From assembly GCA_045600145.1 (NCBI GenBank), contig JAZRXI010000093.1, positions 1-55,224 of the forward strand: a stretch of DNA of 55,224 nucleotides, written 5' to 3'. The DNA is from Clostridia bacterium (GTDB lineage Bacteria; Bacillota; Clostridia; Christensenellales; QALW01). A program made the position numbers and the translations under genes. Under the pieces are notes generated by a model, which saw only the letters and a program-made list of their open reading frames with translations, was not told where the DNA came from and ran no database searches. Below, piece after piece: positions 1 to 55,224 of this stretch. Numbering within the stretch: position 1 is the stretch's first letter; every line of letters starts with the position of its first letter.

Positions 1-1
1 T

Positions 2-1357
2 CCCGTTACGCAAACATCTACGGAACGCATCCTGCTCACACCCGAAGCCGGGCATTACGAGCAGGATGCCGCTTCATGGTACACGGATTCGGCAAAGGTC
101 ATAAGCCAAGCCGTGCGTGAATCGGGTATCGCGCCCGAAAGTGTTGTCGGCTTGAGCATTTCATCGCAGGGCATAACCACCGTTGCGGTGGATGAAAGCC
201 TTGAGCCGCTCACCAATGCGATAAATTGGATGGATGTTCGTCCCGTGCGCTCATGGGAGGGCTTTCTTGCCCGCGCCGGCGAAGCCTACGTCAAGAGCGT
301 GACGGGCTTTCCCGCGGTCAAACAGAAACCGAAATTCGTTGCGAAAATACTTTGGGTACGCGATGAGATGCCCGAGGTATTCAAGCGCGCCGCTTATTTT
401 CTTATGCCCGCGCCGTTCGTTACCGCCAAGCTGACGGGCAAGGTGCTGACCGATCACACAATGGCATCGGGAAGCCTTTTGTACTCAAATTTCAGCTCGG
501 ATTGGGACGAAAAGCTGCTTGATGCCGCACAGCTTGATAGGAATCTTTTCCCCGAAATAGTACCGACGGGTACACCGGCGGGATATCTTACCGAGCGTGC
601 CGCGAAGGATTGCGGACTTACACAGAACTGTCTTGTGTCTGTCGGCGGACAGGATCAGAAGGTCTCGGCATATGCGGTAAACGCGGACGAGCACACGGTA
701 GCCTGTTCGTTCGGCACGTCGGCGGCATTTGAGTGCATAACAAATTCACCCGAAAATAATTTCAGCAACATATATAAAGTCTGCCCGTACATCGACGAAA
801 ACAAGTATGCCGTTGAGGTATGTATCAATGCGGCAGGCGCTTCGCTCAGGTGGATGCGCGATACTATGCTCGGCGGTGCGGGTTACGAGCCGCTCAATGA
901 GCTGGTACGCAATGCGCCGATCGGCAGTAACGGCATACATTTTATGCCGTTTTTGGGCGGTAAACCGACAAGCAACGGCTTTGCCGCGTTCAACGATGTC
1001 GGACTGCACAGCACGCTTTCCGATATAGCCCGAAGCATTTATGAGGGAATCGCGTTCGAGGCACGCTATCTTACCGAAGCGGTCATCAAAAATGCAGAGC
1101 TTATCACACTGTATTCCGGCGGAAGCAAGAGCCGTGAGCTTTGCGAAATACTTGCCGATGTACTTGATTTCCCGGTTAAAGCATGCCGTCATGCCGAAAT
1201 AGGAAGCCTCGGTGCGGCAAAGCTTGCAAAAAAAGGAACCGGACTTCCTGTTGATGGATTTGGTGAAGAATGTCTTAAGGAAAGCACGGTGTATTATCCG
1301 AAGCACAGCACGGAATATAATAAATTCTACGAAGAGTATATGAAGCTCCGCCCGTAA
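2..1357 (+). CDS. FGGY-family carbohydrate kinase (xylulokinase-like), 5'-truncated by the window edge
   Basis: Frame is open from base 2 (..EAGHYEQDAASWY..). FGGY motifs: SISSQG, AINWMD, TDHTMASGS, GGQDQ, FGTS, SGGSKS. Confidence 0.9.
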   Translation, partial: PVTQTSTERILLTPEAGHYEQDAASWYTDSAKVISQAVRESGIAPESVVGLSISSQGITTVAVDESLEPLTNAINWMDVRPVRSWEGFLARAGEAYVKSVTGFPAVKQKPKFVAKILWVRDEMPEVFKRAAYFLMPAPFVTAKLTGKVLTDHTMASGSLLYSNFSSDWDEKLLDAAQLDRNLFPEIVPTGTPAGYLTERAAKDCGLTQNCLVSVGGQDQKVSAYAVNADEHTVACSFGTSAAFECITNSPENNFSNIYKVCPYIDENKYAVEVCINAAGASLRWMRDTMLGGAGYEPLNELVRNAPIGSNGIHFMPFLGGKPTSNGFAAFNDVGLHSTLSDIARSIYEGIAFEARYLTEAVIKNAELITLYSGGSKSRELCEILADVLDFPVKACRHAEIGSLGAAKLAKKGTGLPVDGFGEECLKESTVYYPKHSTEYNKFYEEYMKLRP

Positions 1358-1367
1358 AAGCGTGACT

Positions 1368-1441
1368 TTGCGGGACAGCGTCCCGCACCCTGCGAGCTTT
1401 TTTGAAAAAAAGCTCGGCAAAAAACTTTTACTGCGCTTCGC
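1368..1441. repeat. Intergenic palindromic repeat family A, left arm
   Basis: Reverse-complement match to 1714-1782 (core GCGAAGCGCAATAAAAGTTTTTGCC..GCTTTTTTCAAAAAGC). Related copies recur through the window. Confidence 0.85.
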
Positions 1442-1471
1442 ATGAAAAAAACAACAAAAGATGTATTTCCC

Positions 1472-1701
1472 GTAGGGTGCGGCATCCGCTGTCGCACCGA
1501 CGTGATGTTTGTTGCAGGAACATATAGTTTGTTTTTTTTGTGTACTTTATCGTGTCATTGCGAGGAGCGAAGCGACGCGGCAATCCGGACGTAAACAAAA
1601 GTTACTTTATGTTAAACATGGATTGCCACGCATCCTGCGGATGCTCGCAATGACAAAATATAGCAAAAATACCGCGGTGCGTCGTGGACGCCGCACCCTA
1701 C
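1472..1701. repeat. GTAG-type REP doublet (REPIN-like), arms 1472-1499 and 1675-1701
   Basis: GTAGGGTGCGGCATCC..GCACCG and its inverted copy CGGTGCGTCGTGGACGCCGCACCCTAC. Confidence 0.75.
1553..1655. repeat. Repeat family B (TGTCATTGCGAG..GCAATCC / GGATTGCC..CTCGCAATGACA doublet)
   Basis: Inverted arms flank an AT-rich spacer. Degenerate copies near 12880, 18285 and 54036. Confidence 0.85.
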
Positions 1702-1713
1702 TGTCAAAGTGAC

Positions 1714-1782
1714 GCGAAGCGCAATAAAAGTTTTTGCCCCGCTTTTTTCAAAAAGCGGGCGGGGTTTGGGGCAGCGCCCCAA
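1714..1782. repeat. Intergenic palindromic repeat family A, right arm
   Basis: Inverted copy of 1368-1441. Confidence 0.85.
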
Positions 1783-1827
1783 AAAAGGGGAGCGTGGCAG
1801 CGTCCCACAAAAAAGAAAGGTAATAAA

Positions 1828-3141
1828 ATGAAAGCAGGAATAAAAGAAATAATAATAACTCCTGATTTTCCCGCGCTGTTAGCGGGTTTCCCCGAGCCGC
1901 ATGACCGTTTCAACCGTTCGGTGCATGACGATCTTATGGCGCACTGCTTCTATCTTGAAAGTCACGGTGTCGAGCAGGTCATCGTTACGCTCGATCTGCT
2001 TTGTTATCCTAAATGGCACGTTACCGCGATGCGTGAAAAGATCGAAAAGCTGACCGGCATCCCCGGCGAAGCGTGCATGATCTCAACGACGCATACGCAT
2101 TCGGGACCCGAAACGCGTTCAGTGCCGTTTTATCCCGAAAAAGAGTACGAAATAATGTACCCGCGCTACATAAACGAGCTTGGCGATAAGGTCGCCGAAG
2201 CGGTGCTTTTTGCCAAACAGCACGCTTTTGACGCCGAAATAGCGTTTTCGCTCGGTCACTGCGGAAGCGAAAAAAATGTCGGAGGCAACCGCCGTGAAAA
2301 GGGCGGACTTGCCGACCCGAAGGTATGGGTGACATCCATCCGCGATAAAGAAAAAACATTGCGCGGTGTCATCGTGCGCTATTCGCTCCACCCGACATTT
2401 CTCGGCGCGGAAAACCGCGAGATAACCAAGGATTATCCGGGTTACATCTATGAATATCTCAAAAACAAACATGAAAATATCGCAGTTGCGTTTCAGATAG
2501 GTACGGCAGGCGATCAGTCGCCGCGCTTCTTCCGCAGCGGATGCACATTTGACGAAGCAAAGCGCGTCGGCTATGCCATCGCCGAGGAAGCCGACCGCGT
2601 GCTTGAAAATGCCGTGTACGAAAGCGATCCGATCATCACACGCTACCGCACGGATATTGAGCCCATAGTCAAAACCGTTCCCGAGCTTGCACAGGCGGAA
2701 GCCGACCTTGCAAAAAGCGAACGTGAGCTTGAAGAAGCGCAGAAGAATGGGCTTGAACAAGGCGTTGTCAGAAGTCTTGAATGTGCGGTCATCGGCGCAA
2801 AGAGAATGCTCGGGCTTGCACGCATAGGCAGAGAGCAGGTCGCACAGCTTCGCGGAAATCATCCGTTTGAGGTTTACCTGCTCAAAATAGGCTCAACATG
2901 CATCGTTGCATTCCCGACCGAAACGTTTGTTGAATACGGTCTTGATATCAGTGCGCGTTCGCCTTTCGAAAACACTATCGTCATAACCTGTACGAACGGC
3001 TACGGCAGAGGCTATATATGCACTCCCGAAGCGTTCGAGCAGGGCGGATATGAAGCACTCGGCTCACTCTATACAGGCGAAAACGGCGCGCGTCTTGTAG
3101 AAACCGCGCTCGCACTGCTTGAAAAGGCAAAGGAGAAATGA
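1828..3141 (+). CDS. Neutral/alkaline ceramidase-like metal-dependent amidohydrolase
   Basis: Start reassigned to ATG 1828 after an AAAGG RBS (the ORF-track extension runs through repeats). Motifs ITP..LAGF, HDDL, TTHTHSGP, LHPT, GTAGDQSP, GYICT..GGYE. Confidence 0.75.
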   Translation: MKAGIKEIIITPDFPALLAGFPEPHDRFNRSVHDDLMAHCFYLESHGVEQVIVTLDLLCYPKWHVTAMREKIEKLTGIPGEACMISTTHTHSGPETRSVPFYPEKEYEIMYPRYINELGDKVAEAVLFAKQHAFDAEIAFSLGHCGSEKNVGGNRREKGGLADPKVWVTSIRDKEKTLRGVIVRYSLHPTFLGAENREITKDYPGYIYEYLKNKHENIAVAFQIGTAGDQSPRFFRSGCTFDEAKRVGYAIAEEADRVLENAVYESDPIITRYRTDIEPIVKTVPELAQAEADLAKSERELEEAQKNGLEQGVVRSLECAVIGAKRMLGLARIGREQVAQLRGNHPFEVYLLKIGSTCIVAFPTETFVEYGLDISARSPFENTIVITCTNGYGRGYICTPEAFEQGGYEALGSLYTGENGARLVETALALLEKAKEK

Positions 3142-3743
3142 TAATGAAAAATGTTCTTTTATTGGGTGATTCCGTTCGTATGCAGTATCAGCCTTATGTC
3201 GCGGAACAGCTTTCCGACATGAGCGTTTCCGCACCCGACGAAAATTGCAGATTTTCCTCATACATGCTCAACAGCCTGCGTTTCTGGCTTCCGTCAATGC
3301 CCAAGCCCGATATCATACACTTCAATTCCGGCTTGTGGGATACCGCGATCCTTTATGTCGATGACGGTCCGTTCACGCCGATAAACGATTATGTAAAGAA
3401 CATGAACAGCATTCTGCGCGAGCTGAAAAAATTTGACGTGCCGATTATCTTTGCAACGTCAACTCCCGTCAAGGCGGAAATAATCTCAGCCGTCGCCACA
3501 CCGAGCGTCAATGATCCCGAAGCACCGACGGTGTTCAAGCAGAACAACGACCGCATTGCACAGTACAATGCCGCCGTAACCGAAAGCTTTAAGGATCAGG
3601 GCGTTATCATCAACGATCTGTTCTCACTTGTTTATCTCAAGCTTGACGAATATATCTGCAATGACGGTATCCACATGAACGATGCCGGAATCCGCGCCTG
3701 CGGTGACGCGGTGGTAAATGCGATAAATAGCACAATACTATAA
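3138..3743 (+). CDS. SGNH/GDSL hydrolase
   Basis: LLLGDS, HFNSGLWD and DGIH blocks; overlaps the upstream stop codon. Confidence 0.85.
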   Translation: MIMKNVLLLGDSVRMQYQPYVAEQLSDMSVSAPDENCRFSSYMLNSLRFWLPSMPKPDIIHFNSGLWDTAILYVDDGPFTPINDYVKNMNSILRELKKFDVPIIFATSTPVKAEIISAVATPSVNDPEAPTVFKQNNDRIAQYNAAVTESFKDQGVIINDLFSLVYLKLDEYICNDGIHMNDAGIRACGDAVVNAINSTIL

Positions 3744-3788
3744 AGTTTTACGGGCACGCTGTCCCCACGAAATGAGCCTCAGAAATTT

Positions 3789-4676
3789 TTATCCTTTTTT
3801 CACCGGCTTGCGTGTGTGTTTACAGATAAAATCAACAGCGGTATCAGCATTGTCGAAAACAGGGAAGCGCTGTACACCAATTCCGTGATCAAAGGCTTTC
3901 TGTATATAAGTATCATGATACGGCAGTATGTCAATTCGTTCAACGTTTTCGAGTTTTTCAGCAAGCCGAGCAATTTCCGATAAGTGCGTTTCATCATCGT
4001 TTACGCCGGTAATGAGCGGACATCTTAACACGATATGCGCACCGTATTTGTTTAGTTTTTCGAGATTCGCAAGAATACTTACATTCGAAACTCCCGTATA
4101 TTTTTCGTGTATCTGCGGGTCGGATATCTTCCAATCGTACAAAAATAAATCCGTATACGGTATTGTTTTTTCGATATTTTCCCATTCCGTGAAGCCGCTT
4201 GTTTCGACACATGTATTGATATGCCGCGCCTTACACCTTTTGAGCATTTCAAGCAAAAATCCGTGTTGAAGATAGACCTCGCCGCCCGAAAATGTCACAC
4301 CTCCGCCCGAAGCTTTGTAAAAGTCCTCATCCTCAGCTATTTTTTCGATGAGCTCATCCGTGCTTATCCCGTAGCCCGTGCGTGCGAGCGCCGACGGACA
4401 TATATCAACGCATTTCATACAGCCGATACAGCTCGTTCTGTCGAAAATGTGCCCGTTTTTGCCGAACGTATGGCATCCTCCCGGGCACTCCAAGGCACAT
4501 AAGCCACAAGCAATACACTTTTTTGCACTGTATACTATTTGCGTTAAAACGGTCTTGCTCTCTGGATTGTGACACCACATGCATGAAAGCGGACACCCCT
4601 TGAAGAACACTACAGTCCGTATTCCCGGTCCGTCGCTGTCACAAAAGCGCTGGATATTAAAAATCGTGCCTTTCAT
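3789..4676 (-). CDS. Glycyl-radical enzyme activating protein (radical SAM with ferredoxin insert)
   Basis: DGPGIRTVVFFKGCPLSCMWCHNPES, two CxxCxxCxxxC clusters, GGGVTFSGGE. Confidence 0.95.
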   Translation of the reverse strand: MKGTIFNIQRFCDSDGPGIRTVVFFKGCPLSCMWCHNPESKTVLTQIVYSAKKCIACGLCALECPGGCHTFGKNGHIFDRTSCIGCMKCVDICPSALARTGYGISTDELIEKIAEDEDFYKASGGGVTFSGGEVYLQHGFLLEMLKRCKARHINTCVETSGFTEWENIEKTIPYTDLFLYDWKISDPQIHEKYTGVSNVSILANLEKLNKYGAHIVLRCPLITGVNDDETHLSEIARLAEKLENVERIDILPYHDTYIQKAFDHGIGVQRFPVFDNADTAVDFICKHTRKPVKKG

Positions 4677-4678
4677 GT

Positions 4679-6805
4679 TCAGTAATCCGTTCTTTCTATT
4701 ATCTCAAGCTGTTGTTTTTCCGGCAAACGCACAAAATAATCGCTGTAGCCGCCGATGCGTACCACAAGGTCCTCGTACTCTTCCGGTGCTTCCATTGCGC
4801 GACGCATATCGTCGCTGTCAATGCAGTTGAATTGTATCTGACATCCACCGCGTACGAAAAATGTTTTCAGCAACGATTTCGGGATATCCATGTTCTCTTT
4901 GAAATATCTTTTTGAAAGTCTTATGTTGAATGCAACTCCGCCCAAAAAATCATCCTGATTCCACTTTGTCACCGATTCTATCAACGCAGTCGGCGAAGTC
5001 ATATCCCGTCCCTGCACCGCACCGCAACTATCCGCAAGCGGCATTCCCGCAAGTCGCCCGTCCGGAGTGGCGGGTGTCCGCGAGCCGTAAAGCACATAGT
5101 AATTGTATGAAAATATACCGGGTATAAGTCCGTCACCCTCGATCGTCTGCGTCAAGCCGCAGGCGTTCTTCATGCACACCGTAAGCTCTTTGGCAATTTC
5201 GTCAGCACGGTCATCATTATTGCCGTAATGCGGAAGTCTGTTGATTATCCTCTGCCGCAGCACCTCATATCCGACGAAATTCGCCTTGACTGCTTTGCGA
5301 TATTCGTCAAGTGAAATTTCCTTTTTCTCAAACACGAGCTCACGTATAGCACAGAGCGAATCGACGGCGTTCGCAAAACCGAGCACGTTAGGCAGTGTGT
5401 GGTTATATATTGCACCTCCTGCACCTACGGGCTTGCCCGACGCGATACAGTTATCCACAAGGCACGAATGACGCATCGCTTCGGTGGCATTTCTTCCGTG
5501 TTCAAGCTTGAGAATATTTATTTCGTGATTTTTCCGGATAAATTCTTTTGTCACAAGCTCGAAATAATCATTTTTCAACGAATCGAAATCCGTATATTCA
5601 CCCGTGTTGAACACATCAAGCAAAAGCGACGGCAACACATGATACGGAGCCGTTGTCCACATAGCCGATTTACCTATGATGGTCAGCTCGACACACGTCG
5701 AATTTATATAGTTGTGCGCGTCTTTTTCGTCAAAGCCGTGGCGAATGAGCGAGCTCACTATTTTTTCATCATTCCAAAAAGACGGAAATGTACAGCCTCT
5801 GCCTATCATATCAAAGGCATATGTAAGAAGCGCATCGCTCATTGACGGCGTAACACACAGTGCGATATTCGGATCGCTCATCTTTATTCTGTCAACAGAG
5901 CGCAGAAACTCCCATGTAAGCTCATTTTCGATCGGCGTGCCGTCGGAAGCCGTACCGCCGACCATCATTCCGAGTGCCGTGTACGGATAGATATATGTAA
6001 CATATATCATGTTAAAATTATCTATCAATTCTTCCGTAAATTCCTTTGTAATGCGTCCGCAGGCGATATCATCACGGTAGTATTTTATGAGAAGCTGATC
6101 GGGACGTCCCGCCGAATACAGCCCACGAAGTGTAAAGGTGTAAAAATGAATGCTTTGCAATGCTTCCCAGAACGTCCGTGCAGGAAATTCCGGCACACGT
6201 GCAAGATTCTCTGACATTGCAAGCAGTTCAGCTTTGCGCTTTGCATCGGATGTTTCGTCCGCGCGAACACGCAGGGCATCGGAATAACGGTGCGCATAAG
6301 CGATAAGGGCTTCAAGTTCCATGAGTGCGCAATCATAAAATTCTTCTTTTTCAATATTTTCTGCAATATCGCTGCCGGAAAAATCGAGTCTTGATTTTTG
6401 CTCTTTTATCTCGTTTATCAGCCCGCGCACTCCGGTGCGAAGCAACCTTTCGTAATCGAGTGCCATGTGATCATTGCGCTGATCCTCCGAGACACAATGC
6501 GCCATTTTATACATTTCGGCAAGCTTTGTAAATTCCTCATTTTCGAAACAGCCATTAAAATCCGCTTGACCGCATATAAGCTCATTGTCGGTCAGTACCG
6601 GGCACGAATTTTCAAGCTCTGCGACCTCTGCGTATGAACGGCGAAGATTAGTGGTAAGTGCTTTGGTCCCCGAATCAAGATATCCTCTCAGCCAATGCAG
6701 TGTCATCGGGTGATTCCCGTATGCGTGTGCTATTTCCCTGCCGCATGCCACCGGCGTTTTCAGATATTCTTTTTTGACCTGTGCCATTCTTTTCGAAAGC
6801 TTCAT
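4679..6805 (-). CDS. Glycyl-radical enzyme (PFL2-like, substrate unknown)
   Basis: Cys loop NSTCVE, YGNND, ATPDGR, Gly loop LVVRIGGYS; adjacent activase. Confidence 0.92.
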   Translation of the reverse strand: MKLSKRMAQVKKEYLKTPVACGREIAHAYGNHPMTLHWLRGYLDSGTKALTTNLRRSYAEVAELENSCPVLTDNELICGQADFNGCFENEEFTKLAEMYKMAHCVSEDQRNDHMALDYERLLRTGVRGLINEIKEQKSRLDFSGSDIAENIEKEEFYDCALMELEALIAYAHRYSDALRVRADETSDAKRKAELLAMSENLARVPEFPARTFWEALQSIHFYTFTLRGLYSAGRPDQLLIKYYRDDIACGRITKEFTEELIDNFNMIYVTYIYPYTALGMMVGGTASDGTPIENELTWEFLRSVDRIKMSDPNIALCVTPSMSDALLTYAFDMIGRGCTFPSFWNDEKIVSSLIRHGFDEKDAHNYINSTCVELTIIGKSAMWTTAPYHVLPSLLLDVFNTGEYTDFDSLKNDYFELVTKEFIRKNHEINILKLEHGRNATEAMRHSCLVDNCIASGKPVGAGGAIYNHTLPNVLGFANAVDSLCAIRELVFEKKEISLDEYRKAVKANFVGYEVLRQRIINRLPHYGNNDDRADEIAKELTVCMKNACGLTQTIEGDGLIPGIFSYNYYVLYGSRTPATPDGRLAGMPLADSCGAVQGRDMTSPTALIESVTKWNQDDFLGGVAFNIRLSKRYFKENMDIPKSLLKTFFVRGGCQIQFNCIDSDDMRRAMEAPEEYEDLVVRIGGYSDYFVRLPEKQQLEIIERTDY

Positions 6806-7009
6806 GATATGCTCCTTTAATTCCGTTATCTCTTTTGTCTGAGTTAAATTGCAGTATCGTTCAAAAGTTAATTATATTATATAATTTTTTTGTGCGAAAC
6901 TTGCTTTTTAAATATGCAAAAACAGTTGTATTTTTGACTTCTTTTATTTGCATATGCCATAAAATGCAGTATTTATGGGAAGTTTATCCACAATGTCAAT
7001 ATTTTGTAA

Positions 7010-7038
7010 TTGACTTTCTCATTGCGATATGCTATCAT
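7010..7038 (+). promoter_or_regulatory. SigA-like promoter for the AraC gene
   Basis: TTGACT-17-TATCAT with an extended TG. Confidence 0.6.
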
Positions 7039-7069
7039 AAGCTTATAAAAAAAAAGACGGGAGCCGAAA

Positions 7070-7849
7070 GTGATGAACATACATTGTATAAATCAAGTAT
7101 GTGAGCACGCTGAAGTCAACGGCGAATGGATATGTACAACGCAGAGCGGAAATCTGAAGCTTCTATTGGTGCGATCAGGTCACGGCTCCTTCTATCAGGG
7201 CGCCACATTAAGACATCTTGAAGCAAAAAAGCTGTATCTTTTTTCACAGAGCGCGTACTTCAAAACTTTTTCTGCCGAAGACCTCAACTTGACGGTTATA
7301 AGCTTTTATTCCAATTTCACATTGGCATTGGATACATTTCTCGAATTCAGTTTTGACGATGTACCTTTTATGGATCTTTACAGTGTGCGCGAATTTCTGG
7401 ATAACAGTGCAGAACACTCGTTTCTGTTCAAAAAATTCATTGAAATAATTATTTCATACATCGACATACACTTTTCGATACCGCTTGTCACAAACCCCAT
7501 AGTTGTAAAGACACTTGATATCATTTGCGCAGAAAGCGACACCGTTACTACGTCGATCCTTGCGCAAAGACTCAGTCTTGACGAAAGTCATTATATCCGT
7601 GCGTTCAAGAGAGCAACGGGCTTGACTCCGATGAGCTTTATTCATGCGTGCAGACTTTCGCAAGGGATAATTTACTTAAAAAACGGAATGAGTGTCGCCG
7701 ACGCCGCCGAAAAATGCGGATATATTTCCCCCTCGGCATTCACGCAGGCAATAAAAAAAGCGACCGGCATTCTTCCGTCGCAGATAAGGCAAAACTGTGT
7801 TGATGCCGCAGTTTCACTTGAAACATTCAAGAAAAAAGGTAAGCCATAA
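7070..7849 (+). CDS. AraC-family regulator, divergent from the GRE operon
   Basis: C-terminal double HTH (LAQRLSLDESHYIRAFKRATG..AEKCGYISPSAFTQAIKKATG). Confidence 0.9.
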   Translation: MMNIHCINQVCEHAEVNGEWICTTQSGNLKLLLVRSGHGSFYQGATLRHLEAKKLYLFSQSAYFKTFSAEDLNLTVISFYSNFTLALDTFLEFSFDDVPFMDLYSVREFLDNSAEHSFLFKKFIEIIISYIDIHFSIPLVTNPIVVKTLDIICAESDTVTTSILAQRLSLDESHYIRAFKRATGLTPMSFIHACRLSQGIIYLKNGMSVADAAEKCGYISPSAFTQAIKKATGILPSQIRQNCVDAAVSLETFKKKGKP

Positions 7850-7859
7850 GAACTTCGCC

Positions 7860-8047
7860 TATGCACCCCGGATTTTTGTGGCTCCGTTCTCTTGGGGCTC
7901 AGCCGCTTGACCTAGCTTTTGCGGAGCACTGCCCAACACACTGTGCGCTTTTTTAAAAAAAGCATGGCAAAAAACTTTTATTGCGCTTCGCGGCAAGAGG
8001 ACCTCGTCCCCCTGCATTCCCCTACACGCTTTTAAAAAATCTCGGCA
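7860..8047. repeat. Family A repeat mosaic (degenerate, tandem)
   Basis: GGCAAAAAACTTTTATTGCGCTTCGCGGCAAG.. is a near reverse complement of the 38030-38100 copy. Confidence 0.75.
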
Positions 8048-8080
8048 GATTACCGAGTGTTTAGGATAATACATCGTTCA

Positions 8081-8113
8081 AAAAACGACAAGTTTTCGAA
8101 ACTTGTCGTTTTT
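8081..8113. terminator. Bidirectional rho-independent terminator
   Basis: AAAAACGACAAGTTT / AAACTTGTCGTTTTT perfect stem between convergent units. Confidence 0.7.
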
Positions 8114-8287
8114 GTTGATTGGACTACGAAACAGATATGTTCGGCAAAGTGATGGATGGTGTGGAATCCCTGTGATATTTAATGATATATCGCTGACGCG
8201 ATATGATATACGGCTTAGCTGCATTATATATTTTCGCTTCGCTCAAATATGATATCCGTTCCTTCATACCCCGCAGACGAATATCAT

Positions 8288-8323
8288 TGCAAAAAGCACT
8301 TGCTTTTGCAAGTGCTTTTTGCA
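8288..8323 (-). terminator. Terminator of the tRNA operon
   Basis: TGCAAAAAGCACTTGC-TTTT-GCAAGTGCTTTTTGCA directly after the tRNA-Val CCA. Confidence 0.75.
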
Positions 8324-8399
8324 TGGTGGGAACAATAGGGCTCGAACCTATGACATTCTGCTTGTAGGGCAGACGCTCTCCCAGCTGAGCTATGCTCCC
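8324..8399 (-). tRNA. tRNA-Val(TAC)
   Basis: Cloverleaf; anticodon arm TCTGC-CCTACAA-GCAGA; T-loop TTCGAG; CCA end. Confidence 0.95.
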
Positions 8400-8407
8400 A
8401 TAAATAA

Positions 8408-8483
8408 TGGTGATCCATCCGGGATTTGAACCCGGGACACCTTGATTAAAAGTCAAGTGCTCTACCGACTGAGCTAATGAATC
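8408..8483 (-). tRNA. tRNA-Lys(TTT)
   Basis: Anticodon arm CTTGA-CTTTTAA-TCAAG; CCA end. Confidence 0.97.
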
Positions 8484-8504
8484 ATTTAGAATAAAATAAC
8501 CAAA

Positions 8505-8579
8505 TGGCTGGGGTAGCTGGACTCGAACCAGCGAATGACGGAATCAAAATCCGTTGCCTTACCGCTTGGCTATACCCCA
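8505..8579 (-). tRNA. tRNA-Gln(TTG)
   Basis: Anticodon arm ACGGA-TTTTGAT-TCCGT; CCA end. Confidence 0.97.
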
Positions 8580-8588
8580 AAGAAAAAA

Positions 8589-8666
<78 letters not shown>

Positions 8667-8687
8667 ATACGTTCTTCTTCGGTGAAG

Positions 8688-8764
8688 TGGTGCGCCAGAA
8701 GGGAGTCGAACCCCCGACACACGGCTTAGAAGGCCGTTGCTCTATCCTACTGAGCTACTGGCGC
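8688..8764 (-). tRNA. tRNA-Arg(TCT)
   Basis: Anticodon arm ACGGC-CTTCTAA-GCCGT; CCA end. Confidence 0.97.
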
Positions 8765-8792
8765 ATAACACCAAATAACCTTTCAATAAGGT

Positions 8793-8866
8793 TGGAGCGG
8801 GTGATGGGAATCGAACCCACGCAATCAGCTTGGAAGGCTGAGATTCTACCATTGAACTACACCCGC
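8793..8866 (-). tRNA. tRNA-Gly(TCC)
   Basis: Anticodon arm TCAGC-CTTCCAA-GCTGA; CCA end. Confidence 0.97.
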
Positions 8867-8898
8867 ACATTTGACCTTCTCAACCAAAGGCGTAGTTA

Positions 8899-8927
8899 AT
8901 TATATTATTAAAGTGTGTTTTTGTCAA
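8899..8927 (-). promoter_or_regulatory. Consensus SigA promoter of the tRNA operon
   Basis: TTGACA-17-TATAAT with A-tract UP element. Confidence 0.9.
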
Positions 8928-9000
8928 ACACTTTTTTTGTTTTTACGGATTTTTTTATTTTTTCCATTTAAGCGACGTTAAATTGAAATTTGCATATCGC

Positions 9001-10071
9001 TCAAATTATATATTCTTCTGACACACTGCCGTCTGATGCAACGAATACGGCAGTTATTTTTCCGTTTAAGAATTCAAGTCCCGTTCCGGTAAATTTATCC
9101 TTATCCGGCTTTGCGCCGACTATAACGGTACAGGGCTGACCGAGATCATCCTTTTCTCCGCCGACTGTATCTATCGAGGTTGTGTGCTTGTGACCGCACA
9201 ACATTACATCCGGCTTAACATTTTCGCGCAGAAGTCTTGCCCATTCCGCATAAATATCCTGCTCGATATCGAACGGCGGCTTGAAAATGCGCGTGAACGG
9301 CACATGACATACGGCAAGCTTGTATTTCACCGAAGCATCATTGTATTCACCGTCCGCGATGATTTTTTTCAAAAAATCCACCTGTCGTTTGCGGAACGGG
9401 TGACAGCTTACGGTATAGCCGTATTCCGCATGTATATCGTCCTTGTCCTCACCGCAGTCAAGGATAACTCCCCACACACTTCCGATGCGGAAGCTGTAAT
9501 ATGTGTTGCCGTTTTCGTTCGGCGTGTATTCGCTTATTTTTTCGGCGTACAGTCCGCGCAGGTCGTGATTGCCGCGGGCATAAACTATCGGTATGCTTCC
9601 GCCGGTCACACGTCCGGCTATCTCATATATGGTGTTGAAATATTCCGTTTCGCCACTGTGATTTGGAATATCGCCGTTAAGTATCAGCAGGTCGATTTTG
9701 CCGAATGCTTTTGCCGCCGCCACAGGCGTTTCAACTGCGTTGTGAGTGTCTGCAATATGAAATGCTCTGAAGTTATCCTGCGGCAGAGGCGAAAACGCAA
9801 AATTTATTTCGGTCTCAGGCTCTGTTTCGGGAAAATAAGGCTTACGGTCTATGATCTTACGTTCGCAAACGGTGTAGCTCTTTGCTTCATCAAGAGCCGC
9901 TTGCGGAACGGTCACGCGGTGTACATCGGTCATTGAACGCATTATGCCGTTTGATTCGTCGTAATAATATGTATCGCCGACCTTAATCCTGAAAAGTGAC
10001 GGATCGGTAACGGGGACCATTATCTGATAAGTGTTTCCTACCGCAAATACCGCGGGTGCTGTTTTTAACAT
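9001..10071 (-). CDS. Calcineurin-like metallophosphoesterase
   Basis: IADTH, LNGD, ARGNHD, CGHKH. Confidence 0.9.
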   Translation of the reverse strand: MLKTAPAVFAVGNTYQIMVPVTDPSLFRIKVGDTYYYDESNGIMRSMTDVHRVTVPQAALDEAKSYTVCERKIIDRKPYFPETEPETEINFAFSPLPQDNFRAFHIADTHNAVETPVAAAKAFGKIDLLILNGDIPNHSGETEYFNTIYEIAGRVTGGSIPIVYARGNHDLRGLYAEKISEYTPNENGNTYYSFRIGSVWGVILDCGEDKDDIHAEYGYTVSCHPFRKRQVDFLKKIIADGEYNDASVKYKLAVCHVPFTRIFKPPFDIEQDIYAEWARLLRENVKPDVMLCGHKHTTSIDTVGGEKDDLGQPCTVIVGAKPDKDKFTGTGLEFLNGKITAVFVASDGSVSEEYII

Positions 10072-10095
10072 TATTATTATCTCCTGTCGTTGTTT

Positions 10096-11022
10096 TTAAC
10101 CGAAAACGCCTGTGGAAAAATACCTGTCGCCGGAATCGGGGAAAAGCGTCACTATCAGCTTGCCGCTGTTTTCGATTTTCTGCGCAAGCTTTACCGATGC
10201 CGCGAGAGCCGCGCCGGAGCTTATTCCGACAAGTATGCCTTCTTTTACGGCAATCATGCGTGTGAATTCGTATGCTTCGTCATCGCTTACGGCGATCACC
10301 TCGTCGTAGATGTCGGTATCAAGCGTTTCGGGAACAAAATTTGCACCGATGCCCTGTATTTTGTGTGCGCCTGCAAAGCCTTTCGATAATAGCGGAGACG
10401 ATGCCGGCTCGACCGCGACAACGCGTATTGCACTATTGTTCTCTTTAAGACGCTTTGCCGTACCCGAAAGCGTTCCGCCCGTGCCCGCCGTGCAGACAAA
10501 GATATCCACCTTTCCGTCTGTATCGTCCCATATTTCGACGCCCGTGGTTTCGTAGTGAACGCGCGGATTCACGGGATTCGTGAACTGTCCCGGAATAAAC
10601 GCGCCGGGGATCTCAGCAGCAAGCTTTTGAGCTGTTTCTATAGCGCCCGTCATTCCGAGTGTACCGTCGGAAAGAACTATTTCCGCACCGTAGGCACTTA
10701 TTGCAAGCTTGCGTTCGTTGCTCATGGTATCGGGCATTACAATTATTGTGCGGTAGCCCTTAGCCGCCGCGACGCTCGCAAGTCCTATGCCCGTGTTGCC
10801 GCTTGTCGGCTCAATTATTACCGATCCTTTTTTCAGTATTCCTTTCTTTTCCGCATCCTCTATCATGCCCTTTGCAACTCTGTCCTTTGCCGATCCCGCC
10901 GGATTAAGAAATTCAAGCTTTGCGGCGATCTTCGCATTCAAACCAAGCTCGGTTTCGATATGAGAAAGCTCCAAAAGCGGTGTGGACCCGATTATTTCAT
11001 CAGCCGAAGAATATATTTTCAT
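10096..11022 (-). CDS. cysK: Cysteine synthase A
   Basis: NPAGSAKDR (PLP lysine), EPTSGNTG, GTGGT, HKIQGIG; start at ATG 11022 after GGAGG. Confidence 0.95.
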   Translation of the reverse strand: MKIYSSADEIIGSTPLLELSHIETELGLNAKIAAKLEFLNPAGSAKDRVAKGMIEDAEKKGILKKGSVIIEPTSGNTGIGLASVAAAKGYRTIIVMPDTMSNERKLAISAYGAEIVLSDGTLGMTGAIETAQKLAAEIPGAFIPGQFTNPVNPRVHYETTGVEIWDDTDGKVDIFVCTAGTGGTLSGTAKRLKENNSAIRVVAVEPASSPLLSKGFAGAHKIQGIGANFVPETLDTDIYDEVIAVSDDEAYEFTRMIAVKEGILVGISSGAALAASVKLAQKIENSGKLIVTLFPDSGDRYFSTGVFG

Positions 11023-11049
11023 ATTTTGCGCCTCCGTAAATACTATATA

Positions 11050-11078
11050 AGGATACGCCCAAGTCAGATGTTTGTCAA
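11050..11078 (-). promoter_or_regulatory. SigA-like promoter for cysK
   Basis: TTGACA-17-TATCCT. Confidence 0.55.
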
Positions 11079-11184
11079 TACTTTTTATACGCAAATTATC
11101 ATGAAAAAAGCATGAAAATAAAAGTAAATCTGAACGTTTTACGAATGATTCGCGCATTGCGGGCATTTATTTGTTACAAAAGTG

Positions 11185-11213
11185 TTGCACGTTTTTTCGT
11201 TATATGGTACAAT
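11185..11213 (+). promoter_or_regulatory. SigA-like promoter
   Basis: TTGCAC-17-TACAAT with an extended TG. Confidence 0.6.
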
Positions 11214-11236
11214 AGCCGTGACAGGAGGTATAATCT

Positions 11237-12739
11237 GTGATCAAAAAACTAATAACGGCGCTATGTATTGCCACGGTACTTGCGTGTTCTTTGAACGCTT
11301 CGGCGGTACCGGATTCGCTAATGAAGCTCGGCAGTAAAGGGCCTGATGTCAAAGAGCTCCAATTAAAGCTTGAAGAGCTCGGTTATCTCGACCCGACATA
11401 TATAACCGGCTTTTTCGGACCAAACACCGTAGAAGCGGTAAAAAAATACCAGCAGGCACAAAGCATTACTGTTTCGGGCATTGCGGAAAATGACATGCTT
11501 GAAAAAATGTTTACCAAAAATGAATTTGACGTTACAATGACTATCCGTAACGGTGACGAAAGCAGTATAGTCAAGCGGTTACAGCAGGCACTCTGCGACA
11601 TGAAATACCTTGATGCCGAAAGCGTTACGGGTTACTACGGTGACAAAACCGAAGCGGCTGTTAAAAAATTTCAAAGCGACAACGGCATACAGCCTACCGG
11701 AATCGCGGCAAAGCTGACGCTTGAAAAAATCAATGTGCTTATCAATGTAGCAAAGCTCGATACCGGCAGAGTTTATAAAGCGGGTGATGAAGATGCCGGC
11801 GTCAAAGAGCTTCAACAGCGGTTGTGCGACCTCGGCTATCTCGATGTAAAATATGTTACGGGATATTTCGGCGCAATAACGGTCGCGGCAGTAAAGAAAT
11901 TCCAAAAAACGAATCAAATAAGTCAAACAGGCACAGTTGCCGAAATGACGCTTGCAGCGCTTAATTCTGCAACTGCAAAAACAAATGCCGATCCCGACGA
12001 CCCAGATAAGGATTATGTCGCCAAGCCCGGCACTCTGCGCTACGGTGACAGGGGCTCACTTGTCAAAACGCTTCAAAACAATCTCAAAAAGCTCGGATAT
12101 TTTTCGGGCACGGCAACGGGTGAGTTCGGTGATGTAACAAAGCAATCGGTAATAAAATTTCAAAAAGCATATTCGCTGACAGCTGACGGCATAGCAAACG
12201 CCAAGACGCTTTCAAAAATCTCTGCGGCAATAAGCGCTAAAAGCTCATCGTCGGGAGGCTCAAAAGCTTCTTCATCAAGTTCTTCATCAGGCTCCGGCAC
12301 AGCTTCGTCCTCGGGAGTGACCGTCAGCGGATATGATTCGGCAAATATGGATGTAGTCAACTCTGCGCTTGCCACGCTCAACGCTTCCCAGCTTGAGGAT
12401 GTCAAGCTCATCGCGCGTATAATCAAGCGTGAGGTCGGCGGAAGCTCATACAAGTGTCAGCTTGCTGTCGGCAGTATAATCATGAATCGTGTTGCCCGCA
12501 ACTGTGCTTCCGTACACGACGTAATATATGCACCGAATCAGTTCTCAACAGCCAATTCATCGCTTCCTAACGAAACGTATTCAACAAGCAATTATTACGC
12601 CGCGCTTGAAGCGTATATGGGCGTTAAGCCGATAGGCAACTGTCTGTATTTCTGTTCGCAATCAGTGCGCTATTCATCATGGATGGGTAAACACCGCACA
12701 TATTACTGCACCATCGGCACCGAATGCTTCTTCTTGTAA
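11237..12739 (+). CDS. Secreted cell-wall hydrolase: 4 PG_binding_1 repeats, Ser-rich linker, SleB-like Hydrolase_2 domain
   Basis: Signal peptide; four V..LQ..L..LGY..TG.FG..T..AVKKFQ repeats; IARIIKRE, VGSIIMNRV, NQFS. Confidence 0.88.
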   Translation: MIKKLITALCIATVLACSLNASAVPDSLMKLGSKGPDVKELQLKLEELGYLDPTYITGFFGPNTVEAVKKYQQAQSITVSGIAENDMLEKMFTKNEFDVTMTIRNGDESSIVKRLQQALCDMKYLDAESVTGYYGDKTEAAVKKFQSDNGIQPTGIAAKLTLEKINVLINVAKLDTGRVYKAGDEDAGVKELQQRLCDLGYLDVKYVTGYFGAITVAAVKKFQKTNQISQTGTVAEMTLAALNSATAKTNADPDDPDKDYVAKPGTLRYGDRGSLVKTLQNNLKKLGYFSGTATGEFGDVTKQSVIKFQKAYSLTADGIANAKTLSKISAAISAKSSSSGGSKASSSSSSSGSGTASSSGVTVSGYDSANMDVVNSALATLNASQLEDVKLIARIIKREVGGSSYKCQLAVGSIIMNRVARNCASVHDVIYAPNQFSTANSSLPNETYSTSNYYAALEAYMGVKPIGNCLYFCSQSVRYSSWMGKHRTYYCTIGTECFFL

Positions 12740-12756
12740 GAGCGCTCTCTGCGTAG

Positions 12757-12856
12757 CTCTACCCCGCACCCCGCCTGCTTTTTTGAAAAAGCGTGGCAAA
12801 GTAAAACAACTACAGTGCCTTATGCTAAAGTATAGCGCAGGCACTGTGTTTTTTAT
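12757..12856. repeat. Family A repeat with ACAGTGCCT..AGGCACTGT hairpin
   Basis: Same hairpin at 37942, 49339 and 54154; lies between convergent genes. Confidence 0.8.
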
Positions 12857-12965
12857 CATTGCTTACTTTATTGTGCAATTGTGAGAAGTGACGTGACGCA
12901 GCAATCCATTTTCAATACATGTAACTTTCGGCAGAAGCGAACTATGCTCGCCCGTAGTAGTACAA

Positions 12966-13790
12966 TCAGTGCGCGTGTCTTTGTCCCTCGGCTCTGTATT
13001 GCGACGGGGTCATGCCGGTGACTTTCCTGAAAGCGCGATGGAAGCTTCTTTCGCAGGAAAAACCGCACTGTGTTGCGATATCCGTTGACGAATCGTGAGT
13101 GGAAAGCAAGAGAGTTTTTGCTTTTTCGACGCGGATGCAATTGAGGAACGAGCAAAAATTCATGTGCATTACGGTCTTGAAATAATGTGAGATATAATTT
13201 GCACTGTAGCCGAGCTGCGTGGCGGCGGACGCAAGTGTCACATTTTCGCCGGAATTTGTATGGATATAAAGAATCAGCTTTGAAAACATATCGTTTTCCT
13301 CAAATTTTTCTTTAACGGGAACGCATGAAAAATATTCCTCGAAAATCGCAAACAGCCCTGCCTTGATTTGACGCATGCTTATATCTTTCATATCCTCTTC
13401 GCTGTCGATATTACCGAGCCCTGTGAGCTTTGAGAGAACATAATCACGTGTAATCGCGTTTGGCAAAAATACGCATTTTTCGCCGTAAATAAGCTCGCGC
13501 TTTTTAACAAATTCGGAAATAAACACATCGGAAAACACGCTTATCCAAACACGCGAATACTCCGGAGCGTTGAGCTTGTGTACCTGAAACGGCATAATTA
13601 TCGCAAATTCTCCCGCATGCATTGTTTCGGGAGCGTCATTCACAGTAAGCTCAAGCTCACCCTCATACACATATATCAGCTCCGTATACTGATGCAGATG
13701 TGACGGATAGTTGTACTGTCCGAGACACAGCTCGCATTTGAACTCGTCACTGTATCCGAAATTATCGGTTTGAACAAAAATACGTATCAC
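12966..13790 (-). CDS. AraC-family regulator (cupin + HTH); start uncertain
   Basis: PSHLHQYTEL cupin motif; IATQCGFSCERSFHRAFRKVTGMTP. Confidence 0.9.
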   Translation of the reverse strand: MIRIFVQTDNFGYSDEFKCELCLGQYNYPSHLHQYTELIYVYEGELELTVNDAPETMHAGEFAIIMPFQVHKLNAPEYSRVWISVFSDVFISEFVKKRELIYGEKCVFLPNAITRDYVLSKLTGLGNIDSEEDMKDISMRQIKAGLFAIFEEYFSCVPVKEKFEENDMFSKLILYIHTNSGENVTLASAATQLGYSANYISHYFKTVMHMNFCSFLNCIRVEKAKTLLLSTHDSSTDIATQCGFSCERSFHRAFRKVTGMTPSQYRAEGQRHAH

Positions 13791-14130
13791 CTCAATTTGA
13801 AACAAACACCGAAACTTGTTTTTTGCCGTATGAAATCGACTTGTTTTACATATATGATATCACATTATCGGAAGAATATCAACAAGTGTATGATAAAACC
13901 ATAAATAAAAATATTCTTTTTTCTTTCTTCAGGAAAGTTTGCATGATGGAGCAAGGGCAAATCCCCCTGCGTTTTTTGGTCAAAGAGAAGATAGCGCTTA
14001 AAAAAGCTTGTCGACGAAAAGAATATCATTACATTTGACAACAATATATGTTATATGGTATTATATGAGTAGTTTGGGTTATCCTGCTGATATTCATTAG
14101 ACTATTTATATTGATATTTGTGGAGTATAT

Positions 14131-14796
14131 ATGGAAAATATTAATGAATTGGAGAATATTGACGCGCCGAAGCACAAGCGGATATATGACGTCCCCGACA
14201 TAATGCCGGAGCGAAAGCCTTGCTATGAATTTTTTAAGCGATTATTTGATATTGTGCTTTCGCTCATAGCCATTGTACTGTGTTTTATTCCCATGATAAT
14301 TATAGGAATAATAATAAGGGTGGATTCCAAGGGTGCATCCATATACCGACAAGAGCGTCTGGGTAAAGATGGGAAACCATTTATGCTTCTTAAATTTCGC
14401 TCAATGTACATGGATGCCGAAGATGACGGTGAACAGTGGGCTGCCGAAAACGATACGCGTTGCACACGCGTTGGCGGTTTTTTGCGCAAATCGCGGTTGG
14501 ACGAGCTGCCTCAGTTTTTCAATATTCTTGCCGGAAGCATGTCAATAGTAGGGCCGCGTCCCGAACGTGCATATTTTTACAACGAATTCGAAAAAACGAT
14601 CCACGGCTTTTCATATAGGACTCGCGTATTGCCCGGACTGACAGGACTTGCACAGGTAAACGGCGGATATGATCTTCTTCCGGAAGAAAAAATTGTTTAT
14701 GACATGGAATATATCAAAACACGCTCGCTGACGCTTGATTTTCAGTGCATCGTGCGTACAGTGTCGGTAATTTTCAGTCATGACGGTGCGAGATAA
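14131..14796 (+). CDS. Priming sugar transferase (polyprenyl-phosphate hexose-1-P transferase)
   Basis: KRLFDI, KFRSM, LDELPQFFNIL.GSMSIVGPRPE, PGLTGLAQV. Confidence 0.95.
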   Translation: MENINELENIDAPKHKRIYDVPDIMPERKPCYEFFKRLFDIVLSLIAIVLCFIPMIIIGIIIRVDSKGASIYRQERLGKDGKPFMLLKFRSMYMDAEDDGEQWAAENDTRCTRVGGFLRKSRLDELPQFFNILAGSMSIVGPRPERAYFYNEFEKTIHGFSYRTRVLPGLTGLAQVNGGYDLLPEEKIVYDMEYIKTRSLTLDFQCIVRTVSVIFSHDGAR

Positions 14797-14797
14797 A

Positions 14798-15778
14798 ATG
14801 GAACTTAAGGATAAAAATATTTTAATAGTAAGTCCGTTCTTTTTTGATTACCATGTACGGATACAGCGTGCGCTGATGCTACGGGGGGCAGATGTCGACG
14901 TTATCAACGAACAGCCGTCCGGTTCGGCATTTGCGCGAATAATGATGCGCAAGGATATACCTCTGTATCACCGTGTGATCGACAAATATTTTGACAGCGT
15001 ATTTCCACGTCTTAAGAAGGACTACGACTTTATTCTGTTTATTAAGTGTGAAGCGCCTACGGTGGATGTCTTAAAAAAATTCAAGCGTCGGTTTCCGTTC
15101 GCCAAACGGATTTTATATCTTTGGGATTCTGTTGCCAATATAGCGCATATAACCAAGAAATTCGGATATTTCAACAAAATCTTTTCGTTTGATAAGGATG
15201 ATGTACAGCGTTACTCATTCCTTGAGTACGCTTATTGGGGATATACCCGCGAGTTTGATATCCCAAGCGACGAAAAACCGGAATACGATATTTCCTTTAT
15301 CGGAACATTACATTCGATGCGCCCGGCGATCATTTCGAGCATTGAGCGTCAGTGCCGCGTAATGGGGTTGAGCTTTTACAAATTTGTATATCTGCCGCAT
15401 CCTATAGTCTTTTTGTACAACAAGTTGACTAATCCGTGCTTCAAGCGAATAAAGCGGTCACAGGTGCATTTTTCTCCGCTTTCGACACAGGAAACGATAG
15501 ATATTTACAAAAAGTCGTTTGCCGTGCTTGAAATCGAAAACGACAAGCAAAGCGGCGCTACAACTCGCATGGGCGAAATGATAGGTATGCAAAAGAAAAT
15601 GATCACTACGTTTGATTGCCGCAACGAGGCGTTTTATCGCAAGGAAAATCAGCTTGTGCTTGATGCGAACAGTATTCAGCTCAAGCGTGATTTCTTTACT
15701 ACACCTTATGCGCAGATACCCGAAGAGATACGGCGAGAGTATTCGTTTGATAAGTTCATCGACATAGTTTTCAAATAA
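14798..15778 (+). CDS. Capsular/EPS biosynthesis glycosyltransferase-like protein
   Basis: YLWDS, FSFDKDD, YDISFIGT, GATTR..E..KKMITT pattern; coupled to the sugar transferase. Confidence 0.65.
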   Translation: MELKDKNILIVSPFFFDYHVRIQRALMLRGADVDVINEQPSGSAFARIMMRKDIPLYHRVIDKYFDSVFPRLKKDYDFILFIKCEAPTVDVLKKFKRRFPFAKRILYLWDSVANIAHITKKFGYFNKIFSFDKDDVQRYSFLEYAYWGYTREFDIPSDEKPEYDISFIGTLHSMRPAIISSIERQCRVMGLSFYKFVYLPHPIVFLYNKLTNPCFKRIKRSQVHFSPLSTQETIDIYKKSFAVLEIENDKQSGATTRMGEMIGMQKKMITTFDCRNEAFYRKENQLVLDANSIQLKRDFFTTPYAQIPEEIRREYSFDKFIDIVFK

Positions 15779-15829
15779 ATACGGAGTGCAAAGGGAACGG
15801 CGTTCCCGCAAAATAAAGGAGAATATATT

Positions 15830-18274
15830 ATGAAAAAGTTGCTTGCTGTGATTCTCAGCACGGCATTGCTTGCGGGTGTACTGACGGCTTTATGCGGACT
15901 TCCCGTATACGCTGACGAAAACACTTACGATGCGCAAGTTTGGAAGCCTGTTGAGATAACGCTCACGAGTGCTTCGGATTATAAAAATCCGTATGCCGAT
16001 GTTGAGATAAACTCAGTATTCACACATTCCGACGGAACAACTATATCTCTTCCCGGGTTTTGGAAAGAAAACAAAACATGGGCGGTACGATTCTCACCCA
16101 CAAAGACGGGCGAATGGACATATAATATAACATGCTCCAAATCCGACGCGGGACTTACGGCATCCGGAAAGGTCAACGCTACCGAGAACACATCAAATAC
16201 CATGCTTGCCAAGCACGGCTTCGTGCGCATTTCCGACGACGCGCATTTTTATTCTTACGCCGACGGCACACCGTTCTTTTGGCTCGGCGATACCAACTGG
16301 CAGGCTCCCAACTATATTTCAACGACTACCTGCAATTATCCGGGATGTAAGTGCGGCAGTCAGTTTGAACATGAAGTAAACAACCGTGTTGAAAAGGGAT
16401 TTACGGTATATCAGACATATTTTGATTCTGCAGAATCCGACGGCGGCGGACAGCGCGGCATTCTGCCGAGCATCTGGAAGACAAAGCACAAGCTCCCTTC
16501 AGCACAGGTTTTTAACGAAAAGATCGACCATATGTTTGAATATCTGCTTGAACACGATATGACAGTCGCTCTCGGCTTCGGCGTTCACACAAGCACGATG
16601 AACAACATGAAGGATGCGGATTTCTTCCGCTTCGTGCGTTATTGCGTGGCACGTTACGCCTGCTACAGTGTCGTGTGGATATCCGGACAGGAAATAACGA
16701 ATACCGCTGATGCCGCCGCCACTCCGGGCAGAGATGTCATGGGCATCTACATGGAAGGCTCCGAGCTTATCGGCAGACTTGACGGCTATCATCATCCCAA
16801 CGGTGCGCACATGTATCCCATGATGCTTATTGACGAGCGCGCAAAACGCCTTGATGAAGCTGATTGGCATAACTGTTGGATTCTTCAGGCAGGTCACAGC
16901 AGAAAAGTGCAGAATAAAAAATTCTACGCAAGCTACTATCTCGGTGCGACAAAGACAAAGCCGTATATCGAAGGCGAAGCGAATTATGAGGATATCAACT
17001 GCGGCGGTTTCACGGGTTATGATGCAAACCGCTACTGCGCATGGAACGCGCTTATGTGCGGCTGTGCAGGTTTCACATACGGTGTTACGGGAATTTGGGC
17101 GAACTGCTATTCGACTGAAAAGAACACAGGTTGGTACGGCATAACCTCTTACAGTTATGAGCCGTGGTACATCGGTCTTGACAAGCCCGGCTCCTATGAA
17201 GTAGCCTATATGCGTCAATTTTTCGAGAGCTTTGATTGGACAAAACTCATTCCGAGATTCTACGATGCTGCCTACGCCGATTTTGCAATGGACGAAAAGA
17301 AGCTTATCTCGTCGACCGACGATGCTTCGACCATCGTATGCTATTTCTACAATAAGGATGTGGAAACGGGCAAGCTGATGCGGCTTGATTCATCAAAAAA
17401 ATACACCGCATGGTGGTTCAATGTACAGACAGGCGCGTTCACAAAGATAACCGATGTCAGTGGCTCTGCGGAGTATAGTATTCCCGATAAGCCTTCAACT
17501 GCCGATTGGGCGTTTCTGCTTACCGACAGCGATATGTCAAAGGTACGCACCGCTTCGCTTTATAAGGATCTGTATGACGAAAATCCCGACAACACCATCA
17601 CGGGCAATATCATAACGCCTAAAAAAGTCACCGCTATAGGCGGATGTGAGTATATCAACAACAAGCTCGCCGATATTACGGGGCGGCTGTACGACCTCTC
17701 GGGTGATACCGCATGGGAGCCTGTAGCTGACCGTACGACACAGACGATAATCTACGATCTCGGCGTACCGTATGATCTTACGCACATCACAATAGCGCCG
17801 CAGACAGGCACTACGCTTCCGACGTACCGCATCGAAGTTTCAAACGACGCAAAAACATGGATGATAATGGCGGATGCCTCTATCCGTGAAATGAAGTGGT
17901 CGGACGATAAAACATTCATCAGCGAAAAGCTTGCGGGCGGCTACCGCTATGTCAAGGTACTCATTCTAAACGCTGAAAATGTCGATAAGAATTCGCCGTT
18001 CAAGCTAACATATAACGATGCAACAAAAACATATTATTCGCACACCGCTATTGCCGAAATAAGCGTATTCGGCAACGGCACTGCAGAAATCACCGATGCA
18101 CCGCCAATAACCGATGTGCCATCGAATCCGGGCAGCACTGCCGATCCGAATATAAGCAGCGGTAACAGCAAAAACGGAAATACCACGCTTATCATCATGT
18201 GTGCCGCAGTTGTAGGAGTTGCCGCGGGTGTGGCGATCGGCATGATAGTTACGCGTAAAAAGAAAAAAGATTAA
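15830..18274 (+). CDS. Surface-anchored glycoside hydrolase (DUF5060 + DUF4038/GH140-like, discoidin-like domain, C-terminal TM anchor)
   Basis: Signal peptide; WAVRFSPTKTGEW, DGTPFFWLGDTNW, EGEANYE, GFTYG; C-terminal hydrophobic helix followed by RKKKKD. Confidence 0.8.
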   Translation: MKKLLAVILSTALLAGVLTALCGLPVYADENTYDAQVWKPVEITLTSASDYKNPYADVEINSVFTHSDGTTISLPGFWKENKTWAVRFSPTKTGEWTYNITCSKSDAGLTASGKVNATENTSNTMLAKHGFVRISDDAHFYSYADGTPFFWLGDTNWQAPNYISTTTCNYPGCKCGSQFEHEVNNRVEKGFTVYQTYFDSAESDGGGQRGILPSIWKTKHKLPSAQVFNEKIDHMFEYLLEHDMTVALGFGVHTSTMNNMKDADFFRFVRYCVARYACYSVVWISGQEITNTADAAATPGRDVMGIYMEGSELIGRLDGYHHPNGAHMYPMMLIDERAKRLDEADWHNCWILQAGHSRKVQNKKFYASYYLGATKTKPYIEGEANYEDINCGGFTGYDANRYCAWNALMCGCAGFTYGVTGIWANCYSTEKNTGWYGITSYSYEPWYIGLDKPGSYEVAYMRQFFESFDWTKLIPRFYDAAYADFAMDEKKLISSTDDASTIVCYFYNKDVETGKLMRLDSSKKYTAWWFNVQTGAFTKITDVSGSAEYSIPDKPSTADWAFLLTDSDMSKVRTASLYKDLYDENPDNTITGNIITPKKVTAIGGCEYINNKLADITGRLYDLSGDTAWEPVADRTTQTIIYDLGVPYDLTHITIAPQTGTTLPTYRIEVSNDAKTWMIMADASIREMKWSDDKTFISEKLAGGYRYVKVLILNAENVDKNSPFKLTYNDATKTYYSHTAIAEISVFGNGTAEITDAPPITDVPSNPGSTADPNISSGNSKNGNTTLIIMCAAVVGVAAGVAIGMIVTRKKKKD

Positions 18275-18284
18275 ACGCTTATGC

Positions 18285-18372
18285 AGGGTGACGCGACAAT
18301 CCTTATTCGCGCAAAATCAATTTTACGTCATTATGGATTGCCACGCCTACTCTGCGTAGGCTCGCAATGGCA
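18285..18372. repeat. Family B repeat, degenerate
   Basis: GACGCGACAATCC..GGATTGCCACGCCTAC..GTAGGCTCGCAATGGCA. Confidence 0.7.
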
Positions 18373-18420
18373 CAAGAGAGTTTTTATAGCAACCACTCGG
18401 ATTTCTACCACTTATTCTGG

Positions 18421-18483
18421 CAAAACGCAATAAAAGCTTTACCCACGCTTTTTCAAAAGCGGACGGATTTGAGGCGGAGCTCC
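18421..18483. repeat. Family A repeat, degenerate
   Basis: AACGCAATAAAAGCTTTACCCACGCTTTTTCAAAAGCGG. Confidence 0.7.
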
Positions 18484-18493
18484 GAAATAAGCC

Positions 18494-20440
18494 TTACTCA
18501 TCATACAGTGTTTTGAGTAAATCGCGAATTTTTGCGGCTTTTTCAAATTCAAGATCCCGCGCATACCTGAGCATCTGTTCTTCAAGCTGCGCGATCTGTG
18601 CTTTGGGATCTGTGCTTTTTACAAGCTCGACATCCTCGGACTTGCTTATTTCTATAAGCTCGGCTATTGGTTTGATTATAGTTTTAGGCGTAATATTATG
18701 CTCAAGATTATATTTATTTTGGATATCGCGTCTGCGCTTCGTCTCGTCTATCGCGCCGCGCATTGAATCCGTGATATTGTCCGCATACATTATAACTCTG
18801 CCCTCGGCGTTACGCGCACCGCGTCCGATTGTCTGGATAAGCGAACGCTGTGACCGTAAAAAGCCCTCCTTATCGGCATCGAGAATGGCTATCAGTGCGA
18901 CCTCCGGCAAATCAAGTCCCTCACGCAAAAGATTTATCCCGACGAGCACATCAAATTTGCCAAGCCGCAGATTCCGAAGTATCTTAACACGCTCAAGTGT
19001 GTGTATCTCCGAATGCATATATTCGGTTTTGATCCCGGCTTCCTTGAGGTACGCCGTGAGCATTTCCGCCATGCGTTTTGTCAGTGTTGTTACAAGCGTG
19101 CGGAAGCCTTTTGCAGTCGTCGCGGTGATTTCTTCGATGAGGTCGTCTATTTGCCCTTCAATCGGGCGCACCTCTATCAGCGGGTCGAGCAAACCCGTAG
19201 GTCTGATTATCTGCTCCGCGACTTCGCCACCCGCGCGCTCAAGCTCGTATTCTGCGGGCGTCGCCGATACGAATATCGTTTGAAGCAATCGCTTTTCCGT
19301 TTCCTCGAAGCGGAGCGGTCTGTTATCGAACGCCGCAGGCAGACGAAATCCGTATTTAACGAGCATCTCCTTGCGTGAACGATCGCCCGCGTACATCGCG
19401 CGGAGCTGAGGTACGGTAACATGTGATTCGTCAATTATCGTCAAAAAATCGCTCGGGAAATAATCCAGCAAGGTGTACGGCGGCTGTCCCGGTTTTCTGC
19501 CATCGAGATACCGTGAATAGTTTTCTATTCCGGAGCAATAGCCTATCTCCGAAATCATTTCGATATCGTAGCGTGTGCGCTGTTCAATGCGCTCGCGCTC
19601 AAGCGGTTTACTCTCGTGTTCAAAGAAATCTATCTGCTTTTCAAGGTCAATCCCGATGTTCTTTATGGCATTTCTGAGCTGTTCGGAATCTGCCGCATAG
19701 TGCGTGTTCGGGAATATCGCACAGTGGGAAAGCGTCGAAAGCACATGTCCCGTCGCGACCTCGATCTCGCAAAGACGGTCTATCTCATCGTCGAAAAACT
19801 CAACGCGCACCGCCTTATCACTGCGCTCGGCGGTAATTATCTCGACATTGTCGCCACGCACGCGGAATGTGCCTCGTGCAAAATCAATATCGTTGCGCTC
19901 ATACTGTATGTTGATAAGCTTTTTCAGCAGCTCGTCGCGTTCAAGCGTCATGCCCGGGCGGAGCGATACCGCCATTTCGCTGTATGCCTTGGGATCGCCG
20001 AGGCCGTATATGCACGAAACCGATGCGACCACTATAACATCGCGACGCTCCTGCAACGCGCATGTCGCACTGTGACGGAGCTTCTCTATCTCGTCATTTA
20101 TCGACGAATCCTTTTCAATATAGGTATCTGTCTGCGGGATATACGCCTCCGGCTGATAATAGTCATAGAACGAAACGAAATATTCCACCGCATTTTCGGG
20201 GAAAAACTCCTTGAATTCCGAATAGAGCTGTGCCGCAAGCGTCTTGTTATGAGCAAGCACGAGCGTCGGACGGTTTACCCTCTCAATGATATTTGCCATT
20301 GTAAACGTCTTGCCCGATCCTGTTACGCCCAAAAGCACCTGTGCGTCAAGCCCATCATTGATGCCCTCGACAAGCTTGTCTATTGCCTGCGGCTGATCGC
20401 CGGTAGGTTTGAATTTTGAATGAATTTCAAAATGATCCAT
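18494..20440 (-). CDS. uvrB: Excinuclease ABC subunit B
   Basis: [41 protein letters not shown]-terminal UVR domain; start ATG 20440 after GGAGGA. Confidence 0.98.
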
Positions 20441-20472
20441 GTTATCCTCCTCCATGTTCGGCATTGGCGAAA

Positions 20473-21435
20473 TTAAAAATACAGCGTCACGAACCAAATG
20501 ATCGCGGAAATGATCAACAACGGCTGAAGGTAAATAATATAGCTCGAAACTACGGCTATTTTTCCATCTATGCCGACGCTTGATATCTTTTTTCTGAGGG
20601 CGCGGCGCTTGATAATGGCTTTGACTTTTGTTTTCAAATCATCTACACCGATAATATCGGCAATAATATTCATTCCGTCAAGTCCTTCAAAGAACACAAG
20701 GTTAACCATTGCTATGACAGCATTTTGAAGTCCGGCATAATAAAGTGCGGTGCGCATTAACGGTATTTTTAATGCCAATATGAAAAACACACCTGCAAGC
20801 AGTGCGTTCGCTTCGATTCCCGCGGCATCAATCTGCGCAAGATGAAATCTCCGTTTGATCGTGCTTGTACTCATCAGCGTATATGCCCCGGGCAAAAAAT
20901 TGTTTATCATTACCCCGAACTCAAAGACCTTGCCGCCGTAAGCTATACACGCCGCCGCGTGTGACCATTCGTGCAGAAATATTCCGACAACTATTCCGAG
21001 CAGTTGACCTCCGGTGACTGCCCGGAATGAATACTCGATTTCCATTCCGCGTGCAAGGCAGAGCCCTGTAACTATGGCGGGAATAAATAACAGCATCAAC
21101 AGTAAATTGCTGAAAGAAGAAATCACACGCTTAGCCTTTGGCCATTTCGGGATAAATACAGTCCGGTAATATGAGCCGAATCCCTTCATCAGTGTCATGG
21201 AATCACGCAATAATTCGGATTCTTCGAACATGTCAAGCGCGTCGTTGATTTCGCTTCGGCTCATATGACAATCTATATCATACGGACTTGTTTTTCCGTC
21301 GAGGTTTTTCAAAAGAACGACAAGGGGCGCGTCGATAGTATATTCCTCTTCGGCAAGCCAATTCAAGACCTTATACTGATTTTTATTTATCCTTTTGTAC
21401 AGCAGAAAATTAACTGCCATGGGATATCTTGCCAT
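20473..21435 (-). CDS. M50-family intramembrane metalloprotease with a soluble N-terminal winged-helix-like domain
   Basis: HEWSH in a TM helix, [18 protein letters not shown]; start at ATG 21435 after AGGAG. Confidence 0.75.
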
Positions 21436-21457
21436 ATGCTTCATCTCCTGCAAAGTA

Positions 21458-22027
21458 TCAGGGCAGAACTGCTATTTCATCGTTGCGGATACCAAACAGC
21501 TTTCTGTCACGGCAGACCGACTTGCATGCGATAACGGTCGCAGGCGAGTATTGGTCGATATGACAAAGCACACAATCGTCTATCAAGCCTAAGCCGCTGT
21601 AATCACTTAGGCTGTAGTTATCATCTTCAAGCTGAGCGACATATCCGATATCGACCGTCGCCAACGAAGCTCCCGCGGAAACGCCGATATAGGTACTTCC
21701 GTTTTTGAGCATTCGTAATATTTCCCCCAAAAAATTGATTTCCCGTAGCTCGAACAACAGTTTGAACGGGTCACCACCCGGAACGTATATGTAATCAAAT
21801 ACGGTGTTTTTTGCCTCTGCCGCATTACCTGCATCGAGAATAAATATGTTCTCCGCAGAAAAGCCGAATGCTACAAGTCCGTCACTTTCGCGGATGCCGG
21901 TATTTATATTATTGAAGCCCGCAAACGGGATCATCAATACTTTTTTATCTTCCGGCTGCGACACATACTCTCTTATTTTTTGCGATACGATCGGACTTCT
22001 GAATCCGAATGAAGATAAAATGATCAT
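21458..22027 (-). CDS. Peptidase S51 (PepE-like, type-1 glutamine-amidotransferase fold)
   Basis: IYVPGGDPF, YIGVSAGA (nucleophile Ser), GLGL..LCH. Confidence 0.85.
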   Translation of the reverse strand: MIILSSFGFRSPIVSQKIREYVSQPEDKKVLMIPFAGFNNINTGIRESDGLVAFGFSAENIFILDAGNAAEAKNTVFDYIYVPGGDPFKLLFELREINFLGEILRMLKNGSTYIGVSAGASLATVDIGYVAQLEDDNYSLSDYSGLGLIDDCVLCHIDQYSPATVIACKSVCRDRKLFGIRNDEIAVLP

Positions 22028-22063
22028 TTTAACACCTCCGTAAATTCATTGCAGATGATACGG

Positions 22064-22471
22064 TCACATTCTTTCGAGGCTCAAACATTCCTTATTCTGG
22101 TTTGACGCGTGATCGCGTATCCACGAACATATTGCTTCATAATTATTTGTATTAAGGTATTCGGAAAGCTCATCCAGATTTTGTTCAAAATCGGAAACCT
22201 TATAGCCGTTCAAAACAAGCAACGTCAACATTGCCAGCATGGCTGTTTCTTCATTTCCCTCATTAAAAACACGGTTTGATACGATCAGGCATCCGAGCTT
22301 TGCCGATTTTTCCACAGTAGTCTTGTATTTATAGAAAAACTCATCAACTTTTTCATACGGTATTTCTGCGATATCTTTTATCTTCGCCTCGTCTTCGCTT
22401 GTGAGGCGTGCTTCATCATTGACTATCTTTTGATTAAGCATAATCAGCTGCTTCGCAGTCAGCTTATTCAT
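22064..22471 (-). CDS. Doc/Fic-family protein with a degenerate active site
   Basis: Doc-like layout (KSAKL..NRVFNEGNEETA..L.LNG) but lacks the His and Lys/Arg of HPFxDGNKR. Confidence 0.7.
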   Translation of the reverse strand: MNKLTAKQLIMLNQKIVNDEARLTSEDEAKIKDIAEIPYEKVDEFFYKYKTTVEKSAKLGCLIVSNRVFNEGNEETAMLAMLTLLVLNGYKVSDFEQNLDELSEYLNTNNYEAICSWIRDHASNQNKECLSLERM

Positions 22472-22506
22472 AAATTAAAACTCCAATCATTTGTCTAATA
22501 TGCTTT

Positions 22507-24498
22507 TTACTCATTGTTATTCAGAAATCTTTTTCTGAACAGCGCAATGTTCTGGCTGCCGACAACTTCGACATCCTTATCATGAACGGTACCCATATAA
22601 CGTGGATTATCACCTTCGCCGTATTTATCTGAAAGATATCTGATGATCCGCTTTTTGGCTTTTTTTGTAACTACGGAATCGAGCCAGCTTATCCGTGCGT
22701 GATGGATACATTCCTTTGTTACACCGTTTTCACGGTATGTATCGGATTCCACAATGACCTTATCGCCATCTTGAACGATATTGTAAATAGAGGCTTTCTG
22801 TCCGTTGATAAGCGCAGAACGTGCCGAGAAGCCGACCTCCTCGTGTATCGCAAACGCCACGTCGAGCACGGTAGCCCCCTTGGGAAGCATGATGATTTTC
22901 CCGTTTCTTAGCGTGATATTGATAGTTTCCGACACATTATCGTCGCTTTCGTCCGCCTCATTCGCATAGACTGCTGAGCCGTTACCGAATTTATATGCCA
23001 AATAATCATCGACCATGCTGAAACAACAGCGGAATCTGTTTCTGAAGCTGTCCTCAACGGTAATGATAAAACGGTTGTATTCGTCGGTCATGAAATCGGT
23101 TATTGCTCTTCCTGTTTCATTGATATGCTTCGAAAACATTTTTACAAACATCGAAGCGAATGAATCAATAGTGCCGTTTTTATCTCTTGAATCGAGAATG
23201 ATATCAAAATCACATATCGGGACGACCTTTTTATCCACCTGCTCCGCAGTGATGACATTCTGCCCGATGGCGTTTTTTATAAAATCATACACTTCGTGCG
23301 GAAGATAAAGGCGTCTCTTTACCTGAACATCGAACCCTTGTATATCAAGCATGGATTTACAGCTCCGGTTAAAATCCTCGCCGAGGTGATTGCAGAGGAT
23401 GTTTTCCATTTCTTCGATAAAATCGTTGTTTTTTTCCACCATGTCAAGGTATGATGCCTTTATCTTCTCATAACGGTTCAAATCACTTGTGCGCCAATTC
23501 AAGTCCTCGATGATCGACACAAAATAATTCAAATTGTACTTTTTGAACAGAGGAAGATATGCCGAAACAGTCTCATCTATTTTTCTGTGCTTTTTCTCGC
23601 TGTTCATTATGTCGATGGTTTGAAGGTTGTGTATTCGGTCAGCGGCTTTGATATAAAGCGCAAAAATCATAAACGGGTCGGCAGATACCGTTTGCGCAAG
23701 TTTTTTTACCGTCAGCTCATCGCGCTCCGCTTTGTCAAGCTGATGATACTCAATGCTTTGCGATTCCTCAAATTCTCTGTCTACGGAGGTAACGGCTTCA
23801 ACTAATTGTGCTACACGGACACCGCATTTTTCTTTGATCGCTTTTTTTGCCGCAGAACTGTTTTCAAGCGTATCCTCGGCTACATCGTGCAGTAATGCCG
23901 CCGCGACGATCGCACTTTCAACGCCCTCGTTGGCAAGGATCCTTGCGACGCAGATCGGATGTACAAGATACGGCTCGCCCGACTGCCTTTTCGGCGAATC
24001 ATAATGCGCTTCGCGTGCCAAACCGTATGCCTTGGAAATAGATACCGAATCCGGAATGCCGTTTTTGTTCATAATGCGCATCATGGATTCGTACATCTTA
24101 TCGCAAACTCTCATCGCTATATAGTATTCTATACTTTCGCCATCCGATACGTTTGGCTTTCGCGGAGCTTTTCGCACTGCCTCCGCCGTCCATTCAAAGT
24201 AATGCTTTGCACGGTTTTCACGGAATACGGTTTCAAAAACGGTAAGACTTGCTTTGCCGCACATGTAATCCTTATATAACAGCATGGCAATGATGTCATC
24301 TACCTCGGGTTCCATTTTTCCGCACATCAAAGCCGCTTCCTTTATTCGGTGAATAAACGCTTCATCGGACTTTCCGTTATCCCACGCAAGGTCAAGTGCC
24401 GATATTACGTCATCCGTTCCGGATTTGGACATTTTGCCGACGGTGTCGATTATTTCGCGGACGCTGTCGATTTCCTTTAATTCGGGATAAAGCTTCAT
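22507..24498 (-). CDS. RelA/SpoT homolog: pseudo-HD + HD hydrolase + degenerate synthetase + TGS
   Basis: RQSGEPYLVHP, AALLHDVAEDT, IKAADRIHN; TGS LPKGATVLDVAFAIHEEVG..ALING; synthetase motifs absent; no ACT domain. Confidence 0.85.
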   Translation of the reverse strand: MKLYPELKEIDSVREIIDTVGKMSKSGTDDVISALDLAWDNGKSDEAFIHRIKEAALMCGKMEPEVDDIIAMLLYKDYMCGKASLTVFETVFRENRAKHYFEWTAEAVRKAPRKPNVSDGESIEYYIAMRVCDKMYESMMRIMNKNGIPDSVSISKAYGLAREAHYDSPKRQSGEPYLVHPICVARILANEGVESAIVAAALLHDVAEDTLENSSAAKKAIKEKCGVRVAQLVEAVTSVDREFEESQSIEYHQLDKAERDELTVKKLAQTVSADPFMIFALYIKAADRIHNLQTIDIMNSEKKHRKIDETVSAYLPLFKKYNLNYFVSIIEDLNWRTSDLNRYEKIKASYLDMVEKNNDFIEEMENILCNHLGEDFNRSCKSMLDIQGFDVQVKRRLYLPHEVYDFIKNAIGQNVITAEQVDKKVVPICDFDIILDSRDKNGTIDSFASMFVKMFSKHINETGRAITDFMTDEYNRFIITVEDSFRNRFRCCFSMVDDYLAYKFGNGSAVYANEADESDDNVSETINITLRNGKIIMLPKGATVLDVAFAIHEEVGFSARSALINGQKASIYNIVQDGDKVIVESDTYRENGVTKECIHHARISWLDSVVTKKAKKRIIRYLSDKYGEGDNPRYMGTVHDKDVEVVGSQNIALFRKRFLNNNE

Positions 24499-24522
24499 AG
24501 TTCAAGCTCCTTTCGTCGCGCC

Positions 24523-25665
24523 TCACTTACTGAGACCGCCATTATATTTTTTTATCAGGGCGAATACCTTTCTGTCCTCTTCCTCACTCACCGTGCCCAC
24601 ACAGCACAAATTCTTTTTAACATAATTCCCGATGAGCTGATTGAGACGGTTGGAAACTATCGCTTCCTTGTCGTTGTCATCAAGAAAGCTTGTCGCGGCT
24701 GATGCACCGTCATAAAGCTTTTTGCATATCGCGCACAGCTCGACGGATTCATCTGTCGAAGTGATCGTCGCCGATGCCATATTAAGATGCTCTGCGATAA
24801 CATCTGGCGAGCATCCCAGCGTATATTTGGAAAGGATGATTTTTTGAGCTACCGGCATATGCTGTCGTCCGTGTGCTACGGACGCGACACTGCCGATGCC
24901 TCCGATAAAATCCGTATCGGTCTTTTTTTGAGGTGAATAAAGTACTATAAGCGCGTTATCGCCGTATTTACTGCTGCCGATATTTATGAAGGTATGGTGA
25001 TCGCTGAATTCAACATCGCCGTCATAAATACCCGAGGTATTATAATATGCCTGCCGAATAAAATCATTGCGGTCATTTATGCTGATTTCCGCCGAAAATA
25101 TTTCTTCCAGCTTTTTCTTGAGCTCAAACGCACTGTCCTTTTCCTCATCCTTAAAAAAAGCCGCTATCGCTTTTGCCGAAACATCCCCGTTTACGCCGTT
25201 TATATCATCGTAGACAGAAAGAACGCCGTATCTCAATTCGCGTGTGGCTTTATGTGCCTGCTCGTCGCCGGATTTCGTCTGATCGAAGTAATAGCAAAGA
25301 TAACAGCCGATAAAATCACTTCTCTTCAGCATTTTCTTTGTTTCTACCGTGACACCTTTCTTTTGCTGTAAAACATATTGAGGGTCAAAGCTGTCATTTA
25401 TCAAATCGTCGATATGCAGATCAAGCCCTTTTCCCTTAAAAACCTCCAGTGCGCAAATATTTGCAAGATACGCAACGGACGGAGCGCGTTCGCCTTTGAT
25501 ATAATTGCTGAGTGCGGGCTCCGACACGCTTGTTTTTCTTGCAAATTCCGCCTGGCTCCATTCGACGGCAGTGCACAGCTTCATAATATTATTTCCGATG
25601 TTCTTGGCGATCTTGTCTTTGTCCACCACATAGTCATAAAAAATATCCGTATCTCTCGTGCTCAT
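24523..25665 (-). CDS. XRE-family HTH regulator with a large uncharacterised C-terminal domain
   Basis: WSQAEFARKTSVSEPALSNYIKGERAPS; start at ATG 25665 after GGGAGG. Confidence 0.85.
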   Translation of the reverse strand: MSTRDTDIFYDYVVDKDKIAKNIGNNIMKLCTAVEWSQAEFARKTSVSEPALSNYIKGERAPSVAYLANICALEVFKGKGLDLHIDDLINDSFDPQYVLQQKKGVTVETKKMLKRSDFIGCYLCYYFDQTKSGDEQAHKATRELRYGVLSVYDDINGVNGDVSAKAIAAFFKDEEKDSAFELKKKLEEIFSAEISINDRNDFIRQAYYNTSGIYDGDVEFSDHHTFINIGSSKYGDNALIVLYSPQKKTDTDFIGGIGSVASVAHGRQHMPVAQKIILSKYTLGCSPDVIAEHLNMASATITSTDESVELCAICKKLYDGASAATSFLDDNDKEAIVSNRLNQLIGNYVKKNLCCVGTVSEEEDRKVFALIKKYNGGLSK

Positions 25666-25697
25666 ATTCCGATCCTCCCGCTTTTTGATTTGGTAGT

Positions 25698-25726
25698 ATA
25701 ATAGCACGATTATTTATGTCTGTCAA
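25698..25726 (-). promoter_or_regulatory. SigA promoter heading the XRE-RSH-Doc-peptidase operon
   Basis: TTGACA-17-TATTAT with an extended TG. Confidence 0.7.
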
Positions 25727-26082
25727 CACTTTGTGAACGATTAATTTTGCTTTTTCATAATATACTTTTTCAATGCCAAAACAGTTTCGCATTAGTAAAT
25801 GGATGCGTTCGCTTTTTGCCAAACATTTGTTAAGTTTTGTACAAAACGATGATTTTATACAAAATTCACATTCGTATCGGTTATTTACATTTGTATTGTG
25901 TGCCCAATAAAAAAACAGTGAGCTTAGCAAGCCGGAATGTACACCAAAATATCAGACTCCATTCAAAGCACAAAACCCGAGGATCGCACATAAAATGCAA
26001 GACATTCATGTGAAACCACGGGTTTCGTTCCGTTAATGAAGATATTAAATATTAAAGTTGTGTTTTTGATGCTTAAAACAGT

Positions 26083-28318
26083 TTACAGCAGATCCACCCA
26101 ATCCGCGATATTCCCCTTATGGAACACATACGGGTCAAGTCCTATGATACACGAGCCGCCATCGGAAGCGGATATGGTTTCATAGTCCTTTCCGTTGTAC
26201 GAAAAAACACTGCCGATTTTTCCGTCGTAATGACCATCTGACGAAGCCAACGTGACTGCGGCAACGATCTCCCCGAGATCCCTTACGTTCCACAGGAGCA
26301 TATACGGACAGATATAATCAAATGCGTTGTCATCCGATGATTTGGGCATATAATCTTTCATTTCACTCGGAAGTCCGAGTCCCGTGAGCTTTATATCCGA
26401 GCCCGATGATTTCAGCGCTTCGCCTGCCGCAAACATCCCTATCGTGGTCGGCGAAATTATCATATCCACTTTGTTCTCTGCAATAAAGGCATCCGCCTGC
26501 CTGCGGCTTTCGTTAGGCTCGTCATTGCCGTACTTGACATCGAGCTTCAGCTCGACCTTGTCCTTATACATATCCTTTTGAAGCTCCTGCTCCATACATT
26601 TGATCCAGAGATTCTGTATCGGTGTATCGACTGCTGCACCCAATGCTCCGAATTTGAGCGTTTTTCCCGAATAGTTTTTCAGCGCATCCTGCACTGCTCT
26701 TTCAGCGTAAAGACCGATACCTTGACAAGATCAACCGGCACGGACGAATATTTCGCGGTCGTCTCAGCGTTACCCATTATATAAACCATTCTGCCGAATT
26801 TGGTCTTTGCAAGCAAAATACCAAGAATCACCGCGACCGCAAGAAAGCATACATTGTTCCCAAAGTGACTATCATGGGCAGAATTTTCATTTTCCCCGCT
26901 AAAAATCCGTTTATAGCGCCGCAGATACATCCGATAGCAATACCGACGATCATCCATACAAAAACGGGGATTTGCGGAAAAGCAAGCAAAAGCCTCGTGA
27001 CGGTCACACCGCTCAAGCCAAGCACCGAGCCTATTGATATGTCGATACCGCCTGTCAACAGAACAAACATGATGCCCGTTGTAAGTATCGCGTATACTGC
27101 GTTGTTTGCAAGCATGGATGTGATCGATTTGAAGCTGTAAAACGACGGAGTGAAGTTGAGCAGTTTTGCAAAAACCACCTTTTGCTGATTCCCGCCCGAA
27201 AGCGACGATGGCTTTGCAGCGATATTTCTTGCCTTGAGGCTGAATTTTTCACACAGTTCCAACGTTCTGTCCATTTCCGCCTTTTGAGACAGCATACCGT
27301 GTCTTACGAAACGGTCAAGGTCGGATACGGTAACGTTTTGGTATATCGGAAGTTCTCCTATAAGTCCCTGAGTAAGACGATCTTCCGGCAGAAGCCCGAT
27401 GCTTTCTTGATGCCGAACACCGTCTGACAGACCTCTGTTCGTCCCGCGCCGACAAGTCCGGTCAGCGCAAGTATCTCTCCGCGACGCACGCCAAAGGAGA
27501 TATCCTTGAAAAAGCCCTCACAGCTTAAGTTCTCAATGTGCAATATCTCCTCGCCAATGCTCGCGGTCTTTTCGGGATAGAGTTTATCGAGTTTTCTGCC
27601 GACCATCGCCATTATCAAATCCGAATCAGATATGCCGTCAACGTTCCATGTGCCGATATATTCCGCGTCTCGCAGCACAGCGACTCTTGTAGCAAGACGG
27701 TACATATCCTCGAATCTATGCGTTATGAATATCATCGAAACTCCGTCTTCTCGCAGGCGGTTAACTATTTTGTAAAGCTCCTCGCACTCATACTGCGTCA
27801 GTGATGCCGTCGGCTCATCAAATATAAGCACATTCGCGTTTCTCGAAAGTGCTTTGGCTATCTCCACTATTTGTTGTTGCGCAACGCTCAGCGCCGACAT
27901 CGGCTTAGTCACGTCTATACCGTGTGAAAACGGCTCTATATACGATTCGGCAAGCTGTCACATTTTACGCCAATCATAAGTACCGAGCTTGGTGAGTATC
28001 TCTTTCCCCATGAATATGTTTTCGGTAACGGACAGATCAGGAAACACCGTTGCATGCTGATATATTGCGGCAATTCCCATATTTTGCGATTCGATCGTGT
28101 TTTTTGGGCGATACACGCCTTCCGTTGTATATCATCTCACCGCCGCAGGGTTGATATACTCCCGTGATGATTTTTATGAACGTGGATTTGCCCGCTCCGT
28201 TTTCGCCCATGAGTGCATGGACTTCACCGCGTTTCAGATGAAAGTTCATGCCGTTGAGTACAACCGAGCTGCCGAACGTTTTTACTATATCATGCAACTC
28301 CAAAATGTACTCGTCCAA
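26083..28318 (-). pseudogene. Eroded monosaccharide (rhamnose-type) ABC transporter operon: ATPase, permease and binding-protein fragments
   Basis: [52 protein letters not shown] fragments joined by a frameshift, an in-frame TGA (27958-27960) and several internal deletions. Confidence 0.88.
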
Positions 28319-28344
28319 CAATACTCCCCCTAACATATTGATTT

Positions 28345-29691
28345 TTACAAATTACTCTTTTGACTGTATTCCTTTTCCCATGCCTTTTTGCTTCTATTGC
28401 AGAGAAGTAATGAAAAAAGCATCACTGCGCTTTCGGATATCAGTGAAGCCCACCATATCGCGTCCGAACGGAACACGGCAAATATCAGCAAAAGCATGAG
28501 TGAATGTACGAATGCGCCGCGTCCCGCGCTTATCGTCACGGCATACGACGGCTTGTTCATCGCCGAAAAATAGCTCATTGTCGGAAGGCTGATCGCGGCC
28601 GGAATATATGAAAGTGCATACCGTTTAAGCCAAGTTTGTGCGAAAGCAAGCATTTCACCGCCGGCACCCGGCAAAAAAAGCTTTATAATGTACGGTGCAA
28701 ATGAGAATATCATTATCACAAAAAACAGAGCGGACGCAAACTCGACCGTGATTCCGTAACATAACAGCTTTTTACAGCTTGAAAAATCCCGTTGACCGCG
28801 AGCATAACCAACGAGCGGTTCCATTCCGAAGCCCGCTCCGTTCATGAAATTTATAATCAGACTGTTCACATACGCAATGACGGCAAACACAGATACACCG
28901 ATATCACCGAACAGCTTATACGATATAATATTGTATAGCCACAGTATTATCGCCACACACAGTTCAGTCAGTCCGTCCGAGGCACCTATGAGAAAAAAGC
29001 ATTTGATATTTTCTTTTTTCGGCAATATAAATGAAAAACGGAGCAGTGTTTTGTCATCCGAGTGTATCATGACGGCAAACACCACGCAGGTGAGCAACTG
29101 CGATATTCCCGTCGCCACCGCCGCGCCTGCCACGCCCAAATCGAATACGGCAATAAAAATCCAATCAAGCAGCACATTCAGTGCCTGCGACAGAATAACA
29201 GTCATCATGCACGGTATCTGCTTGCCGTCCTCTTTTATGAGATATTCAAGATCGTATTCGATAACGATGGATGGAATGAACGGTGCAAGATACAGCAGAT
29301 ATTCCGACGCGGGTGCGTAAAGTGCGCCCTTTGCTCCGAGAAAAGCACAAAGCGGTCTTATAAATATCGCAGTTATCGCCGCAAGCGCCACGCTTATCAC
29401 CGAAACGAAAAGAATGCTTTGCGAAAACAATTCTCCCGCTTCACTCTTTTTTCCCGCGCCTGCACGCTCTGCAACGGTTATCCCGGTGCCTGCGCTGAAT
29501 GTTATGGCAAGACAATAGAGAATATTCATCAGCGGAATGGCAAGATTCACGCCGGCAAGCGAACGTTCTCCTACATAGTTACCGATAAATATTCCGTCTA
29601 TCATGCTGTAGATCTGAAAAATACAAAGATTTACTATGTTCGGTATCGCAAATTTTGCATAAGCCTTTTTCAGATTTTCGCCATGTGTCAT
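28345..29691 (-). CDS. MATE-family efflux transporter
   Basis: [33 protein letters not shown]; about 12 TM segments. Confidence 0.92.
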
Positions 29692-29879
29692 TTATGTTGT
29701 CCTTTGCTCATAACTATATATGTTTATTATACTGCAAACATTATTTTTAGTAAAGCACCGTAACAAATATATTTTCGCCCGGTCATGTACATCAATACTA
29801 TAGTTTCTCGTAGTTCTTTTGTTTATCCTCATCGGCTTCTGTTTTTGACCCCACCACTATGGCGGGGTTTTGTGGTTGC

Positions 29880-29907
29880 AAAAAAGAGAGCGATCCCGCT
29901 CTCTTAA
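29880..29907 (-). terminator. Terminator of the cobalamin ECF operon
   Basis: AAGAGAGCG-GGAT-CGCTCTCTT followed by a T run on the minus strand. Confidence 0.75.
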
Positions 29908-29909
29908 AA

Positions 29910-30428
29910 CTATTCGCCTATTTTGATTTTGTCGATTTTCTTCAGCAATTCGGCTATCGGGATGATAAGGCTTCCGAGCACCAGATTTCCGATGCCCTGC
30001 ACACAGTCAAACGGAAATCCCGCAAGCACCCATGCGACAGTGCTTTTGAAGTTCAGTCCGAACATAAGCGTCTGTGCGGGCGCGTAAAGTATTCCGAACG
30101 CGAAGCCATGCAGTGCGCACACGCCCATGTAAACAAATATCTGCGTCCTTTTAGGCATGTTTTTCGGCAGAAGCATCGTTATGCCCCAAAGCAGAGTCCA
30201 TATATAAAGGTATGGCATCCACCAAAGCGAGAATCCTGCAAACAAACCGTTCAAAAGGACGTATGTATATATGGGATAAAGCGCCTTTTGTCGATACACT
30301 ACCGTAAACGCCACCGTAAATACAGCAATAAGATGTATGTTTGGCAAAAACTCCATCAAGAGCTTTGATACATACATTATCGCACCAAGCATCCCGAATA
30401 TTGCTGTTTCCCGTGCAGTCAGCTTCAT
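29910..30428 (-). CDS. ECF transporter S component (CbrT-like, cobalamin)
   Basis: Hydrophobic 172-aa protein, LPNI motif, GFPFD; downstream of a B12 riboswitch. Confidence 0.8.
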   Translation of the reverse strand: MKLTARETAIFGMLGAIMYVSKLLMEFLPNIHLIAVFTVAFTVVYRQKALYPIYTYVLLNGLFAGFSLWWMPYLYIWTLLWGITMLLPKNMPKRTQIFVYMGVCALHGFAFGILYAPAQTLMFGLNFKSTVAWVLAGFPFDCVQGIGNLVLGSLIIPIAELLKKIDKIKIGE

Positions 30429-30904
30429 GCCTGCGCTTTCAGATAGTAGGTTATATATTGGTTAATTTCCGTTTTATCGACACTTTTTACAGCGTATTCA
30501 TTGTCTACGAAAAATGCCCAATAAAGCTTATTTGCATCGTAATCAAGCGTTTCGCCGTCAACGGTCTTGATATACATGCCGTATTCGGTCATATCTGCCG
30601 TGATCAGACCGACCTCGACGAGTGCATCACCGACCGTTTCCTTATCGGTCTTTATGCAAAAGCCCTTTTCGCTTCCGTCGCTGTGTACGACGTTCAGCCA
30701 CAGTGTCTTTTCACCATTGCCGATTTCCTCCGCCGGAGTGTAGGAATAGGCTGTCACCGTCGGCTCACCGCTCTGTGCTGTTGCCGTTGCCTGCGTATCT
30801 TGCGCAGGAGTCTCTTTTGTACATCCCATTGTACACAGTGCCACTGCCGCAATAAGCACGGTGCAAAGGATAAAGAACAATTTGTTGCGTGTTGTTTTTT
30901 TCAT
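30425..30904 (-). CDS. DUF4430 (transcobalamin-like) lipoprotein
   Basis: Lipobox-like MGC; YGMYIKTVDG..YWAFFVD..SVD; B12-riboswitch context. Confidence 0.8.
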   Translation of the reverse strand: MKKTTRNKLFFILCTVLIAAVALCTMGCTKETPAQDTQATATAQSGEPTVTAYSYTPAEEIGNGEKTLWLNVVHSDGSEKGFCIKTDKETVGDALVEVGLITADMTEYGMYIKTVDGETLDYDANKLYWAFFVDNEYAVKSVDKTEINQYITYYLKAQA

Positions 30905-30987
30905 CTTTTTTCTCCTTATTTATTTAGTCCTTACGATTTATCCGGCGCTCGCGGATATGACTTTTGCCATAATAAGTAAGGCGTGCC

Positions 30988-31172
30988 TTTTTCGGATATT
31001 TCGGCTCGGCGTGATTTCGGTCAAACCTTCTCAGAAACTTTCCAATGGTCTTTTCCCGTTTTTGCGGCAAACGGTAGTCCAAAAATGTTGATGCGCATGC
31101 GCATACGCCTCACGGCGGCGTGCCCGCGCGGGATTTTCACCCGCTTCCCCGTAAAAGCAACACTATTGTAAC
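30988..31172 (-). ncRNA. Cobalamin riboswitch
   Basis: Minus strand: GGGGAAGCGGGTGAAAATCCCGCGCGGGCACGCCGCCGTGA..ACCATTGG..GAGAAGG..GAGCCGAAATATCCG (B12 box). Confidence 0.88.
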
Positions 31173-31348
31173 GCATATTCGTGGAAAATGCAAGCCGTTT
31201 CTCATGCTTCTTTCTTGGGACTCTGTGTATGCTGTTTTTGAATTTTTTTGATAAAATCAAGAAAAAAGATGCGAGCCTGTATTTATCGTACTGCAAATGT
31301 TATTTCTGTTGAGCACGGAAAACGAAAGCACAAATAACAGCAATATTT

Positions 31349-31401
31349 GTCTTGAAATTATCTCAAATAGTCTTGAAATACTTTTAAAATTGTCGTATAC
31401 T
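31349..31401 (+). promoter_or_regulatory. Promoter with a 21-bp-spaced direct repeat overlapping the -35 box
   Basis: GTCTTGAAAT at 31349 and 31370; TTGAAA-17-TATACT. Confidence 0.6.
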
Positions 31402-31431
31402 ATATAAAACAGTTTTGTGAGGTGTATCATT

Positions 31432-32154
31432 ATGGATTTTGCATTACAGCTCTATTCACTCAGAGACAAAATGGCGGCAGATCATGTCGGCACGATCAAA
31501 AAGGTAGCTGCAATGGGCTACAAGAACGTGGAATTTGCCGGATATTTCGGTGAAACAGGGCAGTCGATGAAAGCGTTGCTCGATTCAGTTGGAATGAAAG
31601 CGGTTTCGTCACATGTCGGCTACGGCTGTTATACAGGCAATTTTGCCGGTGAGGTGGAATTTAATCACGCGGTAGGCAACAACAGCATCATTCTGCCGTG
31701 GTTCAACATACAGAATATCGAGGACGCCAAAGCGGCAGTTGATAAAATCGCCGCTATGCGCGAGGCGTTCGTAAAAGAGGGCTTCGAATTCGGATATCAC
31801 AACCATGCGTTTGAGTTCAAGCCGCTTGATGACAACGGCACATGCGCGATGGATTTTCTCAAAACCATAGACGGACTTAAATTCCAGCCCGATGTTTTCT
31901 GGATAAAGACCGCCGGTCTTGATCCTATAGAATTTATCAACAATTCGCCGATAATCTCCGTGCATATGAAAGAATATCGCGCAGACGGCTTCAATGTTGA
32001 ACTCGGCAACGGTATGCTTCCGTGGCAGGATATCATGGCGGCGGCACAGAAAAAAGGCGTTTCGCTCGGCATCGTGGAGCAGGAGGAATACACCTGCGCA
32101 CCGATCGACAGCGTAAAAATATGCATTGACAACATCAAAAAAATATTTGGATAA
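31432..32154 (+). CDS. Sugar phosphate isomerase/epimerase (AP-endonuclease-2 TIM barrel)
   Basis: LQLYSLR, VEFAG, GYHNHAFEF, DVFW, VEQE. Confidence 0.88.
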   Translation: MDFALQLYSLRDKMAADHVGTIKKVAAMGYKNVEFAGYFGETGQSMKALLDSVGMKAVSSHVGYGCYTGNFAGEVEFNHAVGNNSIILPWFNIQNIEDAKAAVDKIAAMREAFVKEGFEFGYHNHAFEFKPLDDNGTCAMDFLKTIDGLKFQPDVFWIKTAGLDPIEFINNSPIISVHMKEYRADGFNVELGNGMLPWQDIMAAAQKKGVSLGIVEQEEYTCAPIDSVKICIDNIKKIFG

Positions 32155-32169
32155 AGGAGAAAGAAAATC

Positions 32170-33138
32170 ATGAAACTCGGTGTACTTACAGTTCCGCTTT
32201 ACGACAGAAGCTTTGAAGAAGCTCTGAAATGGCTTTCGGAGCGCGGCGTGCATACCCTTGAGGTAGGCAACGGCGGCTTCCCCGGCAACACTCACGTCAA
32301 CCCCGACGATTACCTCGGCAAGCCCGAAAAAATCAGCGAGCTTAAAGCGCTTCTCAAAAAATACGATATGGAGATCGCGGCGCTTTCGTGCCATGGCAAC
32401 TGTGTTCATCCCGACAAAGCCGTAGCGGCTAAATTCCAGAGTGATTATGAAAAGACCATCCTCATGGCTGAGCAACTCGGCGTTGACACGATAGTAACAT
32501 TCTCAGGCTGTCCCGGCGGTGCGCCCGGTGATAAGTCACCCAACTGGGTAACCTGCTCATGGCCCGAGGATTACACAAAGATCCTTGATTATCAGTGGAA
32601 CGAAGTACTTATTCCTTATTGGAAGGAAGCAGTCAAGTTTGCCAACGCTCACGGTGTAAAGAAAATCGCGCTTGAAATGCACCCCGGCTTCTGCGTATAT
32701 AATACCGCATCACTGCTTCGTCTGCGCGAGGCGGTCGGCGAAACCATCGGTGCAAACTTCGACCCCAGCCACCTTATCTGGCAGGGCATGGACCCCGCCG
32801 AAGCAGTCCGCTATCTGGGCGGCAAGGCGATTTATCATGTTCATGCAAAAGACACATATCTTGATACCGCCAATATGAAAAAGACAGGCGTGCTTTCAAC
32901 AGGTCACTACAGCGATGTACTTAACCGCCCATGGACATTCAGAACTGTTGGTTACGGTCTTGACGACTCCAAGTGGAAGGAATTTGTAAGCATGCTCCGC
33001 ATGGTAGGCTATGACGGCGTGCTTTCGATCGAACACGAGGATATGTTCATGAGTGTTGAAGAAGGTCTTGAAAAGGCAATAACATTCCTTAAGGATGTAA
33101 TGAGCTTTGAGCCTATGGGCGAAATGTGGTGGGCATAA
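32170..33138 (+). CDS. Sugar phosphate isomerase/epimerase
   Basis: LSCHGN, ALEMHPG, NFDPSHL, HVHAKD, WTFRTVGYG, LSIEHED. Confidence 0.9.
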   Translation: MKLGVLTVPLYDRSFEEALKWLSERGVHTLEVGNGGFPGNTHVNPDDYLGKPEKISELKALLKKYDMEIAALSCHGNCVHPDKAVAAKFQSDYEKTILMAEQLGVDTIVTFSGCPGGAPGDKSPNWVTCSWPEDYTKILDYQWNEVLIPYWKEAVKFANAHGVKKIALEMHPGFCVYNTASLLRLREAVGETIGANFDPSHLIWQGMDPAEAVRYLGGKAIYHVHAKDTYLDTANMKKTGVLSTGHYSDVLNRPWTFRTVGYGLDDSKWKEFVSMLRMVGYDGVLSIEHEDMFMSVEEGLEKAITFLKDVMSFEPMGEMWWA

Positions 33139-33154
33139 GCTTTTGATATAACGC

Positions 33155-33189
33155 AACACAGCACGCAGTCTTTGTCTGCGTGCTGTGTT
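33155..33189. terminator. Bidirectional terminator
   Basis: AACACAGCACGCAG-TCTTTGT-CTGCGTGCTGTGTT between convergent genes. Confidence 0.8.
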
Positions 33190-33203
33190 TATATTTTTGT
33201 AAT

Positions 33204-34502
33204 TTATTTTCTGTTAGGCAGATATGCGCCTATTGCCGCAAGTTTTTCCTGCAAAAGCGCGATATCTACGTTTCGAGTATTGCCGGTGTCCTTGGCGATG
33301 CTTGCCGCAATACCTGCAGCTTGACCCGTTATGAAGCATCCGGGCATGACGCGCACCGAAGCCTGCATATGGCGGTCCGTGCCGATACAGCGTCCCGCGA
33401 CAAGCACATTCGAAAACGATTCCGGTATGAGTGAGCGATACGGGATCCCGTAGGATTCGCCGTCCTTGTATCGGTATTTTTCGGCGTACTCATTTTGAAA
33501 GCGTTCATATTCGGCTTTGTCGGTCGTCATGACATGGATATCGACGGCGTAGCAATAGCGACCTATTTCATCATCAAATACGGCACGATCAACAAAATCG
33601 CTTATTTTAAGCATATAATCGCATTTAATGCGACGCGATTCACGCACGCCGAGCATATCGGCAGTGTAGACGAGAGTCATGCTCTCATAACCTTTAAGAT
33701 ACTGCTTATAATATTTTTCATATTCGAGTAATGATTTTCTGCCCCGGATCATCGCACGGGTAAGCGAGCACTCGTCGAGCGGATCGGTATTGAACACATG
33801 TCCGATGTTTCCGCCGCCGATGCCGTTATTTTCGTCTACGACGAACATTCCGGGCAGATGTCTGTCCGCGTATGTGAACACACCGTCGGCAATGGCTTCT
33901 TCAAGACGCGACGAATCGCTCACACGCCTTTTTGAGAAATCAACATTTGCCCACAGTGAGCAAAGTGTCGGAGGCATCGTATTGAGATTTTCGTCACCTA
34001 TCTCAAATGTGCCGCCGGCAAGCGCGCACAAATCGCCGTCGCCGGTGCAATCAATGTATATCTTGGCTTTGACGGCAAACATCCCCGATTTTGAAGAAAG
34101 AATAACATATTCGATGCGATCGCCGCTCGTAACAACATCGCATACAGATGTAAAAAATGAAAATTCAACATCTGATAACGACATTGCTTCATCATAGGCA
34201 CGCTTCAGTTCTTCAACGCGAATGGAGCACCAATTGACATCAAGCGGGATATCCTTTGAAATACTTTTGCGGATGTCGTAGCCGATGCCCGATGCCAATG
34301 TGTTCACGCCGTCACCGAATTGCGCAAATGCGGGCACAAGCCCCGATGCACCGACACCGCCGAATGAGCCGCGCGCTTCGGCAAGGAACACTCTTGCTCC
34401 GTTTCTCGATGCCGCAAGTGCCGCCGCAACTCCCGCCGGGCCGCCGCCCGCAACAAAAACATCGGTATCGTATTTAATTTGAATCTCTTTTTGATAAAGC
34501 AT
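33204..34502 (-). CDS. FAD-dependent oxidoreductase (FAD_oxidored family)
   Basis: VAGGGPAG, IDCTGDGD, GVRESRRI, YGIPYRSL, VAGRCI, GQAAG. Confidence 0.9.
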   Translation of the reverse strand: MLYQKEIQIKYDTDVFVAGGGPAGVAAALAASRNGARVFLAEARGSFGGVGASGLVPAFAQFGDGVNTLASGIGYDIRKSISKDIPLDVNWCSIRVEELKRAYDEAMSLSDVEFSFFTSVCDVVTSGDRIEYVILSSKSGMFAVKAKIYIDCTGDGDLCALAGGTFEIGDENLNTMPPTLCSLWANVDFSKRRVSDSSRLEEAIADGVFTYADRHLPGMFVVDENNGIGGGNIGHVFNTDPLDECSLTRAMIRGRKSLLEYEKYYKQYLKGYESMTLVYTADMLGVRESRRIKCDYMLKISDFVDRAVFDDEIGRYCYAVDIHVMTTDKAEYERFQNEYAEKYRYKDGESYGIPYRSLIPESFSNVLVAGRCIGTDRHMQASVRVMPGCFITGQAAGIAASIAKDTGNTRNVDIALLQEKLAAIGAYLPNRK

Positions 34503-34552
34503 AGTAAAATCTCCTTTTGTAGCGGCAAGGTACAGAGCTCCAAAATCTGTAT

Positions 34553-35053
34553 CTACTTCTCAATCGCTGCTTTGCGCGAAAGTATTTCTTTAAAAATGTC
34601 CGTATTGAATTTCGGCTTACGATCATAGGTGTAAAGCCCGTTAAGCTCCTGTTCTATATCGTAAAGCTGAGTATAGCAAAGTCCCATGATCCCGGGATTA
34701 TCGAGCAAAGCATCGGTCGACCCGCGGAAACGTTCGATAAATTTCTCGGCAGTCTGCGGAGCCTTGCCATAGCCCCAACCGTCGCGTCCCACACGGTCGC
34801 GCTCACCAAGCACGAATGTGCGTCGGTAGCACACTAACGGAATAAAATCAGTATAACCAATACCCGAAAGAGTGCTTCCGGGACAGAACGGAACATTGAT
34901 AATGCGCGAGAGCGGCTCGTTGATCTCAAAGAGTCTGCGATCACGGGCAGAGCATCCGAAATCAAATTCAAATTCCCACTGACCGTTGAGATTTACCCAA
35001 TTGCCGCGCTACCACTGCGGAAACGGATGCTCGGGACGTGGAATACTATTCAC
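34553..35053 (-). pseudogene. GH2 glycosidase remnant with an in-frame stop and a large internal deletion
   Basis: IPRPEHPFPQW*RGNWVNLNGQWEF..VPFCP.S.LSGIG (N-terminus) fused in frame to GWGYG..CYTQLYDIEQELNGLYTYDR (C-terminus); TAG at 35009-35011. Confidence 0.88.
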
Positions 35054-35804
35054 ATAAATGTTCCTTTTCTATAGTTTTTACAAGCTCGGCAACAAACTTC
35101 TGACAGTTGATTGCCGTATCCTTTGCAAAACGCTCGTTTTCAACAAGCTCATTATTACTTATAACTCTTATTTCGGTCATCGGCACGCCGTACATCTCAC
35201 AGACCTGCGCGACGGCGACACCCTCCATTGCCTCACATTCGGTTTCCTTGTTGTTGTGGCAATGCAATATCATGTCATGTTCTCTGTTCCATGCATCGCA
35301 TGTGCCGACGTTGCCCGAGATCACCCGCCCCGCGCTGTACGGAACGGATAACGCAAGCTTTTCAAGCGTTTCGTCCGTTTTGAACGAATGAACGAATGCG
35401 GTATTGTCGGTTTTTGCCGAATACGCCTGTATGCCGAGATCGCTCCATGAGAACGGGTCGCTTCCCTCGCCCGCCTTGCGCTTCGGCGAAACAAAACGCA
35501 TAAGCGGAACGGTGTTCTTCGCAACGACGATATCGTTTTGCTTAAGCTCAGGATCGTGCGCTCCCGCCGTGCCTTGAATGATAACACATTCTGGCGAATA
35601 CTTTTCAATCACAAACGACGTGCAGACGGCGGCGTTTACTGTGCCTATAAGACAGCGCGCTATCACGGCGGAAACGCCGCAAAGCTTGCCCTCATAAAAA
35701 ATATAGCCGAACATGTGATTTTCCTGCTTTTCTTCAAGCAGTGAAACGAGCAGTTCACATTCGCAATCCATCGGAGCCAAAATTGCTGCAGTGCATTTAT
35801 TCAT
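35046..35804 (-). CDS. mtnN: 5'-methylthioadenosine/S-adenosylhomocysteine nucleosidase
   Basis: APMDCE, IGTVNAA, GTAG, EAMEG.AVAQVC, IRVISN. Confidence 0.8.
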   Translation of the reverse strand: MNKCTAAILAPMDCECELLVSLLEEKQENHMFGYIFYEGKLCGVSAVIARCLIGTVNAAVCTSFVIEKYSPECVIIQGTAGAHDPELKQNDIVVAKNTVPLMRFVSPKRKAGEGSDPFSWSDLGIQAYSAKTDNTAFVHSFKTDETLEKLALSVPYSAGRVISGNVGTCDAWNREHDMILHCHNNKETECEAMEGVAVAQVCEMYGVPMTEIRVISNNELVENERFAKDTAINCQKFVAELVKTIEKEHLCE

Positions 35805-35813
35805 AAGTGTACC

Positions 35814-37109
35814 TCATTTTATTCCGTTCAGTATTCTTACACGTGACCTTTCGCATTCGTAAGTGATCTTTTCAATGTCAAGCGTCGGATAGCTTCCGTC
35901 ACGGTACAGCACTCTGCCGTCAACCATCGTCAGCACGACATCCGTGCCTTGCGCAGAATATATGAGATTATTCAGCATACTATGTACGGGTTTCATATAT
36001 ATTTTATCGGTGTCAAGCACGGTGATATCCGCCTTAAAGCCTTCCTTTATAAGTCCGCAATCGTCACGGTGCTGTGCCAATGCGCCCGCGCGCGTAGCGG
36101 CGTACAGCGTCTGCTTGGGCGTGATAAGCGTCGGATCGTAATTTACACCCTTTTGAAGCAGATTGAAGAAGCGCATTTCCTCGATCATATTGAGATTGTT
36201 ATTGCTTGCGACGCTGTCTGTACCGATGCCGACATTCACTCCCGCACCGATAAGCTTTGCCGTCTGCGAAACACCGCTTGCAAGCTTTAAGTTGCTCTTG
36301 GGATTCGCAGCAACGGTGACATTCTTCGCCTTGAGGATCGCTATATCCTCATCATCTATATGCACACAGTGCGCCGCGACGGTCGGTACGTCGAACAGAC
36401 CGCTGTCCGCAAGATATTTTACGGGGCTTTTGCCGTCATGACGCGCCTTACATGCTTCGACCTCGCCCGATGTCTCGGAAACGTGAACGTGCATCGACGA
36501 GCCTGCCTTCAGCGCGGCCTCCGCCATGCCGCGAACGACCTTTTCGGTTGAAGTGTATTCCGCGTGAAGTGAATATTCCGCACGCAGTCTGCCGTTATCG
36601 GCGTTATCGAACTCGGCTATACTTTCGGTGACCTCTTTGTACTGCGGCATATCGAAATAGCTTGTGTCGGGATCGAAGCAGCTCACACAGCGCGATACGT
36701 TTCCCTTCGCGCCGCTTTCGAGAAAAGCGCGGCACAGCGGTTTTTGCGAAAGATACATCTCGCTCGCCGCACCGATACCGAATCGAAGCATTTCGGCAAT
36801 GCCCATAAGACAGCCGTAATACATGTCGTCATCCGTCAGTCCCGTTTCGAACGGGAATATTTTCGTATTCAGCCAATCCATCAGCGGCAGGTTTTCTCCG
36901 TAGCCGCGTAAAAGAACCATCGGCAGATGACTGTGCAGATCGTAAAACGCGGGCAAAAGCAATTTGTTTTTGCCGCTGTATACTTCATCGAAATCCTCTT
37001 TCGGTCTGCTTGCACCCACATAACCTATCCTGTCGCCCTTGATACCGACAAAGTAATGCTCATGCACATCAAAATTTTCGTCAATTATCGTAATATCATC
37101 GAAAAGCAT
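35814..37109 (-). CDS. Amidohydrolase, MTA/SAH deaminase (MtaD)-like
   Basis: DLHSH, LHAEYT, HVHVSET, AAHCV, SNLKLASG, GTDSVASNN; start at ATG 37109. Confidence 0.85.
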   Translation of the reverse strand: MLFDDITIIDENFDVHEHYFVGIKGDRIGYVGASRPKEDFDEVYSGKNKLLLPAFYDLHSHLPMVLLRGYGENLPLMDWLNTKIFPFETGLTDDDMYYGCLMGIAEMLRFGIGAASEMYLSQKPLCRAFLESGAKGNVSRCVSCFDPDTSYFDMPQYKEVTESIAEFDNADNGRLRAEYSLHAEYTSTEKVVRGMAEAALKAGSSMHVHVSETSGEVEACKARHDGKSPVKYLADSGLFDVPTVAAHCVHIDDEDIAILKAKNVTVAANPKSNLKLASGVSQTAKLIGAGVNVGIGTDSVASNNNLNMIEEMRFFNLLQKGVNYDPTLITPKQTLYAATRAGALAQHRDDCGLIKEGFKADITVLDTDKIYMKPVHSMLNNLIYSAQGTDVVLTMVDGRVLYRDGSYPTLDIEKITYECERSRVRILNGIK

Positions 37110-37269
37110 GTTGCTTCTACCTCTTGAAGTTTTTCGCGGTGAATCGATCTTGCAATCAGTTAAATTCATACATTGATATTTTTATAGTATATACTGTTAC
37201 TCGTCTTCATCGTGCATTTTAGTATACTATATTTTACTGTAAAAGTAAAGACTTCTTTTTGCAAATTGC

Positions 37270-37298
37270 TTGCAAAAATCCGCAATAACTGATATACT
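37270..37298 (+). promoter_or_regulatory. SigA-like promoter
   Basis: TTGCAA-17-TATACT with an extended TG. Confidence 0.6.
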
Positions 37299-37332
37299 GA
37301 TAGTATACTTCAACTATAGGTGAATTACATTT

Positions 37333-37854
37333 ATGAATGTACGAAAAATAACATATTCAGCGATATGCCTTGCGCTTGCGATGGTATTGCCGTTTATCAG
37401 CGGGCAGATACCGCTGGTAGGCAACATGCTCGGGCTGATACACATACCTATATTTTTATGCGGATTTTTATGCGGTTGGCAATGGGGACTTGTCGTAGGC
37501 TTCATTGCACCTATTTTGCGTTCGATGATATTCGCTTCGCCCGCAATGATACCCGGTGGCGTGAGCATGGCATTTGAGCTCGCCGCATATGGCTTCTTTT
37601 CGGGACTGCTGTACAGAGTATTTCCCAAACGCATACCGTTCATCTACCTTACTCTTATTATTTCCATGCTCTGCGGACGTGTAGTCTGGGGGATCGCACG
37701 TCTGACTGTCGCAGGACTTACTCAAACCGATTTCCCGCTTTCACTGTTCATTGCCGGTGCGGTAACAAACTGTCTGCCGGGAATCGCACTGCATATAATC
37801 CTCGTCCCGCTGATCGTGGTCGCACTGCTCTCATCAAAACTTATGCGGGAATAA
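37333..37854 (+). CDS. ECF transporter S component
   Basis: A..LAL..VLP, HIPIFLCG..CG..WG, MAFEL, GR.VWG, LPGI. Confidence 0.85.
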   Translation: MNVRKITYSAICLALAMVLPFISGQIPLVGNMLGLIHIPIFLCGFLCGWQWGLVVGFIAPILRSMIFASPAMIPGGVSMAFELAAYGFFSGLLYRVFPKRIPFIYLTLIISMLCGRVVWGIARLTVAGLTQTDFPLSLFIAGAVTNCLPGIALHIILVPLIVVALLSSKLMRE

Positions 37855-37933
37855 TATCCGTGCCACGCGCCGCTTTATTCGAAGTAAGTGGAAGAAGAAC
37901 AGAGAATAATTGCGCTATAAAAGCAAAACGATA

Positions 37934-38142
37934 ATAAAAACACAGTGCCTGAGCTTTCGTTTGCATAAGGCACTGTATTATTTTTACTCGGCGCGAAGCG
38001 CAATAAAAAGTTTTGCCGCGCTTTTTCAAAAGCGCGTAGGGAGTGCAGGGGGGGACGAAGTCCCCTTGCCGCGAAGCGCAATAAAAGTTTTGTCGCGCTT
38101 TTTTAAAAGTTGGCGGGACGCAGGGGACGAAGTTCCCTTGCA
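37934..38142. repeat. Family A repeat mosaic (ACAGTGCCT hairpin + two tandem units)
   Basis: GCGAAGCGCAATAAAAGTTTTG occurs twice, about 80 bp apart, each followed by GCAGGGG..ACGAAGT.CCCTTGC. Confidence 0.85.
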
Positions 38143-38148
38143 TCTTTT

Positions 38149-38310
38149 TTAACGGGAGCGGTGTGCACGTTTCTTTCCCTGAGCAATGCACGGAAATTCA
38201 TTATCTGTATCGCATGTGGGCTGGATATTGTATGTTCCGTACTTGTTGACCATGTCATCGACTGTTTCGGGCTGATCCTGAACGTTTCTGATTTTTACTT
38301 TTTTGCTCAT
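38149..38310 (-). CDS. Small 53-aa protein not in the ORF track (probably sporulation-associated)
   Basis: GAGGTG RBS; MSKKVKIRNVQDQPETVDDMVNKYGTYNIQPTCDTDNEFPCIAQGKKRAHRSR; SigG/SigE-like promoter upstream. Confidence 0.7.
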   Translation of the reverse strand: MSKKVKIRNVQDQPETVDDMVNKYGTYNIQPTCDTDNEFPCIAQGKKRAHRSR

Positions 38311-38327
38311 TTATATCACCTCGGATA

Positions 38328-38356
38328 TAATATGTGCCGATTTTATACGTTTATGC
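38328..38356 (-). promoter_or_regulatory. SigG/SigE-like sporulation promoter
   Basis: GCATA-17-CATATTA. Confidence 0.5.
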
Positions 38357-38430
38357 AAAAAGCCGTCCTTTGGTATTCGGCGCGTGCTGATAAGGATGTT
38401 TTTTAATGTGCCTTGTTACGCGCCGAAAAC

Positions 38431-38602
38431 GAAATAAATCCCTGCCGGGATTTGTGAAATATCCTGCGGATGTGAAATACGCCTTCGGCGTGTGAAATGC
38501 TCTGCGGAGCGTGATAGGGATTTATTTCATTTCACATTGCGAAGCAATATTTCACAATTGCTATGCGATTATTTCACATTTGCCGTAAGGCAAATATTTC
38601 AC
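38431..38602. repeat. Multi-hairpin element built from GTGAAAT x3 and ATTTCAC x4
   Basis: Each heptamer is separated from the next by a short hairpin; the heptamers of the two halves are complementary. Confidence 0.85.
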
Positions 38603-38654
38603 TTCTCGGAAATTATATATAATTTCCCTGCTTGCTATGGTATGAGACAAAGAT

Positions 38655-38687
38655 ACCCGCTGAAAAAGAAACTCTTTTTCAGCGGGT
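38655..38687 (-). terminator. Terminator after the XRE membrane-protein gene
   Basis: ACCCGCTGAAAAAGA-AAC-TCTTTTTCAGCGGGT perfect 15-bp stem. Confidence 0.7.
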
Positions 38688-38715
38688 CGTTTCTTTTAGC
38701 TCGACAAACCTGGTT

Positions 38716-39225
38716 TTATCTCTTCTTGTATGTAAATACAATGCCGATCATAGATGCAATAAGTGCAATCGGTGCAAGTCTTACAAAGAAAAACTCAAAA
38801 CCATGCAGTATAGTACCTGCAACTGCCAATTCAGGATTACTGTAATCCCAGCTCAAATAAGAACTTTGAAGAATTGCAAGAACTGCAAAAATAGTGATGA
38901 TACCTAAGCATAATGCAATCAGCAACCACCGAATAGTCCTAATTCTTTTTTTGTTCTGCTTGTAAAACTGCAGATTAATAATCTCAAGTTTTTCTGAAAT
39001 AGTCTTGATATCATCCGACACAGTTGCATCGGTAGTTTCACCAAGCAGGATGCTGACTGAAGTATCAAGTTCCTCCGCCAATGCTATCAGCATTTCAGAA
39101 TCCGGGACGGATAATCCATTCTCCCACTTTGATACGGTCTGCCTTACAACATTCAGTTTAATTGCGAGTTCTTCCTGAGAGATTCCTTTCGATTTTCTTA
39201 AATTCTTAATGTTTTCATTCAACAT
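38716..39225 (-). CDS. XRE-family regulator with C-terminal TM helices
   Basis: ISQEELAIKLNVVRQTVSKWENGLSVPD; two hydrophobic helices. Confidence 0.9.
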   Translation of the reverse strand: MLNENIKNLRKSKGISQEELAIKLNVVRQTVSKWENGLSVPDSEMLIALAEELDTSVSILLGETTDATVSDDIKTISEKLEIINLQFYKQNKKRIRTIRWLLIALCLGIITIFAVLAILQSSYLSWDYSNPELAVAGTILHGFEFFFVRLAPIALIASMIGIVFTYKKR

Positions 39226-39407
39226 AGTTTATACCTCCCTTGATTTTGGTGCTTTTATTATAATCAGGGCAGGCTGTTGCTACAAGCAATGCAAATTAAC
39301 ATATCGTTAAATTCTGATTTGTCGATATATCGGCATACTTAATCTTACTGAGCAAATCAAAAAACATCCCTATCCACCTGTGGTATTATACAAAGGACGG
39401 GTTTTGC

Positions 39408-40883
39408 TTAATACATATTGTTTATTCTGCGTATCGGCTCGCAGGTATAATTCACACCGAGCTTTTTAAGCACTTTTTCGTCTGCATCACAGAGCATGAC
39501 GGATGAGTGAAGCTCCATTCCGCGCAGACGTGATATCGTGTCGAGTGCCTTGCTTGCCTGCGGATTTACCACCGCGCTTGAAGAAAGCGCTATGAGCATT
39601 TCGTTTGAATTGAGATGTGATGTTACCGAATGGAAAGTTTCACGTTTGAGCTTTACGATAGGTTCAATGAACGTGTGCGCTATCAACGGAACATCATCGT
39701 CGATTGCCGCCATGACCTTCATGGCGTTAAGGAGAGCCGCCGAAACCGAGCCGAGCAGCTCGCTCGTTTTGCCGGTGACTATCGTTCCGTCATCAAGACG
39801 TATAGCAACGGCATGATTGCCGACTTCCTCGGCCTTTTTCAGCGCCGGAGCAACGACACTGCGGTCTTCGATCGTCACACCTGCCTGTTGCATTATGGAT
39901 TCGGCTTTTATCACGGCACTTTCGCTTACTCTGCCCATGATATTGTCGCATTTTACCTTATAATATCTGCGGATTATCTCATCCTTAGCGGCCTCTCGGA
40001 CGGCTGCATCGTCAAAAATGCAGTTGCCTGCCATATTGACGCCCATATCTGTAGGCGAATTGTAAGGGCTTTCGCCGAGAATGGATTCAAGCATTGCTTT
40101 GAGCAAAGGAAACGCTTCGACGTCACGGTTGTAGTTTACGGTCATATCGCCGTAAGCCTCGAGGTGGAACGGGTCTATCATATTGAGGTCATTGAGGTCT
40201 GCCGTGGCGGCTTCGTATGCAAGGTTTACCGGGTGTTTGAGCGGCAGATTCCATATCGGGAATGTCTCAAACTTCGCATATCCTGCGGTTATCCCGCGCT
40301 TGTGCTCATGATAGAGCTGTGAAAGACATGTTGCCAGCTTTCCACTGCCCGGTCCCGGCGCGGTGACGATAACAAGCGGTTTTGTGGTTTCGATGTATTC
40401 GTTTCTGCCATAGCCCTGCTCACTGACGATAAGTGGGATGTTGTTCGGATATCCGACTATCGAGTAATGCAGGTACACTTTGACACCGAGCTTGTCCAGC
40501 TTTTTCTTGAAAACATCAGCAGAATACTGTCCTGCGTACTGTGTCATTACGACGCTGCTGACGTACAGCCCCATATCGCGGAACGCGTCGATAAGACGAA
40601 CAACATCGTTATCGTAAGAGATCCCCAGATCACTGCGGATTTTATTACGTTCGATATCACATGCGTTTATTGCGATTATTATTTCGGCGCAGTCCTTAAG
40701 GTGCATTAGCATCTTTATTTTGCTGTCAGGCTGAAAGCCCGGAAGCACGCGCGATGCGTGATAGTCGTCAAAGAGCTTGCCGCCAAGCTCCAAATAAAGC
40801 TTGCCGTTGAATTTCTCAATACGCTCCTCGATATGCTTTGACTGCATTTCAAGATACTTTTCGTTGTCGAATCCGAGCTTCAT
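39408..40883 (-). CDS. DUF1846-family protein
   Basis: GFDNEKYL, LYLELGGKLFDDYHASRVLPG, APGPGSGKLATCLSQLYHE. Confidence 0.9.
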   Translation of the reverse strand: MKLGFDNEKYLEMQSKHIEERIEKFNGKLYLELGGKLFDDYHASRVLPGFQPDSKIKMLMHLKDCAEIIIAINACDIERNKIRSDLGISYDNDVVRLIDAFRDMGLYVSSVVMTQYAGQYSADVFKKKLDKLGVKVYLHYSIVGYPNNIPLIVSEQGYGRNEYIETTKPLVIVTAPGPGSGKLATCLSQLYHEHKRGITAGYAKFETFPIWNLPLKHPVNLAYEAATADLNDLNMIDPFHLEAYGDMTVNYNRDVEAFPLLKAMLESILGESPYNSPTDMGVNMAGNCIFDDAAVREAAKDEIIRRYYKVKCDNIMGRVSESAVIKAESIMQQAGVTIEDRSVVAPALKKAEEVGNHAVAIRLDDGTIVTGKTSELLGSVSAALLNAMKVMAAIDDDVPLIAHTFIEPIVKLKRETFHSVTSHLNSNEMLIALSSSAVVNPQASKALDTISRLRGMELHSSVMLCDADEKVLKKLGVNYTCEPIRRINNMY

Positions 40884-40964
40884 AATTTTCACATCCCCGA
40901 TAAATATAATGTCTGCTGCTAAGGGAAAGTGCAGATATCCTCATACTTAAATAATTCAGTGAAT

Positions 40965-40993
40965 ATTATAAGGCATTTTCAGATTTTTATCAA
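40965..40993 (-). promoter_or_regulatory. SigA promoter for the DUF1846 gene
   Basis: TTGATA-17-TATAAT. Confidence 0.7.
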
Positions 40994-41176
40994 CAAAAAT
41001 TTTCGAAATGCGGCAGACGGAAATATCTTAATTACACCGAACCCGTTTTCGTGCAAATCCGGGTGTATTTTCAGAATGATACGCTGTTTTTGCTGCTTCT
41101 TTCCTTAAAATGATGACACGGAATCAAATATCACAAAAAGTTTTCAAAAAACAGTATATTTTTATAAAAATATCGG

Positions 41177-41205
41177 TTGACAGATATTGACTTCTTTGGT
41201 ATACT
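41177..41205 (+). promoter_or_regulatory. SigA promoter of rpoBC
   Basis: TTGACA-17-TATACT with an extended TG. Confidence 0.8.
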
Positions 41206-41321
41206 TGTTAGCTGTATCACCATATATTATGGGGTATAGTGTGCCGCTTAATGAGGGGTAGGGGCTTTGTGCCCTTCGGCACGCTGACATACATCGTAAA
41301 AAAACATAGGAGAGTGAAAGT

Positions 41322-44300
41322 ATGCTTCATAAGGTATTGAACCCGGCAGAAACCGCCAAGGAAGACAGACTGTCTTTTGCCGAAATCGACGCGGCGCTTG
41401 AAATGCCGGATCTTATCGAGATCCAAAAGAATTCCTACAGCAAATTCATCAAAGAAGATCTCGGACCTATCATAAGGGATTTTTCGCCTATCGACGACTT
41501 TTCGAACTCGATGAGCCTGGAATTTCTTGATTGCTATCTGGAAGACACACCCAAATATTCCATTGAGGAATGCAAGGACCGTGATGCCACTTATGCCGCT
41601 TCAATGCGTGTACGTGTCCGTCTTACGATCAAAAACGATGACGGCACCGTGCGTGAAATCCTTGAACAGGATGTGTTTATGGGCGATTTCCCGCTTATGA
41701 CTCCTACGGGAACATTTATTATAAACGGCGCAGAGCGTGTAGTTGCTTCACAGCTGGTGCGTTCGCCGGGATGCTATTACAGTGATGACAAGCAGGCGGG
41801 AAAATGCCAATTTACCGCTACGCTTATTCCCAACCGCGGCGCGTGGATGGAATTTGAGATCGACAACGCGAATGTATTTTTCGTAAAGGTTGACAGAAGC
41901 AAAAAGGTAAGCATTACCGCGCTTCTCCGTGCGCTCGGCTACGGCACCGACGAACAGATCCTTGAAATCTTCGGCAAAAGCGCGATACTTGAAGCAACAC
42001 TTGAGCATGACCACCAGAACGGCATCAACAGCGAGCTTGACGGCCTTGTTGAAATGTACAAGCGTATCCGTCCCGGTGAGAACGCAGAAGAAAAAATAAT
42101 GCGTGACAGGCTCACCACGGGCTTCTTTGACAGCCGCCACTATGACCTTGCACGCGTCGGACGTTATAAGTTCAATAAAAAGCTTTCACTCGCTTCGAGA
42201 ATAGAAAACAATATTGCCGCTGAGGATATCGTTTCGCCGGACGGCGAGCTTTTGTGCAAGAAGGGCGATATGATTTCACGCGAGCTTGCGTATGAGATCC
42301 AGAATGCCGGCGTTATGCAGGTAACGGTCAAGATAACGCTTAAAAACGATGCCGGCGAGGATATAGTAAAGAATGTACGCGTTATGTCGAACGGCTTTAT
42401 CGACCCCAAGCCCTATCTTAATTTCGACCCCAAGGAAGTGGGCATAAGAGAATATGTTCACTACGATTCACTTATGAAGATACTTGCCGAATGCTCGACC
42501 GATGAACAGATAAAGGCACGTCTTGCCGCCGACATGGAAGAGCTTTCCCCCGAGCATCTTTATATGTCCGATATATTGGCGAGCATCAACTATATGCTTG
42601 CGCTTTTCGAAGGCTTCGGCGATGTCGACGATATCGACCATCTCGGAAACCGTCGTGTGCGCTGTGTCGGCGAGCTTTTGCAGAACCAGCTCCGCGTCGG
42701 ACTTTCGAGAATGGAGCGTATCATCCGCGAGAGAATGACCAGCCAGAGCATGGACAGTGCGTCTCCCTCAACACTTATAAACATCCGTCCTGTCAGTGCG
42801 GTAATAAGAGAGTTCTTCGGTTCATCACAGCTTTCGCAGTTCATGGATCAGAACAACCCGCTTGCCGAGCTTACGCATAAGCGCCGTCTGTCGGCGCTCG
42901 GCCCCGGCGGTCTTAACCGTGACCGTCCTTCGTTTGAAGTTCGAGACGTTCACCATTCTCACTACGGCAGAATGTGCCCCATTGAGACACCCGAAGGTAA
43001 GAACATCGGTCTTATCGGCTCTCTTGCGACTTACGCGAGAATCAACGAATATGGCTTCATGGAATCGCCGTACCGCAGGGTGGACAAGGAAAACGGAATA
43101 GTTACGAATCACGTTGACTATCTTGCCGCGGACGATGAAGACCGTTATATTATCGCTCAGGCGAACGAGCCTATCACGCCGGACGGACATTTTGTAAACC
43201 GCATAGTATCGGCGCGTAACAAGGATGATTTCCTGCGTGTCGACATTTCGAAGGTAGATTACATCGACGTTTCGCCCAAGCAGGTAGTATCGGTAGCAAC
43301 GGCGATGATACCGTTCCTTGAGAACGATGACGCGTCGCGTGCGCTGATGGGTGCAAACATGCAGCGTCAGGCAGTTCCTCTGCTTTGCACTGAAGCGCCT
43401 ATCGTAGGTACGGGTATCGAATATAAGGCGGCGCGCGACAGCGGCGTATCGGTGCTTTCAAAGGGACCCGGCGTCGTAAAGTATGTTGATGCCGACAAGG
43501 TAGTAGTGCTTCACGATGACGGCGAGACCGTAACATATGAGTTGCTCAAATACCGCCGTTCGAATCAGGGTACCTGCATCAACCAGCATCCCATTGTAAA
43601 AAAGGGACAGCGTGTAGAATACAAGACAACGCTTGCCGACGGTCCTTCGACCGCGGAGGGCGAGCTTTCACTCGGCAGAAACATAATAATCGGCTTCACT
43701 CCGTGGAACGGTTACAACTACGAGGATGCCATGCTGATATCCGAGCGTCTTGCACGTGACGATATCTTCACTACCATCCATATAGAAGAATACGAGTGCG
43801 AAGCGCGTGACACGAAGCTCGGACCCGAAGAAATAACGCATGATATACCCAATGTCGGCGAGGATATGCGCCGTAACCTTGATGAAGAAGGTATCATCCG
43901 CATCGGTGCGGAGGTTTATCCGGGCGATATTCTTGTAGGTAAGGTAACGCCCAAGGGCGAGACCGATGTTACGGCAGAGGAGAGACTTCTTCACGCGATC
44001 TTCTCTAACAACGCCAAGGAGGTGCGCGATACGTCTCTTCGCGTTCCGCACGGTGCAGGCGGCGTTGTAGTTGACATAAAAATATTCACCCGTGAGAACA
44101 AGGATGAGCTTTCTCCGGGAGTAAACAAAATGGTGCGCGTATATCTTGCGCAGAAGCGTAAGGTACACGCCGGTGATAAAATGGCAGGTCGTCACGGAAA
44201 CAAGGGTGTTATTTCCCGCGTGCTTCCTGAAGAGGATATGCCATTCCTGCCCGACGGCACACCGCTTCAGATATGCCTTAACCCGCTCGGCGTTCCCTCT

Positions 44301-45581
44301 CGAATGAACGTCGGACAGGTGCTTGAGGTGCATCTCGGTATCGCCGCAAAGAAGCTCGGCATAAAGATCGCAACGCCCGTATTTGACGGTGCGCACGAAC
44401 CGGATATCGAAAAGCTGTCACTTGCTTCGAAGCTGTTTGAAAAAATAGATACATTGCTTACGTTTGCAACACGTCTGCGTTCAACCGCGGAAATACCCGT
44501 TGTTGACGGCGCACTCGGACACACTGCGGGTCAGCTCCTTGAAATCGGGAAAAAACTCCGTGGCAAGGACAAGCCGGAGTATGACGGCGGCGCGATAGAC
44601 GTTGCGGCATACGATAAGGAGCTTGAGGAAATAAAGGTGCTTGCTTATGATAAGGAAGTCACCGACAGTGAGGCGCTTGCGCAACGCGCAATAGCTCTTG
44701 CAGATAAGTATTTCATCGCCGCAAGCAAAATCTTGGGCGAAATGGCGCCGCTGTTCGGACTTGATGTTATCGCTAGCAAAAACGAAGCCGAGGAAAAGGC
44801 TGAGGCAGACCTCAAGGATTACGCTCAGCAGGTATTCACCGGCAAGACCATCCTTTATGACGGACGCACCGGTGAGGCATTCGATAATCCCATAACGGTA
44901 GGCTGCATGTACATGATAAAGCTTATCCACATGGTAGACGATAAGATACATGCCCGTTCAACGGGACCGTATTCACTTGTTACGCAACAGCCTCTCGGAG
45001 GAAAGGCACAGTTCGGCGGACAACGTTTCGGCGAAATGGAGGTGTGGGCGCTTGAGGCTTACGGCGCGGCGCACACGCTTCAGGAGATACTTACAATAAA
45101 ATCCGATGACGTTGTAGGCAGAGTTAAGGCATACGAAGCCATTGTCAAGGGCGAAAACGTTCCCGAGCCCGGTATCCCGGAATCCTTTAAGGTTTTGCTC
45201 GAGGAGCTCCGTTCACTTGCACTCGACGTAAAGATCCTTACCGAGGAGCACAAGGAAGTCGAAATGATGGAGCTGCTTGATGATGACCGTGATGTTGTCG
45301 AATACGTTTCCGATAAGGATAGGGAAGCTCCCGAAGGCGATTTGTTCTCAATGCTCGGCTTTGACGAGGATGAGGACGATGACGGCTCACTTGAGCTTGA
45401 TTCGCTCAGCGACGATGATGAAAGCCTTGATATTCTCGACGGCATTGAGGAAGACGAAGATGATATGTTCTCTGAGGATGAATCGCTTGACTTTGCGAGT
45501 GATGACGAGAATCTTGACGGTGACGACGAGCTTTCGGATGATGAGCTTTCGGATGATGATATTTCCGATGACGAGAATTGA
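41322..45581 (+). CDS. rpoB: RNA polymerase beta subunit
   Basis: [44 protein letters not shown]. Confidence 0.99.
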
Positions 45582-45615
45582 CCTCACACATATAAAATGA
45601 AAGGAAGAAACAGCC

Positions 45616-48600
45616 TTGTTTGAACTTAATAATTTTGATTCAATACAGATAGGTCTTGCACCCGCGGAGAAGATTCGTGAGTGGTCTTACGGTGAGGTAA
45701 AAAAACCCGAAACCATTAATTACCGCACACTTAAACCGGAACGTGACGGTCTTTTCTGCGAAAGAATATTCGGACCGACGAAGGACTGGGAATGTGCTTG
45801 CGGTAAATATAAGAAAGGTGCAAGATACAAGGGACTTATATGTGACCGCTGCGGCGTTGAGGTAACACGCGCAAAGGTGCGCCGTGAGCGTATGGGACAC
45901 ATCGAGCTCGCGGCTCCCGTTTCACACATATGGTATTTCAAGGGCATACCGAGCCGCATGAGCCTTCTGCTCAACGTTTCACCGAAAGACCTTGAAAAAG
46001 TACTTTATTTCGCGGCATTTATCGTGCTTGATGCAGGCGCTACCGAATACCAGGAAAAGGATGTTATCGGCGAGCAGGAATACCGTGAGGTAATGGAAAG
46101 AGAAATAAATATCGGCTCGTTCCGCGCGGCTATGGGTGCCGAGGCAGTGCGTGAGCTTCTGCGCAAGGTAGACCTTGAAGCCGAATCAAAAGAGCTTCGC
46201 GAGGAGCTTGCAATTACAAATTCAAGTCAGAAGCGCATAAAAGCCGTAAAGCGTCTTGAAGTCGTTGAATCCTTCCGCAAATCGGGGAATAAGCCCGAGT
46301 GGATGATAATGGACGTAGTTCCCGTTATCCCTCCGGAGATCCGCCCGATGGTACAGCTTGACGGCGGCAGATTCGCCTCCAGCGATCTTAACGACCTTTA
46401 TCGCAGAGTTATCAACCGCAACAACCGTCTTAAGAGATTGCTTGAGCTCGGCGCTCCGGATATCATCGTAAGAAATGAAAAGCGCATGCTTCAGGAATCT
46501 GTTGACGCGCTTATCGACAACGGACGCAGAGGCCGTCCTGTTACGGGACCCGGCAACAGACCGCTCAAATCGCTTTCCGACATGCTTCGCGGTAAGCAAG
46601 GACGCTTTCGTCAAAACCTGCTCGGTAAACGTGTTGACTATTCCGGACGTTCGGTTATCGTCGTAGGTCCCGAGCTTAAGATGCACCAGTGCGGATTGCC
46701 TAAGGAAATGGCAATAGAGCTGTTCAAGCCGTTTGTAATGAAACGTCTTGTTGAAAAGAATTACGCACAGAATGTGCGTGGCGCAAAGAGACTTATCGAG
46801 CGCGGCACCGGCGAGGTCTGGGACGTACTTGAGGAGGTCATTGAGGGACATCCCGTTCTTCTGAACCGTGCGCCTACACTTCACCGTCTCGGTATTCAGG
46901 CGTTCGAGCCCGTGCTTGTTGACGGACGTGCGATCAAACTTCATCCGCTTGTATGTACTGCGTTCAACGCCGACTTCGACGGCGACCAGATGCCCTGCCA
47001 TGTTCCGCTTTCCGTCGAAGCGCAAGCCGAAGCACGTTTCCTGATGCTTGCCGCTAACAATATACTTAAGCCTGCCGACGGACGTCCCGTTGTTGTTCCC
47101 ACACAGGATATGATAATCGGCTCGTACTATCTTACAATAGTTCACGATGACCGTCCCATGCTCGACCACACCTTCGCTTCACCCGATGAAGCAGTGCTTG
47201 CGTACGAAATGGGTAAACTTCCGCTTCAGTCGATGACGAATGTGCGTATGACCAAAACCGACGAAAACGGCAATACGCGCTCCAAAATAATTCAGACGAC
47301 CGTCGGAAAGATAATATTCAACAAGGCTGTTCCGCAGGATATCGGCTTTGTTGACAGAAGTGATCCCGAGCATGAGTTTGATCTTGAGATCGGCTTCCTT
47401 ATCGACAAAAAAACACTCAACAAGGTAGTATATAAGTGTTACAGTGTTCACGGTGAGGCTGTAACGGCACAGATGCTTGACGATATCAAGGCGCAAGGCT
47501 TTAAGTTCGCTACAGGTAACGTTACCGTAGGTGTCAAGGATGCCGTTATCCCGCCTGCAAAGAAAGAGATACTCGCAAAGGCGGATGAGCATGTTGCCGA
47601 AATAAACGATTACGCAGCGCGCGGCTTCCTTACCGAGGAGGAAAGATACCGTCACGTCATCGAAACATGGCGTATCGCAAAAGACGATGTTACCGTAGCA
47701 CTTATGGACGGATTGGATAAGTTCAATCCCATCAACATGATGGCTACCTCCGGTGCCCGTGGTAATAAATCACAGATAACACAGCTTGCGGGAATGCGTG
47801 GTCTGATGGCTGACCCCTCCGGACGCACGATAGAGATTCCCGTTAAAGCAAACTTCCGCGAAGGCCTGTCGATACTTGACTTCTTCATGTCATCACACGG
47901 CACACGAAAGGGTCTTGCGGATACCGCGCTTCGTACCGCTGACTCAGGTTACCTTACACGTCGACTTGTCGATGTTTGTCAGGATGTTATCATCCGTGAA
48001 GAGGATTGCCATGCTATTCCCAGCACGGTAAACACTCCAAACGGCGTTTATGTTGAAGCTATCACTCACGAAGGCTCGGTTATCGAGACCGTTGCCGAAC
48101 GCATAAAGAACAGAACACTTGCCGAGGATATCCTTGATAATGACGGCAATGTGGTATACGCAGACGGTACTCTTGTCGATGACAAAATAGCCGCGCATAT
48201 AACCGATCCGATCGAAAAGGGCGGCCTCGGCAGAGAAAAGGTAATGATCCGTTCGATATTCACCTGCCGTTGCGAGCATGGTGTTTGCGCTAAGTGCTAC
48301 GGCGCCGACCTTTCAAACAACAAACCCGTTGCACTCGGTGAGGCTGTCGGCATAATCGCCGCACAGTCGATCGGTGAGCCCGGTACACAGCTTACCATGA
48401 GAACGTTCCATACCGGTGGTGTTGCAGGTACGGATATCACACAGGGTCTGCCGCGTGTAGAAGAGATTTTCGAAGCTCGTAAGCCTAAAGGACTTGCAAT
48501 ACTTTCGGATATCGCAGGTAAGGTCGAGCTTTCGAACTCAAAGGGCAAGAGTTCGGTCACGGTAATTGCGTCCGATGGCGAAGAAAAGAATTATCCGCTT

Positions 48601-49212
48601 CCGTACAACGCGCATCTTGCCGTTGAAGAGGGACAGTATGTCGAGGTAGGTCAAGAGCTTACAAAAGGCTCGGTCAACCCTCACGATATGCTTCGTATCA
48701 AAGGTGTCGTTCCGCTTCAGAATTATATGCTTAAGGAAGTGCAGACCGTTTATAAGGTGCAGGGCGTTGATATAGCCGATAAGCACATCGAGCTTATCGT
48801 GCGCCAAATGCTCCGTAAGGTGCGCATAGAGGATGCCGGTGATACAAGCCTGCTTCCCGGTGATGTCGTTGATATATTCAAGGTCGAGCAGGTCAACGAG
48901 GAGACCCGTCTTGCAGGCGGAGTTCCTGCAACCAGCCGTCGAATATTGCTCGGTATCACCAAAGCGGCACTTGCAACCGATTCGTTCCTTTCGGCAGCGT
49001 CATTCCAGGAGACCACGCGCGTGCTGACCGATGCCGCAATCAAGGGCAAAATTGATCCGTTGCTCGGTCTTAAGGAATGTGTATGTATCGGTAAGCTTAT
49101 TCCCGCAGGTACCGGTGTTAAGAAGTATAAGGACGTCGATATTGAGGTTCTGAGAAAAACCGCTGATGTTGATCCCGATTCCGTAGATTTCACGCCTGCT
49201 CTGGAAGCATAA
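45616..49212 (+). CDS. rpoC: RNA polymerase beta' subunit (TTG start)
   Basis: Zn finger, [31 protein letters not shown]. Confidence 0.99.
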
Positions 49213-49222
49213 ATGACTTAAT

Positions 49223-49258
49223 GAGGTGCGGGGACAACGTCCCCGCACCTCTCTTTTT
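49223..49258 (+). terminator. rpoBC terminator
   Basis: GAGGTGCGGGGAC-AAC-GTCCCCGCACCTC followed by TCTTTTT. Confidence 0.85.
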
Positions 49259-49259
49259 G

Positions 49260-49382
49260 GGCTCTGCCCATTGGCCCCCGCCCGCTTTGAAAGCGTGGTA
49301 AAACTTTTTATTGCGCTTTGCGCAGAGTAAAAATAATACAGTGCCTATGCTAAACTATAGCACAGGCACTGTGTTTCTTTAT
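49260..49382. repeat. Family A repeat with ACAGTGCCT hairpin
   Basis: Reverse-complement similarity to 37934-38035 and 54146-54250. Confidence 0.8.
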
Positions 49383-49518
49383 TATGTACAATTCGCTGTT
49401 TTCGCTACTTACCGCGAAAATGGTCGCGGGGGGCAGGGCAAAGCTCCGCATAGGTGTGTGGCAGCGCCCCGCGAAAAGATAAGCAAGGGGGGGTGAAGTC
49501 CTTCCGTCGTGCCCGAAA

Positions 49519-52500
49519 TCAAAAATCGAACAAGCTTATCTGCTGACTTTTGGGTAGATTTCTCAGGCAACCGCACTGTTCAAGCGCACCGAGCAGTGTG
49601 TTTGAAAGCTTTGTGCGTGCAAGCAGGTCATCCTGCGACTTAAACATTTCCTCATTGCGTGCTTCAACTATGGAGTACGCAGCATTTTCACCGAGGTTGG
49701 GTATCGCATTCAGCGGCGGACGGATCATATTATCTTCGGTTACGGTGAAATTGACGGCATCCGATTTATATATATCAATATCGGTAAATTCAACCTTGCG
49801 GCACTTCATTTCAAGCACCATTTCAAGCATTATGAGAATACCTTTTTCGCGCGGATTCAAATTAGGCTGGTCGTGCATCTGATTTATCGTCCTGCGAAGC
49901 TCAGGTATGGTTTTCTGTGCGATGCCTATTTCGAAATCGTCTGCGCGGACGGTAAAATATGTCGCATAATATTGGTGCGGCTTGTACACCTTGAACCACG
50001 CTATGCGGATAGCCATGGTAACATATGCCGCCGCGTGCGCCTTGGGGAACATGTACTTTATCTTGTTGCACGAATCTATGAACCATTCGGGAACATCGTG
50101 TGCGCGTATCTCCTCAAGATATTTTTCGGGTATACCCTTGCCCTTGCGCACCTTTTCCATCGTGTCGAATGCCGGGAAATCCGAAACGCCCTTGAGCAGC
50201 AGACCGTTCATGATGTCCTCACGGGTACAGATGCATTGGCTGATGGTCGCCGTGCCGTTGTCGATAAGGTCCTTTGCGTTGCCGAGCCAAACATCAGTGC
50301 CGTGTGAAAGTCCCGATATTTTAATAAGATCGGCGAACTTCTTGGGCTTGGTATCCACAAGCATCTGTATCGTGAAGCCCGTTCCGAACTCGGGGATGCC
50401 GAATGTTCCCGTCTTACAGCCGATCTCTTCTTCGGTTACGCCGAGTGCCTCGGGAGAGAGAAAAATGCTCATTACCTTCGGATCGTCGAGCGGAACTTCC
50501 TTTTTTACATCTATGCCGGTCAGATCCTCAAGCATACGGATGACGGTGGGGTCATCGTGACCGAGTATATCAGCCTTAAGCAGTGTATCGTGGAGCGATT
50601 TGAATGTAAAGTGCGTCGTGATTATTCCCTGCGACGGGTCGTTCGCGGGGTATTGGAGCGGTGTAAATTCGTTGATATTGTACTTTTTCGGCAGGATAAC
50701 GACACCGCCGGCGTGCTGGCCGGTCGTGCGCTTTACATCTATACATCCGCTTGCCATACGCGTCAGCTCTGCCGAACGCTGTTTGCCGAGCCCGTATTCC
50801 TCACAGTATTTTTTCGCGTAGCCGATAGCCGTTTTATCGGCGACACCGCCTATCGTGCCTGCGCGGAAAACGTATTTTTCACCGAACAGCTCTTCTATGT
50901 ATTTGTGTACGACGGGCTGATATACGCCGGAGAAGTTAAGGTCGATATCGGGAACTTTGTCTCCGTCGAAGCCCATGAATACTTCAAACGGGATATTGAA
51001 GCCGAGCCGAAGCATTTCCGTGCCGCAGTTGGGGCAGTTTTCCTTCGGCATATCAACACCGCAGTCGTATTTGTTCATGTCGGGCGTGAAATCGGAATAT
51101 TTGCACTTCGGGCAAAGGTAATGCGGGCGGAGCGGATTGACCTCGGTTATGTCCGCCATCGTTGCGGCAAAAGACGAGCCGACGCTTCCTCGCGAGCCGA
51201 CAAGATAGCCGTCGGAAAGTGATTTTTTAACGACCTTGTGTGCTATCAGATACAGCACCGCGTAGCCGTGCTTGATTATCGCGGTAAGCTCTTTTTCAAG
51301 GCGTGCGGCAACGATCTCGGGAAGCTCATCGCCGTACATGTCATGCGCTTTTTTCTCGCACATCGAGCGCAGGTCTTCCTCGGCATTATCCATTTCGGGC
51401 GTGTAAAGATGGTCGCGCGGGAATGATTCCATGCTTTCGCACATTTCGGCTATCATGCGCGGATTGCGTATGACTATCTCCTCACGCTTTTCCTTGTCAA
51501 GATAGTAAAATTCATCAAGCATCTCCTCGGTCGTGCGATAATAAAGCGGTGCTTGGATGTTTGCTTCGTCGAAGCCCTCGGCGCATTGGATGACGGAGCG
51601 GTATATCGCGTCATCCGGCAAAAGATAATGCACGTCTCCCGTTGCAAGCACGGGCTTGCCGAGCTTTTCGCCGAGCGCGATGACTTTTTTATTCAATTCG
51701 ATAAGATGCTCCTTATCGCGTACTATGCCCTCGCGGATAAGGAAATCGTTGTTGCCGAGCGGCTGTATTTCAAGGCAATCGTAGAATGATGCTATTTCCT
51801 CAAGCTTTTCGTCGGAAACGCCGCGCAGCATCGCACGGTACAGCTCGCCTGCCTCACACGCAGAGCCGATTATCAGTCCCTCTCGATGCTCAATGATGCT
51901 TGAACGCGGCATTTGCGGACGTTTGCGGCGCAGATGCTCAAGATGCGATTCGGTGACGAGCGAATACAGGTTGAACAAGCCCTTTTTGTCCTTGGCGTAC
52001 ATGATTATGTGGTAGCTGTTGCCGTTATCTACAGACATTGCCTTATTAAGCTCGCCGACGGTGCTGATGTCGCGTTCGCCGAGTATCTCCGTCAGCTTGC
52101 GCCATACGGCGGCGGTGATCTCCGCTTCCTTGAGCGCATCCGTGATATCGCCGGTGCGTATTTCAAGCGCGTCGCAGACCTTGTTGAATTTGCCGCTTTT
52201 GATATTCGGAACGGTTTCGCGGGAAATACGAAGCGTGTCTATCGACGGAAATTCGGGCTCTTCGCCCGCGGCAACGAACGCCGCATGTAAAAACGGCATC
52301 GAAGTATCGGCACTGTGCGCAAGAAGCGTACAGCCGGACGCGTATTCGATAAATTTTTTTATTACCGTATCGCTGTCGGGCGCGGAATCAAGCGCGCTTT
52401 GGCGGATATCTGCTTCATTGAGAATATCGGTGCGCACGTTTTCGTGCGGGTTTATATATGAATGAAACGTGTTTTGCGAGAGTATTCCGTTTTCGACTAT

Positions 52501-53772
52501 GCATGCGCCTATCTCGATGATTTTTGCCGTAAGCGCACTGACACCTGTTGTTCGGATGGCGTAAATGCAGTATTTGATGTCCGCAAGCTTTGTTTCGGGT
52601 GCGATGCCCATTATTACGGGGTCGTCGTCAAGCAAATAGCCTTCAACACCGAATACGATATGTATGTCGGCTTTGTATTTTTTGATGGCGTCCTCCATAT
52701 CGGGGTATGCCTGCACAACGCCGTGGTCGGTTATCGCCACGGTGTCGTGACCGTATTGCATCATGAGCTTGACGAGCTTGCCGGCATCGACAACGCCGTC
52801 CATCTGGCTCATCTTTGTGTGAAGGTGCATTTCGACGCGTTTGATTGGCGCGTCATCGGTTTTTTTTGCCTTTTTGACGCTCTTGATATTGTTCGGCTTT
52901 ATGGTCAACTCATTTGTGAAATCGTCGGTCATACACCTGCCCTGAATGGCGATGTGCCCCGAAATATTTTCGGTTATCTCCTGCACTTGCGACGGCTCTG
53001 CAAAAATCTTGAATGTAAGCGAGGATGTGTAATCCGTGAAAGCGTAAGAAAACAATGTCTTGCCGCTTTTCAGTTCCCTGGTCTCACACGAAATAATGTC
53101 ACCACACACGGTGACAAAGCCCGAAAACTCATCAAGGTCTTTTATCGCGGCAACATCCTTGATAATAAAGTCCTTACCAAAGAGCGCGATACCATCCTTA
53201 GACACACTGTCCTTAGATGCCTTTTTCTTCTCAGGCTTGCGCGTTTCGCGGGCGGATTGCGCGGATTGCGCGGCTTCACGCGAAAGCGCTTCCATACGCC
53301 TGCGATATCTGTCCATTGCGGATTCGGCAAAATCATTTGCGACGCTTTCCGCTTCGGGCATAGTATCATCCGCGTGTATGTCGGGGTACATCACGCTGTC
53401 ATCGGGTATAGGACAATCCTCGGGCGGCGGGGGACAGTCGTCAGGCGCGGTATCAGCATCATATTCGGCTGTATTCTGCTCCGCCACTGTGTCGCCGTGA
53501 GCAGACGGAATATCTTGAAGCTCGGGCGGCGCAACGGTCAGCTCAAGCGCAAATGTGACATTCTGCGGAATGATTTTTTTTAGTGCTTCCTCAAGAAGCT
53601 TGCGGTCATTATCATCGAACGAACGCGACACACAAAAATGCAATTCCCATGTACTTCCGTCATCGGAAATGATCGCTTTGATAAAATCAGTCTTTGCCGA
53701 TACCTCCGGTGCGAGCATAGTGGAAAGCGCGTGTGCGAATTTTGAGTTTTGATTGGAAAGTGTTATTGACAT
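49519..53772 (-). CDS. polC: DNA polymerase III PolC-type; inserted exonuclease domain is degenerate
   Basis: OB fold; PHP motifs HLHT, TDHG, GDVH; GYLVGSRGSVGSS; Zn finger; KVPDIDLNFSG; KIKYMFPKAHA. Confidence 0.98.
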   Translation of the reverse strand: MSITLSNQNSKFAHALSTMLAPEVSAKTDFIKAIISDDGSTWELHFCVSRSFDDNDRKLLEEALKKIIPQNVTFALELTVAPPELQDIPSAHGDTVAEQNTAEYDADTAPDDCPPPPEDCPIPDDSVMYPDIHADDTMPEAESVANDFAESAMDRYRRRMEALSREAAQSAQSARETRKPEKKKASKDSVSKDGIALFGKDFIIKDVAAIKDLDEFSGFVTVCGDIISCETRELKSGKTLFSYAFTDYTSSLTFKIFAEPSQVQEITENISGHIAIQGRCMTDDFTNELTIKPNNIKSVKKAKKTDDAPIKRVEMHLHTKMSQMDGVVDAGKLVKLMMQYGHDTVAITDHGVVQAYPDMEDAIKKYKADIHIVFGVEGYLLDDDPVIMGIAPETKLADIKYCIYAIRTTGVSALTAKIIEIGACIVENGILSQNTFHSYINPHENVRTDILNEADIRQSALDSAPDSDTVIKKFIEYASGCTLLAHSADTSMPFLHAAFVAAGEEPEFPSIDTLRISRETVPNIKSGKFNKVCDALEIRTGDITDALKEAEITAAVWRKLTEILGERDISTVGELNKAMSVDNGNSYHIIMYAKDKKGLFNLYSLVTESHLEHLRRKRPQMPRSSIIEHREGLIIGSACEAGELYRAMLRGVSDEKLEEIASFYDCLEIQPLGNNDFLIREGIVRDKEHLIELNKKVIALGEKLGKPVLATGDVHYLLPDDAIYRSVIQCAEGFDEANIQAPLYYRTTEEMLDEFYYLDKEKREEIVIRNPRMIAEMCESMESFPRDHLYTPEMDNAEEDLRSMCEKKAHDMYGDELPEIVAARLEKELTAIIKHGYAVLYLIAHKVVKKSLSDGYLVGSRGSVGSSFAATMADITEVNPLRPHYLCPKCKYSDFTPDMNKYDCGVDMPKENCPNCGTEMLRLGFNIPFEVFMGFDGDKVPDIDLNFSGVYQPVVHKYIEELFGEKYVFRAGTIGGVADKTAIGYAKKYCEEYGLGKQRSAELTRMASGCIDVKRTTGQHAGGVVILPKKYNINEFTPLQYPANDPSQGIITTHFTFKSLHDTLLKADILGHDDPTVIRMLEDLTGIDVKKEVPLDDPKVMSIFLSPEALGVTEEEIGCKTGTFGIPEFGTGFTIQMLVDTKPKKFADLIKISGLSHGTDVWLGNAKDLIDNGTATISQCICTREDIMNGLLLKGVSDFPAFDTMEKVRKGKGIPEKYLEEIRAHDVPEWFIDSCNKIKYMFPKAHAAAYVTMAIRIAWFKVYKPHQYYATYFTVRADDFEIGIAQKTIPELRRTINQMHDQPNLNPREKGILIMLEMVLEMKCRKVEFTDIDIYKSDAVNFTVTEDNMIRPPLNAIPNLGENAAYSIVEARNEEMFKSQDDLLARTKLSNTLLGALEQCGCLRNLPKSQQISLFDF

Positions 53773-53801
53773 GTTTTTCGCTCCGTAATCGTATTAGTTA
53801 T

Positions 53802-53830
53802 ATTTAATCACATTTCACAATAACAGTCAA
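53802..53830 (-). promoter_or_regulatory. SigA-like promoter for polC
   Basis: TTGACT-17-TTAAAT with an extended TG. Confidence 0.45.
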
Positions 53831-53877
53831 GCATGATTATTGTGCTTTTCCTCTTGTGACTCCGCCACACACCGCAA

Positions 53878-54275
53878 GGCGACGCTGTCCCGGTGACCCG
53901 CGTTTCTTGGGGGCCTCCGTCCCCACAACTCTGTTAGCTTTTCTGAAGAAAAATTGAGCAAAAGACTTTATTGTACTTCACGCCGCATTGTCTGAATAAA
54001 TTGCAGGAAAAGTGAATTTACGCAATATCACCCATTGTCATTGCGCGCCTACGAAACAGACGTAGAAATCTATGTTTAGCATAAAGTTGCTTTTACGCAA
54101 ATACGGATCGCCACGGAGCTATCCTTATAACGATACGATAGGGTAATAAAAATACAGTGCCTGCGCAAACGTTTGCATAAGGCACTGTATTATTTACTTT
54201 GCGCGAAACGCAATAGAGCTTTTGCACCGCTTCTTTCAAAAAGACGGGCAGGGGCAATGGAACAGCATCCCTTTG
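53878..54275. repeat. Degenerate mosaic A(inverted) - B - A
   Basis: A-like arm ~53880-53983, B element ~54036-54120 (spacer resembles the reverse complement of the 1587-1619 spacer), A arm with hairpin 54146-54275. Confidence 0.7.
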
Positions 54276-54318
54276 CTTAATTTGAGACGAAGTCCATAAG
54301 ATGGGTGGAGCTTTGCCG

Positions 54319-55014
54319 TTATATTTCTATCGCCACGAATTCAGGGTATTTTGAAATAAGCGTTGCAAGTACATTAGACGGAATATCGCATTTAGTCTTA
54401 AACGAAATCATATATTCAAGCTTACCGGATTCAAGCTTCTTAACCTTGCTGTTCTGTATTGTAACGCTATACGATGCAAGCTCTTCGCGCACGACCCCGT
54501 CGGCGTTAAATGTATTGTCGGCAACTATCGTTATTTCGCCGACGAAGCTTGCATCATACCCCGTAAGAATCTTATGCAAAAGAAGCTGAAGAATCATAAG
54601 CAGTATTGCAGCAAAGACACCTATAAGATATAATCCGGCGCCTAGTGCCATGCCGATACCGCAAGTTGCCCACATTCCGGCGGCAGTGGTAAGCCCCTGC
54701 ACATTGGACTGTCTTACGAGGATCACTCCCGCGCCGAGAAACGGTATTCCCGTAACGATATTTGCGGCAATTCGTGATGCGTCAACGCTCGGCCCGATGC
54801 CGAGAACATCAAAAAAGCCGTACTTGGAAACTATCGTCATAAGTGCAGCACTCATTGCAACGACCATATGTGTGCGCACACCGGCTCCTTTAAGTCTGCG
54901 TGAGCGCTCATATCCTATTATACAGCCGCACAGTGCCGCCGCAACAATGCGCAAGCAGAGATTCAACTGCACGATAAATGATAAATTGTCAAATGTCCCA
55001 AGTGAAATGTCCAT
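54319..55014 (-). CDS. MgtC/SapB-family membrane protein
   Basis: IGYER..K.AGVRTH, DASRIAANIVTGI.FLGAG, GLTTAAGMW; start at ATG 55014 after GAGG. Confidence 0.92.
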   Translation of the reverse strand: MDISLGTFDNLSFIVQLNLCLRIVAAALCGCIIGYERSRRLKGAGVRTHMVVAMSAALMTIVSKYGFFDVLGIGPSVDASRIAANIVTGIPFLGAGVILVRQSNVQGLTTAAGMWATCGIGMALGAGLYLIGVFAAILLMILQLLLHKILTGYDASFVGEITIVADNTFNADGVVREELASYSVTIQNSKVKKLESGKLEYMISFKTKCDIPSNVLATLISKYPEFVAIEI

Positions 55015-55087
55015 TATAAAACCTCGCTTAATCATGCGCAAAAAACAGCGCATTGCATACTTATATACTATGTTTAGATATGGCAGT

Positions 55088-55116
55088 ATGATAACATACG
55101 CAAACTGTTTTGTCAA
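55088..55116 (-). promoter_or_regulatory. SigA promoter for the mgtC-like gene
   Basis: TTGACA-17-TATCAT with an extended TG. Confidence 0.7.
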
Positions 55117-55167
55117 GACCGGAAATAAACGGTCATAATGTACAGCTTATCATTTCGATGAAAACTC

Positions 55168-55196
55168 TTGCTGAATCAGTTTCAATATGGTATAAT
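55168..55196 (+). promoter_or_regulatory. SigA promoter for a unit beyond the window
   Basis: TTGCTG-17-TATAAT with an extended TG. Confidence 0.6.
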
Positions 55197-55224
55197 ATTC
55201 GCAGAAAGTCTTGCCTCGCAAGCC

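Follow-up and report, generated by a model that had tools for sequence, protein, structure and literature searches.

RSH enzymes form the core of bacterial starvation signalling, and small RSH forms, toxic ones and antidotes alike, are a recent theme in phage defence. Fic/Doc proteins carry the active-site motif HxFx(D/N)(A/G)NKR, and in ICEBs1 the XRE repressor ImmR and the protease ImmA make up the switch of a mobile element. As reported in PMC7229694, all the toxic synthetases tested could be neutralised by small alarmone hydrolases encoded by phages, and the same source proposes such hydrolases as the invaders' way past alarmone-based defence. Here we describe, in a window of 55,224 nt (the whole stretch of DNA analysed; contig JAZRXI010000093.1 of the Clostridia assembly GCA_045600145.1), a rare and apparently undescribed module of an XRE regulator, an RSH-like protein and a degenerate Doc-like protein. 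A full-text literature search returned no description of this association, and the statement of a preliminary description that no described system has the combination found here was borne out for these three genes.

On the minus strand (20473-25665), five co-oriented genes are followed by uvrB: i) the XRE-like gene, an ORF at 24523-25707 with a likely ATG at 25665 that is preceded by GGGAGG (24523..25665, 380 aa); ii) the RSH-like gene (22507..24498, 663 aa); iii) the Doc-like gene (22064..22471, 135 aa); iv) the S51 peptidase gene (21458..22027, 189 aa); and v) the M50 gene, an ORF at 20473-21453 whose likely start at 21435 fits the MRYP of its homologues (20473..21435). The ATG of uvrB is at 20440 on the same strand, downstream of the M50 gene, and the spacers from XRE to uvrB measure 24, 35, 36, 4-22 and 32 nt in order. 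Upstream of the XRE gene, at 25698..25726 on the minus strand, lies a sigma-70-type promoter (TTGACA-17-TATTAT with an extended -10 TG), which matches 11 of 12 positions and is the top minus-strand match within 18000-26500. Three terminator-like matches on this strand (20809-20785, 21334-21318 and 22235-22218) all fall within coding sequence, none of them in the spacers between the five genes or before uvrB. The preliminary reading of five co-oriented genes behind one strong promoter, running into uvrB without an evident terminator, was therefore confirmed.

Nine related loci were fetched from metagenomes; six are distinct and reach far enough, while L173 duplicates L174, and L172 and L179 are too short. 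Among the six, L176 and L177 are close kin. The XRE, RSH and Doc-like genes stood in the same order and on the same strand in 6/6, at 31-53% protein identity, and kept short spacers despite this divergence. Moreover, in an all-against-all BLAST these three were the sole proteins common to every locus and the window. The trio has a strong promoter of its own, both in the window and in all of the six loci but one: TTGAC(A/G) ... TA(T/C)A(A/C)T elements and a GGAGG ribosome-binding site precede the XRE gene in L171, L174, L175, L177 and L178, with an extended -10 TG in all of these except L178; in L176 no promoter was made out, since the 220-nt stretch shown stops at an ATG that precedes the estimated start by 36 nt. 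The XRE family is small (44 clusters), and eight further contigs, matched by identical length, appear to carry RSH-family and XRE-family proteins together. On the other hand, a relative of the S51 peptidase was found in one of the six loci (L173/L174, ~7 kb beyond the Doc-like gene) and a relative of the M50 protein in another (L178, where it lies upstream on the other strand). The conserved unit is thus the three genes, with S51 and M50 as local add-ons. The expectation that all five genes co-occur elsewhere held for the trio and failed for the two proteases, which were never adjacent to it.

The RSH-like protein matched HD_4 (2.9e-23) and TGS (1e-12, residues 526-581), with no match to the RelA_SpoT synthetase domain (PF04607). 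Its regions are, in order, a helical N-terminal extension (1-~148), an HD hydrolase, a synthetase fold, TGS and a short helical tail; it stops ~80 residues past TGS and has no zinc-finger or ACT domains. The structural model (pLDDT 86.3) matched full-length SpoT (7qpr, 6.4e-20), B. subtilis Rel (6yxa) and RelA; the synthetase fold is retained, with RelP structures among the matches, and TGS structures matched at TM values as high as 0.93. When aligned with the Rel of the same genome, the protein showed intact hydrolase motifs, while the synthetase G-loop, DxxGxR and EIQIRT were missing, with a deletion of ~20 residues. In an alignment of 36 sequences, H180, E208 and D287 were invariant and H204, D205, D209 and N291 were at least 90% conserved. 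Two early assignments, an intact alarmone-type hydrolase and a pseudo-synthetase, were thus upheld; the third, a pseudo-HD domain at the N-terminus, drew only two weak leads (an hhalign probability of 9% with E 0.0036, and a first Atlas match of 0.85 to an HD_4 cluster).

The family stands apart from housekeeping Rel. The protein scored 166.6 bits against TIGR00691, below the cut-off of 499.2, and among the 120 matches listed the top 94 were RSH-family proteins without the synthetase Pfam, which all had from the 95th onward. A single branch (SH-aLRT 100) separated 55 RSH-family rows from 25 Rel rows. At 663 aa and with four regions besides its HD domain, it is likewise distinct from the single-HD small alarmone hydrolases, and we predict it to be a hydrolase-only long RSH. 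Mesh1 bound to NADPH was also among its structural matches. Mesh1, an HD-domain relative, is reported to hydrolyse NADPH (PMC9765508); relatives of this kind also act on other nucleotides, and an alarmone is a candidate substrate of this HD domain.

The Doc-like protein passed the Fic cut-off (28.2 bits versus 24) and that of DOC_P1/TIGR01550 (39.8 versus 38.65), both marginally. Its active site is degenerate, with SNRVFNEGNEETA in place of xxHxFxDGNKRTA. The catalytic His was absent from the Doc-like proteins of all six related loci, and neither this His nor NKR was seen in any of the 48 best matches of a Doc profile search. Lower-ranked matches showed the motif as HPFxDGNKRTA, and at ranks 101-150 His and NKR occurred together in 37 of 50. 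The protein is therefore predicted to be catalytically dead and unable to act as a kinase, as its earlier designation as a pseudo-Fic/Doc had implied. The RSH gene lies directly upstream of the Doc-like gene in the window and in all six loci; no Phd-type antitoxin was found beside the Doc-like gene, nor any small ORF between the two genes.

The XRE protein has an N-terminal Cro/C1 HTH (HTH_3, 1.5e-7). Its AF2 model (pLDDT 80.1) adds, in the centre, a beta-barrel of eight up-and-down strands and, at the C-terminus, a helical domain. Structural matches of the HTH reached Z 8-9.6, including the ImmR DNA-binding domain (7t8i, Z 8.4); those of the barrel (residues 112-282) reached Z 7-9.2 to designed barrels and avidins, a score range that unrelated models reach as well. 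Upstream of the gene, at 25866..25875 on the minus strand, is the 10-mer ACGAATGTGA, one copy of a motif ACRAATGTKA. This motif, derived post hoc from the very sequences in which it was counted, occurred seven times in 134.6 kb (the window and nine loci, both strands); five of the copies share the strand of the XRE gene and precede its ATG by 93-210 nt (window, L171, L175, L176 and L177), and none was found in L174 or L178. We regard it as a candidate operator or other cis element.

The distribution of the module is rare and patchy: a full-length match was found in none of 40 relatives, 20 congeners among them, and the trio in none of 400 other genomes of the order or 399 other genomes of the class. 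Around the related loci, type IV coupling-protein genes were present in L175 and L177 (2/6) and ParB in L174 (1/6); no integrase or relaxase was recognised there. Amidoligase_2 and GGACT genes lie divergently upstream of the trio in L174 and L178, and conflict-type genes near the trio encode an ADP-ribosylglycohydrolase, a dGTPase-like HD protein, an AAA+ ATPase with a Lon lid and Metallophos. In collections of plasmids, phages and viral contigs the RSH query met ordinary Rel and small hydrolases only, and the XRE family was not found.

We put at roughly 55% the probability that the trio is a mobile-element operon whose output is alarmone-type pyrophosphate hydrolysis. In such an operon the RSH-like protein would remove the 3'-pyrophosphate from an alarmone-type substrate, the candidates being (pp)pGpp, (pp)pApp or the 3' end of a tRNA that TGS presents. 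Expression of the operon would be set by the XRE protein, possibly in answer to a ligand held in its barrel, and the dead Doc protein may serve as a non-catalytic partner or adaptor. The module would thereby serve its mobile element, lowering or erasing the alarmone signals of the host that the element enters or inhabits.

A bolder version of this account is unlikely: that conjugative elements of gut Clostridia use the trio for counter-defence or immunity, undoing the action of toxic alarmone synthetases of the CapRel/FaRel2 type in a newly entered host, while the dead Doc protein acts at the translation machinery as decoy or adaptor and the barrel-bearing XRE protein is the sensor that switches the operon. 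If true, this would give the first tRNA repair enzyme derived from a long RSH, and the first anti-defence module by which conjugative elements erase alarmones. The suggestion of the preliminary description that the genes are possibly a set of antidotes against toxic alarmone synthetases, Doc kinases and peptide toxins is kept as a hypothesis. The assembly (96.9% complete) contains no alarmone synthetase besides Rel (PF04607 occurs once, in Rel on another contig), and no synthetase-like sequence was seen in the nine related loci (tblastn, best E > 8, with a query that very divergent synthetases would escape), so that no cognate toxin is in view.

It is also possible, if unlikely, that the trio serves its host or element as a defence or toxin-antitoxin-like system, with XRE as repressor or antitoxin and the RSH-like and Doc-like proteins as a latent effector that arrests growth on sensing an invader, for instance through degradation of an essential nucleotide or a block of translation. 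Such a system would fit the sporadic spread of the trio, which looks horizontally transferred, as well as the conflict-type genes nearby, an HTH gene in the lead as in many such modules, and the match of the Doc-like protein to phrog_577, a 'Doc-like toxin' (2.4e-14). However, the Doc motif is dead in 6/6 loci and in the 48 best relatives, and so is the synthetase, the toxic half of known RSH toxins; the hydrolase activity that remains is the one used by the known antitoxins described in PMC7229694. PADLOC-DB 2.0 moreover gave no family for the RSH-like or the M50 protein and only weak matches for XRE (PDC-M69A, 2.3e-6, in the HTH only) and the Doc-like protein (PDC-S23, 4.2e-4).

We likewise give a low probability to the trio being a domesticated second SpoT-like hydrolase that tunes the host's stringent response, sensing tRNA via TGS and independent of any mobile element. 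The long-RSH architecture with HD and TGS agrees with this, and housekeeping genes surround the trio in the window; since Rel is the genome's only synthetase, Rel-made (p)ppGpp is the obvious resident substrate. Against it, the trio is absent from the 40 relatives, and the closest congener lacks it at the same site. In the RSH-like protein, the ribosome-docking domains of long RSHs are missing, and coupling-protein and ParB genes lie beside other copies.

Very unlikely is the cassette proposed in the preliminary description, in which a single unit for nucleotide-and-proteolysis signalling or immunity comprises all five genes and is functionally tied to uvrB and DNA damage. Its two proteases did prove intact-looking, as claimed. 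The S51 peptidase, PepE/Lmo0363-like, matched Peptidase_S51 at 5.2e-17 (62.6 bits versus a cut-off of 23.9), and its GVSAGA and LCH align with GESAGA and LPH of Lmo0363 (3l4e), so that the nucleophile Ser and His motifs are kept. The M50 protein (Peptidase_M50, 28.6 bits versus a cut-off of 27.2; a family of 15 clusters) has a conserved N-terminal domain of ~75 aa and an HExxH and DG (H150, E151, H154, D248, G249) invariant in 12/12 sequences, and is predicted to be a site-2-type membrane metalloprotease. The single promoter, the short spacers and the terminator-free run to uvrB speak for one unit, as do protease relatives in the wider neighbourhood of the trio at two other loci and a 5532-nt contig that appears to carry RSH-family and M50-family proteins together. 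Yet a relative of each protease occurs in one of six loci, with differing places and strands, and UvrB was encoded in 0/9 loci. We propose instead that S51 and M50 are neighbours drawn from a variable pool of peptide-modifying genes of mobile elements.

The surroundings of uvrB point the same way. The closest congener, G008, has MatE directly upstream of uvrB, so the window holds an extra segment of ~7.9 kb (20441..28344): in L180, the end of MatE (78% identical) at 13944 is followed by the start of uvrB (94% identical) at 14106, and the window's nucleotide similarity to L180 breaks off at 20426 and returns at 28409. Within the segment, decayed pieces of a sugar-type ABC transporter (ATPase, permease and binding protein) occupy 26083..28336 on the minus strand; no repeats flanking the segment were found in the window. 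The genes upstream of uvrB differ in each of four congeners examined, a synteny break in the genus, and no Cheo-type SOS box was found before uvrB. The trio probably reached uvrB by insertion, which would make the link to DNA repair an accident, and we propose that read-through into uvrB is a side effect of the landing site of the segment. On these neighbourhood data, the five-gene and uvrB cassette is largely refuted. That the genes lie together by chance and have no functional link, as the synteny break and the decayed genes there might suggest, is scarcely credible given a trio that keeps order and strand at only 31-53% protein identity and a small XRE family that shares contigs with the RSH family.

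The trio presents a full-length Rel-type protein reduced to hydrolase and TGS, given a new N-terminal domain and fixed to two partner genes, one of them for a Doc protein predicted to be unable to act as a kinase. It could make testable the role of TGS without ribosome-docking domains, alarmone hydrolysis by conjugative elements, beyond phages, and the purpose of dead Fic/Doc proteins. A general lesson is that a tidy operon in a single genome may be composite: here three of five genes belong together and uvrB is a bystander.

Each described system shares part of this design. As with ImmR/ImmA, an HTH_3 regulator heads an operon, here a probably element-borne one; in the window, however, the protease is M50 rather than ImmA-type and is not a conserved partner, and the XRE protein adds a barrel and a helical domain. 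With the Doc kinase of phage P1 the Doc-like protein shares fold and length, but its His and NKR are replaced in all members seen, and RSH rather than a Phd-type antitoxin is upstream. The long RSHs Rel and SpoT, which are bifunctional or hydrolase-biased, have the same order of HD, synthetase fold and TGS, and their hydrolase motifs are all conserved in the RSH-like protein, which differs from them in its helical N-terminal extension of ~148 residues, in synthetase motifs deleted or replaced, in ending soon after TGS, in forming a separate clade and in being encoded by an accessory rather than a universal gene. We know of no XRE or Doc partners of the SpoT-like cargo genes of Rickettsiales. 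The amplified genetic element of that order, which is integrative and conjugative, carries SpoT-like/RSH-family hydrolase genes as cargo, described as short, often degraded and single-domain, in another phylum (PMC10732058; RickSpo, PMC3153485). The small alarmone hydrolases of phages and toxSAS modules are, as their reports describe them (PMC7229694; 10.1101/2021.04.30.441581), likewise synthetase-inactive HD hydrolases, carried by mobile DNA as the trio probably is, with the same proposed job of erasing toxic alarmones or tRNA pyrophosphorylation; they are single-domain proteins of ~180-200 aa, whereas the RSH-like protein has 663 aa with TGS and a dead synthetase. And where those modules pair hydrolase with toxSAS, a neighbour not seen in the assembly or the nine loci, the RSH-like gene keeps conserved XRE and Doc-like partners.

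Six ORFs follow one another on the minus strand of the window, in the order XRE, RSH, Doc-like, S51, M50 and uvrB: the XRE-like ORF spans 24523-25707 (with a plausible start ATG at 25665, after GGGAGG), the RSH-like ORF 22507-24498, the Doc-like ORF 22064-22471, the S51 ORF 21458-22027 and the M50 ORF 20473-21453 (its likely start at 21435 reproduces the MRYP start of relatives), and uvrB begins at an ATG at 20440, preceded by GGAGGAGG. The intergenic spacers from XRE through uvrB measure 24, 35, 36, 4-22 and 32 nt, TTGACA-17-TATTAT with TG at 25726-25698 is the top minus-strand promoter match within 18000-26500, and all three terminator-like minus-strand matches are intragenic. Thus the preliminary description was correct in drawing five co-oriented genes that run behind one promoter and across short gaps into uvrB without a terminator. 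A 98-aa minus-strand ORF (25634-25930), for which the open frame is the sole support, overlaps the XRE promoter region and is probably not a gene.

The conserved unit, however, is the XRE-RSH-Doc trio. Scanning metagenomes with the XRE alignment yielded nine loci, six of them usable (L173 has the same sequence as L174, and L172 and L179 are too short). By tblastn, XRE, RSH and Doc-like genes followed one another in this order on a single strand in 6/6 usable loci, with identities to the window proteins of 38-50%, 33-53% and 33-51% respectively (the 51% figure being that of an incomplete L176 copy over 39 residues), and in an all-against-all comparison these three were the sole proteins common to the window and every locus. 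Moreover, contigs of eight sizes (22505, 40237, 55989, 15805, 27572, 22256, 38309 and 32607) appear in both the RSH and the XRE lists, which indicates that the two families reside on the same contigs. On the other hand, tblastn found S51 and M50 relatives in one distinct locus each: that of S51 lies in L173/L174, ~7 kb past the Doc-like gene, and that of M50 in L178, upstream and on the opposite strand; none of the related loci has UvrB. Therefore, of the five-gene signalling or immunity cassette proposed earlier, the XRE-RSH-Doc part stood, while S51, M50 and uvrB are not conserved partners.

Both proteases are intact-looking, as had been stated: S51 (Peptidase_S51 match, 5.2e-17) shares its Ser and His motifs with Lmo0363/PepE, and M50 (Peptidase_M50 match, 28.6 bits against a cut-off of 27.2) carries HExxH and DG, which are kept in 12/12 of its relatives. 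The M50 family comprises 15 clusters, one of which apparently shares a 5532-nt contig with an RSH cluster. Its top NCBIfam rows are peptide-maturing HExxH proteases, both far under their cut-offs (for example, 69.3 bits versus 300 for the daptide protease), so that a role in RiPP or peptide maturation is a lead only. The N-terminal cytoplasmic domain of M50 (residues 1-75, ORF 20473-21435) contains a conserved LDGKxNPYxI motif and is, we presume, reminiscent of PqqD-type peptide-recognition elements.

The window is chromosomal (rpoB, rpoC, a PolC-like polymerase and uvrB are present). In the closest congener (G008, whose UvrB is 94% identical), 161 nt separate uvrB from the end of an upstream MatE gene, the counterpart of window 28345-29691 (78% identity); similarity to the window breaks off at window position 20426 and restarts at 28409. 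Thus the window carries an extra segment of ~7.9 kb, made up of the five genes plus a decayed ABC transporter. Of this sugar-type transporter (26083-28336, minus strand) there remain two stretches of the ATPase (28037-28336 and 27358-27912), one of the permease (26828-27295) and, from a binding protein, the C-terminal part (26083-26694). No flanking direct or inverted repeats were found at the ends of the segment. Upstream of uvrB, three other congeners carry i) LysR, DUF554 and a uvrB 5' fragment (G001), ii) a rhamnosidase and a GH92 glycosidase (G006), and iii) pyruvate formate-lyase and its activase (G003). The G001 fragment (98 aa, L181:4174-4470, 2.2 kb upstream of that genome's own uvrB) matches window UvrB at 93% over residues 2-92, the full G001 gene at 84%; its sequence suggests past recombination at the uvrB junction. 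The Cheo-type SOS box has the consensus GAAC-N4-GTTC; at up to one mismatch none was found before uvrB near 20440-20800, and the window as a whole holds 13, fewer than the 21.6 expected. With UvrB absent from the loci, different upstream genes in the congeners and no SOS box, the supposed tie to uvrB and DNA damage is abandoned: the genes adjoin uvrB by accident of position.

In a domain search, the RSH-like protein matched HD_4 (2.9e-23) and TGS (1e-12), with no match to the RelA_SpoT synthetase domain. Alignment with the 719-aa Rel of the same genome (contig C100) showed the hydrolase motifs (RxSGEPY, HP, HDxxED and ADRxHN) to be conserved; the synthetase has lost its basic G-loop, DxxGxR and EIQIRT strand, with ~20 residues deleted, and the protein ends ~80 residues past TGS, without the zinc-finger and ACT regions. 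Its AlphaFold model (pLDDT 86.3, pTM 0.79) matches full-length SpoT (7qpr, 6.4e-20), B. subtilis Rel and RelA, and the middle domain resembles small synthetases, e.g., RelP. Judged by its motifs, the protein is predicted to be hydrolase-competent and synthetase-dead, with a TGS domain. Such proteins form a family: among the 120 matches listed, the synthetase Pfam is absent in the best 94 (~630-700 aa in length and bearing HD_4 and TGS, except for a few that are shorter or lack TGS) and present in all from the 95th on. Furthermore, a quick maximum-likelihood tree, which included every second family member plus the most distant and left out fragments <550 aa, placed the family (55 rows) and Rel (25 rows) on either side of a single branch (SH-aLRT 100). 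The genome that contains the window also has an ORF of 198 aa similar to the RSH-type HD (C77:71666-71917), which apparently encodes a small alarmone hydrolase, and like ORFs are found in G001, G008 and genome G024.

Among the three pseudo-enzyme domains proposed earlier, the synthetase (motifs lost) and Doc (neither His nor NKR) held up, but the pseudo-HD did so less well: residues 1 to ~148 of RSH are entirely helical in the model, and comparison with HD (hhalign probability 9%, E 0.0036; an ESM Atlas lead of 0.85 to an HD_4 cluster) hints only weakly at a decayed HD copy. The Doc-like protein itself scored 28.2 bits for Fic (cut-off 24) and 39.8 bits for DOC_P1 (cut-off 38.65), and has SNRVFNEGNEETA at the position of xxHPFxDGNKRTA in Doc proteins. 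A Doc profile search of 1.84 billion representatives returned 64 proteins at E <=1e-10. His and NKR were both lacking in 48/48 of the best matches, with K or R in place of the catalytic-motif His in 37 of these 48, whereas both were present in 37/50 of the matches ranked 101-150. Thus the Doc-like protein belongs to a distinct Doc-fold clade without the kinase site. One clade member, P0190 (194 aa), is a fusion with an FtsK gamma DNA-binding domain (7e-28).

The XRE-like protein matched HTH_3 (1.5e-7), and its model (pLDDT 80.1) contains a Cro/C1 HTH (Z 8-9.6), with matches including the DNA-binding domains of ImmR, SinR and C-proteins. In the model, residues 112-282 form an eight-stranded up-and-down barrel, followed by a helical C-terminal tail; the barrel matched designed barrels, avidins and a lipocalin-like set at Z 7-9.2, a range reached by unrelated models too. 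The family consists of 44 clusters (242-397 aa), and its conserved C-terminal part has no Pfam match and matched only unnamed ESM Atlas clusters, all <0.9. The idea of an ImmR/ImmA-type switch was dropped, as the protease here belongs to M50 and is no conserved partner. A strong own promoter and GGAGG precede XRE in the window and in 5/6 loci; none was made out in the L176 stretch examined. In 5/7 cases the 10-mer ACRAATGTKA precedes the XRE start by 93-210 nt; elsewhere it occurs only twice in 134.6 kb, an enrichment that is overstated since the motif was derived from those very sequences.

Beyond these loci the module was seldom encountered. Searches of genomes gave: i) among 40 relatives, no full-length RSH match, the sole matches being to their own Rel (~715-770 aa; 30-37% identity across the HD part); ii) no RSH match at 1e-40 in 400 other genomes of the order; iii) no XRE profile match at 1e-30 in 399 other members of the class (one was not scored). 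A genome-contig scan with the RSH alignment retrieved 80 housekeeping Rel loci and no family member, the motifs used being common to every Rel. One family cluster derives from a Ruminococcus sp. MAG. As the searched genomes are samples, the module is rare and patchily distributed rather than absent. In plasmids and phages (tblastn, 23-27% identity) and in viral contigs (RSH alignment, <=49% over short HD stretches), RSH met only ordinary Rel/SpoT or small hydrolases, and XRE had no relative in viral contigs, plasmids or phages.

The surroundings of the trio in related loci point to integrated mobile elements, as an indication rather than proof. Type IV coupling proteins (T4SS-DNA_transf, TraG-D_C) were found in L175 (4e-44) and L177 (1.1e-23), ClpP, a dGTPase-like HD protein and an ADP-ribosylglycohydrolase in L175, ParB and SpoVG in L174, and Metallophos genes in L174 and L177. 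L176 abuts lspA, rluD-like and HAD genes, as would be expected of an integrated element. No integrase or relaxase was recognised near the trio in related loci, and 22 unnamed ORFs in the neighbourhood had no PHROGs family. An AAA+ ATPase with a Lon lid (580-621 aa, 43% mutual identity), directly 3' of the Doc-like gene in L171 (4139-6004) and L174 (14027-15769), could be a facultative fourth gene of the module. Divergent genes upstream of XRE encode Amidoligase_2, a GGACT/AIG2 cyclotransferase and a small Sel1-like protein (L174:7081-9640 and L178:619-3433); this cassette runs on into the M50 relative in L178 and an ABC exporter in L174. Iyer and colleagues (2009) reportedly described amidoligase and GGACT genes in mobile elements. 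Such genes are also reported from prophage-remnant regions of Clostridium clostridioforme (PMC11318856).

We propose that the trio would hydrolyse the 3'-pyrophosphate of an alarmone-type substrate, with the XRE protein controlling the operon, the Doc-like protein serving as a non-catalytic partner and the mobile element as the likely beneficiary. Candidate substrates are host (p)ppGpp, foreign alarmones, or tRNA, whose CCA ends are reported to be pyrophosphorylated by toxic synthetases. That the trio is the antitoxin to a neighbouring toxin was rejected, since no alarmone synthetase besides Rel was found in this genome and none in the related loci. We rate the trio as an RSH-based accessory module. 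Full-text literature searches met no description of the association of XRE, RSH and Doc, and in a paper dealing with anti-defence genes of plasmid leading regions the word "alarmone" is absent. The RSH family itself is possibly catalogued in the long-RSH lists of PMC7229694, which divides long RSHs into 13 subfamilies and names a "cloSpo" hydrolase group in its supplement ("Ruminococcus" was not found in the supplement files searched). As reported there, phage small alarmone hydrolases neutralised every toxic synthetase tested, and hydrolases were proposed as invaders' means against alarmone-based defence (PMC7229694).
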